In this document: one piece after another, positions 1 to 64,000 of the stretch
How the letters are laid out: the number at the start of each line of letters is the position of its first letter
Numbering within the stretch: the first letter of the stretch is position 1
Origin: Longimicrobiales bacterium
Lineage (GTDB): Bacteria > Gemmatimonadota > Gemmatimonadetes > Longimicrobiales > Gaopeijiaceae
Length of the DNA: 64,000 nucleotides
Direction: 5' to 3'
Assembly (NCBI GenBank): GCA_965116905.1
Contig: OZ220732.1
Location: 2,816,001 to 2,880,000 of the forward strand
Made by a program: the position numbers and the translations under genes
Notes under the pieces: model-generated
What the model was told of the DNA's origin: nothing
The model's database searches: none
Seen by the model: the letters and a program-made list of their open reading frames with translations, nothing else

Positions 1-384
1 GAAGCGATCACGGACGCTGACGGCTCCATCCTGGCGTCGCTGGTGGACGGCGACCTTGACGCGGTTACGGCCGAGACCGTGTCGGAGGCCGCCGCGGCCG
101 GGGATCGCCACGCCGGGGAAATCCTGCGGGAAACGGCGGACATCCTCGCCACCGCGATCGCCAACGTGATCCACCTCCTCAGTCCCGGGGCGGTCGTCAT
201 CGGGGGCGGCGTGGCGAACGCGGGCGAACGCCTGCTGCGGCCGCTGCGGCGCCAGGTCGAACGGCGTGTGTTCGGCACACACCTTCGCTCCTGCCGAATC
301 CTGCGCGGCGAGCTGGGCGATGCCGCCGGCGTCATCGGCGCCGCCGGGGTGTTCAGCCGCGCCCATCCCGGCGGCCCCCGGTGA
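1..384 (+). CDS. ROK family sugar kinase/repressor, C-terminal part (5' truncated by window)
   Basis: Frame is open from base 1; ROK C-terminal motifs LLSPGAVVIGGGVA and GELGDAAGVIGAA. Confidence 0.85.
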   Translation, partial: EAITDADGSILASLVDGDLDAVTAETVSEAAAAGDRHAGEILRETADILATAIANVIHLLSPGAVVIGGGVANAGERLLRPLRRQVERRVFGTHLRSCRILRGELGDAAGVIGAAGVFSRAHPGGPR

Positions 385-1319
385 AGCGCCTCGGGCTGCT
401 GGGCACCCTGGTCCGCGACACGATCGTACACCCGGGGCGACCGGAGCCGGTGCGGGCCTGGGGCGGCATCGGATACGCGCTCGCGGCCTTCGATGCCGCT
501 CTCCCCCGGGGCTGGACCGTTGTCCCGGTCGTCAAGATCGGCGCCGATCTTCACGCACGGGGCTCGTCGTTCATCCGGTCCTTCACCCGGGTCGGCGACA
601 CGCGGTTCCTGCGCATCGTTCCGGAGCCGAACAACCGGGTCGAGCTGATCTACTCGACCCGCTCGGACCGGCGGGAGGTGCTGAGCGGCGGTGTCCCGGG
701 GTGGACTGCCGCCGAGGCGGGAGACTTCCTGGCGGACCTGGACGCGCTGTACGTGAACTTCATCTCCGGGATGGAACTGACGCTGAAGGGCGCAATGCGG
801 ATCCGCGACGAACTCGCCGGGCCTTCGCACGCCGATCTTCATTCCCTGTTCCTGGGCGTCGAGAGCGACGGCCGGCGCACGCCCCGTTATCTTCGGTTCT
901 CCGAGGAATGGGCCGGGTGCTTCGATACCGTGCAGATGAACGAAGATGAATTCGCCTTGTTTTCCGGGGGAGAGGTTCCCCCGTTGCGCGCGGCAGCGCT
1001 GGCGTTCGAGCGCCGCACCCGCATGATCGCGGTGACGCGCGGAAGCGAGGGAGTGAGGGTGATCGCGGCCACCCCGGACGGGGAGCCCGCCGTGTGCGAC
1101 GTCCCGACCTCGCCCGGCCCGGAGTGGGGCGACCCCACGGGATGCGGCGACGTGTGGGGCGCCGCCTTCTTCTCGGGCGTCCTCGCGCGGGCCGACCGGA
1201 GTGCGGCCATCTCGCACGCCCAATCCCTCGCCCGGTGCAAGCTGAGCTGCCGGGGCGCCGACGAGACGCGGCACCGTCTGGCCAGCGACGCCCCCGACCC
1301 GCCCTGGGCATCGCACTGA
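381..1319 (+). CDS. PfkB/ribokinase family carbohydrate kinase
   Basis: GG in WGGIGY, MNEDE, VTRGSEG and anion-hole motif DPTGCGD; GTGA overlap with the ROK stop. Confidence 0.8.
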   Translation: MKRLGLLGTLVRDTIVHPGRPEPVRAWGGIGYALAAFDAALPRGWTVVPVVKIGADLHARGSSFIRSFTRVGDTRFLRIVPEPNNRVELIYSTRSDRREVLSGGVPGWTAAEAGDFLADLDALYVNFISGMELTLKGAMRIRDELAGPSHADLHSLFLGVESDGRRTPRYLRFSEEWAGCFDTVQMNEDEFALFSGGEVPPLRAAALAFERRTRMIAVTRGSEGVRVIAATPDGEPAVCDVPTSPGPEWGDPTGCGDVWGAAFFSGVLARADRSAAISHAQSLARCKLSCRGADETRHRLASDAPDPPWASH

Positions 1320-1320
1320 C

Positions 1321-2208
1321 ATGCGCGTCGTCGAAATCCCCTCCTCGCTCGACTACCGGAACGTCGACGCCGTCTTTGCCGAAGCGGCCGCCGGGGGCGC
1401 GGAACCGATCCTCTTCGACGCGCGGCGGCTGCGCTGGATCGACCCGAACGGGATGTTGGCGCTTCTGTGCGCCGGTCAGGTCGCGTCCACAAAGGGCGGC
1501 GCGCCCCGTCTATCGTTGCCCTCCGGGGGCGATGTCGTGGGCTACCTGGACCGGATGGGCTTTCCCGCCGCCGCGGCAAGGGTGTTCCACCCGTCACCCC
1601 GGCGCGTCGGCCGCACTTCCACCAAGTCCTCGGACGTGCTGCTCGAGATCACTGCGATCGCGACCAACTCCGACGTGCACGAGGTGGTCGACAGGGTCCA
1701 GTCGCGGGCCGGCGCGATCCTCTCCCGCACCCTCCACTATCCGCCCGCTGCAGTCGTCCAGTTCTCGGTGATCCTGTCCGAGGTGTGCCAGAACATCGTG
1801 GAGCACGCCGAGGGCCCGGGCTGGGTTGCGGCGCAGCGCTACAACTGGACACGCCGGCTGGGCCGGCAGGTGCTGGTGATCGGTGTGTCGGACGTCGGAC
1901 GGGGCTTCCAGGATTCGCTGGCGGAAGAGCACGCGGCGCGTTTCGGGGATCGGTGGGGAGACGTCACGGCCCTGGAGGCCGCGTTCCTCATGGGCCTGAC
2001 CCGCTTTCCCGACACCGGACGCGGGCAGGGGATCCAGCAGATACGAAAGCAGGTCGCCCGCTGGCAGGGCCTCGTCTCCATCCGCAGCGGCACCGCCCGG
2101 ATCGCGGACAGCCCGTCCTGGCATGCCAGCCCCCCGGTTGTGGACGGTCTGCCCGGCTTTCCGGGAGCCCAGATCAACATCATTATCCCCGAGAGAATCG
2201 ATGGCTGA
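1321..2208 (+). CDS. STAS-like domain fused to HATPase_c (RsbW/SpoIIAB-like kinase) domain
   Basis: N-terminal FDARRLRWIDPNGMLALL (STAS); N-box SEVCQNIVEHA, G1 VSDVGRGF, G2 GRGQGI. Confidence 0.75.
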   Translation: MRVVEIPSSLDYRNVDAVFAEAAAGGAEPILFDARRLRWIDPNGMLALLCAGQVASTKGGAPRLSLPSGGDVVGYLDRMGFPAAAARVFHPSPRRVGRTSTKSSDVLLEITAIATNSDVHEVVDRVQSRAGAILSRTLHYPPAAVVQFSVILSEVCQNIVEHAEGPGWVAAQRYNWTRRLGRQVLVIGVSDVGRGFQDSLAEEHAARFGDRWGDVTALEAAFLMGLTRFPDTGRGQGIQQIRKQVARWQGLVSIRSGTARIADSPSWHASPPVVDGLPGFPGAQINIIIPERIDG

Positions 2209-2887
2209 ACGCCCGGAACCCGATTGCCGGGGCGAACGGTCCACCCGGTCCGTCACCATCGACGTGGCCGCGATCGTCACGGACACCGTGGCCTCGCGAG
2301 GGCACAATCTGGTGACGCGCCCGACCGGACGGGCCGTCCGGGAGGCGATCGAACTGCGGCTGGCCGGAACGCCCCCGTCGGCGGCCGGAACGCCCCCGTC
2401 TCCGGCCCGAGCGCTTCCGCCGGCGGTCCCGGCATCTCGCTCACCGGTCCCGGCCTCTCCCTCCCCCCATGTCACGCTGCTCGACTTCACGCGCGTCAGG
2501 ATTCTCGACTTCAGCTGCGCCGACGAGGTGGTGGCCAAGCTGCTTCTTCGTTATCAGGGACCCGACCGGCCCGGGAACATGTTCTTCCTCTTCCGGGCGG
2601 TGGGCGAGATGCACCGGCACGCGGTCGAGGAGGTCCTCGCGCGCCATGGCCTGGCGGCCGTCTGCGATGTCGGCGGCGGCTTTCAACTCCTCGGTCCGGC
2701 GACCCCGGAAGAGCGCAGGGCCTGGAGCACGCTGGAGCGGTGCGAAAGGATCGGCCCGCGCGACCTGGCGGGGGCGCTTGGCGAGCGTGGAGAGCCCCTG
2801 CTCCGGGGGCTGGCCAGGCGCCGGCTGGCCTACTGGAACGGCCACGGCGGAGCGGCGGCCCTGAGCGCCCTGGCGCGAACACCATAG
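2201..2887 (+). CDS. STAS-like (DUF4325-like) protein with possible C-terminal winged helix
   Basis: ATG at 2201 overlaps the upstream stop; LVTRPTGRAVREAIE and VTLLDFTRVRILDFSCADEVV. Confidence 0.6.
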   Translation: MAERPEPDCRGERSTRSVTIDVAAIVTDTVASRGHNLVTRPTGRAVREAIELRLAGTPPSAAGTPPSPARALPPAVPASRSPVPASPSPHVTLLDFTRVRILDFSCADEVVAKLLLRYQGPDRPGNMFFLFRAVGEMHRHAVEEVLARHGLAAVCDVGGGFQLLGPATPEERRAWSTLERCERIGPRDLAGALGERGEPLLRGLARRRLAYWNGHGGAAALSALARTP

Positions 2888-2924
2888 TGTCGGGACGCGA
2901 CACTGCAACGAGTCCACTCAACTC

Positions 2925-4142
2925 ATGGAGCGTGCCCCAATGAAGAACGATGGCCTGTCGGACGGAGCGCTTGGTCCCGCCACGAAGGCGGTGCACGCCG
3001 GTCAGCCGGAACCCCGGCCGGGCGAACCCGTCGTGGCGCCGATCGTGCGCAGTTCGACCTTTCACTGGGCCGGCCCCGAAGACGGTATCGACCTGCTGTA
3101 CAGCCGCTACGGCAACAACCCCAACCAGAAGTCCGTCGCCGCCAGGGTCGCGGCGCTGGAGGGGACGGAAGACGCGCTGGCGCTGGCCAGCGGGATGGCG
3201 GCCATCTCCATGACCCTCCTGGCAGCCGCGGGGCAGGGCGATCACATCGTTGCGAGCCGCCACCTCTACGGCGCCACCTGGGCGCTGCTCGCCAGAGAAT
3301 TTCCCCGGCGCGGCATCGCGACGACCTTCGTGGACCCCGGCGATCCGGGCGCGTGGGAGAGGGCGGTTACCCCGGCCACCCGCGTGGTGCTGATCGAGTT
3401 GCCCACGAACCCCACGCTCCGCGTCTTCGACATCGAGCCGGCCCGGCGCGCCGCGCGCAGCGTGGACGCGATCCTGGCGGCCGACATGACCTTCGCGACG
3501 CCGATGAACATCCGCGCCGCCGAGCACGGCGTGGATGCCGTGATCCACTCCGCCACCAAGTACCTCGGCGGCCACTCGGACCTGATTGCCGGGGTCGTCG
3601 CCGGGAGCAGCGAGTGGATCCGGCGGGTCGCCAAAATGATGAAGCTGTACGGCGGCTCGATCGATCCGCAGACCGCGTGGCTCCTGGAACGCGGCATCCG
3701 CACGCTCCCCGCCCGGATGGAGGGGCACAATCGGTCGGCGCTCGCGCTTGCCGAGTGGTTCGCGGGCGTACCCGGAATCCGCAAGGTGATCCATCCCGGC
3801 TTGCCGGACCATCCCGACCACGCGCTCGCGACGCGCATGCTCAGCGGTTACGGGGGGATGGTGTCCATCGTGCTCGACGGTGGCGGCCCGGCTGCCGACC
3901 GATTCTCGGCGGCCCTGCGCCTCGCCGCGCCCGCTCCCTCGCTGGGTGGCGTGGAGACGCTGGTGTCCCAGCCGCGGCACACCTCCCACGTGGACCTGAG
4001 CCCCCCGGAACGCGACGAGCTTGGCATCCCCGACGGATTTGTGCGCATCTCGGTGGGGCTCGAGGACATCGCCGACCTCAAGGCCGACTTCAGCCGGGCG
4101 GTCGCCGCTGCCGCCCGTCCCGCCGTGGCGGCAACGGCCTGA
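2925..4142 (+). CDS. Cys/Met metabolism PLP-dependent enzyme (methionine gamma-lyase/cystathionine gamma-synthase family)
   Basis: YSRYGNNP, ASGMAAI, HSATKYLGGHSD (PLP Lys), SLGGVETL, RISVGLED; start may be 2940. Confidence 0.9.
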   Translation: MERAPMKNDGLSDGALGPATKAVHAGQPEPRPGEPVVAPIVRSSTFHWAGPEDGIDLLYSRYGNNPNQKSVAARVAALEGTEDALALASGMAAISMTLLAAAGQGDHIVASRHLYGATWALLAREFPRRGIATTFVDPGDPGAWERAVTPATRVVLIELPTNPTLRVFDIEPARRAARSVDAILAADMTFATPMNIRAAEHGVDAVIHSATKYLGGHSDLIAGVVAGSSEWIRRVAKMMKLYGGSIDPQTAWLLERGIRTLPARMEGHNRSALALAEWFAGVPGIRKVIHPGLPDHPDHALATRMLSGYGGMVSIVLDGGGPAADRFSAALRLAAPAPSLGGVETLVSQPRHTSHVDLSPPERDELGIPDGFVRISVGLEDIADLKADFSRAVAAAARPAVAATA

Positions 4143-5771
4143 CTACGCCTCGTCCATGAACGGATAGCCGACGCTCGTGGGCGGGACCATGGTCTCCTTG
4201 ATCGTCCGCGGGGTCAGCCACCGGCTGATGTTGAACGCCGAGCCCGCCTTGTCGTTCGTTCCGGACGCCCGGCCGCCGCCGAAGGGCTGCTGTCCCACCA
4301 CGGCCCCGGTGGGCTTGTCGTTGATGTAGAAATTGCCGGCGGCGTTCCGCAGGCGGTCCACCGCGTCGCGCACCCCCGTCCGGTCCTGCGAGAACACGGC
4401 GCCCGTCAGCGCGTACGGCGAGGTCCTGTCGACCGCGTCCAGCGTCTCCGACCACTCGTTGTCGGGGTACACGTAGATCGACATGACGGGACCGAAGATC
4501 TCGTCGCACATCGTTTCGTGATCGGGTCGCCTGGCCTGGACGAGGGTCGGCCGTATGAAGAAGCCCTCCGCGTCCGAATACTCGCCGCCGGCGATCACGT
4601 CGGCGTCGGAGCTGGCCGCCGCCCGGTCGATGTAGCCCGTGATGGACTCGAAGGCGCCCCGGTCGATCACCGCGTTGACGAAGTTCCGGAAGTCCGTCGG
4701 GGCCCCCATCCTCAGTTCGTTGGTCTCGTCGACCAGGTCGTCGCGTATCGCCCGCCAGACCGAGCGCGGGATGTACGCCCTGGAGGCCGCGGAGCACTTC
4801 TGGCCCTGGTACTCGAAGGAGCCCCGGATGATCGCGGTGCGCAGCGCGGCGCGGTCCGCCGACGGGTGGGCGACGATGAAGTCCTTGCCGCCGGTTTCGC
4901 CGACGAGCCGTGGGTAGGAGCGGTACGTCGCGATGTTCCTGCCGACGGTGTTCCAAAGGGACTGAAACACCGCGGTCGAACCCGTGAAGTGCAGCCCGGC
5001 GAAGTCCGCGTGGTGCATGGCGGCCTCGGTGATGTCGACGGGATTGCCCGGCACGAAGTTGATCACCCCGGGAGGCAGTCCGGCCTCTTCCAGCAGCTTG
5101 TACGTGTAGTAGCCGGACAGCACCGCGTGCTTGGAGGGCTTCCAGAGTACGCCGCACCCGACCATGGCGGGGGTTCCCGCCAGGTTGGCGCCGATCGCGG
5201 TGAAGTTGAAAGGACTGACCGCGTATACGAAGCCTTCCAGCGGCCGGTACTCCATGCGGTTCCAGACGCCCCGGTCGGAGATGGGCTGCTGCTCGAAGAT
5301 GCGGTCGGCGAAGTGGGCACCGAACCGGAAGAAATCCACGATCTCGCAGGCGGCGTCGATCTCGGACTGGAAGGCGTTCTTGCTTTGCCCGAGCATCGTG
5401 GTCGCGTTGAGTGTGGACCGCCACGTCTCTGCGAGGAGGTCCGCGGCCTTCAGGAATACGGCGGCCCGGTCCTCCCAGGGCCATGACGCCCACTCGCGGC
5501 GCGCCTCGACGGTGTTGGCGATCGCGTTGCGGGCCTCCGCCGCACCGGCCTCGTGCCAGACGCCCAGGAGGTGCTCATGGTCGTGCGGCGAGCGGATTTC
5601 ATGGGTCTTCCCCGTATGGACCGTTTCGCCCCCGATGATGACCGGGATCTCGACCTGCTGCCCGCCGATCCTCTCCAGAGCGGCCTTCAGTTCGGCCCTT
5701 TCCGGGGTGCCGGGGGCATAGGAGTGGATGGGTTCGTTGACGGGGGCGGGCACACGGAAACTTCCGGACAT
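4143..5771 (-). CDS. pruA: L-glutamate gamma-semialdehyde (P5C) dehydrogenase
   Basis: NEPIHSYAPG, SPFNFTAI, FTGST, GETGGKDF, EYQGQKCSA, QQPFGGGRASGTNDKAG; start re-assigned to MSGSF. Confidence 0.95.
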   Translation of the reverse strand: MSGSFRVPAPVNEPIHSYAPGTPERAELKAALERIGGQQVEIPVIIGGETVHTGKTHEIRSPHDHEHLLGVWHEAGAAEARNAIANTVEARREWASWPWEDRAAVFLKAADLLAETWRSTLNATTMLGQSKNAFQSEIDAACEIVDFFRFGAHFADRIFEQQPISDRGVWNRMEYRPLEGFVYAVSPFNFTAIGANLAGTPAMVGCGVLWKPSKHAVLSGYYTYKLLEEAGLPPGVINFVPGNPVDITEAAMHHADFAGLHFTGSTAVFQSLWNTVGRNIATYRSYPRLVGETGGKDFIVAHPSADRAALRTAIIRGSFEYQGQKCSAASRAYIPRSVWRAIRDDLVDETNELRMGAPTDFRNFVNAVIDRGAFESITGYIDRAAASSDADVIAGGEYSDAEGFFIRPTLVQARRPDHETMCDEIFGPVMSIYVYPDNEWSETLDAVDRTSPYALTGAVFSQDRTGVRDAVDRLRNAAGNFYINDKPTGAVVGQQPFGGGRASGTNDKAGSAFNISRWLTPRTIKETMVPPTSVGYPFMDEA

Positions 5772-5905
5772 GGGCTCGTCGAGATTGCGGGTGGACCGCC
5801 CAGGGGGCAGTTTCGAAACGCGGTCTTCCGGCCAGGGGACAGCGCCGGAATCGCAGGCAATTTCACGAATGCGGGCCCCGCGCGCAACCGCCCGCGCAAC
5901 CGGCA

Positions 5906-5935
5906 TTGACGACCCGGAAACGCCTGCGGTAGTTT
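5906..5935 (+). promoter_or_regulatory. Putative sigma70-type promoter for nifU-mrp
   Basis: TTGACG-N18-TAGTTT about 65 nt upstream of ATG 6001. Confidence 0.4.
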
Positions 5936-6000
5936 CCGTGGGCGTCACAGCCATCATCCTCGGGGCCGGTTCGGACCCGTGCCTGTGACCTGGACGGAGA

Positions 6001-6231
6001 ATGGCTACCATAGAGCGGATCGAAGAGGTTCTGGAGACGATTCGTCCCGCCGTCCGCCTGGACGGGGGCGACGTGGAACTGGTGGCCTGGGACGCGGAGC
6101 GGGGCAGGGTGGAGGTCCGGCTGATGGGCGCCTGCGAAGCGTGTCCGATATCCATGTTCACCCTCAAGGAGGGGATCGAGCGGCGGCTCAGGGCATCCGT
6201 GCCCGAGGTGCTGACGGTAGATGCCATTTGA
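6001..6231 (+). CDS. NifU-like (Nfu) Fe-S carrier domain protein
   Basis: IRPAVRLDGGDVEL, GACEACP (CxxC), TLKEGIE. Confidence 0.9.
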   Translation: MATIERIEEVLETIRPAVRLDGGDVELVAWDAERGRVEVRLMGACEACPISMFTLKEGIERRLRASVPEVLTVDAI

Positions 6232-6238
6232 GCCTCCA

Positions 6239-7420
6239 ATGAGCCAGGGCGGACTTGTCGCCGCTGTGACGAAGGCGTTGACGGGCATCGTCAATCCGGT
6301 GACGGGCGAGGACGTGGTCGATGGCGGCCAGGTCAGTGCCGTGAAGGTGGATGCGCAGGGCGGCGCCCGGTTCGTGTTCTCGTTGCAGAAGGGTGATCCC
6401 GGGACGCTGGTCCGCCGGGCCAGGGCCGCGGCGGCGGCTGTCGAGGGCGTCACGTCCGTGAAGGTGGATGTCCAGCTCCCCCAGACGCCGACGGACGCGC
6501 AGGGCGATCCGGACCGTCAGCCGCCGGACCGTCAGCCGCCGGACCGCCAGTCCCCGGACCGCCAGTCCGATGCAGGGCGGCCATCCGGTGGGTTGCAGCC
6601 GGGTTCGGTCCCGGCCCCCACTCCGAAGCCCGGCGTCCTGGCCGGCGTCAAGCGAATCATCGCGATCAGTTCCGGAAAGGGCGGGGTCGGCAAGTCCATG
6701 GTCGCAACGAACCTGGCGGCGCATGCGGCCGCCCGGGGGTTGGCCACGGGTCTGCTCGACGCGGACATCTACGGGCCCAACATCCCGGTCATGTTCGGCG
6801 AACAGCGGCGCCCCCCCGTGTCCGGTGCGAAGGGCTCGGAGATGATCGTGCCGCTCGAGTGCCACGGCGTCCGGCTCATGAGCCTCGGTTTCCTCCTCGA
6901 CCGTGCGCAGCCCGCGATCATGCGTGGGCCGCTGATCGCCGGCATTCTGAGGCAGTTCATGGAGCAGGTGGCATGGGGTGATCTGGACCTCATGGTCGTG
7001 GACATGCCGCCGGGCACGGGCGATGCCCAGTTGTCCCTGGTGCAGACGGTCGACCTCGATGGCGCGGTGATGGTCACGACGCCCCAGAAGGTGGCCACCG
7101 GAGACGTGCGCCGGGGGATCAAGATGTTCGAGCGGGTCAATACCCGGGTGCTCGGCGTCGTGGAAAACATGTGCGGCTTCCAGATCCCTGGATCCGACGA
7201 GGTGGTGGATCTGTTCGGACGCGGCGGCGGCGAGGAGCTCGCCCGGGAACTGTCGCTCCCGTTCCTGGGAAGCGTGCCGCTCGACATCGCCGTCAGGAAG
7301 GCGGGCGACGAAGGGCGCCCGACGGTGCTGTCCGCGCCCGATTCCCCTGCGGCGGTATCGCTCGCGAAGATCGGCGCAAGCCTGCTGCGGGTGCTCGAGA
7401 CGTTGCCGCCGCGCCGCTAG
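6239..7420 (+). CDS. mrp: Mrp/ApbC/NBP35 P-loop ATPase with N-terminal DUF59-like domain
   Basis: SGKGGVGKS, LDADIYGP, DMPPGTGD, VTTPQ, VENM. Confidence 0.9.
   Translation: MSQGGLVAAVTKALTGIVNPVTGEDVVDGGQVSAVKVDAQGGARFVFSLQKGDPGTLVRRARAAAAAVEGVTSVKVDVQLPQTPTDAQGDPDRQPPDRQPPDRQSPDRQSDAGRPSGGLQPGSVPAPTPKPGVLAGVKRIIAISSGKGGVGKSMVATNLAAHAAARGLATGLLDADIYGPNIPVMFGEQRRPPVSGAKGSEMIVPLECHGVRLMSLGFLLDRAQPAIMRGPLIAGILRQFMEQVAWGDLDLMVVDMPPGTGDAQLSLVQTVDLDGAVMVTTPQKVATGDVRRGIKMFERVNTRVLGVVENMCGFQIPGSDEVVDLFGRGGGEELARELSLPFLGSVPLDIAVRKAGDEGRPTVLSAPDSPAAVSLAKIGASLLRVLETLPPRR
6511..6568 (+). repeat. 15-bp tandem repeat x4 (DRQPP/DRQSP) in the Mrp linker
   Basis: GGACCG(T/C)CAG(C/T)C.CC units. Confidence 0.85.
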
Positions 7421-7430
7421 CTCGGAGGAG

Positions 7431-7670
7431 CTACTCGCCCTCCAGCCACTGGCGGTCGGCCGCCGACAGGGCCCCCGGGCCCCTCCGCACACGCGCCAGC
7501 ACCTTCAGCACGAACCAGCCCACAAACATGACCGGGACCACCTTCCAGAGCAGGAAGCCGGCGATGCCCGCGGTGAGGCCCAGAAGGGCGCCGATCACCG
7601 AGAGGACGATCCACACCACCACAATGCTGACGATACCCATGGCCAGGAATGTCAACAGCGTTCCGATCAT
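7431..7670 (-). CDS. Small membrane protein (2 TM), hypothetical
   Basis: Hydrophobic 79-aa ORF with AGGGG RBS-like sequence upstream. Confidence 0.75.
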   Translation of the reverse strand: MIGTLLTFLAMGIVSIVVVWIVLSVIGALLGLTAGIAGFLLWKVVPVMFVGWFVLKVLARVRRGPGALSAADRQWLEGE

Positions 7671-7750
7671 GCCTTCCCCTGCGTAACCGGTCCCTCCGGG
7701 GCGGCCGAATGTTCAGCCGCACCCACGGGACGGAAAAGTTGCCAACCTAA

Positions 7751-7778
7751 CAATAATACTGATTCAATAATACTGATT
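7751..7778. repeat. Perfect AT-rich 14-bp direct repeat x2 (CAATAATACTGATT)
   Basis: Seen directly at 7751-7764 and 7765-7778. Confidence 0.95.
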
Positions 7779-7813
7779 CGTTTTGCGGCCGTTGTCACCT
7801 CGGGCGGTCCGCG

Positions 7814-8659
7814 TCATTCGATCCATACGATGTCGACACTGCCGAGCGCGGCCGATATCTCGATCTCCACCCTGCGGTCGGCAGCGTCCCAATTCACCGA
7901 CTGGTAGACGTTTCCTCTCCTGACGAGCCGTTCCGCATCGAACGTGGAAAGGAAGCGGCTCTCGCGGTGCACGCGAATGCCCAGCGATTCCGGCACGCGG
8001 ATCTCAAGTGCGCCCAGCCCCATATCGACCGACAGCATGGCGCTCTGCACCCAGCCGCCGTCCAGTTCCAGCACGACCGAGCCGACTCCGGCGTTCACCT
8101 CGATCTCGCTCGTGTTGAAGTTCCCGAGCCCGCTGACGCGAAGGTCGGCCGCGCCCACGGCGATGATCGCCTCCTCCATCGGCTCCGGGTTCGGTTCCCG
8201 AATTCTCAGGATCGACTCGGAGGCACCCGTATTCAGTTCGAGCCGCGATACGGGGATGCCGGTGAGGTCCACATCCGCCCGCCCCGCACCGAAGTCGAGT
8301 TCAATGTCGGCCGGGACATCCGGTCCGAGTTGCAGGTCCAGGGAGGGACCCTCCGACTTGCCGCGAAAGCTCCGGCCGCGATGGCTGTGTATGGAGATGC
8401 CCACATCGAGGTGTTGATGCCCGTACTCGGCAATCGGCTCGGCCGTTTCTTCGTCGAAGCGGAAGAGCGCTGTATACAGGGAGCCCTCGTCGCCCCTGCC
8501 GATCCTGAGAACGCCCGCCCCGTAGCCGACCGACACGGTGAGGCGTTCCTCGTTCGTCACGAGCCGGGAGGACGTGAAGGTCTTCCAGCTCTGCGCTGCG
8601 GCCGGCAGGGGCGCGACGAGTGCCGCGCCGGCGGCCAGGACCAGGATGGATCGGCTCAT
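7814..8659 (-). CDS. Exported beta-repeat protein (DUF2154/LiaF-C or toast-rack-like)
   Basis: Signal peptide ending PAAAQ; repeated 'xGAGxLxI/GVGSVVL/GLGALEI' beta motifs. Confidence 0.65.
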   Translation of the reverse strand: MSRSILVLAAGAALVAPLPAAAQSWKTFTSSRLVTNEERLTVSVGYGAGVLRIGRGDEGSLYTALFRFDEETAEPIAEYGHQHLDVGISIHSHRGRSFRGKSEGPSLDLQLGPDVPADIELDFGAGRADVDLTGIPVSRLELNTGASESILRIREPNPEPMEEAIIAVGAADLRVSGLGNFNTSEIEVNAGVGSVVLELDGGWVQSAMLSVDMGLGALEIRVPESLGIRVHRESRFLSTFDAERLVRRGNVYQSVNWDAADRRVEIEISAALGSVDIVWIE

Positions 8660-10218
8660 GACTCGTCGTCCCCGGTCGCGGTCGCCCCGTCGTCCACGCC
8701 ATCCCCGGGTTCGTCGGGGACACCATCGTCCTCCGCCTCCCGCCAGTCGACCGGATCGTAGGGGCCCTCCTCGAAGTCGTAGTCGATGGGACGGCGGCCG
8801 CCGCGCGTCACGATGACCGCGCCCAGGCCGGTCAGCGTTGCAGCGACGCTTGCGATGGTGCCCATACCGATGACGAGTGAGCCTGTCCAGCTCACCAGGG
8901 GCAGCACCTGAAGCGCGTTGCCGACAACGAAGGGGACGGTCAGCGCGGCAAGGCCGAGGAGGCGGAGGTGGGTCGGGCTGGCGGGATCGACCCGGTCGAG
9001 CCACGGGAAGTCGTGCTCGAGCACCCATCTTCCCACCTGCTGTCCGACGCCCACGTATCCCATGAATCCCGCGACCAGCACCGCCAGCGGGAAGAGCGGC
9101 ACCCAGGCCAGCAGCACCGGCAGGCCCACGACCGAGATCGCGAGCACCACGATACCGAGGACATAGACCGGGAGGATCAGGAAGCCGCCGGCAAAGCCGA
9201 CCACAGCGCTGCGCGCCGGCTGGCGTCCGACCGCCCTGGTGACCACGTCCAGCCGATCCGCGGAGAAACGCGTCATGAGCAGCGTCAACAGACCCAGGAT
9301 GACGAAGGTGACCCCGGTCCCGACGATATCGCCCATGGCGCGGCCGACTCGCGCGAATCCGCTCGTCCGTCTGGCTCCCCGCGTGCGGCTCAGCTCACGC
9401 GTGACCTCGGCCGCGATCTCCTCGCGGAACCGGCTCTCCGCCCGCCGCAGCTGCCGCGTCACGTCCACCACCTCGCCGTCCACCTCGCCGCCGCGACGTT
9501 CCAGGTCCGACTGGATCAGGTGGATGTCGCCATCGACCTCTCCGTCCTCCCGCAGCGTGATGGTGCCATCGAGCACGATCACGTCGCCGTCGACGCTCCC
9601 GCGGACATCCAGGTGCCCTCCCACGACCAGCACGGACCCCGAGTGCGACGTTCCCTCGCGCACCGTGTGGTCCTGATGCAGCCAGATCCCCAGCGACTCC
9701 AGGTCGACATCCTCGAGGGCCGTGCCCAGGGCCTCCACGTTTTCACTGTGCGCGACGGCCTCCAGGAGTTCCCCCATCCTTTGCCCGGCCACGGAGCGGC
9801 TCACGCCTCCGCCGGCGCCGGCGACGGCACCTTCCAGGGCACCGTCAATCGCCTGAAGGAGGTCCGCCTCGGCTCCGCCCAGATCCGGATCCGGCTCCCA
9901 GCGCTCGAGCGCGACGGCCAATGGACCGTTCGACAGGGAAAGGACGTCCGAGAGCAGGCTGCGCCACTCCCGTTCGGCTGCACCACCGGATTGGTAGGTG
10001 CCCAGGACCTCGCCGTTGGCCGTGACGCGACCGTTCTCGAAGGTGATCGAGAACGTCGCGCCGTCGGAAAACTCGAGTTCCAGCGACGCCTCGGAGCTGG
10101 AGACTCCCAGCTGATTGGAGACGACCTGTCGCTCCTGAGCCGCGGCATCTGCGGTGGCGAGCATTCCGCCACCGGCGGCTGCGGCGAGCAACCAGTTCAT
10201 TCGGTCAAATCGGTACAT
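8656..10218 (-). CDS. Membrane protein with bactofilin/polymer-forming-like beta-helix and C-terminal multi-TM domain
   Basis: Signal peptide; VVGGHLDVRGSVDGDVIVLDGTITL...VDGDIHL repeats; about 6 TM segments; acidic tail. Confidence 0.7.
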   Translation of the reverse strand: MYRFDRMNWLLAAAAGGGMLATADAAAQERQVVSNQLGVSSSEASLELEFSDGATFSITFENGRVTANGEVLGTYQSGGAAEREWRSLLSDVLSLSNGPLAVALERWEPDPDLGGAEADLLQAIDGALEGAVAGAGGGVSRSVAGQRMGELLEAVAHSENVEALGTALEDVDLESLGIWLHQDHTVREGTSHSGSVLVVGGHLDVRGSVDGDVIVLDGTITLREDGEVDGDIHLIQSDLERRGGEVDGEVVDVTRQLRRAESRFREEIAAEVTRELSRTRGARRTSGFARVGRAMGDIVGTGVTFVILGLLTLLMTRFSADRLDVVTRAVGRQPARSAVVGFAGGFLILPVYVLGIVVLAISVVGLPVLLAWVPLFPLAVLVAGFMGYVGVGQQVGRWVLEHDFPWLDRVDPASPTHLRLLGLAALTVPFVVGNALQVLPLVSWTGSLVIGMGTIASVAATLTGLGAVIVTRGGRRPIDYDFEEGPYDPVDWREAEDDGVPDEPGDGVDDGATATGDDES

Positions 10219-11119
10219 AACGACGCTCCGAAACCGGGATCTTGATGATGTTCCTGTAGAGAACCCAAGCCGAAACCAGCGTGAGACAGGCGAAAAGAAG
10301 AACAGTCGCGGCGATGGCCGGCCCCGGTGGCGCCACCCCGTCGAGGAATCCGAACACGCCGCCCAGCGCGCTCCCGAAACCGCTGTTCACGAGACCCGAA
10401 ACGGCCTCGGCGGTCTTGGTCCACAGGAAGCTCGCGACGTTGGACGCCGTGACAAGGGGATTGTTGGAAAAGAGCATGTATGCGGTCGCCAGCACGGCGG
10501 TGGTCGGGCCGAATGCGATACCGGATGCGGCCGCGAGACGGTCCGCCGGGCGAGACCAGGCACGCCTTATCCGCCGGGCGAAACCGCTGCGCCGGGCAGA
10601 TGTCGCGGACGCCGCGGGCGCCGTGGCGACCCGGGCCATGACCCGGTCACCGAATCCCGCCGCCGGCGCATGGGTGGGCAGCCGGTCCAGTTCGTCGTGC
10701 AATCGCCTCCATGTGGCAAGGGCGCGGGCCGCTTCGGGGTCGCGTGCCACGAATGCGGACAGGGCCTTGGCCTGGCGCGCCGGGAGGCCTTCGTCCAGGA
10801 GGCTGGCGAGTGCATTCGGCACGATGGCGAATGAACCCCCGCCGATCCACGCGCGCAGGCGAACACGCCAGGATCTTCCCGCGTACAGCGCCGCGAGCAC
10901 ACGGACCCTGAAGTCCGGCGAGGGCGCGAACACGGCGAGCTGATCGAGGGCCGCCAGTACCGAGCGAAAGGCGCGAACCTCGGCCTCGAGCCCGGGATTG
11001 CCCGCGATCTCCCGTTCGAACTCGGCGGCCTCGGCGGAGCGCAGTTCGCCGTCCAGATACGAGAATATCCTTCTCGTCTCCGGGTTCAGGACCCCTGCTT
11101 TGCGCTCGATTCTCGTCAC
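10205..11119 (-). CDS. Transmembrane anti-sigma factor with two tandem ASD (zf-HC2-like) domains lacking Zn ligands
   Basis: SYLDGEL...APSPDFRVRVLAAL and SLLDEGL...APAAGFGDRVMARV; two C-terminal TM segments; GGAGGAG RBS before GTG 11119; follows the ECF sigma gene. Confidence 0.75.
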   Translation of the reverse strand: MTRIERKAGVLNPETRRIFSYLDGELRSAEAAEFEREIAGNPGLEAEVRAFRSVLAALDQLAVFAPSPDFRVRVLAALYAGRSWRVRLRAWIGGGSFAIVPNALASLLDEGLPARQAKALSAFVARDPEAARALATWRRLHDELDRLPTHAPAAGFGDRVMARVATAPAASATSARRSGFARRIRRAWSRPADRLAAASGIAFGPTTAVLATAYMLFSNNPLVTASNVASFLWTKTAEAVSGLVNSGFGSALGGVFGFLDGVAPPGPAIAATVLLFACLTLVSAWVLYRNIIKIPVSERRYVPI

Positions 11120-11148
11120 TGTTGTGCTCCTCCGGGATTCGCCTTCAC

Positions 11149-11175
11149 TACGGTCCGTAAAATCCGCTGGTTTCA
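11149..11175 (-). promoter_or_regulatory. SigW-type ECF promoter
   Basis: Minus strand TGAAAC-CAGCGGATTTTACGGAC(17)-CGTA, 30 nt upstream of the anti-sigma GTG. Confidence 0.65.
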
Positions 11176-11204
11176 CTACGTGCGCCACCCGCGGCGGGTT
11201 GCGG

Positions 11205-11801
11205 CTAGCCGGGCTCGACGACGTGGGCCAGCGACTCCTTCAACTCGAGACGGGCCCTGTGGATGTAGGTCTTCACCGTGCCCAGCGGCAATCCCATGAT
11301 CTCCGCAATTTCCTTGTAGGAGTAACCCTCCACGTGCCTGAGCAGCGTCACGGCGCGGTACTCGGGCCGCAGCTTGCCGATCGCGGCTTCGATCTGGCTT
11401 CCCAGTTCCATGTTCTCCACATAGGCATCCGGGCGTTCGTCCGGGGACTCCACGATCGGCGTGGTCTGTGCCTGCGCTTCCTCCGTGAGGGCGTGGGGAG
11501 ACCCCTGCAGCGATATGGTATCGAGCCGCTTCTTGCGCAGGTGGTCGATGGTGACGTTGTTGGCGATCTTGAAGATCCAGCTGGAGAACTTGTACTTCGG
11601 ATTGTAGCTGCCGATCGCGTTGAAGGCGCGGATGAAGGCTTCCTGGGACAGATCCTCTGCGAGACTCCGGTCACGGACCATTCGATAGACGAGCGAGAAG
11701 ACCGGCCGCTCGTAGCGCTTGAGCAGCTCGCGGAACGCACTCTGGCGTCCGTTGGCGGCCAGGGCGGCCAGGGTTCTGTCGTCGGGCGCGGGATCTTGCA
11801 A
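11205..11801 (-). CDS. ECF RNA polymerase sigma factor (SigW-like)
   Basis: AEDLSQEAFIRAF, KFSSWIFKIANN, YSYKEIAEIMGLPLGTVKTYIHRAR. Confidence 0.95.
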   Translation of the reverse strand: MQDPAPDDRTLAALAANGRQSAFRELLKRYERPVFSLVYRMVRDRSLAEDLSQEAFIRAFNAIGSYNPKYKFSSWIFKIANNVTIDHLRKKRLDTISLQGSPHALTEEAQAQTTPIVESPDERPDAYVENMELGSQIEAAIGKLRPEYRAVTLLRHVEGYSYKEIAEIMGLPLGTVKTYIHRARLELKESLAHVVEPG

Positions 11802-12009
11802 GGACTGCGCGTGGGGCCGTGGGCCGTCCCTTGAAGGAAGCGTGGCTCCGCGGGACCGCCGTGACGATCCCCGGTGGATTCGAGAACGGACTACGTTTCA
11901 GGGGCGAATTCCCGTCAGTCGGACGCGTGGCGGGTGGATTCGGCTCCGGTGGGGATTCTACGTTTTCGAGTTCCATTCTACCACGTTACCAGATTCCAGG
12001 AGGTACGGC

Positions 12010-12777
12010 TTGGCGGCTTCGCGGGACGCGGACCCGGCAGCCGGAGACGCTCGCGCCGCACAGGTTCGGACGCTCTTCAGCGAGATCGCGCCTCGTTACG
12101 ATCTCCTGAATCATGTTCTGAGCCTGAACATCGACCGGAAGTGGCGTCGGCAAGCGGTACGGGCCCTCGGCTGGGAACTCGCCCCGCGCGGGACCTACCT
12201 GGACGCGTGTTCCGGCACCTTCGATCTCGCACTCGAACTGGCGGGGCGGCAAGGCTTTGCGGGCCGTGTGGTAGGGGCCGATTTCGCCCTGCCCATGCTG
12301 GCCCGGGGGATGCCCAAGATCCAGGCGGCTTCGGTGGCGGCCGTGTGCGGCGACACGCAGCAGCTTCCGTTCGCGACGGCCACGTTCGCGGGGGCGACGG
12401 TCGGCTTCGGAGTGCGCAATCTTTCCGATCTGGCGGCCGGGTTCCGCGAACTGCACCGCGTGCTCAAGCCCGGTGGACGCCTGGTGGTGCTGGAGTTCAC
12501 GGTGCCGCCCGGGAGCATCCTGCGTGCGGCGTACCTGCTCTACTTCAATCGGATTCTGCCGGTGATCGGACGCCTGGTGTCGGGTCATCCGTGGGCGTAC
12601 GAGTACCTGCCCCGGTCGGTGCGTGACTTTCCCGGTCCCCGCGCGCTGGCCCGGCTTCTGCAGAGCGCGGGGTTCGCGGCGGTCGAGTGGCGTCTGGTCA
12701 ATCGGGGGATCGCGGCCATTCACGTGGCGTCGAAGGCCGGTCGGGAAAGTCCTCCAGTCCCTCGGAGAGCACGGTAA
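12010..12777 (+). CDS. menG: Demethylmenaquinone/ubiquinone methyltransferase
   Basis: IAPRYDLLNHVLS, LDACSGTFD, VGFGVRN, RVLKPGG, AYEYLP; AGGAGG RBS before TTG 12010. Confidence 0.9.
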   Translation: MAASRDADPAAGDARAAQVRTLFSEIAPRYDLLNHVLSLNIDRKWRRQAVRALGWELAPRGTYLDACSGTFDLALELAGRQGFAGRVVGADFALPMLARGMPKIQAASVAAVCGDTQQLPFATATFAGATVGFGVRNLSDLAAGFRELHRVLKPGGRLVVLEFTVPPGSILRAAYLLYFNRILPVIGRLVSGHPWAYEYLPRSVRDFPGPRALARLLQSAGFAAVEWRLVNRGIAAIHVASKAGRESPPVPRRAR

Positions 12778-14221
12778 CCGGCCCGAGCTCCGAGGGTGAA
12801 CCGTCGAAGCGGGTCGTGTCGCCGACCAGGAGAATGGTCATTCGGGCCGGGTCCACCTCCGCCTGGAACACCTCCAGGACATCGTCGGCGGTCACGTCGC
12901 GAATGCCGTCGAGGTACCGCTCGAGCCAGTTTTCGGGAAGTCCCAGGCTCTCGTAGGTCATGCCGCGCGCCACGACCTGCAGGGGTGTGCGAAAGTTGAA
13001 GACGAACCCGTTGACGATCTCGCCCACGGCGTGCTCCACTTCGTCGGTGTCCGGTGCCTTGGCGCGCACGGAGTCGAGAGCGGCCAGCAACAGGCGCGCC
13101 GCGGCGAGCGTGCGCCCGGGCCTGGTCCGCGTCAGCGCGCCCACCAGCCCGTCGTCTCTCCGCGATGTGGTCCAGATCGACGACGCGCCATAGGTCAACC
13201 CCTGGCGGGTCCGAAGCTCCGTGGCGAGCCGGCTGGAGAGCCCCGAAGCCCCCAGAATCGAGTTCGCGATCCGCGAGGCGAAGTACTCGCCGGTGTCACC
13301 CTGGCGCAACGAGGACGAGTGGGCGAGCACCACGACGCTCTGCTCGATCTCCTTCTGGATCACGAAGACGCCCGGCTCGGTACGGATGTCGGGCTGCGGA
13401 TCCTCGAGGAGGTTCTCCGAGCACGGCGGCCAATCGTCCAGGATCCCCTCCAGCAGCCGGTGCGCACGGCTCCAGGTGATATCTCCGGCGACACCGAGCA
13501 CCATGTTCCCGGGACAGATGACCGCCTCGTGGACGAACCGCAGCTTTTCCTCGCTGAGGTCGTCGGGTTCGAGGTCCGAAGGCGCCATCTCCCAGCCGAC
13601 GGGGTGGTCTCCGTACATGATGCGGTTGAAGCGGCTGAAGGCCAGCGAGGCCGGATCGTCGCGGCGCCGCCGCACGCGCTCGAGCTCCGCGCCGCGCCAG
13701 ACCTCCACCTGGGTCGAGTCGAAGCGCGGCCAGCGGAGCATGTCGGCCCAGAGCGACACGGCTTCGTCGAGCTGCCCCGTGAGTGTGTTGATCCACGACG
13801 AGGAGCCGCCGCCTCCCTGTCCGAAGCTGGTTGCGAGCGCCAGCAACTCGATCCGGGCGTCCACCGAATCGGGCGGCAGGTCCCTGGTGCCGCCGGTGCG
13901 CATCAGCCCGGGGACGGCGGTGGCGGCGGCGAAGTGGTCGCGTGCGAACCTCCGCACGCCGCCGCGGAAGGTGGCGTAGATGGTCACCAGCGGAAGTTCC
14001 CGGTCCTCGGCGAAGTACACCGGCACGCCCCTCACCGTTTCCTTGCGCGGCTTGACGGGGCTGAAGCGCAACTCCGGGAATTCCAGCGCGTCGATCCGCT
14101 CCCGGACCGACTCCTGGGCCGAAGCCGGGCGCACGCCGCCGGCAAGGGCTGCCGCAACGGCCGATGTCGCGGCGGCCAGCAGGGCGGTGCGGAACGGGGC
14201 GCCCCGGGCATGCATGTTCAC
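12698..14221 (-). CDS. M16 (pitrilysin/insulinase) family protein, non-catalytic subunit
   Basis: ILGASGLSSRLATELRTRQGLTY (R/Y pair); no HxxEH; signal peptide; GTGA overlap with the upstream stop. Confidence 0.85.
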   Translation of the reverse strand: MNMHARGAPFRTALLAAATSAVAAALAGGVRPASAQESVRERIDALEFPELRFSPVKPRKETVRGVPVYFAEDRELPLVTIYATFRGGVRRFARDHFAAATAVPGLMRTGGTRDLPPDSVDARIELLALATSFGQGGGGSSSWINTLTGQLDEAVSLWADMLRWPRFDSTQVEVWRGAELERVRRRRDDPASLAFSRFNRIMYGDHPVGWEMAPSDLEPDDLSEEKLRFVHEAVICPGNMVLGVAGDITWSRAHRLLEGILDDWPPCSENLLEDPQPDIRTEPGVFVIQKEIEQSVVVLAHSSSLRQGDTGEYFASRIANSILGASGLSSRLATELRTRQGLTYGASSIWTTSRRDDGLVGALTRTRPGRTLAAARLLLAALDSVRAKAPDTDEVEHAVGEIVNGFVFNFRTPLQVVARGMTYESLGLPENWLERYLDGIRDVTADDVLEVFQAEVDPARMTILLVGDTTRFDGSPSELGPVTVLSEGLEDFPDRPSTPREWPRSPD

Positions 14222-15738
14222 GAGGGTCCCTTTCGGACCATCGTCGCGACCGTCCGGCTTTGCGGCGTCAGATACCGGATCGCGGCCCGCTGCACGTCCT
14301 CGGGGGTGACGTCGGCGATGCGCCGCGACAGGCGGAAGGTCTCTCGCCAGTCCCCGAACGAGGCCTGCGAGGCGGCGATCTGCAAGGCGAGCTCGAGGTT
14401 CGACGAGAGGCGGCGAAACTCGCCCGCGCTGATCTGGTTCCTGATGCGGAGCAGGGCCGAGGCATCCGGCGGCTCCCGTTTGATCGCCTCGATCTCCTCG
14501 TAGACGGCCGCTTCGATCTCGGCTGGCGTGTGCGGCGATTTCGGCACCGCGCTCACGATGAAAAGGCGAGGGTGGTCGAAGCCGGGTCCCTGGTAGGCGG
14601 AGACGTGCAGGGCGGACTGGTCGCGGGCGATGAGGCGCTGGTAGAGGCGCGTGGTCCTTCCTGCGGTGAGTACGGACGCGAGCATGGACAGGGCCGGGGC
14701 GTCCTCGTGGAGACCGGACACGCCCCGCCATCCGATCATGACCCGGGGTTCGGCGTCGAACTCGACGGTGATGCGGCGTTCACCGGCCTGTTCAGGTTCA
14801 CGGGCCGTCACCGGTGCCGCGGGGACTCCGGCAGGCACGTCGCTGAAGTACTCCTCGGCCCACTCGATGACCTGGCCGGGATCCACATCGCCGACGATGG
14901 ACGCGACGGCGTTGCGCGCACCGTAGTAGGCGCGAAAGTACTCCAGCGCCTGTCGGCGCGTCAGGGATTCGAGGTCCGCGGTGTGACCGATCACGGGGAC
15001 GCCGTACGGATGGACCTGAAAGGCCGTCGCGAGCAGCGAGGTCTCCAGGATGCCGCCCGGGCTGGTCTCCAGCCGCAATCGCCTTTCCTCGCGCACGACG
15101 TCCAGTTCGGTGGAGAAGCCGCGCATGACGGGGTTCGTCATCCGATCCGCTTCCAGCAGGAACCACAGCTCCAGCCGATTGGCCGGGAGTTCGACGAAAT
15201 ACCTCGTCGACTCGTGCATGGTGGTCGCGTTGAGTCCCCTGGCCCCGTGGGCCGTCAGGATCCGGTCGAACTCGTTCGGGATCGCGAGCGCATGCGCCTG
15301 CGACTCGATGGCGATCGCCAGGCTCCGCAGCCGCCGGACCTCGGCGGAGTCGGGTGCGCGCCCGGCAAGCTCGGCGATCAGGGAGTCCCGCACCGCATCC
15401 GCCGCGTCCATGAGAGGCGACTCTCCCGCGCGGTCCCGCGTGCCGATCTCTTCGCTGCCCTTGAAGAGCATGTGCTCGACCACGTGTGCGATGCCGGTGT
15501 TGCCCAGGTGTTCGTTGACCGAGCCGACCGGGTAGTGAACTACCAGCGACACGGTCGGAGACTGGCGGCGCGGCAGGATGAGGAACGTCATCCCGTTCTC
15601 CAGCGTATGCTGCGCCACGGGCAGCGCTTCACCCGGTGCCGCGCCGACTGGTGACTCCTGCGCCGAGGCCGGCGAAACCGGCGCCGGCTGGAGCCCGCAC
15701 AGAGCGGCCAGCGAGAGGACGATGGGGTTGCGCATCAT
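14218..15738 (-). CDS. M16 family zinc peptidase, catalytic subunit
   Basis: GIAHVVEHMLFKG (HxxEH), LNATT, VVREERR; signal peptide. Confidence 0.9.
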   Translation of the reverse strand: MMRNPIVLSLAALCGLQPAPVSPASAQESPVGAAPGEALPVAQHTLENGMTFLILPRRQSPTVSLVVHYPVGSVNEHLGNTGIAHVVEHMLFKGSEEIGTRDRAGESPLMDAADAVRDSLIAELAGRAPDSAEVRRLRSLAIAIESQAHALAIPNEFDRILTAHGARGLNATTMHESTRYFVELPANRLELWFLLEADRMTNPVMRGFSTELDVVREERRLRLETSPGGILETSLLATAFQVHPYGVPVIGHTADLESLTRRQALEYFRAYYGARNAVASIVGDVDPGQVIEWAEEYFSDVPAGVPAAPVTAREPEQAGERRITVEFDAEPRVMIGWRGVSGLHEDAPALSMLASVLTAGRTTRLYQRLIARDQSALHVSAYQGPGFDHPRLFIVSAVPKSPHTPAEIEAAVYEEIEAIKREPPDASALLRIRNQISAGEFRRLSSNLELALQIAASQASFGDWRETFRLSRRIADVTPEDVQRAAIRYLTPQSRTVATMVRKGPS

Positions 15739-16565
15739 GGCGGGGCAGCCTGGCACCGTGGGCAGAAAAATGCGGAGCGGCCGCCGAAGACGATGCGCTC
15801 GATGGGCGTGCGGCAGCGGACGCAAGCGTCGCCCGCGCGGCCATACGCGTGCAACGCGCGGCCGAACCTGCCGACATCCCCTTCCGCGTTGCGGTAGTTG
15901 CGCAGGGTGGTGCCTCCGGCTCGGATCGCGCGTCGGAGCACCCGCCGGACGGCGCGGTGGAGTCGGGCGGCGGCTTCTTCGCCGATCGCGTTCGCCGGAG
16001 TGGCGGGGTGGACCCGCGCGAACCACAGCGCCTCGACCGCATAGATGTTGCCGACGCCGGCGACCTTTCTCTGGTCGAGAAGAAGTGAGCGGATCGGAGC
16101 GCGTGACCGCGAGAGCGTCCTCCGCAACACCCTTGCGGTGAAGGAGCGCGCCAGCGGTTCGGGGCCGAGCCGGCGGGACCAGCCCCGCCACTCCGTGCGC
16201 GGAATGAATGTGAGGAGGCCGAAGCGCCGCACGTCGTCATAGGTCACGCGACCGCCGTCGGCGAGGCGAAAATGTACCGCGGGGTGGGTCGTGCGGCGCG
16301 CCGGCCCCGAATTCACGCCGGACAGGATCCGGCCGGTCATTCCCAGGTTGATCACCAAACGGCTTCCGTCTTCGAAGGTGAAGACCACGTTCTTGCCCCT
16401 CCGGCCCACACCGCGAAACTGGCGGCCCGGCAGTGCTGCCGCAAAGGCGTGGGACGGACCCTTCACGACGTCGTCCCGGAGGACGGTCACGCCCGCGATG
16501 ACGCGCCCCGGCAGAACCGCATCCAGCCCGCGGGCGATGGTCTCGGCTTCGGGGAGCTCCGGCAA
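15735..16565 (-). CDS. mutM: Formamidopyrimidine-DNA glycosylase
   Basis: (M)PELPEAET from TTG, RRGK, LGMTG, DVRRFG, AGVGNIY, C-terminal CVRC...CPRC zinc finger. Confidence 0.95.
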   Translation of the reverse strand: MPELPEAETIARGLDAVLPGRVIAGVTVLRDDVVKGPSHAFAAALPGRQFRGVGRRGKNVVFTFEDGSRLVINLGMTGRILSGVNSGPARRTTHPAVHFRLADGGRVTYDDVRRFGLLTFIPRTEWRGWSRRLGPEPLARSFTARVLRRTLSRSRAPIRSLLLDQRKVAGVGNIYAVEALWFARVHPATPANAIGEEAAARLHRAVRRVLRRAIRAGGTTLRNYRNAEGDVGRFGRALHAYGRAGDACVRCRTPIERIVFGGRSAFFCPRCQAAPP

Positions 16566-16569
16566 GGCG

Positions 16570-16890
16570 TCACTCCAGCACGACGGCAGTCCCGCTCGAG
16601 GACACCATGAGCATGCCGTTCTGTGACCCCAGCACCTCGTAGTCCAGGTCCACCCCGACGACCGCGGTGGCGCCGCGGGCCCGGGCCTCCTCCGCCATCT
16701 CCCGGAGGGCTTCCTCGCGGCACTCGCGAAGGGCGTTCTCATAGGACGCCGAACGTCCGCCCACGATATCCCGGACGCTGGCCAGGATGTCCTTGAAAAT
16801 GTTCGCCCCGATGATGGCCTCGCCCGTTACGATCCCGAGGTAGCCCCGCACGCGATGCCCTTCCAGGGTGGGAGTCGTCGTAATGATCAT
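16570..16890 (-). CDS. YbjQ/UPF0145 family protein
   Basis: [31 protein letters not shown]. Confidence 0.9.
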
Positions 16891-16912
16891 TGCTGCCTTG
16901 CCTGTTCCTTTG

Positions 16913-16945
16913 TCGTTGTCTGGTTGTCAGGTTGCCGGGTTGTCG
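16913..16945. repeat. Imperfect octamer tandem repeat GGTTGYCN x4 upstream of ybjQ
   Basis: cgttgtct ggttgtca ggttgccg ggttgtcg. Confidence 0.7.
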
Positions 16946-16972
16946 TTTCCCGGGAAGTGGCCGGCCAACGCC

Positions 16973-18241
16973 CTACCCGCGGCGTTCGGCCTCCCTCCAC
17001 CCGATATCGCGGCGGAATTGCCGCCCTTCGAAGGAGATCGCCTCCGCGGCCTCGCGGCTGCGTCGGCGTGCTTGCCGGAAGTCCCCGGCGGTGGCGGTGA
17101 CCGCCAATACGCGCCCGCCCGAGGTGACGAGCCCGCCCCCCTCCATCCGCGTGCCGGCGTGGAAGACCTCCACGCCCGCGGGCATGGGGGGCAGCGAGAT
17201 CGGGGCTCCCTTCGGGTATGCGCCAGGATAGCCCTCGGCCGCGAGCACCGTCGTTACGGCCGCGCCCTCTCGGAAGACGGGCGCGTGTCCGGCGAGCCCT
17301 CCGCCCTCCGCGATCGCCATCATGGGTTCCAGGAGCGACGAATCCAGAAGCGGCAGCACCGCCTGCGTCTCCGGATCGCCGAAGCGGCAGTTGAATTCGA
17401 CCACCCTGGGTCCGTTCGCGGTGATCATCAGCCCCGCGTAGAGGAGTCCGCTGAACGGAGAGCCGGATTCGGCCATCGCCCGAAGCACCGGTGCGACGAT
17501 GCGCTCGCCCACCTCGGTCATGAGGGCGTCCGTCACGAACCCCACGGGAGCGTACGCGCCCATCCCGCCCGTGTTCGGTCCCGTGTCGCCCTCGCCGATG
17601 CGCTTGTGGTCCTGGGAGGAGAGCAGGGGGACGAAGTCCTCGCCATGAGCCAGGCAGAATACGGACAACTCCTCCCCCTCCATGTATTCCTCGACGACCA
17701 CCTTGCTGCCCGCGTTTCCGAAGGCGCCGGCCAGCATGCTTCGTGCGGTGCGCACCGCCTCGTCCACCGTCTCGCACACCACCGCGCCCTTTCCCGCGGC
17801 GAGTCCCGATGCCTTGACGACGACCGGGGCGCCGCAGGCCTCGATGTATGCCGCCGCCTCCTCCGGGTCGGTGTGGACCTCGTATGCGGCCGTGGGCACG
17901 TCGGCCTCCGCCATCAGGTCCTTCGCGTACGCCTTGCTGGACTCGATCCGTGCCGCCGCCGCCGACGGGCCGAATGCCGGGACGCCGGACTGGCGCATGC
18001 GGTCGGCCATTCCGGCCGCGAGTGGCCCCTCCGGGCCGATCACCGCGAGGTCGATGCGGCGCGACGCGGCCCAGCCCGCCAGAGCCACGACATCGGTCGG
18101 GGCGATGTCGACCGCCGTGCATTCGTCCGTCATTCCTCCGTTGGGGCGGGTTGCGAAGAAGGAGGCGGCCGGCACGTCGTGCCGCAGCTTCCAGAGCAGG
18201 GCGTGTTCGCGGCCACCGTTGCCCACGATCAGGATACGCAT
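16973..18241 (-). CDS. purD: Phosphoribosylamine-glycine ligase
   Basis: GNGGREHAL, GPEGPL, KASGLAAGKG, QDHKR, GPNTGGMG, EFNCRFGDPETQ. Confidence 0.97.
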   Translation of the reverse strand: MRILIVGNGGREHALLWKLRHDVPAASFFATRPNGGMTDECTAVDIAPTDVVALAGWAASRRIDLAVIGPEGPLAAGMADRMRQSGVPAFGPSAAAARIESSKAYAKDLMAEADVPTAAYEVHTDPEEAAAYIEACGAPVVVKASGLAAGKGAVVCETVDEAVRTARSMLAGAFGNAGSKVVVEEYMEGEELSVFCLAHGEDFVPLLSSQDHKRIGEGDTGPNTGGMGAYAPVGFVTDALMTEVGERIVAPVLRAMAESGSPFSGLLYAGLMITANGPRVVEFNCRFGDPETQAVLPLLDSSLLEPMMAIAEGGGLAGHAPVFREGAAVTTVLAAEGYPGAYPKGAPISLPPMPAGVEVFHAGTRMEGGGLVTSGGRVLAVTATAGDFRQARRRSREAAEAISFEGRQFRRDIGWREAERRG

Positions 18242-18253
18242 ATCGCTACGGGG

Positions 18254-19261
18254 TCATTTCCTGAAGGAATCCATGAAGCTGCCTCCCACGCGTTTCGCGG
18301 CGCCCGCGACCTGGTCGAGCAGGTCCTTTGCGCCCGTCTTGTAGGCGTCGGCCGCCTCCGCGACGTCCTCGCGATACGCGGGATCAGGTTCACCGCGGCG
18401 CTGGTATTCGCCTCGCAGGACCCTGTCGTATTCGCCCTCCTCGATCCAGCCGCGCAGTTCCGAAAGACGGAGGACCCAGAAGGGATGCGTCTGACCGAGC
18501 AGGTTCAGCACCTTGAAGACCTGGTCGGCGAGATCGCCGGATTCACGGTATTCCTCGGCCTGGTGAACGAACTCGGGCAGGGAGGTCTCCTCGTCCGCCC
18601 CGCCACCGGCCATCTTCAGCATCCCGGCCATGACCACGTCCGGATCCTGGATCGCGAGCAGTCCCGCCCGGTCGGCCGACAGCTCGCTCTTGCGCGACCA
18701 CTCCAGCAGCCCGACGAGGATCGCGCGGGCGGCCAGCCCGACGATGGGGAAGCCGAGCCCGGCCAGCTGGATGAGGAGCTGGGTCATCGTGCGGTAGAGC
18801 ACGTGGTCGCTCATGACGTGGCCCAGTTCGTGGCCGAGCACGTACGAGACCTGCCGGTCCGTGAGAAGCTCCAGCGTCCCCGAATTGAGAATGATGAACG
18901 GCTCCTTCATCCCGTACGCGCCGGCGTTCACGACCGGGTTCTGCGAGACGAAGAGCGGATACCGCTCCGGAGCGTCGAGGGTCTCGCACATGTCGCAGTA
19001 GAGATTCCAGATCCGCGGAAACTGGTTGGGACCGACGCGTACCGCGTTCGCCTGGAAGGCAAGCCGGATCGGCTTTTCCCCGAAGATGCCGAACAGCGCG
19101 CGCAGGACCTGGTCGAACATGGGGAGCTTGCGCAGCGCAGCGAGCGCGGCGCGGTCCGCGCTGTGTTCCCAGGCCCGCGAGGAGATGTCGGTCAGGATGC
19201 GTCTCGAGCGGGCGTCGCCGTCCGAGGCGCCGCCGTGCGTGTAGTTGTCGTTTTCGGTCAT
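18254..19261 (-). CDS. M48 family Zn metallopeptidase
   Basis: VNAGAYG, GHELGH, ELSADRAG, THP. Confidence 0.9.
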   Translation of the reverse strand: MTENDNYTHGGASDGDARSRRILTDISSRAWEHSADRAALAALRKLPMFDQVLRALFGIFGEKPIRLAFQANAVRVGPNQFPRIWNLYCDMCETLDAPERYPLFVSQNPVVNAGAYGMKEPFIILNSGTLELLTDRQVSYVLGHELGHVMSDHVLYRTMTQLLIQLAGLGFPIVGLAARAILVGLLEWSRKSELSADRAGLLAIQDPDVVMAGMLKMAGGGADEETSLPEFVHQAEEYRESGDLADQVFKVLNLLGQTHPFWVLRLSELRGWIEEGEYDRVLRGEYQRRGEPDPAYREDVAEAADAYKTGAKDLLDQVAGAAKRVGGSFMDSFRK

Positions 19262-20418
19262 GTCCCGTCCTTGCGTGATAGCGCCTGTTCGATGTCCTCT
19301 ACGAGGTCGGCCGCGTCTTCGATTCCGGCCGAGAGCCGGACCAACCCGTCGGTGATGCCCATCCGCAGCCTCTCGTTCTCCGGAACGGACGCGTGCGTCA
19401 TGAGGGAGGGGATGCAGATCATCGATTCGACGCCGCCAAGACTCTCCGCGAGACGGAAGATTCTGGTGCCCTCGGCCATTTTCCGGGCGTCGGCCTCGGC
19501 GAGTTCGGCCGAGACCATCCCCGAAAAGCCCGTCATCTGACGGCGTGCCAGTGGGTGTTGGGGGTGTGACGGCAGCCCCGGATAGTGCACCCGGCGGACG
19601 AGCGGGTGGGACTCCAGGAATTCGGCGATGCGCATGCCGTTCTCGTTGTGGCGCTCCATGCGGAGGTGCAGCGTCTTCGTGCCGCGCAGGGTCAGCCAGG
19701 AGTCGAAGGGTCCGGGGACCGGTCCGGTGGACTTCCGCACGAAGAAGAGTTCCTCGGCGAGCGCGTCATCGTCGAGCACGATGACGCCCCCGAGCACGTC
19801 GGAGTGGCCGTTCAGGTACTTCGTCGTCGAGTGCACGACGGCGTCCGCCCCCAGCGCCAGCGGGGTCTGGTTGCAGGGCGACGAAAACGTGTTGTCCACG
19901 CACAGGAGCGCACCGGCGGTCCTGGCCGTGCGGGCGAGTGCCCCGATATCGGCGATCCGCATGAGGGGATTCGACGGCGTCTCCAGGTGGATCAGTCCCG
20001 TGTCGGGGCGCATTGCCGCGCGTACCGCCGCCACGTCGCGGGTGTCGACCAGGGTGACCTCGACCCCGAGCCGGTCGAGGACCTGTGTGAACATTCGCGT
20101 GGTGCCGCCGTAGGTGTTCTCCTCGCTCACCACGTGACCGCCGGCCGCCACGGTCTTGACGAGGCACTCGATCGCCGCGAGTCCGCTCGAGAAGGATATC
20201 CCGTGCCGGGCGCCCTCCAGGTCGGCGATGTTCGCCTCGGCGGCTTCCCGGGTCGGATTCTGCAGGCGCGCGTACTCGTAGCCCCGGTGTCGGCCGACCC
20301 CGTCCTGGACGTACGTGGAAGTCTGGAAGACCGGCGTGGTGATCGCACCCGTGACGGACTCCGGCGATTGCCCCGCGTGAACGCAGCGCGTGCCGAAGCG
20401 GACCGTCGGATCGGACAA
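19258..20418 (-). CDS. metB: Cystathionine gamma-synthase/lyase family PLP enzyme
   Basis: YEYARLQNPTR, ETPSNP, DNTF, HSTTKYLNGHSD, LAESLGGVES; exact activity uncertain. Confidence 0.8.
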   Translation of the reverse strand: MSDPTVRFGTRCVHAGQSPESVTGAITTPVFQTSTYVQDGVGRHRGYEYARLQNPTREAAEANIADLEGARHGISFSSGLAAIECLVKTVAAGGHVVSEENTYGGTTRMFTQVLDRLGVEVTLVDTRDVAAVRAAMRPDTGLIHLETPSNPLMRIADIGALARTARTAGALLCVDNTFSSPCNQTPLALGADAVVHSTTKYLNGHSDVLGGVIVLDDDALAEELFFVRKSTGPVPGPFDSWLTLRGTKTLHLRMERHNENGMRIAEFLESHPLVRRVHYPGLPSHPQHPLARRQMTGFSGMVSAELAEADARKMAEGTRIFRLAESLGGVESMICIPSLMTHASVPENERLRMGITDGLVRLSAGIEDAADLVEDIEQALSRKDGT

Positions 20419-20479
20419 ATCGAACTCCTCGGAATGGGGGGTGGCAGGAGGCTCACGCGGCGTGATTCCCGTCCCAATC

Positions 20480-20552
20480 TAGCAGTCCGTGGACAAAGCC
20501 GCCCGGATGAATCGCCGCTCGAATGCCGCCGGATTCCTTCCACGGACTGCTA
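20480..20552. mobile_element. 73-bp MITE/REP-like element with perfect 14-bp terminal inverted repeats
   Basis: TAGCAGTCCGTGGA (20480-20493) and TCCACGGACTGCTA (20539-20552); left 26 bp recur at 31885. Confidence 0.55.
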
Positions 20553-20618
20553 CCTTTGCTTCAGGCCTCGCTCCCGGCCGCCGAGCGTCGGGCTTTCCCC
20601 ATCGACCAGCTGTACCTC

Positions 20619-22025
20619 ATGCCGATCCAGCTTCCTTCCGACCTCATGGTCAGCGTGTCCGGTTTCCGGGGAGTGGTGGGCGCGCCCCTCACGCCCGAAC
20701 TGGTGACGGGTCTCGGGGCGGCGTACGGGACGTTTCTGAGGGATGAGGGCGACCTGGGGAACGTCGTCGTGGGCCGGGATTCCAGGACTTCGGGGCCGAT
20801 GCTGCAGCGGGCCGTCGTAGCAGGCCTTCTCTCGGCGGGGTGCGACGTGGTCGAGCTCGGCATTGTTCCCACGCCCACGCTGATGCTCGCGGTGCGCGAC
20901 GCGGACGCCGCGGGGGGAATCGCCGTCACGGCCAGCCACAATCCCGCGGAGTGGAATGCGCTGAAATTCGCGGTGCGGGGCGGGACCTTCCTGCCGCCCG
21001 AGAGAATGGCGCGCTTCCAGGCCATGGTCCGGCGGTCCGATCCGGTCCGCGCCGGCTGGGATCGGCTGGGCGGGGCGATACGGGACCGTGGCGCGGTGGA
21101 GCGTCACGTCGAGCGCATCCTGGAGCTTGCGTGCCTCGATGTCGACGCCATTCGGGCGCGGCGGATCCGCGTGGCGCTCGACTGCGTCAACGGGGCGGGG
21201 GGCGTGATCATGCCCGCCCTGCTCGACCGTCTCGGATGCCGCGTGCACGCCATCGGAGTCGAGCCGAACGGCCGCTTCCCCCGCGATCCCGAGCCCACGG
21301 CGGCCAACCTGGGCGACCTGGCCGAGCTGGTGCGCGCGAGCGGAGCCGAGATCGGGTTCGCCGTGGATCCCGATGCGGACCGCCTTTCGCTGGTGGACGA
21401 GGAGGGCGTGCCGCTCGGCGAGGACCTGACGCTGGCGCTGGCGGCGGATGTCGTCCTGGGGCGCGGCGGCGGATGCGCGGTGACCAACCTGTCGACCAGC
21501 CGGATTCTGGACGACGTGGCGCGGATGCACGGGTGCCGCGTGGTGCGCGCGCCGGTCGGCGAGATCAACGTTGTCGTGCGCATGATCGACGAGGGGGCGG
21601 TGGTGGGCGGCGAGGGCAACGGGGGCGTGATCCTGCCCGCGCTGCACCACACCCGCGATGCGGCGGCGGGCGCGGCTCTGCTCCTGCAGTACGTGGTCGA
21701 CGCGCAGGGAGTGACCCTTTCGGGCCAGGTGGGCCGGCTGCCCTCGTACCGGATCGTCAAGGAGAAGGTCGCGTTTCCGCGGGCCCTCCTCGACGACGCC
21801 TACGCGGCTCTCGGGCGCGAGCTGCCGGCGGGCGAGCGGGACGAGAGCGACGGACTTCGCCTGGCGTGGACGCAGGAGGCGAGTTGGCTGCACGTCCGTC
21901 CGTCGGGCACGGAGCCCGTCGTGCGCCTGATCGCGGAGGCGCCCGAGGCCGCGTCCGCCCGTGGACTGGTGGACCGGGCGAGGCACACTCTGGCGGCCAC
22001 GGCGAGCAGCTCGGCGCGCGCCTGA
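20619..22025 (+). CDS. glmM: Phosphoglucosamine mutase
   Basis: VGRDSR, TASHNP, DPDADR, GGEGNGG, VRPSGTEP; adjacent to glmS. Confidence 0.9.
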   Translation: MPIQLPSDLMVSVSGFRGVVGAPLTPELVTGLGAAYGTFLRDEGDLGNVVVGRDSRTSGPMLQRAVVAGLLSAGCDVVELGIVPTPTLMLAVRDADAAGGIAVTASHNPAEWNALKFAVRGGTFLPPERMARFQAMVRRSDPVRAGWDRLGGAIRDRGAVERHVERILELACLDVDAIRARRIRVALDCVNGAGGVIMPALLDRLGCRVHAIGVEPNGRFPRDPEPTAANLGDLAELVRASGAEIGFAVDPDADRLSLVDEEGVPLGEDLTLALAADVVLGRGGGCAVTNLSTSRILDDVARMHGCRVVRAPVGEINVVVRMIDEGAVVGGEGNGGVILPALHHTRDAAAGAALLLQYVVDAQGVTLSGQVGRLPSYRIVKEKVAFPRALLDDAYAALGRELPAGERDESDGLRLAWTQEASWLHVRPSGTEPVVRLIAEAPEAASARGLVDRARHTLAATASSSARA

Positions 22026-22026
22026 C

Positions 22027-23865
22027 ATGTGCGGGATCATCGGATACGTGGGACCCCGGCCGGCCGGCCCCATTCTCATGGAGGGCCTCAGGCGGCTCGA
22101 GTACCGCGGGTACGACTCGGCGGGGATTGCCGTGCTCGGCGCGGACGACGGGCTCCGGGTGACGAAGCGGCCCGGCAAGATCAGCGAACTGGAGGACGCG
22201 CTGGGTGGCCGGCCTCCGCCCGGCGACTGCGGCATCGCGCACACGCGGTGGGCCACCCACGGTCCCCCCAGCGAGGCCAACGCGCACCCCCAGCTGTCGC
22301 CGGCGCTGGATATCGCGCTCGTCCACAACGGGATTATCGAGAGCGCGGGCCGCCTGCGTCCGAGATTGCGCGACCTGGGGTACGAGTTCCGCAGTCAGAC
22401 CGACACGGAGGTGCTCGTCCACCTGATCGACCTGGCCTTTCGCGACACCGGCCGACTGGAGGATGCGGTCGCGAATGCCGTGTCGCAGGTCGAGGGAACC
22501 TACGGGATCGCGGTGGTCAGCTCCCGTGACCCGGGGAAGATCGTCGTCGCGCGCAACGGCAGCCCGGTCCTTCTCGGCGTCGGCGCGGCGGACGAGTACT
22601 TCGTCACCTCCGACGCGGCCGCGATCGTGGCGCACACGCAGAAGGTCGTGCGGCTGCGCGACGGCGACTCCGCGGTGCTCACCCGCGACGGCTACCGGAC
22701 CTTCGATCCCGCGCGGCGGGCGGTGACGAGGGGCGCGCACATCGTCGCCTGGGGAGCGGATTCGATCGGCAAGGGCGGGTACGACCATTACATGGACAAG
22801 GAGATCCGGGAGCAGGCGTCCTCGCTGCGCGACGTGATGCGGGGCCGGCTCCTGGAACGGGACGGCACATCCAGGCTGGGCGGTCTGGCCGCGGCGAACC
22901 GGGATCTGCGCGGCGTGACCCGAATCGTGATCACCGCTTGCGGCACGAGCTGGCACGCCGGGCTGATCGGCGGCTACATGCTCGAGGAGATGGCCCGGAT
23001 CCCCGTCACCGTAGAGTACGCTTCGGAGTTCCGCTACCGGAACACCGTGCTCGACCGGGGCACGCTGGTCATGGGGATCAGCCAGTCCGGAGAGACGGCC
23101 GACACCCTGGCGGCGTTGCGCGAGGCCCGCAGACGGGGCTGCCGCACCATGGGAATCGTGAACGTCGTGGGGTCCAGCATCGCGGCCGAGACGGACTTCG
23201 GCGTGTACCTGCACGCGGGCCCCGAGATCGGGGTGGCTTCCACCAAGTCCTTCTCCAGCCAGATCGTGGCGCTGGCGCTCTTCACCCTGCACATGGCTCG
23301 TGCGCGCGGCATGTCGGTCGTGGAGGGCCGCGAGATCGTTCGGGCGCTCGGCGGGCTGCCGGCGCTCGTCGAAGAGGTGCTGAAGGTGGGCGACCGGATC
23401 GAGGAGCTGGCGCACAGATACCACACCGCCCCGAATTTCCTGTACCTGGGCCGGGGCTATCAGTTTCCGGTGGCCCTCGAGGGCGCCTTGAAGTTGAAGG
23501 AGGTAAGCTACATTCATGCAGAGGGTTACCCTGCGGCAGAGATGAAACACGGACCGATCGCGCTGATCGACGAGAACATGCCCGTCGTGGTGCTTGCGCC
23601 CCGTGACGCCGTGTATTCCAAGACCCTTTCGAATATCCAGGAGGTGCGCGCACGCCACGGACGGATCATTGCGGTCGTGAACGACGAGGACGATGAGGTC
23701 ACCGATCTCGCGCACGAGCGGATCGTGATTCCGGCGACGATCCCGGCCCTGATGCCCGTGCTCACCACCGTGCCGCTGCAGCTGCTCGCCTACCATATCG
23801 CCGTAATGCGCGGATGCGATGTCGACCAGCCACGCAACCTTGCCAAGTCGGTGACGGTCGAGTGA
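22027..23865 (+). CDS. glmS: Glutamine-fructose-6-phosphate aminotransferase
   Basis: [43 protein letters not shown]. Confidence 0.98.
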
Positions 23866-24302
23866 GGGTCGTCCTGCAGCGCGTGGCGGAGGCCGCGGTG
23901 GAAATCGACGGCGCGGTCGTGGGCTCGATCGGGCCCGGTCTCGTGGTGCTCGCCGGCTTCACCGACGGAGATGGTCCGGACACCGTGTCGTGGATGGCCG
24001 ACAAGATCGCGAACCTGCGCATCTTCGCCGACGCCGAGGGACGGATGAATCGCTCGGTGCTCGACAGCGGGGGCGAGGTGCTCGTCGTGAGCCAGTTTAC
24101 CCTGTATGGTGACGCGCGGAAGGGCCGGCGGCCCTCGTTCGTGAAGGCGGCACGGCCCGAAGTCGCGGTGCCGCTCTACGAGGCTTTCGTGGAGGCGCTG
24201 GACCGCGTGGTGCCCCGGCCCGTGCAGACCGGCCGCTTCGGCGCGGCCATGAACGTGTCGCTCGTCAACGACGGGCCGGTCACGTTGATGATGGAACGGT
24301 GA
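23862..24302 (+). CDS. dtd: D-aminoacyl-tRNA deacylase
   Basis: (M)RVVLQRV, VSQFTL, NDGPVT; GTGA overlap with the glmS stop. Confidence 0.95.
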
Positions 24303-24320
24303 CGAAACGATGAAACAACA

Positions 24321-24992
24321 ATGATGGGAGAAGCGCCAGCCGCCCCGGTGCCCGGGACCGCGGCGCGAGCCGGGGGAGCACCGGATATCGTGCTTGCCTC
24401 GGCGTCCCCGCGGCGCGCCGCCGTGCTGGGAATGCTGGGTCTCTCCTTCTCGGTCGTGCCCGCGGACGTGGAGGAGCGGCGCGAGCAGGGAGAGCCGCCT
24501 CGCCGCTACGTGGAGCGTCTGGCCCGTGCGAAGGCGCGCCGAGTCATGGCCGCCCAACCGGGTGCGCTGGTGATCGGGGGCGACACGGTCGTGGCGATGG
24601 ACGGGCGCGTTCTGGAGAAGCCGCGGGGCGGGGCCGAGGCAGTGCGCATGCTGTCGTCGCTGTCGGGCAGGGAGCACGTGGTGTACAGTGGGCTGGCCGT
24701 GGCGGCGGGGGGCCGGATCGTGTCGAACGTGGCCACCGCGCGGGTGCGCTGCGGCACCCTTGCCCGCGAGGTCATCGAGGCCTACGTGGCGACCGGGGAG
24801 CCGCTCGACAAGGCGGGGGCGTACGGCATCCAGGGCCGGGGCGCCACGCTGGTCGAGCGCATCGAGGGCGACTACTACGCCGTGGTGGGGCTGTCGGTGG
24901 CGGCCCTGGTCCGCCTGTTCCCCGCGGTCGGCTACGAGTACCTGCCGGGCGGGCTGGTGACACGGTCCCGGCCGGAGGGCGGCGGGACGTGA
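24321..24992 (+). CDS. maf: Maf family nucleoside triphosphate pyrophosphatase
   Basis: LASASPRR, GGDTVV, EKP, DKAGAYGIQG. Confidence 0.93.
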   Translation: MMGEAPAAPVPGTAARAGGAPDIVLASASPRRAAVLGMLGLSFSVVPADVEERREQGEPPRRYVERLARAKARRVMAAQPGALVIGGDTVVAMDGRVLEKPRGGAEAVRMLSSLSGREHVVYSGLAVAAGGRIVSNVATARVRCGTLAREVIEAYVATGEPLDKAGAYGIQGRGATLVERIEGDYYAVVGLSVAALVRLFPAVGYEYLPGGLVTRSRPEGGGT

Positions 24993-26482
24993 GCGCCACC
25001 GCGGTGCTCGCGCTGGACCAGGGGACCACCGGGTCCGCCGCGCTGGTGATCGGGTCGGACGGGGCCGTGTTGGGCAGGGCGTACTCCGAGTTCACGCAGC
25101 ACTTCCCGCGCCCGGGCCGGGTCGAGCACGACGCGGAGGAGATCTGGCGCGTGACGGCGCGCGTAGCCCGCGAGGCCGTTGCCGCCGCACGTGCGGAGAT
25201 CGCCGCCGTGGGGGTGACCAACCAGCGCGAGACGGTTGTCGTATGGGACCCGGAAACGCTGAAGCCGCTGCACCGGGCGATCGTGTGGCAGGATCGCCGC
25301 ACGGCCTCGTTCTGCCGCGAGTTGAAGGAGGCCGGCCACGAGGAGACGATCCGGCGGAGGACCGGGCTGCTCCTGGACCCATACTTCTCCGGCACCAAGC
25401 TGCGGTGGATCTTCGACCGGAGTCCGGAACTGGCGGCGCGCGCCCGGGCGGGCGAGCTGGCCGCTGGCACGATCGACTCCTGGCTCCTGGCCCGGATGAC
25501 CGGCGGCGCCGTGCACGCCACCGATCCCACGAATGCGTCGCGCACCCTCCTCTTCGACCTTGACAAAGGCGACTGGAGCCAAGAGCTCCTCGGACTTCTG
25601 GGCGTACCCCGGCACATTCTCCCGGAGGTCCGGCCGAGTTCGGGAGACTTCGGGGTCACGGACGGAGCCGCGTTCGGCCTGGAGGCGCCGATCGGGGGAA
25701 TTGCGGGTGACCAGCAGGCCGCGCTTTACGGACAGGGGTGCTGGGAGGCCGGATTCGGCAAGTGCACCTACGGCACCGGGGCGTTTCTGCTGCTGAACAC
25801 GGGAGAGCAGCGCGTGTCCTCCAGGCATGGGCTTCTCACGACGGCCGCCTGCGATGCGCGGGGTGGCCGCGCCTACGCGCTGGAGGGTTCGATCTTCATT
25901 GCGGGCGCGGCGATCCAGTGGCTCCGGGACGGCCTGGGGCTGCTGGACGACGCTGCCGCCAGCGAGGCAATGGCCCGATCGCTCGCAGCGAATGACGGCG
26001 TCTACCTCGTTCCCGCGTTCGCAGGCCTGGGCGCGCCCCACTGGCGTCCCGACGCGCGCGGAACCGTGACGGGACTGACCCGGGGCACCACGCGCGCCCA
26101 CCTGGTCCGGGCGGCATTGGAGGCGATGGCCTATGGCACCCGCGACATCGTGGTCGCCATGGAGCGCGACGCCGGCATCCGGGCCCGCGGGCTCCGCGCG
26201 GATGGTGGGGCGGCCCGGAACGACTGGCTGATGGAGTTCATGGCCGGCATCCTGGGCATCCCCGTCCGACGTCCGGACATGGTGGAGACGACGGCGCTCG
26301 GTGCCGCGGGGCTGGCAGGGCTGGCCACGGGCGTGTGGGACGATCCGGAAAGTTTTGCGGCCGCGTTCGGTACCGGACGCACCTTCGCGCCCCGATTCGG
26401 GCGGGACGAGCGCGAGGCCCTGATCGGCGGCTGGGACCGGGCGGTGCGAGCCACACTGGCGACGCTGGACGCTGAACGGTGA
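24989..26482 (+). CDS. glpK: Glycerol kinase
   Basis: LDQGTT, TNQRET, WQDRR, DPYFSGTK, GDQQAA, KCTYGTG. Confidence 0.95.
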   Translation: MSATAVLALDQGTTGSAALVIGSDGAVLGRAYSEFTQHFPRPGRVEHDAEEIWRVTARVAREAVAAARAEIAAVGVTNQRETVVVWDPETLKPLHRAIVWQDRRTASFCRELKEAGHEETIRRRTGLLLDPYFSGTKLRWIFDRSPELAARARAGELAAGTIDSWLLARMTGGAVHATDPTNASRTLLFDLDKGDWSQELLGLLGVPRHILPEVRPSSGDFGVTDGAAFGLEAPIGGIAGDQQAALYGQGCWEAGFGKCTYGTGAFLLLNTGEQRVSSRHGLLTTAACDARGGRAYALEGSIFIAGAAIQWLRDGLGLLDDAAASEAMARSLAANDGVYLVPAFAGLGAPHWRPDARGTVTGLTRGTTRAHLVRAALEAMAYGTRDIVVAMERDAGIRARGLRADGGAARNDWLMEFMAGILGIPVRRPDMVETTALGAAGLAGLATGVWDDPESFAAAFGTGRTFAPRFGRDEREALIGGWDRAVRATLATLDAER

Positions 26483-26570
26483 CCGTGCGTAGATTGAATG
26501 CACCGGTCGTCGTCGGGCCGGGAATCACTGCAGAAGAGTCGCCCTGGTCAGGGGCTGGAGCGAACGCGAT

Positions 26571-26993
26571 ATGAAGAACGGACGGTTTTTCGTCGGACTG
26601 GTCGGGGTGGCGGCCATGGTGGCCTGGCTGATGTGGACGGGGATCAGCGACAGCATGGTTTACTACCTCACGCCCAGTGAACTCATCGAGCGGGTGGAGG
26701 ACGACCCCACCTTCCACGAGCTCGGGGTCAAGGTTGGCGGGCAGGTGGTCGAGGGGTCGTGGGCCCGCAGGCAGAGTGGCGCCGGAACCCATGAGTTCCT
26801 GGTCGCCGACCTGGAGAATCCGGACGTGGCCTTCGCCGTCCGGTACGGGGACATTCTGCCGGACACCTTCAACGACCAGGCCGAAGTGGTCGTCGAGGGC
26901 ATCTTCGGAACCGACGGCGTCTTCCGCGCGCACACCGTCCTGACGAAGTGCGGGAGCCGGTTCGAGGCTGCCGAGGAGGAGCTGGCGGCGTGA
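26571..26993 (+). CDS. ccmE: Cytochrome c maturation heme chaperone CcmE (Cys-type)
   Basis: N-terminal TM, YYLTPSE, LPDTF, VVVEG, LTKCGSRF. Confidence 0.9.
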   Translation: MKNGRFFVGLVGVAAMVAWLMWTGISDSMVYYLTPSELIERVEDDPTFHELGVKVGGQVVEGSWARRQSGAGTHEFLVADLENPDVAFAVRYGDILPDTFNDQAEVVVEGIFGTDGVFRAHTVLTKCGSRFEAAEEELAA

Positions 26994-29038
26994 CGGTCCT
27001 GGGCGAAGTCGCCCTCTGGATCGCTCTTCCGGTTGCCCTGTGGGGGACCGTCGTCTCCTTCGTCGGAGGGCGATTCCGCCGCAACGACCTGGTCCTGAGC
27101 GGAGAGCGCACCGTCTACATGCTCACGCTCCTGCTCCTCGTGGTCTCGGCCGGGATCATCGCGGCCTTCCTGGGAAACCAGTACGAGTACCGCTATGTGG
27201 CGAACTACTCGAACCGCGAGCTGGACACCTACTTCAAGGTGGCCGGACTGTGGGCGGGACAGCGGGGCTCGCTCGTGTTCTGGACGCTGCTGCTGTCGGT
27301 TTTTTCCTCCATCGCCGTCTTTGTCAACCGGCGCCGCAACCGGGAGTTCATGCCCTATGTGAGCGGCACCCTCCTCGGCCTGCTGTCGTTTCTCCTGGTC
27401 GTGCTGCTGTTCGCGGACGTCAACCCGTTCGAGCGCATGGGGTTCACGCCCGTCAACGGCCGCGGTCTGAATCCACAGCTGCAGAACTACTGGATGACCA
27501 TTCATCCACCCACGCTGTACCTCGGCTTCACGGCGTTCGCGGTTCCCTTCGCATTCGCGGTGTCGGCGCTCTTGAACAACCGTCTCGACTCCCGGTGGAT
27601 CGCCATCACCCGGCGCTGGATTCTGCTCAGCTGGTTCTTCCTGACCAACGGGATCATCTTCGGCATGCGCTGGGCATACGAGGAGCTGGGGTGGGGCGGC
27701 TACTGGTTCTGGGATCCGGTCGAGAACGCCTCCCTGCTCCCGTGGCTCACGGCCACGGCGTTTCTCCACTCGATCCAGATCCAGGAGAACCGCGGGATGC
27801 TGAAGGTGTGGAACATGGGTCTCGTGGTGACCACGTTTCTCCTCACGATATTCGCGACGTTCCTCACCCGCTCCGGGCTCATCGAGTCGGTCCACAGCTT
27901 CGCCGAGAACCTGCGGATCGCGTACATCTTCCTCGGGTTCATGGGTGGCTTGGCGGCCTTGTCGGCCGTGCTCATCGTGTACCGGCTTCCGTCGCTCAGG
28001 TCCGAGAATCAGATCCAGTCGTTCCTGTCGCGGGAGTCCGCCTTCGTGTTTAACAACCTCCTGCTGGTGGGCGTCACCTTCGCCGTGGCCTGGGGAACTC
28101 TCTTCCCGCTCATCACCGAGGGGTTCTTCGGCGAGACGCGGAATGTGGGGCCGCCCTACTTCAACAGCGTGAACATCCCGATCGGGCTGATCCTGCTGGC
28201 GCTGATGGGAATCGGGCCGGTGATCGCCTGGCGGCGCGCGTCGCGACGCAACCTGCGCAGGAACTTCACGGTGCCGCTGCTCGCCGCGGCGGTCACGCTC
28301 GGCACCCTTGTCCTGCTGGGCGTGCGGCACGGCATGGCGCTGACGACCTTCACGATCGCGGTGTTCGTGATGACGATCGTGGTCACGGAGTTCTGGAAGG
28401 GCACGCGGGCACGGGCGCGGATCGCCGGCGAGGGGATGTTGAACGCGCTCCGCAGTCTGGTGAGGAAGAACCGGCGGAGGTGGGGCGGCTACGTCGTCCA
28501 CGCCGGGGTCGTGATCGTCTTCACCGGTCTGGCCGGAGCCGCTTTCGATGTCCGGGTGGAGCAGGAGTTGGCGCCGGGCGAGGCGATGAGCGTACGCTCG
28601 GCACTGGGCACGGAGTACAGCCTGGTCTACGAGAGCCTCTCGCATTCGCGCCCCCGTGTGGCTGCGAACGAGCGTGAGAACGACTGGCGGTGGACGGCGC
28701 TGCTCACGGTGTACAGGGACGGGGAGCGCGTCGGCATCCTGCGGCCGGAGCGGAGGTTCTATCCCGTCATGGAGCAGCAATCCACCGAGGTGGGCATCGC
28801 GAGCACGGCATTCGAGGACCTGTACGTGATTCCCAAGGAGGTGGACCTCGAGAGCGGCTCGGAGCGCGTCACATTCGAGGCGAAGGCGCTGCCGCTGGTC
28901 CCCTGGATCTGGTATGGCGGGCTGCTCGTGACCGTGGGCGCCCTGATCGGACTCTGGCCGGCCGCCAGGGTCGCCGCTCCGGCTGCCGTCCGCCGCAGAT
29001 CGCGCACCGGACCACTGCCGGCAGCGGCAGCCGGCTGA
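26990..29038 (+). CDS. ccmF: Heme lyase CcmF
   Basis: WAGQRGS, IHPP, WAYEELGWGGYWFWDPVEN, SVHSFA; GTG start overlapping the ccmE stop. Confidence 0.95.
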   Translation: MTVLGEVALWIALPVALWGTVVSFVGGRFRRNDLVLSGERTVYMLTLLLLVVSAGIIAAFLGNQYEYRYVANYSNRELDTYFKVAGLWAGQRGSLVFWTLLLSVFSSIAVFVNRRRNREFMPYVSGTLLGLLSFLLVVLLFADVNPFERMGFTPVNGRGLNPQLQNYWMTIHPPTLYLGFTAFAVPFAFAVSALLNNRLDSRWIAITRRWILLSWFFLTNGIIFGMRWAYEELGWGGYWFWDPVENASLLPWLTATAFLHSIQIQENRGMLKVWNMGLVVTTFLLTIFATFLTRSGLIESVHSFAENLRIAYIFLGFMGGLAALSAVLIVYRLPSLRSENQIQSFLSRESAFVFNNLLLVGVTFAVAWGTLFPLITEGFFGETRNVGPPYFNSVNIPIGLILLALMGIGPVIAWRRASRRNLRRNFTVPLLAAAVTLGTLVLLGVRHGMALTTFTIAVFVMTIVVTEFWKGTRARARIAGEGMLNALRSLVRKNRRRWGGYVVHAGVVIVFTGLAGAAFDVRVEQELAPGEAMSVRSALGTEYSLVYESLSHSRPRVAANERENDWRWTALLTVYRDGERVGILRPERRFYPVMEQQSTEVGIASTAFEDLYVIPKEVDLESGSERVTFEAKALPLVPWIWYGGLLVTVGALIGLWPAARVAAPAAVRRRSRTGPLPAAAAG

Positions 29039-29060
29039 GTTCCCCGATGGCGAATGCGCC

Positions 29061-29537
29061 GTGACGGCCCTGGTCGGCGGAGTGCTCCTCGCCGCCGGCG
29101 TGGCGCTGTTCATCCTTGAACCCGTCTTCTCCGGCCGGAGAGCAACGCTGTATGGTGGGGACGACGACTTCGACGAAGGTGCCGCGCGGCGGCGGGTGGC
29201 GCTGACGGCGCTTCGGGACCTCGAGTACGACCGGGCGACGGGCAAGCTCGACGAGGAGGACTACGACGCCCTGAAGCTGGAGTTGTCCCGGGAGGCGCTC
29301 ATGCACCTCGGACGGGACGAGGAAGCGGGGGAGGGGCCCGAGACCGAGGCGCTTCGGATCTCACGGCAGCTGGAGGACGAGATCGCCCAGATCAGGCGGG
29401 CGATCCGCCGGGGCATGCAGTGCGCTTCGTGCGAGCACGTCAACAGCATCGGGGCGAGGTATTGCGGGCGTTGCGGAAAACGGCTGGCCACCGGAGCCGG
29501 TCCTTCCGGGACCTCCTCCGAGGGAGCCGGCTCTTGA
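29061..29537 (+). CDS. CcmI-N-like membrane protein with C-terminal zinc ribbon
   Basis: TM; LRDLEYDRATGKLDEEDY; CASC...CGRC. Confidence 0.65.
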   Translation: MTALVGGVLLAAGVALFILEPVFSGRRATLYGGDDDFDEGAARRRVALTALRDLEYDRATGKLDEEDYDALKLELSREALMHLGRDEEAGEGPETEALRISRQLEDEIAQIRRAIRRGMQCASCEHVNSIGARYCGRCGKRLATGAGPSGTSSEGAGS

Positions 29538-30238
29538 CCCTTGAAGGACGGGGCATCGTCTGCAACTACGCTGCGGTGCGCGCGCTCGCCGGGGTGGATG
29601 TGCACGCGGCCGGCCGTGAGATCCTGGCCATCGTGGGGCCCAACGGGGCGGGGAAGACGACGCTCCTCAAGGTGCTGAGCGGAGAGCGCAGACCCGACGA
29701 CGGCGAGGTCGTGCTCGACGGACACCGGGTGTCGGGCGCGGACGCCGCCTGGCGGGCACGGATCGGGCTGGTGTCCCACCGCACGGGTTTGTACGAGAAG
29801 CTCACCGTAACCGAGAACCTCAGGTTTTTCGCGGCCCTTCACGGCCTTGCGGGCAACGGGCGCACACTGAGCGCGACCCTGGATGCGGTCGGGGCCGCCG
29901 GATTGGCCGCCCGCCGCATCGAGGCGCTCTCGCGCGGTCAGCGCCAGAGGGTCGCCCTGGCAAGATCGCTCCTGCACGATCCCGAGGTCCTGTTCCTCGA
30001 CGAGCCGTTCACGGGGCTGGATCCCGAGGGCGCGGCAGGCCTGGAGAGGGCGCTGACGGCCCGCCGCAGCGACGGGGCGGTGGTCGTCCTCGTGACGCAC
30101 GACCTGCGCCGCGGTCTCCGGCTGGCCGACCGGGTCGTCGTCCTGCGCCGGGGCCGGAAGGTCTTCGACGGCGAGGCGGCCGAGGAGGGGGCCGGCGAGA
30201 TCCTGGATCGCTTCACCGCGGGAGCGGGCGGGCCGTGA
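29534..30238 (+). CDS. ccmA: Heme ABC exporter ATP-binding subunit
   Basis: GPNGAGKTT, LSRGQRQR, LFLDEP, VTHD; lies within the ccm operon. Confidence 0.88.
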   Translation: MTLEGRGIVCNYAAVRALAGVDVHAAGREILAIVGPNGAGKTTLLKVLSGERRPDDGEVVLDGHRVSGADAAWRARIGLVSHRTGLYEKLTVTENLRFFAALHGLAGNGRTLSATLDAVGAAGLAARRIEALSRGQRQRVALARSLLHDPEVLFLDEPFTGLDPEGAAGLERALTARRSDGAVVVLVTHDLRRGLRLADRVVVLRRGRKVFDGEAAEEGAGEILDRFTAGAGGP

Positions 30239-30915
30239 TGGAGGAGCTGCGCTGGACGTGGCTGATCGCGCGCAAGGACCTGAGCCTCGAGTTCCGGGCC
30301 GCGGGCCGGTTGCTTTCCATGATCGCGTTCGTTGTCCTTGCCGGATTCCTCTTCGGCTTTGCGCTCGACAAGGGCCAGGTGCCCGGACGCGCGGTGGTCG
30401 CGAGTCTCACCTGGCTCACCGTCCTCTTCGCCTCGACGGCCGGCGCCGGACGGATATTCGACATGGAGGAGGAGGACGGCGCCTTCCGCCACGTCCTTCT
30501 CACGCCGGTCTCGAGGCGCGCCGTGTTCCTGGGGAAGACTGCGGCGAATCTCGTGCTGACCTGGCTGATCACCGCACTCTCGTTCATCGCGCTCACCAGC
30601 TTTCTCGGAGTCCGCACCTCCGGGTCGCTGGCCGCGCATGCGGCGATCTTCCTGCCGGGCACGATCGGGCTGTCGGCGACCGCGACCTTCTTCGGGCGCA
30701 TGTCGCGGCACAGCAACCTGGGCGATTCGCTGCTGCCGGTACTCACGTTCCCGTTGCTCGCTCCCGTGATGTTCTTAGGGGCCACGGCCTCGGCACGGGT
30801 TTTCATGGCCTTGCCGTGGGATGAGATTTCGAGTCTGGTTCGCCTGCTCTGGGCGTTTGCGATTGGCTCGGTGGCGGTCGGTGCCGTCCTCTTTCATCAG
30901 CTGACCGACGAATAG
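30235..30915 (+). CDS. ccmB: Heme exporter membrane subunit CcmB
   Basis: KDLSLEFR, EEEDG, FLGK, LLPVLTFPL; about 6 TM. Confidence 0.88.
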   Translation: MMEELRWTWLIARKDLSLEFRAAGRLLSMIAFVVLAGFLFGFALDKGQVPGRAVVASLTWLTVLFASTAGAGRIFDMEEEDGAFRHVLLTPVSRRAVFLGKTAANLVLTWLITALSFIALTSFLGVRTSGSLAAHAAIFLPGTIGLSATATFFGRMSRHSNLGDSLLPVLTFPLLAPVMFLGATASARVFMALPWDEISSLVRLLWAFAIGSVAVGAVLFHQLTDE

Positions 30916-30925
30916 GGGTTTCCGA

Positions 30926-31648
30926 ATGGAGTCTACAAGGGTGCGAACCGCAGGCAGGGTGCGAACCGCAGGCGTGTTGCTCGTGTGGGCAGGCATCGCC
31001 GCCATCCTGCTGGTGCACTGGATGGTTGCCTTCTGGGTCCCGACGGAAGCGGCCCAGGGCGTGGTGCAGCGAATCTTCTACGTGCACGTGCCAGCGGCCT
31101 GGACGACGTTCCTGGCGTTCGGGATCGTGGCTCTCGCAAGCGCCGCGTATCTCTGGCTGGAGGACGAACGCGCCGACGCCGCCGCGGTGGCCGCGGCCGA
31201 AGGCGGACTGATCTACGGGGCCATCATGCTCATCTCCGGTCCGTTGTGGGGCCGGGTCGCGTGGGGCACCTACTGGACCTGGGAGCCGCGGCTGACGCTG
31301 ACGCTGCTGCTCTGGTTCACCTACCTGGGATACTTCCTCGTCAGGGGATCTGTGGCCGACCCGCGGCGGGGGAAGCGCTTCGCGGCGGTGATCGCGATCG
31401 TGGGCTCCCTGAATATCCCGCTGATCCATGTCAGCGTCTCCTGGTTCAGGTCGCTGCACCCCGGGCCGGTCGTCATCAAGCCCGAGGGCCCCACCCTTCA
31501 CCCGGATATGCTGACGACCCTTCTGGTTTCGTTGGCCGGTTTCACGATGGTCTTTCTCGGGCTCTTCGCGCTCCGATACTCGATCGAGCTCGCCGCCAGG
31601 CGGCAGGCGCGGGTTGAGGATGCCGCACTCGCTGGAGGAATCGCATGA
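30926..31648 (+). CDS. ccmC: Heme exporter/WWD protein CcmC
   Basis: RIFYVHVP, WGRVAWGTYWTWEPRLT, RSLHP. Confidence 0.92.
   Translation: MESTRVRTAGRVRTAGVLLVWAGIAAILLVHWMVAFWVPTEAAQGVVQRIFYVHVPAAWTTFLAFGIVALASAAYLWLEDERADAAAVAAAEGGLIYGAIMLISGPLWGRVAWGTYWTWEPRLTLTLLLWFTYLGYFLVRGSVADPRRGKRFAAVIAIVGSLNIPLIHVSVSWFRSLHPGPVVIKPEGPTLHPDMLTTLLVSLAGFTMVFLGLFALRYSIELAARRQARVEDAALAGGIA
30938..30973 (+). repeat. Perfect 18-bp tandem duplication (RVRTAG x2) at the ccmC N-terminus
   Basis: AGGGTGCGAACCGCAGGC x2. Confidence 0.9.
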
Positions 31649-31887
31649 TATATCGCATCAGATCTCGAATCTGTACGGTGCTGCTCTGCTCGGCGGCAAC
31701 TCCGGCGGCCCTGTTCGCGCAGGCCACGGAGGCCGGGCGTGGCGCGCTGCGTCCCTACGTCCACGTCCTCCTCGCCTACGGGATCACGTGGGTGCTGATC
31801 GCCCTCTGGGTGTGGATGATCGCGCGGAAGATGAAGCGCCTGGCGGCTGGCGAATCCGGGCGCCCGGCGAACGATGGCGGCTCGTAG
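31645..31887 (+). CDS. ccmD: CcmD-like small membrane protein
   Basis: HVLLAYGITW TM followed by a basic tail, directly after ccmC. Confidence 0.65.
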   Translation: MIYRIRSRICTVLLCSAATPAALFAQATEAGRGALRPYVHVLLAYGITWVLIALWVWMIARKMKRLAAGESGRPANDGGS

Positions 31888-33205
31888 CAGTCCGTGGATA
31901 AAGCCGCCCGAGCACCGAGAGCGGCGAGGCGCCGGGTGCCGGGCGGTTCCGGTCCTCGTTGCGCTGCTGCTGTTCGTCCAGCCCGCAGCGGCCCAGTCCA
32001 ACCGTTATTCGACCACGCTTCGCTACGGGTCCGGGATCCTCGACGTCCCCGTCGCGACCGTGCTGCCGCACCTGACGATCACCGCGACCTATTCGGGGTT
32101 CGGACTTGCGCGGCACGGGTCTCATGGTTCCGGGTGGCCGGACGGGGGGCGCGACGGCAGGAGGAAGGGGACCCGGTGGCTGTCGGACGGCTCGGTGGCC
32201 ATTGGACTCTTCGACCGTCTGGAGGCGGGTGCGACGCTACAGCAACTGGCGGAGGCGCGCGATGGCGGGAGTCTGGTCGGGGGGTTCGGCCGTCTGTCCC
32301 TGCTGCCGCGTTCGCTGCGGCGCCTCCACCTTGCGGTCGGGGCGCGCTACGTCACGTCGCCTTCCATCGGCGGCCCGTACATCGTGGCGACGGCGGAACT
32401 TCCCGGTGTGGAAGCGATGCCCTTCGATTACGACATGACGGTGAGTGCGGGATGGGGAGGGGGGCTCTTCTCGGCGGGCGGCGACCCCGACTTCCATCGC
32501 GAGACCATCACCGGCGGGATGTTTGCCGGGTCCGCGCTTCACGTGAACCTCGGGACGGCTGCCGGTGTGAGCGTGATGGCGGAGTTCAACGGATTCGACG
32601 CAAACGCCGGCGTGCGGATCGATTTCGGAGGCGTTCAGGTGGGCGCGTTCTCGCTCGGCATGAACCACGATGGGTCGTCCGAATCCCGGTCCAGGAAGTT
32701 CGGTGTTTCGGGCTCCGTGGTCGTCTGCACGGGTGCGCTCGGACTGTGCCGCCGCCCGTCGGACGCACCAGCCGATACGGTCACGCTGCCCGCTCCGCCC
32801 CCGGACACCGTGATCATCGAGCGCGCAGTCGAGCCGCCTGCCGCCACCGGCACCCCGGCGACCCTGTGTCTGTCCACCGGAGAGCACGTCCAGGTGTGGG
32901 TCACGGCGGCAGGGGATACGCTGGTCGGCCCCGGCCGGGTATCTCTGGAGGCGCTGGGACCCGCGGTGGTGCTTGCGGGCGGCTACGCGGAGGGCCGCGA
33001 CTGGTTCGACGGCGGCCATGCCATCGAGTTCGCCGGCCGCAGCTACCGGCGGCGTGGACCCCTGGTGCCCGCGGACTGCGATGACATCGAGCGCGCCGGG
33101 CGTCACGATGGCGTCCCGCTGTTTGCGGATCGTGGGGCAGAGCCACCGTTCGACTTCGTGTTGGTTCCCGTAAGACCAGGTGTGTGGGCCCGTTACGAGA
33201 ACTGA
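31874..33205 (+). CDS. Hypothetical exported protein, probable outer-membrane beta-barrel plus C-terminal domain
   Basis: Signal peptide ending QPAAAQ; amphipathic beta strands; Pro-rich linker; start uncertain. Confidence 0.6.
   Translation: MAARSSPWIKPPEHRERRGAGCRAVPVLVALLLFVQPAAAQSNRYSTTLRYGSGILDVPVATVLPHLTITATYSGFGLARHGSHGSGWPDGGRDGRRKGTRWLSDGSVAIGLFDRLEAGATLQQLAEARDGGSLVGGFGRLSLLPRSLRRLHLAVGARYVTSPSIGGPYIVATAELPGVEAMPFDYDMTVSAGWGGGLFSAGGDPDFHRETITGGMFAGSALHVNLGTAAGVSVMAEFNGFDANAGVRIDFGGVQVGAFSLGMNHDGSSESRSRKFGVSGSVVVCTGALGLCRRPSDAPADTVTLPAPPPDTVIIERAVEPPAATGTPATLCLSTGEHVQVWVTAAGDTLVGPGRVSLEALGPAVVLAGGYAEGRDWFDGGHAIEFAGRSYRRRGPLVPADCDDIERAGRHDGVPLFADRGAEPPFDFVLVPVRPGVWARYEN
31885..31910 (+). 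repeat. Partial second copy of the 20480 element (left end only)
   Basis: TAGCAGTCCGTGGATAAAGCCGCCCG, 25/26 identical to 20480-20505. Confidence 0.8.
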
Positions 33206-33238
33206 TCGATCCAGCCGGATATCCAGCGGAATACTTGA

Positions 33239-34603
33239 CTAAGTCATGTGGGGCACGGGACCGGGTGCTTCCGAGTCCAGCCATCGGGCGACTTCCGGGG
33301 TCAGGTCGTCAGCGGTGTCGATGTCTGCTTCCACCTCCAGCCAGGTGACCGACAATCCGAGTCGTGCAGCCCTCGTCAGGGTCGCCGCGAGGACGGAGTC
33401 GGTGCTCCAGGGAATCCCGGCGAACAGGTCCCGATGGGGCCTTCCCAGGCCCACGAGATAGTACCCTCCGTCCCGCGCGGGGCCGATGACCACGTCGGCT
33501 GTGTCGAGCGCTTCGACGGCTCGCGCCACCGTGCCCGCGTCGACGGCGGGGGTGTCGGTACCGATCACGACGACGCGATCCGCGTCGGTGAAGGCGCGTT
33601 CCACCATGCGCGACATTCTGGCCCCCAGGTCGCCGTCCCCCTGGGGCCAGCACCGGGGCGGCGGGGGGCCGAGCCAGTGCCTGATCTCCGCTTCGCCGTC
33701 CGGCGGGTCGTAGCAGACGACCACCCGGGCCGGCGCGCGGTGGACGTTGGCGACGATCAGGCGGCCCATGCGGCGGTAGAGCTCGGCGGCGCGTTCTTCG
33801 CCGACGGCGCGTGCCAGCCGCGTCTTGACGGTGCCGGGTCGAGGCGCCTTGGCGAAGACGAGAAGCGTGATCCTGTCCGGATCCGCGTCCGGGGTGTGTG
33901 CGGCCGCGCCCGGGCGCTTCGCCCTCCGAGGGGGGTATTCGGAAACAAGGCGGGAGGGGTCCGCCCCCGCCAGAAAGCGCGCCATCGTGCGCGTGTTGCG
34001 AAGCCATGCCCTGATCCGTCCTTCCTCTTCGTAGCGCCGCGAGCTGGTCGTCAGCCTGCCGGCAAGGGGCACGAGCCGTCCCGTGTCCAGCAATCGCCGG
34101 TTCAGGAGTACGTCCTCCATGATCGGCTCGTCGGGGTAGCCGCCTGCGTCGGCGAAGCGGTCGCGCCGGATCAGCAGGCCCTGGTCTCCGCACACCACAC
34201 CGCACAGCCGTTCCCGAAGCCTCTGCCCGCCTTCGATCAGACGGTAGAAGAAGTGTTCGTCCGCGATGGCCAGACGGAAGTACGCCGCCTCGGCAGTGTC
34301 GTGCTCGACGTGGCGCGCGATGGAGCGCAGCGCGGTATCATCCAGGCGCGAGTCGGCGTGCAGGAACAGGAGCCACCGGGTTCCGGCGAAGGCCGCGCCC
34401 GCGTTCATCTGCCGGGCCCGGCCACACCGGCTCCTCATGACCTCGGCTCCGCCGGTCCTCGCCGCCGCGGCGGTCCCGTCCCCTGACCCCCCGTCCACGA
34501 CCAGCACGCGATGATCGATTGCGAGGCCGCCAAGATCCTCGAGAAGGGACGGCAGCGCCTCCTCCTCGTCCAGTGCGGGGACGACGACGCCGAGGGGGGT
34601 CAT
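33239..34603 (-). CDS. Fused GT2 (TIGR04283-like) and DUF2064 (TIGR04282-like) glycosyltransferase
   Basis: N-terminal VVVPALDEE, VVDGGS, GRARQMNAGA, LFLHAD, GDQGL, PIMED, SSRRY; C-terminal FAKAPRPGTVKTRL, GDLGARM, IGTDTP, GPARDGGYYL, IPWST, DIDT. Confidence 0.85.
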   Translation of the reverse strand: MTPLGVVVPALDEEEALPSLLEDLGGLAIDHRVLVVDGGSGDGTAAAARTGGAEVMRSRCGRARQMNAGAAFAGTRWLLFLHADSRLDDTALRSIARHVEHDTAEAAYFRLAIADEHFFYRLIEGGQRLRERLCGVVCGDQGLLIRRDRFADAGGYPDEPIMEDVLLNRRLLDTGRLVPLAGRLTTSSRRYEEEGRIRAWLRNTRTMARFLAGADPSRLVSEYPPRRAKRPGAAAHTPDADPDRITLLVFAKAPRPGTVKTRLARAVGEERAAELYRRMGRLIVANVHRAPARVVVCYDPPDGEAEIRHWLGPPPPRCWPQGDGDLGARMSRMVERAFTDADRVVVIGTDTPAVDAGTVARAVEALDTADVVIGPARDGGYYLVGLGRPHRDLFAGIPWSTDSVLAATLTRAARLGLSVTWLEVEADIDTADDLTPEVARWLDSEAPGPVPHMT

Positions 34604-34661
34604 TTCACGCTCCGCGCCGGCGCTGTCCGGGCAGCGGCGCACGCGGCCCCATGCGCAACCA

Positions 34662-36290
34662 TCAGTGACGGGTGTCGTTCAGGGTCCAGTCGTAGTCGAA
34701 GAAGGCGAGTCTGGCCCGGGGATCGGCGACGGCGTCCCGGTCGGCCCCGTCGAGGTACTCGGCGAAGAAGGCCAGGACGCCCTCGTGGCCCCCGAAGTCC
34801 TCGTTGAACCAGTCGAGCACCCGGTTGGTGGTCACGGTCGGGGTCCCGTCCGTGAGCGATACCTCGAAATGGGCGGAGTCGCGGACGAATGCCATCACCC
34901 GCTCGTCCAGCTGCCGGTCCAGCGTCGCCCCGCGATAGGCCTGGGGGACGAGGGGCGGACAGCTCAGCGCGGCGCAGTTGATCGCGAGGTGGATGCGGGG
35001 ATCCCCCATGGGACGGATGATTTCGTGTTCGATTTCGTCCTGGGAACGGTCGGCCCCGGCCACGGGGCAATGTGCGCCGGTGAACACGTCGTCGATCTGC
35101 CACACCGAGTTCTCGGGCCGGTCGGCGGCGGCGTTCTTCAGCCGCAGCAAGCCGCCCGCCTTCCGAATCGGATAGTGCTCGATCACGCGCTTGAGCATGC
35201 ACGCGTTGTAGGCGTTGATCCAGAAGGCGAGCCGCTCATCCCTGTTCGCGGCCTCCAGGGCCGACCGCTCGGTGGAGGCCAGCGCGGCGATGTAGCGCTC
35301 GAGTCCTGCCGGGTCGGCGGCCAGACGCGAGTAGTTCACCACCGGCCCCTCGACGACGGTGGCGAGTACCTGCGTAAGGGCGGAGTGATCGGGCAGCTGT
35401 GGGCGCGCACCGGCCTCCTGCAGGGGGCTTGCCGGGCGTCCGGCAAGCGAGAGCCCAACGAGGGGCAGGACGATGGCGGACATTCCGGGCAGTCTGACAC
35501 CCAGGCGTTTCAGTATGGCGGGCAGAAAACTCAGGAGAAGCAGGAGGCCCCCGGCCAGGAGGACGCTGTACAGCGCGTCCCTCGACGCTTCCAGGGAGCC
35601 CTGCAGAAGAGAGTCGGCGAAGAACGTGTAGACGGCGGTGCCGGGAAGGATGCCGACCAGCGTCGCGACCGCGTACGTGCGCCATTTGAGGGCCACGAGG
35701 CCCGACCCGAAGTTGAGGGCGTTGAAGGGGACGAGGGGGATGAGGCGAAGCGTCAGCAGTCCCCGGAAACCGTGCTTTCCGACGACCGTGTCCAGCTTCC
35801 GGAGGGCCGCCGAGTCATCGCCCATCAGGCGTCGCACGCCGTCCCCGCCCAGCGTGCGCGCGAGCACGAACGCGGCGTTGGCGCCGATGTTGGCGGCCAC
35901 GAAGTTGAAGAGCGTTCCCCAGTAGAACCCGAACACGGCGCCGCCGGCGAGCGTAAGGATGGTGCCCGGGACTGCCAGCGCGGTGGCCGTCGCGTAGGTC
36001 GCCACGAAGATCAGCGGTGCCCAGGGATTGCCCCGCAGCAACTCGATCGCCTCTCCGATGCCCTCCCGCGTCAGGTAGGCTCCGAGCGGTGTCCGGGCGG
36101 CCGCGACGTACGCGCCGATGAGCAGGATGGCCAGGATCGCCAGCTTCAGGAGCGCGCCGCCGCGTCCCGGGGCTTGTGGTGCCGCGGTCGAGGATCCGGT
36201 CTGCCCGGTACTTGCGGATCGGCCTGCGGATCGGCCTGCGGATCGGTCGGAGCCGTTGCCGGGCCGGCGGTCTTCGTCTACTTGAGCCAT
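34662..36290 (-). CDS. TVP38/DedA (SNARE-associated) domain fused to DUF547
   Basis: VPGTILTLAGGAVFG, LRLIPLVPFNALN; LAFWINAYNA, DPRIHLAINCAALSCPPL, YDWTLN. Confidence 0.85.
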   Translation of the reverse strand: MAQVDEDRRPGNGSDRSAGRSAGRSASTGQTGSSTAAPQAPGRGGALLKLAILAILLIGAYVAAARTPLGAYLTREGIGEAIELLRGNPWAPLIFVATYATATALAVPGTILTLAGGAVFGFYWGTLFNFVAANIGANAAFVLARTLGGDGVRRLMGDDSAALRKLDTVVGKHGFRGLLTLRLIPLVPFNALNFGSGLVALKWRTYAVATLVGILPGTAVYTFFADSLLQGSLEASRDALYSVLLAGGLLLLLSFLPAILKRLGVRLPGMSAIVLPLVGLSLAGRPASPLQEAGARPQLPDHSALTQVLATVVEGPVVNYSRLAADPAGLERYIAALASTERSALEAANRDERLAFWINAYNACMLKRVIEHYPIRKAGGLLRLKNAAADRPENSVWQIDDVFTGAHCPVAGADRSQDEIEHEIIRPMGDPRIHLAINCAALSCPPLVPQAYRGATLDRQLDERVMAFVRDSAHFEVSLTDGTPTVTTNRVLDWFNEDFGGHEGVLAFFAEYLDGADRDAVADPRARLAFFDYDWTLNDTRH

Positions 36291-37717
36291 TGGATGATTC
36301 TCTTGAGCAGCCGGCCCGATGTCGTGTCGAGTCGGGAGCGCATGTATTCGCCCGCCGCCCGCTTTACGCCTTCGACCATTGTCGGGTACGGGAAGATGGT
36401 GTTGGCGATCCGGCCGAGGGTCAGCCCGTGCTGCCTGGCCATGACCAGCGGCAGGATCAGTTCCCCGCCGCCGTGCGCGACGATGGTGGCTCCGAGCACC
36501 CTGCCCCTGCGGTCGGCGGATACCTTGGCGAACCCCACCGCCGAGGCGTCCACGATGGCGCGGTCGAGGTCGTCGAGCTCATAGCGGTAGGTCGTTCCGC
36601 CCCGGGCCTCGGCCTCGGCCTCCGACATGCCCACGTGCGCGATCTCGGGATCGGTGTAGGTCACCCACGGGACGCTGTCGTAACGGATTTTGGTGCTGCC
36701 CGGGATGACTGCGTTGCGCAGCGCCACCTTGGCCATCTGTTCGGCGACATGCGTGAACTGGAGCGCGCCTGTGACGTCGCCCACCGCCCACGCGGCACCG
36801 GAAGAGGTCTGCAGCCGGGAGTCGACGACCACGGCACCCTTCTCCGTCCGGATCCCGGCGGCCTCCAGGTTCAGGCCGTCCGTCATGGGCCGGCGTCCGG
36901 TGGCCACGAACACGCGGTCGGCAGTCACGGAGGTCCCGTCGCTCGTATCCACAACCGTGGTGTTTCCTTCGGCACGAACCCCGGTCGCCATGGTCCCGAC
37001 GCGAATCTCCAGGCCCTCGGCAGTCAGGAGGCGGTGCATGAAGGCGGCGACATCGGGGTCCTCCCGAATCAGAATCGACGGAGCCATCTCGATGACCGTC
37101 ACGCGGGCCCCGAGTCGCGCGAAGACCTGGGCGAACTCCAGTCCGATCGGACCTGCCCCCAGAATCGCCACCGAACCGGGCAGTTCGTTCTGATCGAACA
37201 CGGTCTCGTACGTCCAGTAGTCCACGTCCTCCAGGCCGGGGATGGGGGGAGTAGCCGGCACCGCGCCGGTGGCGATCACGAACCGCTTCGACCGGATTCT
37301 TCCGACGCCCTCCACCTCCACGGTCGATGCGTCCAGGAACCTCGCGGCCCCGAAGTCGACCGACACCCCCATCTTGCGGAACCTCTCCGGGTCGTCGTGA
37401 TGGGCGACGGTCGCGCGCGCGGCCCTCATTCGCTCCATGACCGCGCCGAAATCGCTCCGGACGCCGTCGGCCCGCAGTCCCAGCGTGGAAGCCTGCTCGA
37501 TGTTGTGGGCCAGCCGCGCGGACGCGATCAGCGCCTTCGAGGGCACGCACCCGGTCCAGAGGCAATCTCCGCCGAGCGCCGACTTCTCCACGAGGGCGGG
37601 CTTGAGGCCCAGGTAGGCCGCTCCGGCCGCGGTCACCAGGCCCCCCGTGCCGCCGCCAATGGCGACCAGATCGCAGTCGCGCGAAAAGTTGGCTCGTTCA
37701 GACATGTAATCGCCCAT
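36278..37717 (-). CDS. Pyridine nucleotide-disulfide oxidoreductase (MerA/Lpd-like)
   Basis: IGGGTGG, GGDCLWTGCVPSK, LGAGPIGLE, FPYPT; no MerA C-terminal Cys-Cys; start lies between 37705 and 37735. Confidence 0.88.
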   Translation of the reverse strand: MGDYMSERANFSRDCDLVAIGGGTGGLVTAAGAAYLGLKPALVEKSALGGDCLWTGCVPSKALIASARLAHNIEQASTLGLRADGVRSDFGAVMERMRAARATVAHHDDPERFRKMGVSVDFGAARFLDASTVEVEGVGRIRSKRFVIATGAVPATPPIPGLEDVDYWTYETVFDQNELPGSVAILGAGPIGLEFAQVFARLGARVTVIEMAPSILIREDPDVAAFMHRLLTAEGLEIRVGTMATGVRAEGNTTVVDTSDGTSVTADRVFVATGRRPMTDGLNLEAAGIRTEKGAVVVDSRLQTSSGAAWAVGDVTGALQFTHVAEQMAKVALRNAVIPGSTKIRYDSVPWVTYTDPEIAHVGMSEAEAEARGGTTYRYELDDLDRAIVDASAVGFAKVSADRRGRVLGATIVAHGGGELILPLVMARQHGLTLGRIANTIFPYPTMVEGVKRAAGEYMRSRLDTTSGRLLKRIIQWLK

Positions 37718-37751
37718 GAATAAGGATACCTTCACCCGTGTGCAGCAGAGC

Positions 37752-37779
37752 TTGACCGGGAGCTATTTCGTTTTATCTT
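37752..37779 (+). promoter_or_regulatory. Putative recA promoter
   Basis: TTGACC-N16-TATCTT in an AT-rich patch. Confidence 0.5.
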
Positions 37780-37886
37780 CGGTTTAGCATTCGTCGGTTT
37801 GCGAGCAGCGGCGGCCGAATCCTCCGGAAGCCGGTGGTGTCGCGTAACCGACCCCACGCCCCCTGAGGGCAAGCGAAAGGTCGTAA

Positions 37887-38990
37887 ATGTCCAGGAACCC
37901 GACATCCGGAACACCCGCAACACCAAAGAACGGTAAGGAACGGCAACGACGGGAGAAAGCGCTCACCACCGCCCTTACGCAGATCGAGCGATCGTACGGC
38001 CGCGGGGCGATCATGCGCATGGGCTCGGACAGCGCCAGTCTCCAGATCGAGAGCATCTCGACCGGAGCGATCAATCTGGACGCCGTCATCGGAGTCGGGG
38101 GAGTTCCCAGGGGACGAATCAGCGAGATCTATGGACCCGAGTCGTCGGGCAAGACGACACTGTGCCTCCACGTGATCGCCAACGCACAGCGCGACGGAGG
38201 CATTGCCGCATTCATCGACGCCGAGCATGCGCTCGACATCCAGTACGCCCGCAGGCTCGGGATCGACGTCGACAATCTGCTGGTATCGCAGCCCGACACG
38301 GGTGAGCAGGCGCTGGAGATTGCGGAGGTTCTCATCCGCAGCAACGCCGTGGACATCATCGTGGTGGATTCGGTCGCCGCGCTGGTGCCCAGGGCGGAGA
38401 TCGAAGGAGAGATGGGAGACTCTCATGTGGGGTTGCAGGCCCGCCTCATGAGCCAGGCTCTCAGGAAGCTGACCGGCGCGGTGAGCCGATCCAACGCCGC
38501 CGTCATCTTCACCAACCAGATTCGGGAGAAGATCGGCGTCATGTTCGGAAGCCCGGAAACGACCTCGGGGGGACGTGCTCTCAAGTTCTATGCCTCCCTG
38601 CGCATGGATATCCGGCGCATAGGCGCCCTGAAGGACGGGCCGGAGATCATCGGGAACCGGACCCGTGTGAAGGTGGTCAAGAACAAATGCGCACCACCGT
38701 TCAAGCAGGCGGAATTCGATATCCTCTACGGCAAGGGAATCAGCCACACGGGTCTTCTCATCGATATCGGCGTCGAGCGGGGAATCGTCGACAAGTCCGG
38801 GTCGTGGTTCTCCTACGGCGATCTGCGGCTGGGGCAGGGGAAGGAGAATGTCCGGACCTTCCTCGAAGAGAACACCGACATTGCCGAGGAGATCCAGTCG
38901 CGCCTGCTGGTGGCCTTGGGGATCACCGGGGCCGACGAGACGGCCTCCGGTGCCGGCGAACAGGAGGGTCCCGCGGTGAAGGTTGTCTGA
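37887..38990 (+). CDS. recA: Recombinase A
   Basis: [41 protein letters not shown]; no intein. Confidence 0.99.
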
Positions 38991-39212
38991 GCGTTGGACG
39001 AGTAGGGGGCGGATTGCCGCGGCCACGGCCTGCACTCGCCGGGGCCGCGATCCGGGTCGGGGTCCGCAATCCGGATTGCGGTTGGGCAGTCGATCGCGGG
39101 TTGGGCTAACTTTACCGTCAGTATCGCCGGGTTGACATCGGCGACGCTGCAAGTCAACCGACCGATCGGCGACGACCTCGCCGCTTGCCCATCCGATGAC
39201 ATCCCCCATCCG

Positions 39213-41906
39213 ATGACGTCCCTCGAAATCCGACGCAGATTCCTCGAGTTCTTCCGGGGTCACGGCCACCAGGTCCGTCCGAGTTCGTCGCTCGTGCCCG
39301 CCAACGACCCGACGCTGCTTTTCACCAACGCCGGAATGGTGCAGTTCAAGGATGCGTTTCTGGGGACCGAGACCCCTTCCTTTGTGAGGGCCGTCACCTC
39401 CCAGAAGTGTGTGCGCGCGGGGGGGAAGCACAACGATCTCGAAGAGGTGGGCCGCACGGCCAGGCATCACACGTTCTTCGAGATGCTGGGCAACTTTTCG
39501 TTCGGCGACTACTTCAAGCGTGAGGCCATTGGGTACGCCTGGGACTTCCTGACGGTCGAGATGGCACTGGACGTGGACCGTCTCTTCGTCACGGTCCACC
39601 ACACCGACGACGAGGCGGCCGAACTCTGGGCCGAAGTGGCCGGGGTACCGCCCGAACGGATCTACCGGCTGGGGGACAAGGACAACTTCTGGCAGATGGC
39701 CGACACGGGTCCCTGCGGGCCCTGCTCCGAGGTGCACTACGACATGCGCCCCCCCGACGAGCTCGGGTCAGTGCTCCCGACAGCCGAATTCGAGGCGCGC
39801 GGAGAGGCGGGCGAGTTCCTGGAGCTTTGGAACCTGGTCTTCATGCAGTTTGACCGGGACGAAAACGGGGTCCAGCATCCCCTTCCGGCCCCGAGCATCG
39901 ATACCGGGCTGGGGCTCGAGCGCCTGGCGGCGGTCATGCAGGGTGTCGGGAGCAACTACCACACCGACCTGTTCCTGCCCCTGCTCGACGAGGTCGCGGG
40001 GGTGGTCGGGCGCCCGTACGGCAAGGATACCGAAGAAGGGGTCTCGTTCCGTGTGATTGCCGATCACGCGCGGGCGGTCGCATTCCTCCTGGCCGATGGC
40101 GTCTTTCCGTCGAACGATGGTCGCGGATACGTGCTGAGGCGGATCCTGCGGCGTGGTGTGCGCCACGCGTGGCTCCTGGGCCGGCGCGAGCCCACGCTCG
40201 CGGCCGTGGCCCGGGTGGTGATCGATGAAATGGGCGAGGCCTACCCGGAGCTCGTGGCGGGCCGTGACGGGATTCTGACCATGGCGGGCGCCGAAGAAGA
40301 GCGCTTCCTGGGCACCATCGAGGGGGGCATGGACAGGCTGGGTCACGTGGCGCCCAGGCTGTCCGCCACCCCTGTGACGCGCCCGGTGATCCCCGGCGCC
40401 GAGGTGTTCCGGCTGTATGACACGTTCGGCTTCCCGGCCGACCTGACCCGCATCGTGGCGGACGAACGGGGCTACGATCTCGACATGGAGGGATTCCGGG
40501 CGGCGCTCGAAGCGCAGCGGAAGAGGTCGCGAATGGGAGCAGGAGCGGGTACCGCGGCGGCCTCGGCCCTTGACCATGGCGATTCGGCCGACAGGGAATC
40601 CGACGGCTGCCCGCCGCCCCCGTGGCACATGCCGGAGGGCTGTCCGGCCCCGAGGTTCGTGGGATACGATGCGCTTGTCGCCGATACCGACGTGATCGAC
40701 TACTGTGCCGGGGATGGCCGGTTGAGTCTCATTCTGCAGGACCGTCCCTTCTATCTAGAAGCCGGTGGCCAGGTGTCCGACCGCGGCCGGGTATCGGCTG
40801 CGGGATGGAGCATGGACGTGGAGGAGATCGTCCGCGATGGCGACCACGTACTCATCCGCGGCCGGCCCGAGGGTCGGTTTCCCGGTGAAGAAGCACTCGG
40901 CCGCCGGGTCTCCGCTCAGGTCGATGCCGCTTCGCGCCGCGACACCGAGCGCAATCACACCGGAACCCACCTCCTTCACGCTGCCCTGCGGTCGGTTCTG
41001 GGACAGCACGTCGTTCAGCGCGGTTCGCTTGTCGCACCCGACCGGCTCAGGTTCGATTTCGCGCACACGGCGCCCCTGACGGAGGCCGAGATCGACGCCG
41101 TCGAGGCGATGGTCAACGAAGGCGTCTGGCTCAATCACCCGGTGCGCACCTCCATTCGACCGTACGAGGCCGCCGTCCGGGACGGGGCGATGGCGCTCTT
41201 CGGCGAGAAGTACGCCGACGAAGTGCGCGTGGTCGAGGTGCCCGGGGTGAGCATGGAGCTGTGTGGCGGGACGCACGTCGCCCGCACGGGGGAGATCGGG
41301 CTCTTCAAGATCACATCGGAGACGGGCGTGGGCGGAGGAGTCAGGCGGATCGAGGCACTGACGGGCCGCGGGGCGTTCGCGCATCTGGACGGCTACCGCG
41401 ATCGCATCGTGGCGCTGGCGGCGTCCGTGAAGTCCATGCCGGACAACGTGGAGCGGCGCGTCGGGGAGCTCCTGAGGGACAAGCAGGCGCTGGAACGCCT
41501 GGTGGACGACCTTCGCAGCCATGGCGCGGGTGGCGCCGATGCGCTGGCCGAGACGGAGTTCGAGGTTGACGGGGGTCGCCTGAAATACCGGGGTGTGCGC
41601 CTGAGCGTGCGCGGGCCCGCCGACGTGCGAAAGTGGGGCGACGCGTTTCGGGCGTCGGACGATGCCGGGGTGGCGCTGGTGGTGGCCGAGATGCCGGGAG
41701 GCAAGCTGTCCCTGTTCGCGTTCGCAAGTGACCGCGCGATCGCGGCCGGAGCGCGGGCCGACAAGGTGGTGCGCGCGGTGGCGGCCGCGGTGGGGGGCAG
41801 CGGTGGCGGAAGGCCGCACATGGCCCAGGCCGGAGTGCCTGATCCGGCGGGGATCGCGGCAGCGGTCCGTGATGGCGCGAAGGTGATCGACGAGCTGGTG
41901 CAATGA
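39213..41906 (+). CDS. alaS: Alanine-tRNA ligase
   Basis: LLFTNAGM, HHTFFEMLGNFSFGDYFK, NHTGTHLL, ELCGGTH, GGGRP. Confidence 0.98.
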   Translation: MTSLEIRRRFLEFFRGHGHQVRPSSSLVPANDPTLLFTNAGMVQFKDAFLGTETPSFVRAVTSQKCVRAGGKHNDLEEVGRTARHHTFFEMLGNFSFGDYFKREAIGYAWDFLTVEMALDVDRLFVTVHHTDDEAAELWAEVAGVPPERIYRLGDKDNFWQMADTGPCGPCSEVHYDMRPPDELGSVLPTAEFEARGEAGEFLELWNLVFMQFDRDENGVQHPLPAPSIDTGLGLERLAAVMQGVGSNYHTDLFLPLLDEVAGVVGRPYGKDTEEGVSFRVIADHARAVAFLLADGVFPSNDGRGYVLRRILRRGVRHAWLLGRREPTLAAVARVVIDEMGEAYPELVAGRDGILTMAGAEEERFLGTIEGGMDRLGHVAPRLSATPVTRPVIPGAEVFRLYDTFGFPADLTRIVADERGYDLDMEGFRAALEAQRKRSRMGAGAGTAAASALDHGDSADRESDGCPPPPWHMPEGCPAPRFVGYDALVADTDVIDYCAGDGRLSLILQDRPFYLEAGGQVSDRGRVSAAGWSMDVEEIVRDGDHVLIRGRPEGRFPGEEALGRRVSAQVDAASRRDTERNHTGTHLLHAALRSVLGQHVVQRGSLVAPDRLRFDFAHTAPLTEAEIDAVEAMVNEGVWLNHPVRTSIRPYEAAVRDGAMALFGEKYADEVRVVEVPGVSMELCGGTHVARTGEIGLFKITSETGVGGGVRRIEALTGRGAFAHLDGYRDRIVALAASVKSMPDNVERRVGELLRDKQALERLVDDLRSHGAGGADALAETEFEVDGGRLKYRGVRLSVRGPADVRKWGDAFRASDDAGVALVVAEMPGGKLSLFAFASDRAIAAGARADKVVRAVAAAVGGSGGGRPHMAQAGVPDPAGIAAAVRDGAKVIDELVQ

Positions 41907-42208
41907 CCGGTGGCATGACGATTCCGGAGTGGATTGCGCAGCGCGAACGTCGGGTGCCGGACGCGTTTCAGTTCTGCCTGCAGGCCGACGCCCCGGCTTC
42001 CCTGGCGACCCTCGTCCACGCGGCGGACGCGGAGCTGGCCGCGTACGGCGATGCCAGCGATCGCACTGCCGCGTACGCACTGCTGGCGGCAGACGCGTAC
42101 ATCACGTACGCTTGTCTCTGGGCGGTGCTGGAAGAGGATGATCGCGGTGTCTTGCGTGAGGTGGCGGAGCGGGTGGTGCGTGGCTGGGATGTCGGGGATC
42201 GGAGATGA
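41903..42208 (+). CDS. Hypothetical protein
   Basis: 101-aa ORF with ATGA overlaps at both ends; ALLAADAYITYAC helix. Confidence 0.65.
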   Translation: MTGGMTIPEWIAQRERRVPDAFQFCLQADAPASLATLVHAADAELAAYGDASDRTAAYALLAADAYITYACLWAVLEEDDRGVLREVAERVVRGWDVGDRR

Positions 42209-43008
42209 CCGGGGGTTACTCGGACTTTCACAACCATCTCGTCCCCGGGGTCGACGACGGCTCACGCAGTTTGGCCGACGCCCTGCATTCGATTGAACGC
42301 ATGGTCGAGGCAGGAGTCGTCCGGATCATCACGACCCCGCATTTTCGGGCTTCTTCGCTTGAGTCGCCCCTGCTGGGCGACCTGATGGCACACCACGACG
42401 AGCGCTGGCGGAGCGTCCGGGATGCCGCGTGTGACGCTTTCCCGGAGCTGGACCTCCGCAGGGGATTCGAGATTCGCCTCGACATTCCCGAGCCGGATCT
42501 GTCCGATCGCAGAACCCGGCTGGGCGGTACACGCTTCGTGCTGGTGGAGTGGCCCGCGTTCCGAGTGCCCCGCAACGGGTCCGAAGTCCTGAAGAGGCTG
42601 GTGGCATCGGATTGCGTTCCGGTGGTCGCCCATCCGGAGCGCTACCGCGGACTCGGTCGCGGGTTGGGGGCGGCGCACGCGTGGAAGAAGGCGGGAGCCC
42701 GGCTTCAGGGGAACTACGGCTCCCTTTCCGGACAGTACGGACACGAGCCGAGGGATCGGATCATGAGATTGCTCGGCGCGGGCATGCTCGACTATCTGTC
42801 CTCCGACTTCCACGGGCGCCCGGAGTACACCTTCTACATGGACCAGGGCGTGGAGGTGTTGCGGCAATGGGGTGGGGAAGAGCAACTGCAATTGCTTGCG
42901 CGGGATAACCCGGCGCGGCTGTTCCGGGGAGAGTCCCCGCGCGCGGTCCCGCCGCTCCGGGTTCCGGAAGCGTTCAAGCAAAAAACGGGAGGTGGGGTCG
43001 ATGGGTAG
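42205..43008 (+). CDS. PHP-family protein-tyrosine phosphatase (CpsB/YwqE-like)
   Basis: DFHNHLVPGVDDGS, TTPH, AHPERY, SSDFH. Confidence 0.9.
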   Translation: MTGGYSDFHNHLVPGVDDGSRSLADALHSIERMVEAGVVRIITTPHFRASSLESPLLGDLMAHHDERWRSVRDAACDAFPELDLRRGFEIRLDIPEPDLSDRRTRLGGTRFVLVEWPAFRVPRNGSEVLKRLVASDCVPVVAHPERYRGLGRGLGAAHAWKKAGARLQGNYGSLSGQYGHEPRDRIMRLLGAGMLDYLSSDFHGRPEYTFYMDQGVEVLRQWGGEEQLQLLARDNPARLFRGESPRAVPPLRVPEAFKQKTGGGVDG

Positions 43009-43627
43009 AGTGGGCATACGTTCCGGGTTGTCGGAACTCGCGACGGTCGCCGGCCTGGCGGCAGAGACACTGCAGGAGGAGATCACGGAGTACGCGACCC
43101 GTGCGTTGACAGCCGTCGCGGACGGAAACAAGCTGATGTTCTGTGGGAACGGGGGTTCGGCGGCCGACGCCCAGCACCTCGCTGCCGAATACGTGGTGCG
43201 GATGGCCTGGACGCGGCCGGCCCTCCCCGCGCTGGCGCTGACGGCGGATACGTCCGTTCTGACCGCATGCGCCAACGACCGCGGATTTGACGAGGTGTTC
43301 GCGCGCCAGGTCGCTGCCTTGGGCAGACCCGGTGACCTTCTCGTGATACACTCGGTATCGGGAGATTCGGTCAACCTGGTCATGGCGACCGCTCAGGCTC
43401 GGCGCAGAGGTGTCGCAACCGTCGGTCTTCTGGGTAGCGGCGGTGGCCAACTCGCCGCCCTGGTCGATGTTGCCGTCCGCGTACCCACGGAGCGAGTTTC
43501 CCGGGCACAGGAGGTACAACTTGCGATTGGACACATCGTTTGCCGCTACGTGGAAGAGTCCCTCTTCGGAGACGTGGCCACCCATACCGAAGATCCGTTC
43601 GACTCCCAGGCTCTGCTAGGCCCGTGA
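43001..43627 (+). CDS. gmhA: Phosphoheptose isomerase (SIS domain)
   Basis: CGNGGSAADAQHLAAE, ANDRGF, FARQV, RAQE...GH. Confidence 0.85.
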   Translation: MGRVGIRSGLSELATVAGLAAETLQEEITEYATRALTAVADGNKLMFCGNGGSAADAQHLAAEYVVRMAWTRPALPALALTADTSVLTACANDRGFDEVFARQVAALGRPGDLLVIHSVSGDSVNLVMATAQARRRGVATVGLLGSGGGQLAALVDVAVRVPTERVSRAQEVQLAIGHIVCRYVEESLFGDVATHTEDPFDSQALLGP

Positions 43628-44391
43628 ACGCAACCGAGTTCGGACTGGAAGGCAAGCGTGCGCTGGTGACCGGCGGCTCGCGCGGCGTGGGGGCTGCGGC
43701 CGTACGGCTGCTCGCGGGTGCCGGTGCCGACGTGGGCATCTCATACCACAGCCGCAGCGACGAGGCGGACCGCGTGGTGCGGGAGGCCAGGGCCATGGGT
43801 GTCAGGAGCTGGGCCGAAGGTGGCGACATCGCCGACCGGGATGCCGTGGACCGTCTCTTCAGCCGCGTGGACCGGGAGTTCGGCAGCCTCGACATCTTTG
43901 TCGGCAATGCCGGCATCTGGCCGGTCGCGGACGTGCCGCTTTCACAGATGGACGATGCGCGCTGGCGGCGTACCATCGCGGTCAACCTGGATTCGGTCTT
44001 CTTTACGACCCGCGAGGCATTGCGCCGCATGAACGACGACGGGCGCGTGATCCTGGTGAGCTCCACCGCCGGACAGCGCGGCGAGGCCTACCATTCCGAC
44101 TACGCCGCCACGAAGGGCGCGATGATCTCGATGGTGAAGGGTCTCTGCGTGGAAGTCGGCTCCAGAGGCATTACGGTCAACTCGGTAGCGCCCGGCTGGA
44201 TCGACACCGAGATGTCCCAGGACGCGCTGGGCAGCGGGGACCGCGCCAGGATCGAGGCGGACATTCCCATCGGCAGGGTCGCGACGGCGGAGGATGTCGC
44301 GGGACCGATCGTGCTGTTGTGCTCGCCGCTGGCACGCCACATCACGGGCGAGATTCTCAACGTTAACGGAGGAGCAGTACTCGTCGGGTGA
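43624..44391 (+). CDS. SDR family oxidoreductase (FabG-like)
   Basis: TGGSRGVG, NAG, YAATK, PGWIDT. Confidence 0.9.
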   Translation: MNATEFGLEGKRALVTGGSRGVGAAAVRLLAGAGADVGISYHSRSDEADRVVREARAMGVRSWAEGGDIADRDAVDRLFSRVDREFGSLDIFVGNAGIWPVADVPLSQMDDARWRRTIAVNLDSVFFTTREALRRMNDDGRVILVSSTAGQRGEAYHSDYAATKGAMISMVKGLCVEVGSRGITVNSVAPGWIDTEMSQDALGSGDRARIEADIPIGRVATAEDVAGPIVLLCSPLARHITGEILNVNGGAVLVG

Positions 44392-45710
44392 CGGGCATGA
44401 CCGAGCGGAAGGTGCTCCCCGTTCGGTCCCGCGAGTCTGCTGGACGAATGAGCATGCGAATCGAGGTACCGCCTGCCGTTTGCGAAATGGTCGAACGCCT
44501 GGAGACGGCCGGGTTCGAGACGTGGACGGTGGGAGGCGCCATCCGGGACGCGGTGCGTGGCAACCCGGGAGAGCCCGAGGACTGGGACCTGGCGACCCGG
44601 GCGCGCCCCCGGCAGGTACGGCGTCTCTTTGCACGCACGGTCCCGCTGGGCATGGAATACGGGACGGTGGGCGTCTTCGGGAGCGACGGCATCCTCTACG
44701 AGGTCACCACCTTTCGACACGATGTGATCACCTACGGACGCAAGGCGGTCGTCGCCTTTGCCGAAAGCCTCCTTGATGACCTTGCCCGGCGGGACTTCAC
44801 CATCAACGCCATGGCATGGCATCCTGGACAGCAGAGGCTGTGCGACCCCCACGGTGGGCGCAAGGATCTGGAACGTGGGATCCTGCGGGCGGTGGGTACG
44901 CCATCCGAGCGCTTCCGGGAGGACTATCTCCGTGTGCTCCGGGGGTTGCGCTTTGCCGGAGCACCGGGATTCGAGGTCGAGCCCGCCACCTGGGCGGGAA
45001 TGGTGGAAGCGGCACCGGGGATATCGAAGCTCTCGGTCGAGCGCATACGCGAGGAGCTGATGAAGGTCCTGGCCGGACCGAGCCCTTCCCGGGCGCTGGA
45101 CCTGTATCGGCGCTGCGGCGCCATGGCGCAGGTCTTCCCCGAGATTGCGCGCCCCTTTGGCGCTGATGCCCTGGCCGCGGTGGACGCCGTGGGGGGGAAT
45201 CCGGCCGTGCGGTTGACCATCCTGTTGCTGCACGGTCTGGGCGTCGCCGCGCCCCTCCCGGAGGTGTCGAACCTCGTGGCACGCCTCCGCTTTTCCAACA
45301 GCGAGGTGGAGCGGATCCGCCTGACGTTCAGTGGCGGCCTGAGGCCACCGGAGGGACTGGAGCACGACGCAGCGGCTCGCAGGCGATGGACGTCGCCATT
45401 CGGGGCCGCGGCGATTGGCGACGTCTTCCGGGTGTGGCGCGCTGTGGAAAGGACCGGTGCGGTCCGTGACGCAACGGTCGAGCGCACCATCGCGGCCATC
45501 GAGCGGGACATTCGGCAGGGGGTCCCGCTGTCGATACGGGAGCTGGATGTTGCAGGTCGCGACCTCGTGGCGCTCGGATGGCAGCCGGGCCCCGACATCG
45601 GGAACGCGCTGCGCCAACTGCTGGAGGCGGTGTGGGAGGAGGCCGTGCCGAACGACCACGCGCAGCTGCTCGCTCTGGCGGCACGCATGGATCCGGCCGG
45701 AGGCACCTGA
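44388..45710 (+). CDS. cca: tRNA nucleotidyltransferase (CCA-adding)
   Basis: VGGAIRD, DWDLAT, LARRDFTINA, EDYLRVLR, ERIREEL; start may be 44448 or 44454. Confidence 0.85.
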   Translation: MTGMTERKVLPVRSRESAGRMSMRIEVPPAVCEMVERLETAGFETWTVGGAIRDAVRGNPGEPEDWDLATRARPRQVRRLFARTVPLGMEYGTVGVFGSDGILYEVTTFRHDVITYGRKAVVAFAESLLDDLARRDFTINAMAWHPGQQRLCDPHGGRKDLERGILRAVGTPSERFREDYLRVLRGLRFAGAPGFEVEPATWAGMVEAAPGISKLSVERIREELMKVLAGPSPSRALDLYRRCGAMAQVFPEIARPFGADALAAVDAVGGNPAVRLTILLLHGLGVAAPLPEVSNLVARLRFSNSEVERIRLTFSGGLRPPEGLEHDAAARRRWTSPFGAAAIGDVFRVWRAVERTGAVRDATVERTIAAIERDIRQGVPLSIRELDVAGRDLVALGWQPGPDIGNALRQLLEAVWEEAVPNDHAQLLALAARMDPAGGT

Positions 45711-47071
45711 TGGACAAGACGTTCGATCTGTTCCCGGATGCGGCCACCTCCGGCCGGGCGCAGGGTGGGGATCCGGCCGGTCCGGGGCAGGCGGGACGGT
45801 CCGCACCGCTGGCCGCGCGGATGCGGCCGCGAACGCTGGCGGAGTTCCGTGGCCAGGAGCAGGTCGTCGGACCGGGTGGTTCCGTCCGCACGATGATCGA
45901 CAACGGAAAGATCGACAGCTTCATTCTCTGGGGACCGCCGGGCTCGGGAAAGACGACACTGGCCAGACTGGCCGCGGAGTCCGTCGAGGCTGCCTTCGTC
46001 TCCTTCAGCGCGGTGACCGAGGGCGTGGCGAGGGTGCGCGAGATCATTGCCGAGGCAACTGCCCGCCGCCAGGCCGGCGGCCGCGCGACGATCCTCTTCT
46101 GCGACGAGATCCACCGGTTCAACAAGGCCCAGCAGGACGCGTTCCTGCCGGTAGTGGAAGCGGGTGTCATCACCCTGATAGGCGCCACGACCGAGAACCC
46201 CAGCTTCGAGGTGGTGCGGCCCCTCCTTTCCCGTGCTCCGGTCGTGGTGCTTGCGCCGCTCTCACGGGGCGAGCTGGTGCAGGTTCTTCATGACGCGCTC
46301 CACGACGGAGAGCGGGGATTCGGTGAAGCCGGGCTAGTCGCACCCACGGAGGTCGTGCGGCGTATCGCCGAGTTCGCGGACGGCGATGCAAGGCGCGCGC
46401 TGGGCATCCTCGAGCGCGCGGTGGCGGTGTGCGGGGCTGGCGGCACGCTGTCCACCGAAGCGGTCGAGACCGCGATGCAACACCGCTTCGCCGTATACGA
46501 CAAATCCGGCGACCAGCACTACGATCACATCTCGGCCCTTCACAAGTCGGTGCGCGGAGGGGATCCGGATGCTGCGCTCTACTGGCTTGGCCGAATGCTC
46601 GACGCCGGCGAGGATCCCCTGTACATCGCGCGACGCCTGGTACGCATGGCCGCCGAGGACATCGGTCTCGCCAATCCGTCCGCGCTCGCGGTGACGGTGG
46701 CCTGCCGCGACGCGTATCGGTTTCTGGGCTCGCCCGAAGGGGAGCTGGCCCTCGCGCAGGCCGTGGTGTACCTGGCCGGCAGCCCGAAGTCCAACCGTCT
46801 CTACAAGGGGTGGAGCAAGGCGCTGGCGCGTGCGAGAGAGACGCCTGGCGAAGCCGTGCCGATGCACCTCCGCAACGCCCCCACCGGGCTGATGAAGGAA
46901 CTTGGCCACGGAGAGGGGTATCTTTACGATCCGGAACAACCGGGGGGCGTGTCTCGTCAGCAATACCTGCCGGAGCGGTTGATCGGCGAGACGTTCTACA
47001 ACCCCGGCCCAAAGGGCTGGGAGGCCGACCTGGACAGGCGGCTTTCCGAATGGCGGCAACAGAGGAGATAG
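45710..47071 (+). CDS. rarA: Replication-associated recombination protein A
   Basis: PLAARMRP, GPPGSGKTT, DEIHRFNKAQQD, ISALHKSVRG, VPMHLRNAPT. Confidence 0.95.
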   Translation: MDKTFDLFPDAATSGRAQGGDPAGPGQAGRSAPLAARMRPRTLAEFRGQEQVVGPGGSVRTMIDNGKIDSFILWGPPGSGKTTLARLAAESVEAAFVSFSAVTEGVARVREIIAEATARRQAGGRATILFCDEIHRFNKAQQDAFLPVVEAGVITLIGATTENPSFEVVRPLLSRAPVVVLAPLSRGELVQVLHDALHDGERGFGEAGLVAPTEVVRRIAEFADGDARRALGILERAVAVCGAGGTLSTEAVETAMQHRFAVYDKSGDQHYDHISALHKSVRGGDPDAALYWLGRMLDAGEDPLYIARRLVRMAAEDIGLANPSALAVTVACRDAYRFLGSPEGELALAQAVVYLAGSPKSNRLYKGWSKALARARETPGEAVPMHLRNAPTGLMKELGHGEGYLYDPEQPGGVSRQQYLPERLIGETFYNPGPKGWEADLDRRLSEWRQQRR

Positions 47072-47098
47072 CGACCGATTCCGACCCAACTGCTGGAC

Positions 47099-48397
47099 AT
47101 GCGGACGCCCGTCGACCGCGCAATCCTGGTGGGCACTCCCGGCGACTCCGAGCGGGTGGAACACGTGAGAGACCATCTCGCGGAACTGGGCAAACTGACC
47201 GATACGGCCGGCGGACTGATCGCGGGCGAACTCGTGCAGCGCCGCCGGGCGCCCGGGCCACGCTACTACCTCGGGCGAGGCAAGGCCGCCGAGCTCTCGG
47301 AGCTGGTGCGCGAGAAGGACGCGAATCTGATCATCTTCGACGATGAGCTGACTCCCGCCCAGGGCAAGAACCTGGAAGAACTGTGCGGGGTGCGGGTCAT
47401 GGACCGCGCCGAGCTCATCCTCGACATCTTCGCGACCCGCGCCAGGACGCACGAGGCGCGCATGCAGGTCGAGCTGGCCCAGCTGCAATACCTCCTGCCC
47501 CGGCTCCGGCGCATGTGGATCCACCTGTCCCGCATCCGTGGGGGGATCGGGCTGCGCGGTCCCGGTGAGACGCAGCTGGAGACCGACCGCAGGCTGATCG
47601 GCACCAGGATCGCCGAACTACGGCGCAAGTTGCGCGGCGTCGCACGCGCGCAGGCCGTGCGGCGCAAGCGGCGGGAGGGGAGCTTCCGAGCCGCGCTCGT
47701 CGGCTACACGAACGCCGGGAAGTCCTCCTTGCTGCAGGCGCTGTCGGGTTCGAAGCAACTGGTGGAAGACCGGCTGTTCGCCACACTGGACGCGTCGACG
47801 CGCGTCGTCGATGTCGGGGGTGGGCATGAGGTTCTGGTCACCGATACGGTGGGGTTCATACGCAAGCTGCCCCATCATCTGATCGCATCGTTCCGGTCGA
47901 CCCTCGAGGAGGCGGTCGAGGCGGACGTGCTGCTCCACGTCATCGACGCGTCGCACCCCCAGGTCGACAGCCAGAGGCGGGTGGTGCGCGGCGTCCTTGA
48001 GGAACTCGACCTGCGCCGGCGTCCGCGCATCGTCGTGTTCAACAAGATCGATCTCCTCGGGAAGGATGAACTGCTGGCGCTGCGCAAGCGCGTCACGGCG
48101 CCCGGCCGACATCCGCTGTTCGCGTCCGCCGTCAGGCCCGCCACCCTGGAGCCACTCCGCCGGGAGTTGCGGGAGAGGGTCCGCGCCCGCATGCAGACGG
48201 TGGACGTGGAGATGCCCGCCGGAGAGGGCAGGGCCCTGGCGGCGTTGTATCACGAAGGTGAAGTCCTGTCACGCAGTCAGCACGGGAGTGTGGTGCGGGT
48301 GGTCGCGAACGCCCCGCCGGCCCTCATCGGCCGGCTCCGGTCCCGTGACGGAGTACGGGTCAAGGCACATCAATCCAACGGAGGGTCCACTCCATGA
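47099..48397 (+). CDS. hflX: GTPase HflX
   Basis: [36 protein letters not shown]. Confidence 0.95.
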
Positions 48398-49164
48398 GGC
48401 TGTATATCAACATCGACCACGTCGCGACGGTCCGTCAGGCGCGCCGCACCGACGAGCCCGATCCCGTGCGCGCCGCCGTGCTCGCGGAACTCGGCGGTGC
48501 CGACGGGATCACGATCCACCTGCGCGAGGACCGGCGGCACATCAACGACCGTGACGTTCGACTGCTGGCCGAAACCGTGCGCACCGGCATCAACTTCGAG
48601 CTCGCGGCCGCCGATCCGGTGGTCGACATCGCGGTCGCCCTGGCTCCGATGCAGGCCACGCTGGTGCCCGAAAAGCGCGAGGAGGTGACCACCGAGGGCG
48701 GTCTCAACCTGGCGTCCGCCTCGGTTCGTGACGGTGTGGCGGCCGCACTCCGGCGCCTGGAGGACGCGGGGACCCGCACGTCGCTCTTCATCGATCCGGA
48801 GCCCGCCGCGCTCGACCATTCCGCGGACCTGGGCGCGCACGCGGTCGAGCTCCATACCGGCGAGTACGCCAACGCCGGCAGCGACACCGAAAGGGCGGCC
48901 GAACTCGCCCGTCTGGCCTCCGCCGCGGAGCATGGGCACAGTCTCGGGCTGGCGATCCACGCCGGGCACGGCCTCACCTACGAGAACGTCGTGCCGGTTG
49001 CGGCCCTGCGGCACATCGAAGAGCTGAACATCGGCCACAGCGTGATTTCGCGGGCGGTGCTGGTGGGGCTCGAGCGCGCGGTTGGGGAGATGAAGGCGAT
49101 CGTACTGGGGGCACCCGGACGGGTCTCGAATCCCGGGGCGTGGGTGCCGCCGAAGGGCTTCTAG
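48394..49164 (+). CDS. pdxJ: Pyridoxine 5'-phosphate synthase
   Basis: [37 protein letters not shown]. Confidence 0.97.
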
Positions 49165-49185
49165 CGTCTGCCAGCGCCCCGATCC

Positions 49186-50256
49186 ATGCGCTCGAACTGG
49201 AAGATGCTGCTGGGGCTGGCCGTCGTCGCGGCCCTGCTCTGGTGGCTGTTCCGCGACGCCGACCTTGCGGAGGTGTGGGCCACGATCCGCGCCGCCAATC
49301 CGGTCTACCTCGTGGCCACTTGCGTGGTGGCCATGGGCGCATTCGCGGCCCGCGCGGCACGCTGGCGCTTTCTGCTTGCCCCCGCGCAGCCCCGGAGCCC
49401 CTACCGGTCGCGATTCGCGGCCGTCTGCGTGGGCTTCATGGCGAACAACCTGCTGCCCTCGGGGCGCGTCGGCGAGCTCGGACGGGCGTACGCCTACAGC
49501 CGGCTGGAGCCGGTGTCCACGGCCACCGCGTTTGCCACCCTCATTGTCGAGCGGCTGCTCGACGGCGTCGCCATATTCGCTCTGGCGACGCTCGCGGTCC
49601 TGAGCGCGACCTTCCCCGCCGAGTCGCTGCCCGAGGTGCTGGTCGCCGGAATTCGCGGTGTGACGCTGCTCCTCGGACTCGTGCTGGTGGGGACCCTGGC
49701 CGTCGTCGCGTCTCCGGCGAAAAGTGTGCGCCTCTTCGGCGCCGTCGCCAGACGCGTGCTGCCCCAGCGCATGGCAGCCGGCTTCGACGCGCTGTTCCAG
49801 GGAATCGTGGCCGGGCTGGCTTCGATGCGGGGCTGGCGCCATATCGTGCCCGCCCTGCTGTGGAGCTTCGTGGTGTGGGTCCTCCAGTCGCTTTCGTTCT
49901 GGATCGGGTTCGCGGCATTCGGCATCGATCTGCCCTTCGCCGCCGCCCTGTTTACGAACGCGGCCATTGCGGTTGCGGTGGCGGTCCCCGCGCCGCCCGG
50001 GTACCTCGGGACCTTTCAGCTCGGGGCGCTGGCCGCGCTTGTCCAGGTCTACTCCGTGGCGGAGGAGGCCGCGATCGGCTTCGCGGTCGGATGGCATTTC
50101 GTCAACTTCTTCCCCATCACCCTGGCCGGACTGTGGTACGCCCGGCGAATCGGGATCACCTTCAGGGACTTCGCTAAGCGAGGCGAGGGGTCCGCGGGCA
50201 CGTCCGGCGCCGGAACCTCCCCGGAGGTGGGCGCGGCGGGGGGCACGCCCCGGTGA
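49186..50256 (+). CDS. Lysylphosphatidylglycerol synthase TM-domain / UPF0104 flippase-like protein
   Basis: RAARW, NNLLPSGRVGELGR, ERLLD, PGYLGTF; multiple TM segments. Confidence 0.85.
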   Translation: MRSNWKMLLGLAVVAALLWWLFRDADLAEVWATIRAANPVYLVATCVVAMGAFAARAARWRFLLAPAQPRSPYRSRFAAVCVGFMANNLLPSGRVGELGRAYAYSRLEPVSTATAFATLIVERLLDGVAIFALATLAVLSATFPAESLPEVLVAGIRGVTLLLGLVLVGTLAVVASPAKSVRLFGAVARRVLPQRMAAGFDALFQGIVAGLASMRGWRHIVPALLWSFVVWVLQSLSFWIGFAAFGIDLPFAAALFTNAAIAVAVAVPAPPGYLGTFQLGALAALVQVYSVAEEAAIGFAVGWHFVNFFPITLAGLWYARRIGITFRDFAKRGEGSAGTSGAGTSPEVGAAGGTPR

Positions 50257-51218
50257 GCCGGCACAGATCGGTCGGAGACGGCGTGCGGGCCCGAGTCACC
50301 ATCCCCTGTCCGGCCAAGGTCAACCTCTTCCTGCGCATCGTGGCCAGGGAGGACACCGGGTACCACCAGATCGAGACGCTGTTCCAGGCGGTCGGCCTGT
50401 ACGACCTCGTGGAGGCACGCATGGGCGACCCGGGGATCGCGCTGCACGTCACGCCGGGAGAGACGGACGCCGGACTGGGCAAGATCGTGGCCGAACTGCA
50501 GGAAGGGGATGACAACACGGTCCTGAGGGCGGCCCGCGCCTTCTTCGGCGCCACGCGGATCGCACCGGCGGTGTCACTCGTCCTGAGCAAATCGATCCCG
50601 GCCGGCACGGGACTCGGCGGCGCGTCCACCGATGCTGCCGGGACTCTCCTGGCCCTCAACGCGCTGCACGACCGGCCGCTGGCATCGGATCAACTCGTCG
50701 AAATCGGGGGCGCGATCGGAGCCGACGTACCCTTTTTCTGCATCGGCTCGCCGACCGCGCTGGCCTGGGGCAGGGGGGACCGCCTGCTGAGCTGCCCGCC
50801 ACCCCCCGCAGCCACGCTTGCCATCGTCGTACCGCGGAACCGGATCGCCACTGCCGAGGCCTACCGGGAGGTCTCGCGCGAACTTGCTCTGCCGGCCCCG
50901 CCGAGGCATCTGCCGGGTCTTGCGGAAGCCGGCTGGGAGGGCATCGCCGCACTGCAGGCCAACGACTTCGAGCGCGGCACGTTCGCTCGCCTGCCCGTGG
51001 CCGCCGAAGCACGGGACATCCTGGTGCGGGAGGGCGCGGCAGTCGCACGCATGACCGGGAGCGGGTCGGCGATCTTCGGGGTGTTCGAGGATCCCGCACA
51101 GGCGCGTCTTGCCGCGCACCGGGCCGGGATGATCACCGGAGTGGCGGCCACGCTGACCGCGCCGACGCTGACGGCGATGCCGCAGGCGGCCCGGCAGCGG
51201 ACCGGGCCGGGAATGTGA
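50253..51218 (+). CDS. ispE: 4-diphosphocytidyl-2-C-methyl-D-erythritol kinase
   Basis: PAKVNLFL, YHQIET, IPAGTGLGGASTDAA, GADVPF, MTGSGS. Confidence 0.93.
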   Translation: MSRHRSVGDGVRARVTIPCPAKVNLFLRIVAREDTGYHQIETLFQAVGLYDLVEARMGDPGIALHVTPGETDAGLGKIVAELQEGDDNTVLRAARAFFGATRIAPAVSLVLSKSIPAGTGLGGASTDAAGTLLALNALHDRPLASDQLVEIGGAIGADVPFFCIGSPTALAWGRGDRLLSCPPPPAATLAIVVPRNRIATAEAYREVSRELALPAPPRHLPGLAEAGWEGIAALQANDFERGTFARLPVAAEARDILVREGAAVARMTGSGSAIFGVFEDPAQARLAAHRAGMITGVAATLTAPTLTAMPQAARQRTGPGM

Positions 51219-51286
51219 ATCGCGGTTTACCGGATGTAGATTGCAATTGCCGTGATCGCCCGCGCGGGATCCCGGCGAAATCGTCA

Positions 51287-51357
51287 TGGCCCGTGGTCTA
51301 ATGGCAGGACACCGGTCTTTGGAACCGGGGGTGGTGGTTCGACTCCACCCGGGCCAA
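51287..51357 (+). tRNA. tRNA-Gln(UUG), CCA not encoded
   Basis: Acceptor stem TGGCCCG/CGGGCCA; anticodon arm CCGGT-CTTTGGA-ACCGG; T arm GGTGG-TTCGACT-CCACC. Confidence 0.95.
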
Positions 51358-51360
51358 TGC

Positions 51361-53157
51361 ATGTCGATTCCCGTTCCGTTGACCGCCGTGCTCCTGGCCG
51401 GCTTTTGCCTGGCTGGCGCCAAACCTGCCCCGGCATCCGGTACGGGTGCGGGCGGCGGCGGGGCTCGCTCCGGTCTCGCGGTGACGGCTGCCCCGGTCGC
51501 GCCGCGCCAGGCCGCACAGGCAGTCGACTCGGCCGACGCCCATTCCCGGGCGCGCAGCCTTCAGACCCGCTTCGAGCGCCGGCGCGTACGGGACCTCCCT
51601 CGCACTCTCGGCGGTGGCAGTCACCCCTGCGACGCGATCATCGGACGGCTTTGCATCTGGGACGACGGCGACGACGACTGGGAACCCAGGGAGGAGCCGG
51701 AGTCGATCAGGACCCGGCGCGTCGACCTGCTCTCCGAGCTGGCGTCGCTGGCCCGGGCCGCACCGGGTGACCACTGGATCTTCGGCCAGCGGATCCGCTA
51801 CAGCGTCGAGGCTGGACTCCTCGCCGAGGCGGAGGCGCTGGCGCGCGAGTGCGGGCTTCCGGCGCCCTGGCGCTGCGACGCGTTCCTGGGCTACGTGCAT
51901 CACCATCAGGAGGACTTCGTACCCGCGGAATCCGCGTTTGCGCGGGCACTCGCGGAGATGCCGGCGGACACGGCGGCGATCTGGGCCGATCCGTACCCCC
52001 TGCTGGACGGCGACCTTCGGGAATGGCTGGAGGCCCAACCGGACTCCGCGGCCGCCGCGGGGCGGCTGTGGACGCTTGCGGACCCGCTCCACGTGGTCGA
52101 CGGCAACGAACGGTGGAGCGCGCACCTCAGCCGGTTGGTGTACGCGATGAGCTCCGACGGGGCGATGAGCCCCCACCAGTTGCGCTGGGCCGAGGACATG
52201 ACGGAGGCGGTGGTGCGTTACGGATGGCCCGTCGCGTGGGAGCGCTCGTGGCCGCGTGCAGGCCAGAGCACCATCCAGGTCACCGGACGCGACCCCCCGG
52301 CCTCGGTGCGCACCCTGCCACCCCGCCAGGTGCTCGATGGCGGTCCCGACGGCATGGACGCGGTGGTGTGGGAAATCCCCGACGGCCACGCGCGCAGCGT
52401 CTACCTTCCCACGTACCTCGACACCCTGGGCCCGCTCGACGGGCAGACGGGCAGGTTCTGGCGCGACGATGGCGTGATCGTGATCGGCGTGGCGACCCCG
52501 CCGGATCCGCCGCCCGGCACGCCGCCCCCGGGGCCCGTGGAGGCCGGGCTGTTCGCGGAGACGGGAGGTGTGGCGCGGCCGCTCGAACGCGCGGTTGCGG
52601 AGGCGGGCGAGGTCGTGCGCCTGTCGGGAACGGCACCCTGGGTGGATCGAGGCGTTGTGAGCCTTGAGACCTGGAGGCCGGGCCACCGCCGGGCACATCG
52701 CCTTCGCAAGGGTGTCGGACTGCGCCGGCTGCCGCCCGACCTCCTGGCCATCTCGGATCTCCTGGTGCTCGAAGCCGGAGCGGAACCGGCCGGCTTCGAG
52801 GGGATGCTCGAACTCGTCAAGCCGTCCACTCATGTTCGCGCGGACGAGGATCTGACCGTGGCGTTCGAGGTCTACGGCCTGGGGTTTCGCGCCGAGGGCA
52901 TCGGCTTCAGTGCCTGGGTCGAACGGCGCAACGAGGGTGTGTTCTCGCGGTTCGGCCGCTGGCTGCGGGTGCGGGGCCCCCGCGAAGAGGTGTCGATTCG
53001 CTGGGAAGAGAGTGGTCCGGAGAGCCCGCAGCCACTCTTCCGAACGCTGACGCTCAGGCTTCCGGGACTCGACCCCGGTGAATACCAGGTGGTGCTTGAA
53101 GTGTCGGTGGCGGGAAGGGCGCCGCTGGTGGCACGCCGCGCTTTCGCGGTCTGGTGA
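51361..53157 (+). CDS. Hypothetical exported protein, GWxTD-like central domain
   Basis: Signal-like N-terminus, TPR-like helices, LWTLADPL...NERWSAHLSR...VRYGWP, Ig-like C-terminus. Confidence 0.6.
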   Translation: MSIPVPLTAVLLAGFCLAGAKPAPASGTGAGGGGARSGLAVTAAPVAPRQAAQAVDSADAHSRARSLQTRFERRRVRDLPRTLGGGSHPCDAIIGRLCIWDDGDDDWEPREEPESIRTRRVDLLSELASLARAAPGDHWIFGQRIRYSVEAGLLAEAEALARECGLPAPWRCDAFLGYVHHHQEDFVPAESAFARALAEMPADTAAIWADPYPLLDGDLREWLEAQPDSAAAAGRLWTLADPLHVVDGNERWSAHLSRLVYAMSSDGAMSPHQLRWAEDMTEAVVRYGWPVAWERSWPRAGQSTIQVTGRDPPASVRTLPPRQVLDGGPDGMDAVVWEIPDGHARSVYLPTYLDTLGPLDGQTGRFWRDDGVIVIGVATPPDPPPGTPPPGPVEAGLFAETGGVARPLERAVAEAGEVVRLSGTAPWVDRGVVSLETWRPGHRRAHRLRKGVGLRRLPPDLLAISDLLVLEAGAEPAGFEGMLELVKPSTHVRADEDLTVAFEVYGLGFRAEGIGFSAWVERRNEGVFSRFGRWLRVRGPREEVSIRWEESGPESPQPLFRTLTLRLPGLDPGEYQVVLEVSVAGRAPLVARRAFAVW

Positions 53158-53170
53158 CGGCGACTTCAGA

Positions 53171-53200
53171 CTGACACCACCGCAGGTGATTTGCTATAAT
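53171..53200 (+). promoter_or_regulatory. Sigma70 promoter for prs-rplY-pth
   Basis: CTGACA-N18-TATAAT with extended TGn. Confidence 0.7.
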
Positions 53201-53250
53201 ATACGGCTGTCACCGAAACGTCGGCTCCACCACCATACCCCCTCCCGGCC

Positions 53251-54240
53251 ATGGACGAAACCACCGGACGCGGACCTCTGCTCCTGCTCGCGGGACGGGC
53301 AAACCGTCCCCTCGCGCGTGAGATCGCCGACATGCTGGGCACGTCGGCGGAAGGGGTGACGATCTTCAACTTCGCGGACGGCGAGATCTTCGTTCGCATC
53401 GACCGGAACGCGCGCGGGCGCGACGTGTTCATCGTCCAGCCGACCGTGGCCGGGGCTGACAACATCCTGGAGCTGCTGCTCCTGGTGGATGCGGCCAAGC
53501 GCGCTTCGGCGGCCCGCGTGACAGCCGTGGTCCCGTATTTCGGCTACGGCCGCCAGGACCGGAAGGATCAGCCCCGCGTCTCCATCGGGGCCAAGCTGGT
53601 CGCTAACCTCATGGTGGCCGCCGGGGCGGACAGGGTGGTGAGCATCGACTTCCACCAGCACCAGATCCAGGGCTTCTTCGACATTCCGGTCGACCACCTC
53701 TACGCGGCTCCGGTCTTTACCGCCTACTTCCGCGGCAAGGAGTTGCCGGACCTGGTCGTGGTGGCGCCGGACGTGGGTTCGGCCAAGATGGCGCGCGGGT
53801 TCGCAAAACGCCTCGGCGCGTCCCTCGCAATCATCGACAAGCGGCGACCCGCGGCCAACGTGTCCGAAGTGCTCAACGTGGTTGGAGACGTGGACAATCG
53901 CACCTGCCTCATCACCGACGACATGATCGATACCGGCGGTACGATCGCGCAGGCCGTGCAGGCGCTCATCGACCGGGGCGCGCGCAGCGTTTACGTGGCC
54001 GCTACCCACGCCCTGCTTTCCGGCGAGGCGGTGGCCCGGCTCTCCGCCGCTCCGCTCGAGGAGCTGGTCGTCACGAATACCATCGACATCCCCGAGTCCA
54101 AGAGATTCGACCGCCTCAGAGTGCTTTCCGTGGCGGACCTCCTGGCCCGGGCGATCACCTACATTCACTCGAACGCATCGGTCAGCCAGCTGTTCGAACT
54201 GAGAGACCAAAAAGACCCGCCGAAGATCGCTCTGGCTTGA
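53251..54240 (+). CDS. prs: Ribose-phosphate pyrophosphokinase
   Basis: FADGE, PYFGYGRQDRK, QIQGFFD, DDMIDTGGT. Confidence 0.97.
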   Translation: MDETTGRGPLLLLAGRANRPLAREIADMLGTSAEGVTIFNFADGEIFVRIDRNARGRDVFIVQPTVAGADNILELLLLVDAAKRASAARVTAVVPYFGYGRQDRKDQPRVSIGAKLVANLMVAAGADRVVSIDFHQHQIQGFFDIPVDHLYAAPVFTAYFRGKELPDLVVVAPDVGSAKMARGFAKRLGASLAIIDKRRPAANVSEVLNVVGDVDNRTCLITDDMIDTGGTIAQAVQALIDRGARSVYVAATHALLSGEAVARLSAAPLEELVVTNTIDIPESKRFDRLRVLSVADLLARAITYIHSNASVSQLFELRDQKDPPKIALA

Positions 54241-54268
54241 GCGCTTCGGGCGGCGCAGGGAACACGAC

Positions 54269-54928
54269 ATGGAAGCGAAACTGAACCTCCAGAGACGCGG
54301 CGACTCCGGTAAGGGCGTCGCCCGCAAGCTCCGCCGAGCCGGGCGCGTCCCCGGCATCATCTACGGCGGCGGCGACGAACCGGTCCTGGTCTCGATGGAA
54401 GCCCGCGAAACGCTGCAGCTCTTCCAGTCCATCCCGGTGGACAACACCATCCTCCATCTTTCGCTCGATGGCGAAGCAGACCCCGAACAGGCGCTCGTCA
54501 GGGAAGTGCAGGTGCATCCGTACCGTACCGAACTCCTCCACGTCGACTTCATTCGCGTCCGGCGCGGGGTTCCCATCGAGGTGCATGTGCCGGTGCATCT
54601 CATGGGCCTGCCGGACGGGGTGCGCAACGACGGAGGAATCCTCGACCAGGTTGCGCATGACATCATCGTGAAATGCGTCCCGGCGCTGATTCCGGAGGCC
54701 ATTGAGGTGGACGTCACGCAGCTCGGCGTGGGGGATGTCCTCCGGGCCGGTGACCTCGCGATGCCCGAGGGTGTCGAGAACCTTGTCGATCCCGAACGCA
54801 TGATCTGCGGCGTCGGGGCCGCGAGGCTTGACGACGAAGACCTGGAGGAGGAGGAGGAAGAAGAAGGACTCGAGGTTGAGCCCGGGACGGAGGCCCCGAC
54901 GAGTGAGTCCGCAGAGGACGAGGATTGA
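54269..54928 (+). CDS. rplY: 50S ribosomal protein bL25/Ctc
   Basis: GKGVARKLRRAGRVPGIIYG, LLHVDF, acidic tail. Confidence 0.95.
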   Translation: MEAKLNLQRRGDSGKGVARKLRRAGRVPGIIYGGGDEPVLVSMEARETLQLFQSIPVDNTILHLSLDGEADPEQALVREVQVHPYRTELLHVDFIRVRRGVPIEVHVPVHLMGLPDGVRNDGGILDQVAHDIIVKCVPALIPEAIEVDVTQLGVGDVLRAGDLAMPEGVENLVDPERMICGVGAARLDDEDLEEEEEEEGLEVEPGTEAPTSESAEDED

Positions 54929-55575
54929 GTCCGGCGGGCGCTACGGGTCCGGGTTTTGCACGCTACTCGTCCGATGCAACGGCGCCCTCGCCAGACGTGT
55001 CCGGCGCCGCACCCAAGCTTGTGCTGGGCCTGGGGAATCCCGGGCGGGAATACGACTCGACACGCCACAACGTCGGCTGGTGGGTGCTGGACCGGTTCGC
55101 CTTCGACCATGGCCTCGCGGCCTTCGAACGCCGGCGGGAGCGGCTCGAAACCTCCGGCACGATCGGCGGTCGGGAGATCCGGCTGGTCAAGCCCCGGACC
55201 TACGTGAACCGGAGCGGACTCGCCCTCGCGACGATTCGGCAAACCGCGGGATTCGAGACGGCGCGGGACCTTCTGGTCGTTGCCGACGACATCAATCTGG
55301 ATGTGGGACGGATCAGAATGCGGCCGGGCGGCGGTACGGGAGGCCACAAGGGTCTCCGGTCCGTGTCCGCCGTATTGGGGACTCGAACGTACGCCAGGCT
55401 GCGGATCGGCGTGGGCCTGGCACCCCCGGGCACCGATCTGGCGGCCTGGGTCCTCTCGGCCATGCCGGAGGAGGACGAAGACGTGGTCGTGGCCCTTCTG
55501 CCGGAGATGAGCCGGGCGGTCGCCGTCTGGGCCGAAGAGGGAGTGGAGGCCGCGATGAACCGCTTCAACCGATGA
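54925..55575 (+). CDS. pth: Peptidyl-tRNA hydrolase
   Basis: GLGNPG, TRHNVG, KPRTYVNRSG, GGHKGL, RLRIGVG; start may be the GTG near 54997. Confidence 0.95.
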   Translation: MSPAGATGPGFARYSSDATAPSPDVSGAAPKLVLGLGNPGREYDSTRHNVGWWVLDRFAFDHGLAAFERRRERLETSGTIGGREIRLVKPRTYVNRSGLALATIRQTAGFETARDLLVVADDINLDVGRIRMRPGGGTGGHKGLRSVSAVLGTRTYARLRIGVGLAPPGTDLAAWVLSAMPEEDEDVVVALLPEMSRAVAVWAEEGVEAAMNRFNR

Positions 55576-55611
55576 CCGCTTCAACCGATGAACCGCTTCA
55601 ACCGATGAACC
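55554..55611 (+). repeat. About 17-bp tandem repeat x3.5 across the pth stop
   Basis: GATGAACCGCTTCAACC / GATGACCGCTTCAACC / GATGAACCGCTTCAACC / GATGAACC. Confidence 0.9.
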
Positions 55612-55635
55612 CTACAACACAGGGAAAATGACGCC

Positions 55636-57699
<2,064 letters not shown>

Positions 57700-57736
57700 G
57701 GCCGGCTGCAATGTTCCCGCCAACGGAGGGTGAGCG

Positions 57737-58966
57737 ATGAGCGGGCGAAAGAGCGCTTCGTTCGACGGTGCCGTCGCGTTCGCGCAGGACCTGATCCGCA
57801 TCCCGTCGCTCCCGGGTGAGGAGGGCGAGCTCACGCACCGCGTGGTCGCCGAAATGGAGACGCTGGGCTACGACGGCGTCTACACGGACGAGCTCGGCAA
57901 CGCGATCGGCGTCGTGCGGGGCGGAGCTGGCGCCACGGTCATGCTGAGCGCCCATCTGGACATGGTCGCGGCCGGCGACCACGACGAATGGGAATACCCG
58001 CCCTTCGGCGGCGTCATAGCCGACGGCTGCCTGCATGGGCGCGGTGCCATGGACATCAAGGGACCCCTGGCGCTCCAGGTCCACGTGGCTGCTGCCCTGC
58101 GCGGCAGGGTGCCGGGAGACATCATCGTCGCCCACCCCGTCTACGAGGAACGCGGCGGCTGGGGAATGGACCACCTCACCCGGGTCGACGGCGGTCTGCG
58201 TCCCGACGTGGTGATCATCGGCGAGTCCACGCACGGCGACGTCGCGATCGGCCATCGGGGCCGGTGCGAGGTCGAGATCCTCGGGTACGGTCTGGCGGGC
58301 CACGCCTCGGCTCCGGATCGCGCCCGCAACGCGCTCGACCTGGCGCCCGCGATCCTGGCCGGGGTCAAGGACCTGGCGTCGGCCCAGGAGGCCGACGACG
58401 TGCTCGGCCGGGCCTCCGTGGTGGCGACGGGCATCGACGCCGTCCCGGCGAGCCTGAACGTGATTCCGGATCGCATCACCGTCACCCTCGATTGGCGCAT
58501 CCTTCCGGGAGACACCGAGGAGAGCCTGCTCACCCGCGTCCGCGACGCCCTGAAGCCGCACCTGAAGCGCATGGAGGCGGACGGCTGGCCCGGTGCCGGC
58601 GAATCGGTGGAGGTGCGTGTCGCGACCGAACGCCAGCGCGCGTATACGGGAGTGGAGGAGGAGCGCAGCATCCTCAGCCCCGGCTTCCTCATGGACCCCG
58701 ATCATCCCGTGGTCCTGGCGGCTGCGCGGGCCGTCGGGAAGCGAGTTCCGGACCGGTCCGGCGTCCCGGCCACCGTTCGCCCGTGGACGTTTGCCACAGA
58801 CGGAGGCTGGACATGCGGCGTGCGCGGCATCCCCACGATCGGCTTCGCTCCCGGCGAGGAACGCTACGCCCACACCAATACCGAGCGCCTCGATCTGGAT
58901 GAAGCCCGGTGGGGGTACGCGAAATACCTGGATCTGGTTCCCGCGGTGCAGACGGCCGCTCGGTAA
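57737..58966 (+). CDS. M20 family metallohydrolase (YgeY/ArgE/DapE-like)
   Basis: AHLDMV, GRGAMDIKG, EERG, IIGE, GHAS, AHT. Confidence 0.88.
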   Translation: MSGRKSASFDGAVAFAQDLIRIPSLPGEEGELTHRVVAEMETLGYDGVYTDELGNAIGVVRGGAGATVMLSAHLDMVAAGDHDEWEYPPFGGVIADGCLHGRGAMDIKGPLALQVHVAAALRGRVPGDIIVAHPVYEERGGWGMDHLTRVDGGLRPDVVIIGESTHGDVAIGHRGRCEVEILGYGLAGHASAPDRARNALDLAPAILAGVKDLASAQEADDVLGRASVVATGIDAVPASLNVIPDRITVTLDWRILPGDTEESLLTRVRDALKPHLKRMEADGWPGAGESVEVRVATERQRAYTGVEEERSILSPGFLMDPDHPVVLAAARAVGKRVPDRSGVPATVRPWTFATDGGWTCGVRGIPTIGFAPGEERYAHTNTERLDLDEARWGYAKYLDLVPAVQTAAR

Positions 58967-59006
58967 CCGGCCCGCCTCAGTCCGCTCGGTAACCGGCCGC
59001 CTCAGT
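58956..59006. repeat. 26/25-bp tandem duplication spanning both convergent stop codons
   Basis: CCGCTCGGTAACCGGC(C)CGCCTCAGT x2. Confidence 0.9.
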
Positions 59007-60084
59007 CCATCGGGACGGTCCGCAGCACCTTTCCGGCCACGCGATCAAAGATCTCGTCGAGACTCGTCCCGGTCACCGTCAGGCCATGGTTCTTCAACCC
59101 CACAACGCACCGGTTGGGGTCATCGGCCTCGCGCACGATGTCCGCTACCGCCTTGCCGAGTTCGCGCGTGCCGCAGGGGTAGTTGAACTCCGTTGACGGA
59201 ATCCCTTCCATCCAGCCGTGGAAGTGCAGGATCGCGCCGATCCCCGGGTGCTCCCGGTAGATCATCCAGTGCTCGATCGCATCGACGGAGACGCGCCTGG
59301 GCTCCACGGCCGGCGGGTGGCTCACGACCATGGCGTTCCGTTCGGCGTCATAGTCCTTGACCATGAGAATGTCGCGACCGATTGCCCGCAGGTTCGATTT
59401 GTCGACCCCGCTGGCGCTCATCCAGAACCACTTGTCGTCGAAGCGGGCCGAAACGTTGCCGTAGGAAAGCCCGCCGATGCCGAAGATCCGCTTCACGTGC
59501 CGGAAGTCGCGTGGCGTCAGAACCTCGTCCATGGGGAAGGGCGCCGGCAACAGGTCCAGTTCGTCCAGTTTCCTGCCGGCACGGTAGATCGACCGGGTGA
59601 TGTCGTCCCCGTCCCACAATTCCTTGGGAAGATCCGGCTGGAAGGCATTGTCGATGACCAGCGTCGAGGAGGCCATGGGCTCGATCCGGGCGTAGACCCG
59701 CTCGAAATAGGCCCCGGTCTCGGCCTTGCCCGGCACCACATAGTGGCCTTGCTCCATCGTAATGAAGTGGGCGTCCGGGTCCCCGCTGGACGACGGAATC
59801 AGCCCCACGGCCAGATTGGCCAGCGCACGGAGCAGCGTGGGATAGCCCTGCACGATGTGGTCCGTGAACGGAACCGGGAACTCCGTGACCGCGCAGACGA
59901 AAACGGCCTGTGCCTTCCTTCGAAACGGCTTCGGCTGCCCTTTCGGAAAGAAGTTGAAGATCAGCTTCGCTTCCTCGGACCGGGCGGTGTAGCGGTGCCC
60001 CTCCGCCTCCATGACCCTCCGCAGCCCCCGGGAGAACCACCGGAACGTGTCGCTGTCGGGCGATCCGACGAAAGCAAATGTCAT
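59002..60084 (-). CDS. Class II aldolase/adducin domain protein with uncharacterised N-terminal domain
   Basis: GNVSAR, SVDAIEHWMIY, ILHFHG, LKNHGL. Confidence 0.8.
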   Translation of the reverse strand: MTFAFVGSPDSDTFRWFSRGLRRVMEAEGHRYTARSEEAKLIFNFFPKGQPKPFRRKAQAVFVCAVTEFPVPFTDHIVQGYPTLLRALANLAVGLIPSSSGDPDAHFITMEQGHYVVPGKAETGAYFERVYARIEPMASSTLVIDNAFQPDLPKELWDGDDITRSIYRAGRKLDELDLLPAPFPMDEVLTPRDFRHVKRIFGIGGLSYGNVSARFDDKWFWMSASGVDKSNLRAIGRDILMVKDYDAERNAMVVSHPPAVEPRRVSVDAIEHWMIYREHPGIGAILHFHGWMEGIPSTEFNYPCGTRELGKAVADIVREADDPNRCVVGLKNHGLTVTGTSLDEIFDRVAGKVLRTVPMD

Positions 60085-60260
60085 GGAAAGGATATCCTCG
60101 GTGCATGGAGTTCGCGAACCGTACAAAAGGTTCACACTAAGCGCGAGAACGCAACCCCTCGCAAAGCGGCCGTCGCTGCGCCGTGGCGTCGGACACTTCA
60201 CGCCGTGGCCTCGAACACTTCACTTTGTGACGCGTCTCTGGCTACATTTACCCCACCATG

Positions 60261-60310
60261 TCCCGCTCCGCCAGGGAAGCGGAGCCCGTCACCACACGCG
60301 GTCCGAGGGA
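60261..60310 (+). promoter_or_regulatory. Candidate S6:S18 ribosomal protein leader RNA
   Basis: Anti-SD TCCC, hairpin GCTCCGC/GCGGAGC, immediately followed by CCG, then SD GAGGGA. Confidence 0.5.
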
Positions 60311-60321
60311 GTTCCCATCGC

Positions 60322-61059
60322 ATGAGAGCGTACGAAATCGTCTACATCCTGGATTCTGCACTGGAACGGGAGGCCGTCGACGCGAAGCTCGACGCCTTCC
60401 ACCAGGTGCTTGGCGGTGACGTCACCGCCATCGACCATTGGGGTGTCCGGCAGCTGGCCTACCCCATACGGAAGTCGAAGACCGGCTACTACGTGATCGT
60501 CCATGTGGACGCCGATCCCACTGCCCTTCCCGAGTTCGAAAGGGTGGTCAAGCTGGACGAGGAGACCACCCGGTATCTGGTCGTCGTCAACGAAGGCCAG
60601 CCCACGACCGGTGCTTCACTGCTGGCGGACCGCCCCCCTCCGCCGAAGCCGGAAGACGATGGGGACGAGGCCGGGGACGGTGAGAGCGGCGGCGAGAGCG
60701 GCGGCGGTGAAGCCGGCGAGCGCGCGGGCGGGAACGGCGCGACCGGAACCGGTGAGGCTGCCGAGGCCTCGGCGGGCGACGCCACCGAAACCGACCAGCC
60801 CGCCGAACCGCCGCAGTCGACCGGTCCGCCGGAGTTTTCCGGGGCCCGGGGGCGCCGCCGCCGCCACGAGGGGCCGCCGATCGTGCTGCTCAACTACAAG
60901 GACGTGACGACGCTGGCCCGCTTCCTGACGGAACAGGGCAAGATCCTGCCCAAGCGAACCACCAAGGTCTCGGCCCGCTTCCAGAGGCGGCTCGGCACCG
61001 CCGTCAAGCGCGCGCGGCACATCGCCCTTCTCCCGTACATCAGGGATCACGAGGCCTGA
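60322..61059 (+). CDS. rpsF-rpsR: Fused 30S ribosomal proteins bS6-bS18 (245 aa)
   Basis: S6: MRAYEIVYIL, WGVRQLAYPI, GYY, RYLVV; acidic Gly/Pro linker; S18: NYKD...RFLTEQGKILPKR...QRRLGTAVKRARHIALLPY; one frame with no stop. Confidence 0.92.
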   Translation: MRAYEIVYILDSALEREAVDAKLDAFHQVLGGDVTAIDHWGVRQLAYPIRKSKTGYYVIVHVDADPTALPEFERVVKLDEETTRYLVVVNEGQPTTGASLLADRPPPPKPEDDGDEAGDGESGGESGGGEAGERAGGNGATGTGEAAEASAGDATETDQPAEPPQSTGPPEFSGARGRRRRHEGPPIVLLNYKDVTTLARFLTEQGKILPKRTTKVSARFQRRLGTAVKRARHIALLPYIRDHEA

Positions 61060-61063
61060 GGTC

Positions 61064-61519
61064 ATGAAGCTGATTCTGCGCGAAACCGTCGCCAGCCTGG
61101 GACAGGCCGGCGATGTCGTAAACGTGAAGCCCGGATACGCCCGCAACTACCTTTTGCCGCAGGGACTGGCGTACATGGCCTCGGCGGCCAACATCCAGCG
61201 GATCGAGGAGGAAGCCGTCCACCGGCAGGAGCGGATGCGCCGCGACTACCTGGAAGCCAACCGCCAGGCCTCGCAGCTGGAGGAAGTCACCGTGTCGGTG
61301 TCGGCGAGAGCCGGATCCGAGGGGCAGCTGTTCGGGTCGGTCAACGCCCGCGATGTCTGGAGTCTCGTTCAGGAGGCGGACATCGACTTTGAACTGGACA
61401 AGCGGGCCATTCTCCTCGCCGAGCCGATCAAGAGCATCGGCGAGCACATGGTGCCGGTGCGGCTGCAGTCGGGGGTGGAGACGGAGATCCGGGTCGTCGT
61501 GGAGGCCGAAGAAGGTTGA
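61064..61519 (+). CDS. rplI: 50S ribosomal protein bL9
   Basis: MKLILRE, VKPGYARNYLLPQG, LFGSV, PIKSIG. Confidence 0.97.
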   Translation: MKLILRETVASLGQAGDVVNVKPGYARNYLLPQGLAYMASAANIQRIEEEAVHRQERMRRDYLEANRQASQLEEVTVSVSARAGSEGQLFGSVNARDVWSLVQEADIDFELDKRAILLAEPIKSIGEHMVPVRLQSGVETEIRVVVEAEEG

Positions 61520-61893
61520 CGGCTCCCCGGGCGGCCTCGGATACGCACCCGCACGTCCGCAGAGCCGTCCGCTACGCCCTGGAGAGGAAGGCGACCGAAG
61601 TCACGCTCCTCGACCTGCGTGACATCTCGTCGGCAACGGACTATTTCGTCATCGCCACGGGCCGCTCCGATGTACAGGTGCGGGCGATCGCCGAGCACAT
61701 TGTCGACAGCGCGAAGCGGGATGGGGCCCGTCCCGAGCACATCGAGGGCCTCGACCAGGGGCGCTGGGTGCTCCTGGACTACATCGACTACGTCGTGCAT
61801 GTCTTCCATCCGGCCGTGAGGGAGTTCTACCGGCTGGAATCGCTGTGGGGAGACGCGGTCGCAACCGTGTTCGGGCAGGACATGACGCAATGA
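61516..61893 (+). CDS. rsfS: Ribosome silencing factor
   Basis: TDYFVIATG, WVLLDY, VVHVF, REFYRLESLW. Confidence 0.95.
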   Translation: MTAPRAASDTHPHVRRAVRYALERKATEVTLLDLRDISSATDYFVIATGRSDVQVRAIAEHIVDSAKRDGARPEHIEGLDQGRWVLLDYIDYVVHVFHPAVREFYRLESLWGDAVATVFGQDMTQ

Positions 61894-64000
61894 GGCTCAA
61901 GTCGTTGGAGCTGCGTGGGTTCAAGTCCTTTCCCGATCCGACCAAAGTCACATTCCACGACGGGATCACGGCGATCGTGGGCCCCAATGGCTGCGGGAAG
62001 TCCAACATCGGCGACGCCATCCGCTGGGTCCTCGGCGAACAGCGTCCCACCGCGATTCGCGGCGCCAGGATGGAAGAGGCGATCTTCCAGGGGACGGTCT
62101 CGCGCCGGGCCCTCAACAGGGGCGCGGTGTCCATGGTGGTCACCAACGAGGACGGTGCGCTTCCGACCCCGTTTCAGGAGGTGGAGATAGGCAGGACGAT
62201 CTACCGGGACGGGGGCAGCTCCTATCGCCTGAACCGCTCTCCGTGCCGCCTGCGTGACATCGTGGACCTCTGCCGGGACACGGGCCTCGGGGCGAATGCC
62301 TACTCGATCATCGAGATCCGGATGATCGACGCCATCCTCTCGGAGCGCACCGACGAGCGGAGAGCGCTCTTCGAGGAGGCGGCGGGGATCGGCAAGTACA
62401 AGGACCGCCGCCGCGCGGCGATACGGCGACTGGAGACTTCCGAGGCGGATCTGCAGCGCCTGGAGGACGTGATCGGCGAAGTCCGCACCAAGGTGCGCTC
62501 GCTGGCCCGGCAGAAGGGCAAGGCCCAGCGTCACCGCGAGTTGCGCGCTAGGCGCCTGGCGGTGGAGATCGCGGTTGTGGGCTCCGACCTGGAGGAGATG
62601 CAGGCGCGCCTGACCCGGGTGGAACGCGAACTCGAACGCGACCACGACGAATCGGCCGGGATGGCGGCGCGCCTGGCGACCGCCGAAGCGGAGCTGGAGC
62701 GCGCCCGGCTCGCGCATGTCGAGGCCGAGAAGGTTCGCGTCGACGCCGCGGGGCGGCTGGACGCGGTGCGGACCAGACTGGCCAGGGTCGAACAGGAAAT
62801 CGCGGTGGCGGGGGAGCGGATCGGGAACGGCAAACGCCGTCTCGAGCAGATCACCGGTGAAGAGTCGTCCCTGGCCGCATTGAAGGCGCGGTCTGCGGAC
62901 GAGATCCTGACGCTGTGCCAGGAGCGGGACGAATGTCAATCGTCGTTGACATCATGTAAGGCAGAGTTGACATCGCGTCGACGCGCGGCGGCCGAAGCGA
63001 GGGGCCGCATGGAGGTGGCCCGCGACGAACTGGCGGTGGTGGAGCGGCGCAGCCGCGAGATCGCCAGGGCGGTCGCCCGGGTCGAGGGGGACCTCGACAG
63101 CGCACGCCTCCAGGCGGCCGAACTGGACGGCAGGCTCGAGCGCCTCACGGCCGACTCCCGGGCCGGAGCCGGGGCGCTCAGGGAACTTCGGTCGCAGGGA
63201 GATCTGTTCGTCGACCGCAGCAAGGACGCCTCCCGGCAGGTTGACCGCGCACGGCGCGACCTTGAACGGTCCCGGCGCCGTGAGACGATGCTGCGTGACC
63301 GGTTGCGGGGGGCCCGCGCAGCGGAATTGGAAGCCCGGACCCGCGTCGCGGCTCTCGAAACCGAGTTTGCGGCCGTGCAGCGCATGACGCTCGCGGAAGA
63401 GGGCGCAGAGGCGGTCGCCGCGGACGCGGCGGAAGCCTTCCCGGACTGCGTCGTGGGAACGCTGTCGGACTACGTTCAGGTACAGGGCGGCGCCGCGCGA
63501 ACCGTTGACGACGCCCTCGCCCGTTTCGGTCTCGCCCTGTTGGTCGGGAGCGGCGACGATGCCGAGCGCATCAGCCGCTGGTACCGGTCGGAGGCGGGCC
63601 GGGCCGCCCGGCTTGTACTGCTGCCCATGGAGGCGGTCCCGGAGCCGGAAGGCGCTCTGCCGCCGGGCGTGACCGCCGCGGGGGAGGGAGCGCCGTGGGT
63701 ACGCGCGCTGCTTGGCGGCGTCGCGTTTCAGGCACCGGGCTGGACCGACCTCCGGGGAGCCGTGCACCTGGTGCCGGACGGCGGCGCGGAGGGTCGGCTG
63801 GAGCGAAGGGAGCGCCTGGACGGGCTGGAGGCCGACGTACGGAAGGCCCGCGCCGAACTGGACGAGGCGAGCCGGGTCCGGAGCCACGTCGAGCGGGAGA
63901 GCCGCAACTGCGAGGGAGACGTCGATGCCCGGACCGAGGCCCTGCTGTCCAGCCGTGATGCGGCGAGGGCCGCCAGGGCGGAGGCGGAGGTTCAGAGCGG
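61890..64000 (+). CDS. smc: Chromosome segregation protein SMC (3' truncated by window; absent from the ORF track)
   Basis: Own translation: MRLKSLELRGFKSF...IVGPNGCGKSNIGDAIRWVLGEQ, LFEEAAGI, coiled coil, hinge-like VVGTLSDYV near 63450. Confidence 0.93.
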   Translation, partial: MRLKSLELRGFKSFPDPTKVTFHDGITAIVGPNGCGKSNIGDAIRWVLGEQRPTAIRGARMEEAIFQGTVSRRALNRGAVSMVVTNEDGALPTPFQEVEIGRTIYRDGGSSYRLNRSPCRLRDIVDLCRDTGLGANAYSIIEIRMIDAILSERTDERRALFEEAAGIGKYKDRRRAAIRRLETSEADLQRLEDVIGEVRTKVRSLARQKGKAQRHRELRARRLAVEIAVVGSDLEEMQARLTRVERELERDHDESAGMAARLATAEAELERARLAHVEAEKVRVDAAGRLDAVRTRLARVEQEIAVAGERIGNGKRRLEQITGEESSLAALKARSADEILTLCQERDECQSSLTSCKAELTSRRRAAAEARGRMEVARDELAVVERRSREIARAVARVEGDLDSARLQAAELDGRLERLTADSRAGAGALRELRSQGDLFVDRSKDASRQVDRARRDLERSRRRETMLRDRLRGARAAELEARTRVAALETEFAAVQRMTLAEEGAEAVAADAAEAFPDCVVGTLSDYVQVQGGAARTVDDALARFGLALLVGSGDDAERISRWYRSEAGRAARLVLLPMEAVPEPEGALPPGVTAAGEGAPWVRALLGGVAFQAPGWTDLRGAVHLVPDGGAEGRLERRERLDGLEADVRKARAELDEASRVRSHVERESRNCEGDVDARTEALLSSRDAARAARAEAEVQS

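Follow-up and report, generated by a model that had tools for sequence, protein, structure and literature searches.

Ribosomal proteins S6 and S18 are normally made as separate partner proteins. Ribosomal precursors that undergo processing are also known, as Prp cleaves an extension of L27 after Phe and ubiquitin-ribosomal protein precursors occur (ubiquitin-eS31/eL40). The fusion described here shares with these an extra N-terminal part on a ribosomal protein; it differs in that the N-terminal part is itself a ribosomal protein and that a search of 61 family genomes gave no Prp gene. A close described system is the canonical bS6:bS18 heterodimer (separate rpsF and rpsR; PDB 1G1X, 7K00), with which the locus shares both complete domains, the S6 fold, the KRAR motif and the order rpsF-rpsR-rplI; where the heterodimer consists of two chains, there is here one gene with an acidic linker of 27-169 aa and a new S18 N-terminal arm. 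Upstream of rpsF, the described S6S18CBM consists of a hairpin and a bulge, with an unpaired CCR located 2-3 nt before a Shine-Dalgarno (SD) sequence that lies in a paired region (PMC3854524).

The fused rpsF-rpsR gene was found in a 64,000-nucleotide stretch of DNA, referred to as the window, and lies on its forward strand, as do all features below unless stated otherwise. It occupies 60322..61059 and was claimed in the preliminary description of this DNA to be a single uninterrupted 245-aa ORF holding a complete S6 and an S18 core, which is borne out by a stop-free translation and by matches to both profiles. Pfam S6 is matched at aa 4-88 (PF01250, E 2.6e-23, 82.5 bits against a cut-off of 27) and Pfam S18 at aa 190-237 (PF01084, E 6.2e-20, 71.5 bits against 21), and the NCBIfam equivalogs also score over their cut-offs, TIGR00166 at aa 1-91 (69.1 against 42.9) and TIGR00165 at aa 187-242 (73.5 against 38.75). 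The bS6 domain (aa 1-92; 60322..60597), for which a model of a short family member fits solved S6 chains to 1.2-2 Å, is followed by the conserved start of an old S6 tail (aa 93-99, QPTTGAS; 60598..60618), corresponding to EGEPT.. in unfused sisters. Next is a variable, acidic, Gly/Pro/Ala-rich linker of 69 aa, predicted from alignment and model to be disordered (60619..60825), then a derived S18 N-terminal arm, PPEF-SGARGRRRRHEGPPIVL, which by motif counts stands in place of the start Met and of the CxxC zinc knuckle (60826..60888), and finally the profile-matched bS18 core with its rRNA-binding KRAR motif (60889..61059). This motif is KRAR in 149 of the 151 fused genes counted and KRSR in the other 2.

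By profile match, the separate gene rplI (bL9; 61064..61519) begins 4 nt downstream of the fused gene, directly after it as had been reported, and rsfS (61516..61893) overlaps the rplI stop, giving the order fused rpsF-rpsR, rplI, rsfS, smc. The genome, a single contig and 97% complete, yields one S6 and one S18 match, both inside the frame 60322-61059; the two separate genes of the canonical heterodimer are thus represented by one frame, the sole S6 and S18 gene. A second free rpsR, which the preliminary description had advised looking for, was not found, nor was a second rpsF (one match for each profile in the 97%-complete genome). Its remark that no ssb or priB gene intervenes is accurate but unrelated to the fusion, as the rpsF-rpsR gap is at most 135 nt in 87/87 unfused loci outside the family. 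On the opposite strand, divergent from the rpsF promoter region, 59002-60084 encodes a class II aldolase/adducin-domain protein whose long N-terminal part has no Pfam family.

The fusion is a real natural gene and is inherited. It is accepted as real because it is conserved in relatives and is read through by contigs of other studies, and assembly error is ruled out by this conservation together with the independent contigs (runs X1-X3). The open frame of the linker is weak evidence alone, the DNA being GC-rich, with the +1 frame also open in the window and in 110/151 fused genes and the +2 frame in 34/151. In run X2 one contig crosses the whole stretch; it lacks 12 bases of the linker, which keeps the frame, and differs further in the gene by a single silent change. 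In runs X1 and X3, the former of which may be the source sample, contigs tile the stretch with no frameshift. The test was made at the level of contigs, and raw reads taken from X21 failed to map to the locus. Among public runs that name a source, the best matches are metagenomes of sponges.

In further examining its distribution, "the family" denotes the family of the window organism (Longimicrobiales, Gemmatimonadota). A check of relatives with the S6 and S18 profiles, proposed in the preliminary description, gave both Pfam families in 120/120 homologues examined (the best 120 of 1604), those with a named taxon being Gemmatimonadota and related loci being mostly titled Longimicrobiales or Gemmatimonadota. 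In an even order-wide draw, the S18 locus was examined in all 50 family genomes of the draw plus the window, and the genes were fused in 51/51, whereas they were separate in 87/87 scorable loci of other Gemmatimonadota families (one of the 87, L035, is from the unpublished genome G452, and one further non-family locus with no S6 in its stretch was left unscored). A wider search reached 314 family genomes; all 11 with open frames under 200 aa among 150 of 301 matches listed were inspected along with others, and in the resulting 98 genomes, 11 of them chosen for their short frames, 90 loci are fused, 4 are cut by a contig end, 2 are separate, 1 is frameshifted and 1 is foreign-looking. The rpsF and rpsR genes are truly separate in G585 and G586, the junction of G587 is of the fused type but carries a frameshift, three genus mates being fused, and the foreign-looking case, G721, is an AT-rich contig with rpsF-ssb-rpsR. 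The rpsF-rpsR loci L225 (G721) and L046 (G477) are unlike those of Gemmatimonadota and are probably bin contamination. As judged from these loci, the fusion is fixed across nearly the whole family.

Fused proteins outside the family were sought by a profile search over 1.84 billion representatives, with counts taken from the 150 matches listed. An earlier set, obtained by a word search for long S18 proteins and comprising 17 of 120 listed with both domains, was not counted as real: those inspected resembled frameshift products in which S18 retains its own start, and 9 of the 10 looked up were singletons. P0195, P0162, P0192 and P0229, in which S18 is joined to L9 or SSB, are likewise probable frameshift artefacts. 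Among the 150 matches listed, at least 43 representatives outside the family are full two-domain S6-S18 proteins, 42/43 of which have no zinc motifs and 16 of which have a Met near the S18 start; 13 of the 20 looked up are single-member clusters, and part of the set is probably artefactual. P0304, with 10 relatives at 40-79% identity that are all two-domain, represents by sequence a real protein family, and other outside fusions either group into clades (11 rows and 3 rows) or are seen again in more than one assembly. A scan of metagenomes for P0253 loci gave no match. In a tree with few columns, the outside fusions fall outside the family's clade, with unfused Gemmatimonadota in between. These unrelated fusions (the P0304 group, the P0272/P0299 group, the P0320 and P0345 groups, and P0253/P0260/P0262) are known from proteins only and share the order S6-linker-S18, but they lack the PPEF arm and their linkers are shorter and mostly non-acidic. 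Recurrence in unrelated lineages suggests that S6-S18 is an easy, tolerated join and not a new mechanism. The preliminary description knew of no described S6-S18 fusion, and indeed no published description was found in a search outside which subscription papers and supplements lay; the novelty is nevertheless lower than it had supposed because unrelated fusions recur in other bacteria. The accessible portions of PMC7203096 and PMC2837039 do not describe an S6-S18 fusion, nor is it mentioned in the accessible portion of the main text of PMC11651109, on cultured Gaopeijia maritima, and the family-level fusion is apparently undescribed in print.

The sequence joining the two domains was analyzed in 151 distinct fused genes (L253, with an inner deletion, was left out). 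The linker is 27-169 aa long in 147 anchored relatives, a roughly six-fold range with a median of 39 against 69 aa in the window, and it has no conserved sequence; 42% of its residues are Asp or Glu, and its net charge runs from -44 to +1 with a median of -15. Linkers are longer in the genus of the window organism and its nearest kin (L143-L186; L155, L166; proteins of 224-345 aa) than in most other members (206-257 aa). At the end of this otherwise unconserved region, a PPxF-like motif followed by a Gly/Arg arm is present in 148/151 fused genes. Such unusual conservation would fit a protease site, and it is the basis for the possibility that the product is a polyprotein, cut at or near PPxF by a protease other than Prp into an acidic-tailed S6 and an S18 with a Gly/Arg-rich start, which would resemble natural S18 N-termini. 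The motif also falls mostly within the low-confidence part of a 206-aa model. Cleavage by Prp itself was rejected, as the gene (PF04327) was found in none of the 61 family genomes examined, where the control was positive in 3/14. Against processing by any protease, the three fused genes with no PPxF, among them those of one genus, are still fused, and the unrelated fusions have no PPxF altogether, some with linkers of just 8-13 aa. Processing is judged unlikely, although if true it would constitute a new maturation checkpoint in 30S assembly common to the whole family. The genus in question (L222, L224, P0247) has lost PPxF and most of the acidic run and is still fused.

The S18 part is free of Cys in 150/151 fused genes, the window included, where CxxC and CxxH are both found in 86/91 separate S18 proteins. 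Compared with the zinc-type (CxxC...CxxH) bS18 of other Gemmatimonadota, from which the fused S18 core appears to descend vertically, all four ligand positions are gone, and on these alignments the zinc knuckle is replaced by the PPEF-Gly-Arg arm. The loss of the zinc ligands, the family-wide spread and the kept leader RNA discussed below all go beyond what the preliminary description had read from the locus. Zinc loss and fusion are not strictly linked, as free zinc-less S18 occurs in 3 Gemmatimonadota loci and the two-domain protein P0419 keeps both zinc motifs. The three free zinc-less S18 genes (L019, L024, L027) belong to another Gemmatimonadota family. A family-wide purge of zinc was considered and is not supported, since among 5 genomes examined the fused G302 keeps four-Cys S14, L31, L33 and L32. 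The genome of the window, G000, has, outside the window, a zinc-less cluster at G000:C1:3818985-3822805 (L271, L278, L281) comprising a 101-aa S14, a long L31, a Cys-free L33 and L28, with folE2. Its S14, L31 and L33 are the only matches in G000, four-Cys forms being present where found in G302, G586, G027 and G266, and the L32 of G000 has two Cys only. The cluster appears to be a set of zinc-sparing proteins that has taken the place of the usual copies.

In analyzing predicted structures, the model of the window protein (36 close sequences) reached a pTM of 0.35, with the S18 half mostly below 50 pLDDT; its S6 half shows the strand-helix order of the ferredoxin-like S6 fold. The AlphaFold model of a 206-aa family member (105 sequences) reached a pTM of 0.73, with pLDDT of ~95 for S6, 80-93 for S18 and <50 for the linker, and its S6 fold superposes on 8CWO_F at 1.2 Å over 94 residues. 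The top 50 Foldseek matches of this model are all S6 chains, and no PDB sequence covers both halves among the best 60 of 157 matches. The pTM suggests that the S6 and S18 halves pack together in the 206-aa member.

A further possibility is that free S18 is made from a start inside the frame, so that the fusion would be mainly an S6 with a long extension. The preliminary description had stated that no in-frame Met separates the halves, which holds in that an inner ATG is absent, but an in-frame GTG (codon 188) is present at 60883 and is preceded at 9 nt by GAGGGG, and 65/151 genes have a start codon in frame 9 codons ahead of the NYKD motif. Only 11/151 fused genes, however, combine an SD-like motif with a start at the commonest offset, which is that of the window; 24/151 have an SD-linked start of any kind no more than 40 codons from the core, and the codon at -9 has an SD in 2. 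The Arg-rich arm ahead of these inner start codons is moreover conserved at the protein level, and separate initiation of S18 is considered very improbable.

The strongly acidic linker could alternatively be functional on the 30S platform, where, close to the exit channel, the loop would tune initiation by competition with mRNA or the 3' tail of 16S, or would chaperone the basic S18 half. Retention of the acidic charge is in keeping with this, as is the anti-SD-hiding pocket that bS6 and bS18 form in Bacteroidia according to the accessible part of PMC9976891. A placement of the loop near the mRNA exit and SD region had been inferred in the preliminary description, and a role there finds no support in the data: in a rough ORF-based count, SD-like motifs precede 104/260 operon-internal starts compared with 27/260 in a control window further upstream, the 16S end carries CCUCC, an intact anti-SD, and bS21 is present. 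With SD use persisting, there is no sign that the loop affects initiation, and SD blindness of the Bacteroidia kind is not supported by the same counts. The length of the loop also varies six-fold, most linkers in the unrelated fusions are neutral or basic, and the acidic run is older than the fusion and serves in unfused relatives as the GAGGAG ribosome-binding site of rpsR. A functional loop is accordingly held to be quite unlikely, and the reading of it as a tolerated connector is preferred.

The origin of the linker can be followed in a FastTree phylogeny of the S6 core and L9 (169 rows; linker and S18 left out), in which the fused genes form one clade (SH-like 95) and G585 and G586 form its sister (99). 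The state of fusion requires one change on this tree, compared with 56.8 with shuffled labels. In the early-branching G585 and G586, 3 nt separate the S6 stop from the in-frame ATG of a zinc-type S18, such that one in-frame stop blocks fusion. Sister lineages have an S6 tail of ~25-35 aa, with EGEPT at its start, which is kept in the fusion, and an acidic run at its end whose codons double as the ribosome-binding site mentioned above; rpsR starts -1 to +4 nt from the S6 stop with no ssb between the genes. As the unfused sisters are one in-frame stop away and the tree needs one change, the acidic S6 tail likely became the linker, in agreement with the origin proposed in the preliminary description. 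The ancestor would have had rpsF, a stop, 3 nt and rpsR in frame; the stop would have been lost, and the S18 start would then have been remodelled into the PPEF/Gly/Arg arm. The junction is 5 residues longer than in the unfused members and does not align with them residue for residue, which leaves the steps in between out of view. That a zinc-less S18 paralog was imported horizontally is not supported, as both halves group with the unfused family members (for S18, in a second tree with few columns). In another family, f7, L010, L011, L009 and L020 have unfused S6 with very long acidic tails (proteins of 180-256 aa), an expansion of the tail with no fusion.

Immediately upstream of the fused gene, at 60262..60311, is a leader RNA resembling the S6:S18-binding motif. 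In the structure drawn from the alignment, the SD is part of a basal stem, there are two hairpins, and a CCG located 2 nt ahead of the SD is unpaired. The paired SD, the CCR 2 nt before it and the position upstream of rpsF are shared with the S6S18CBM or rpsF leader (PMC3854524, PMC4647458), and in comparison an extra short hairpin in the bulge results in a three-way form specific to the family. The motif is reported to be usually missing where rpsF and rpsR are directly adjacent (PMC3854524). Under a strict pattern, the three-way leader was found in 140/150 fused loci and in three unfused or frameshifted family loci, and in 0/86 other separate (non-family or foreign) loci and 0/12886 control ATGs, counts to be read with the pattern and structure having been derived from these same sequences and the relatives not being independent. 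In the alignment, 95% of cells are paired and 4 pairs have two-sided changes, all in one helix; the window leader alone folds no better than shuffles (free energy z -0.78). A search of 16 loci with Rfam gave one chance match and none to an rpsF leader model. A possible -10 hexamer, TACATT, was noted by eye just upstream of the leader (60243..60248), and a consensus scan found no full promoter there. The family-specific three-way leader predates the fusion. KRAR, the contact of S18 to the CCG, is kept in the fused protein, and on this comparative evidence a putative S6:S18 autoregulatory leader is kept upstream of the fusion.

Taken together, the family-wide occurrence of one bS6 plus bS18 gene, the product of which is likely an ordinary S6:S18 unit in one uncut chain with the acidic tail as a predicted disordered loop, is the explanation we regard as probable from the sequences and models. 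The tether likely makes S6-S18 pairing intramolecular, and it is proposed that the need for the zinc knuckle is thereby relaxed. The sole copy and the kept motifs suggest that binding of the fused chain to the S15-primed 16S junction would take the usual course, and excess chain may bind its own leader and shut off translation of the operon. The acidic loop is likely tolerated rather than functional.

The fusion presents a textbook pair of ribosome assembly in a natural single-chain form. As unfused sisters with a zinc-type S18 are one stop codon away, it can be tested directly whether fusion or zinc loss came first and what a covalent tether costs. Database entries for the fused proteins carry the S18 name or the S6 name only, and the fusion can mislead pipelines in which S6 and S18 serve as separate markers; it also provides a clean marker that covers most of one large Gemmatimonadota family.
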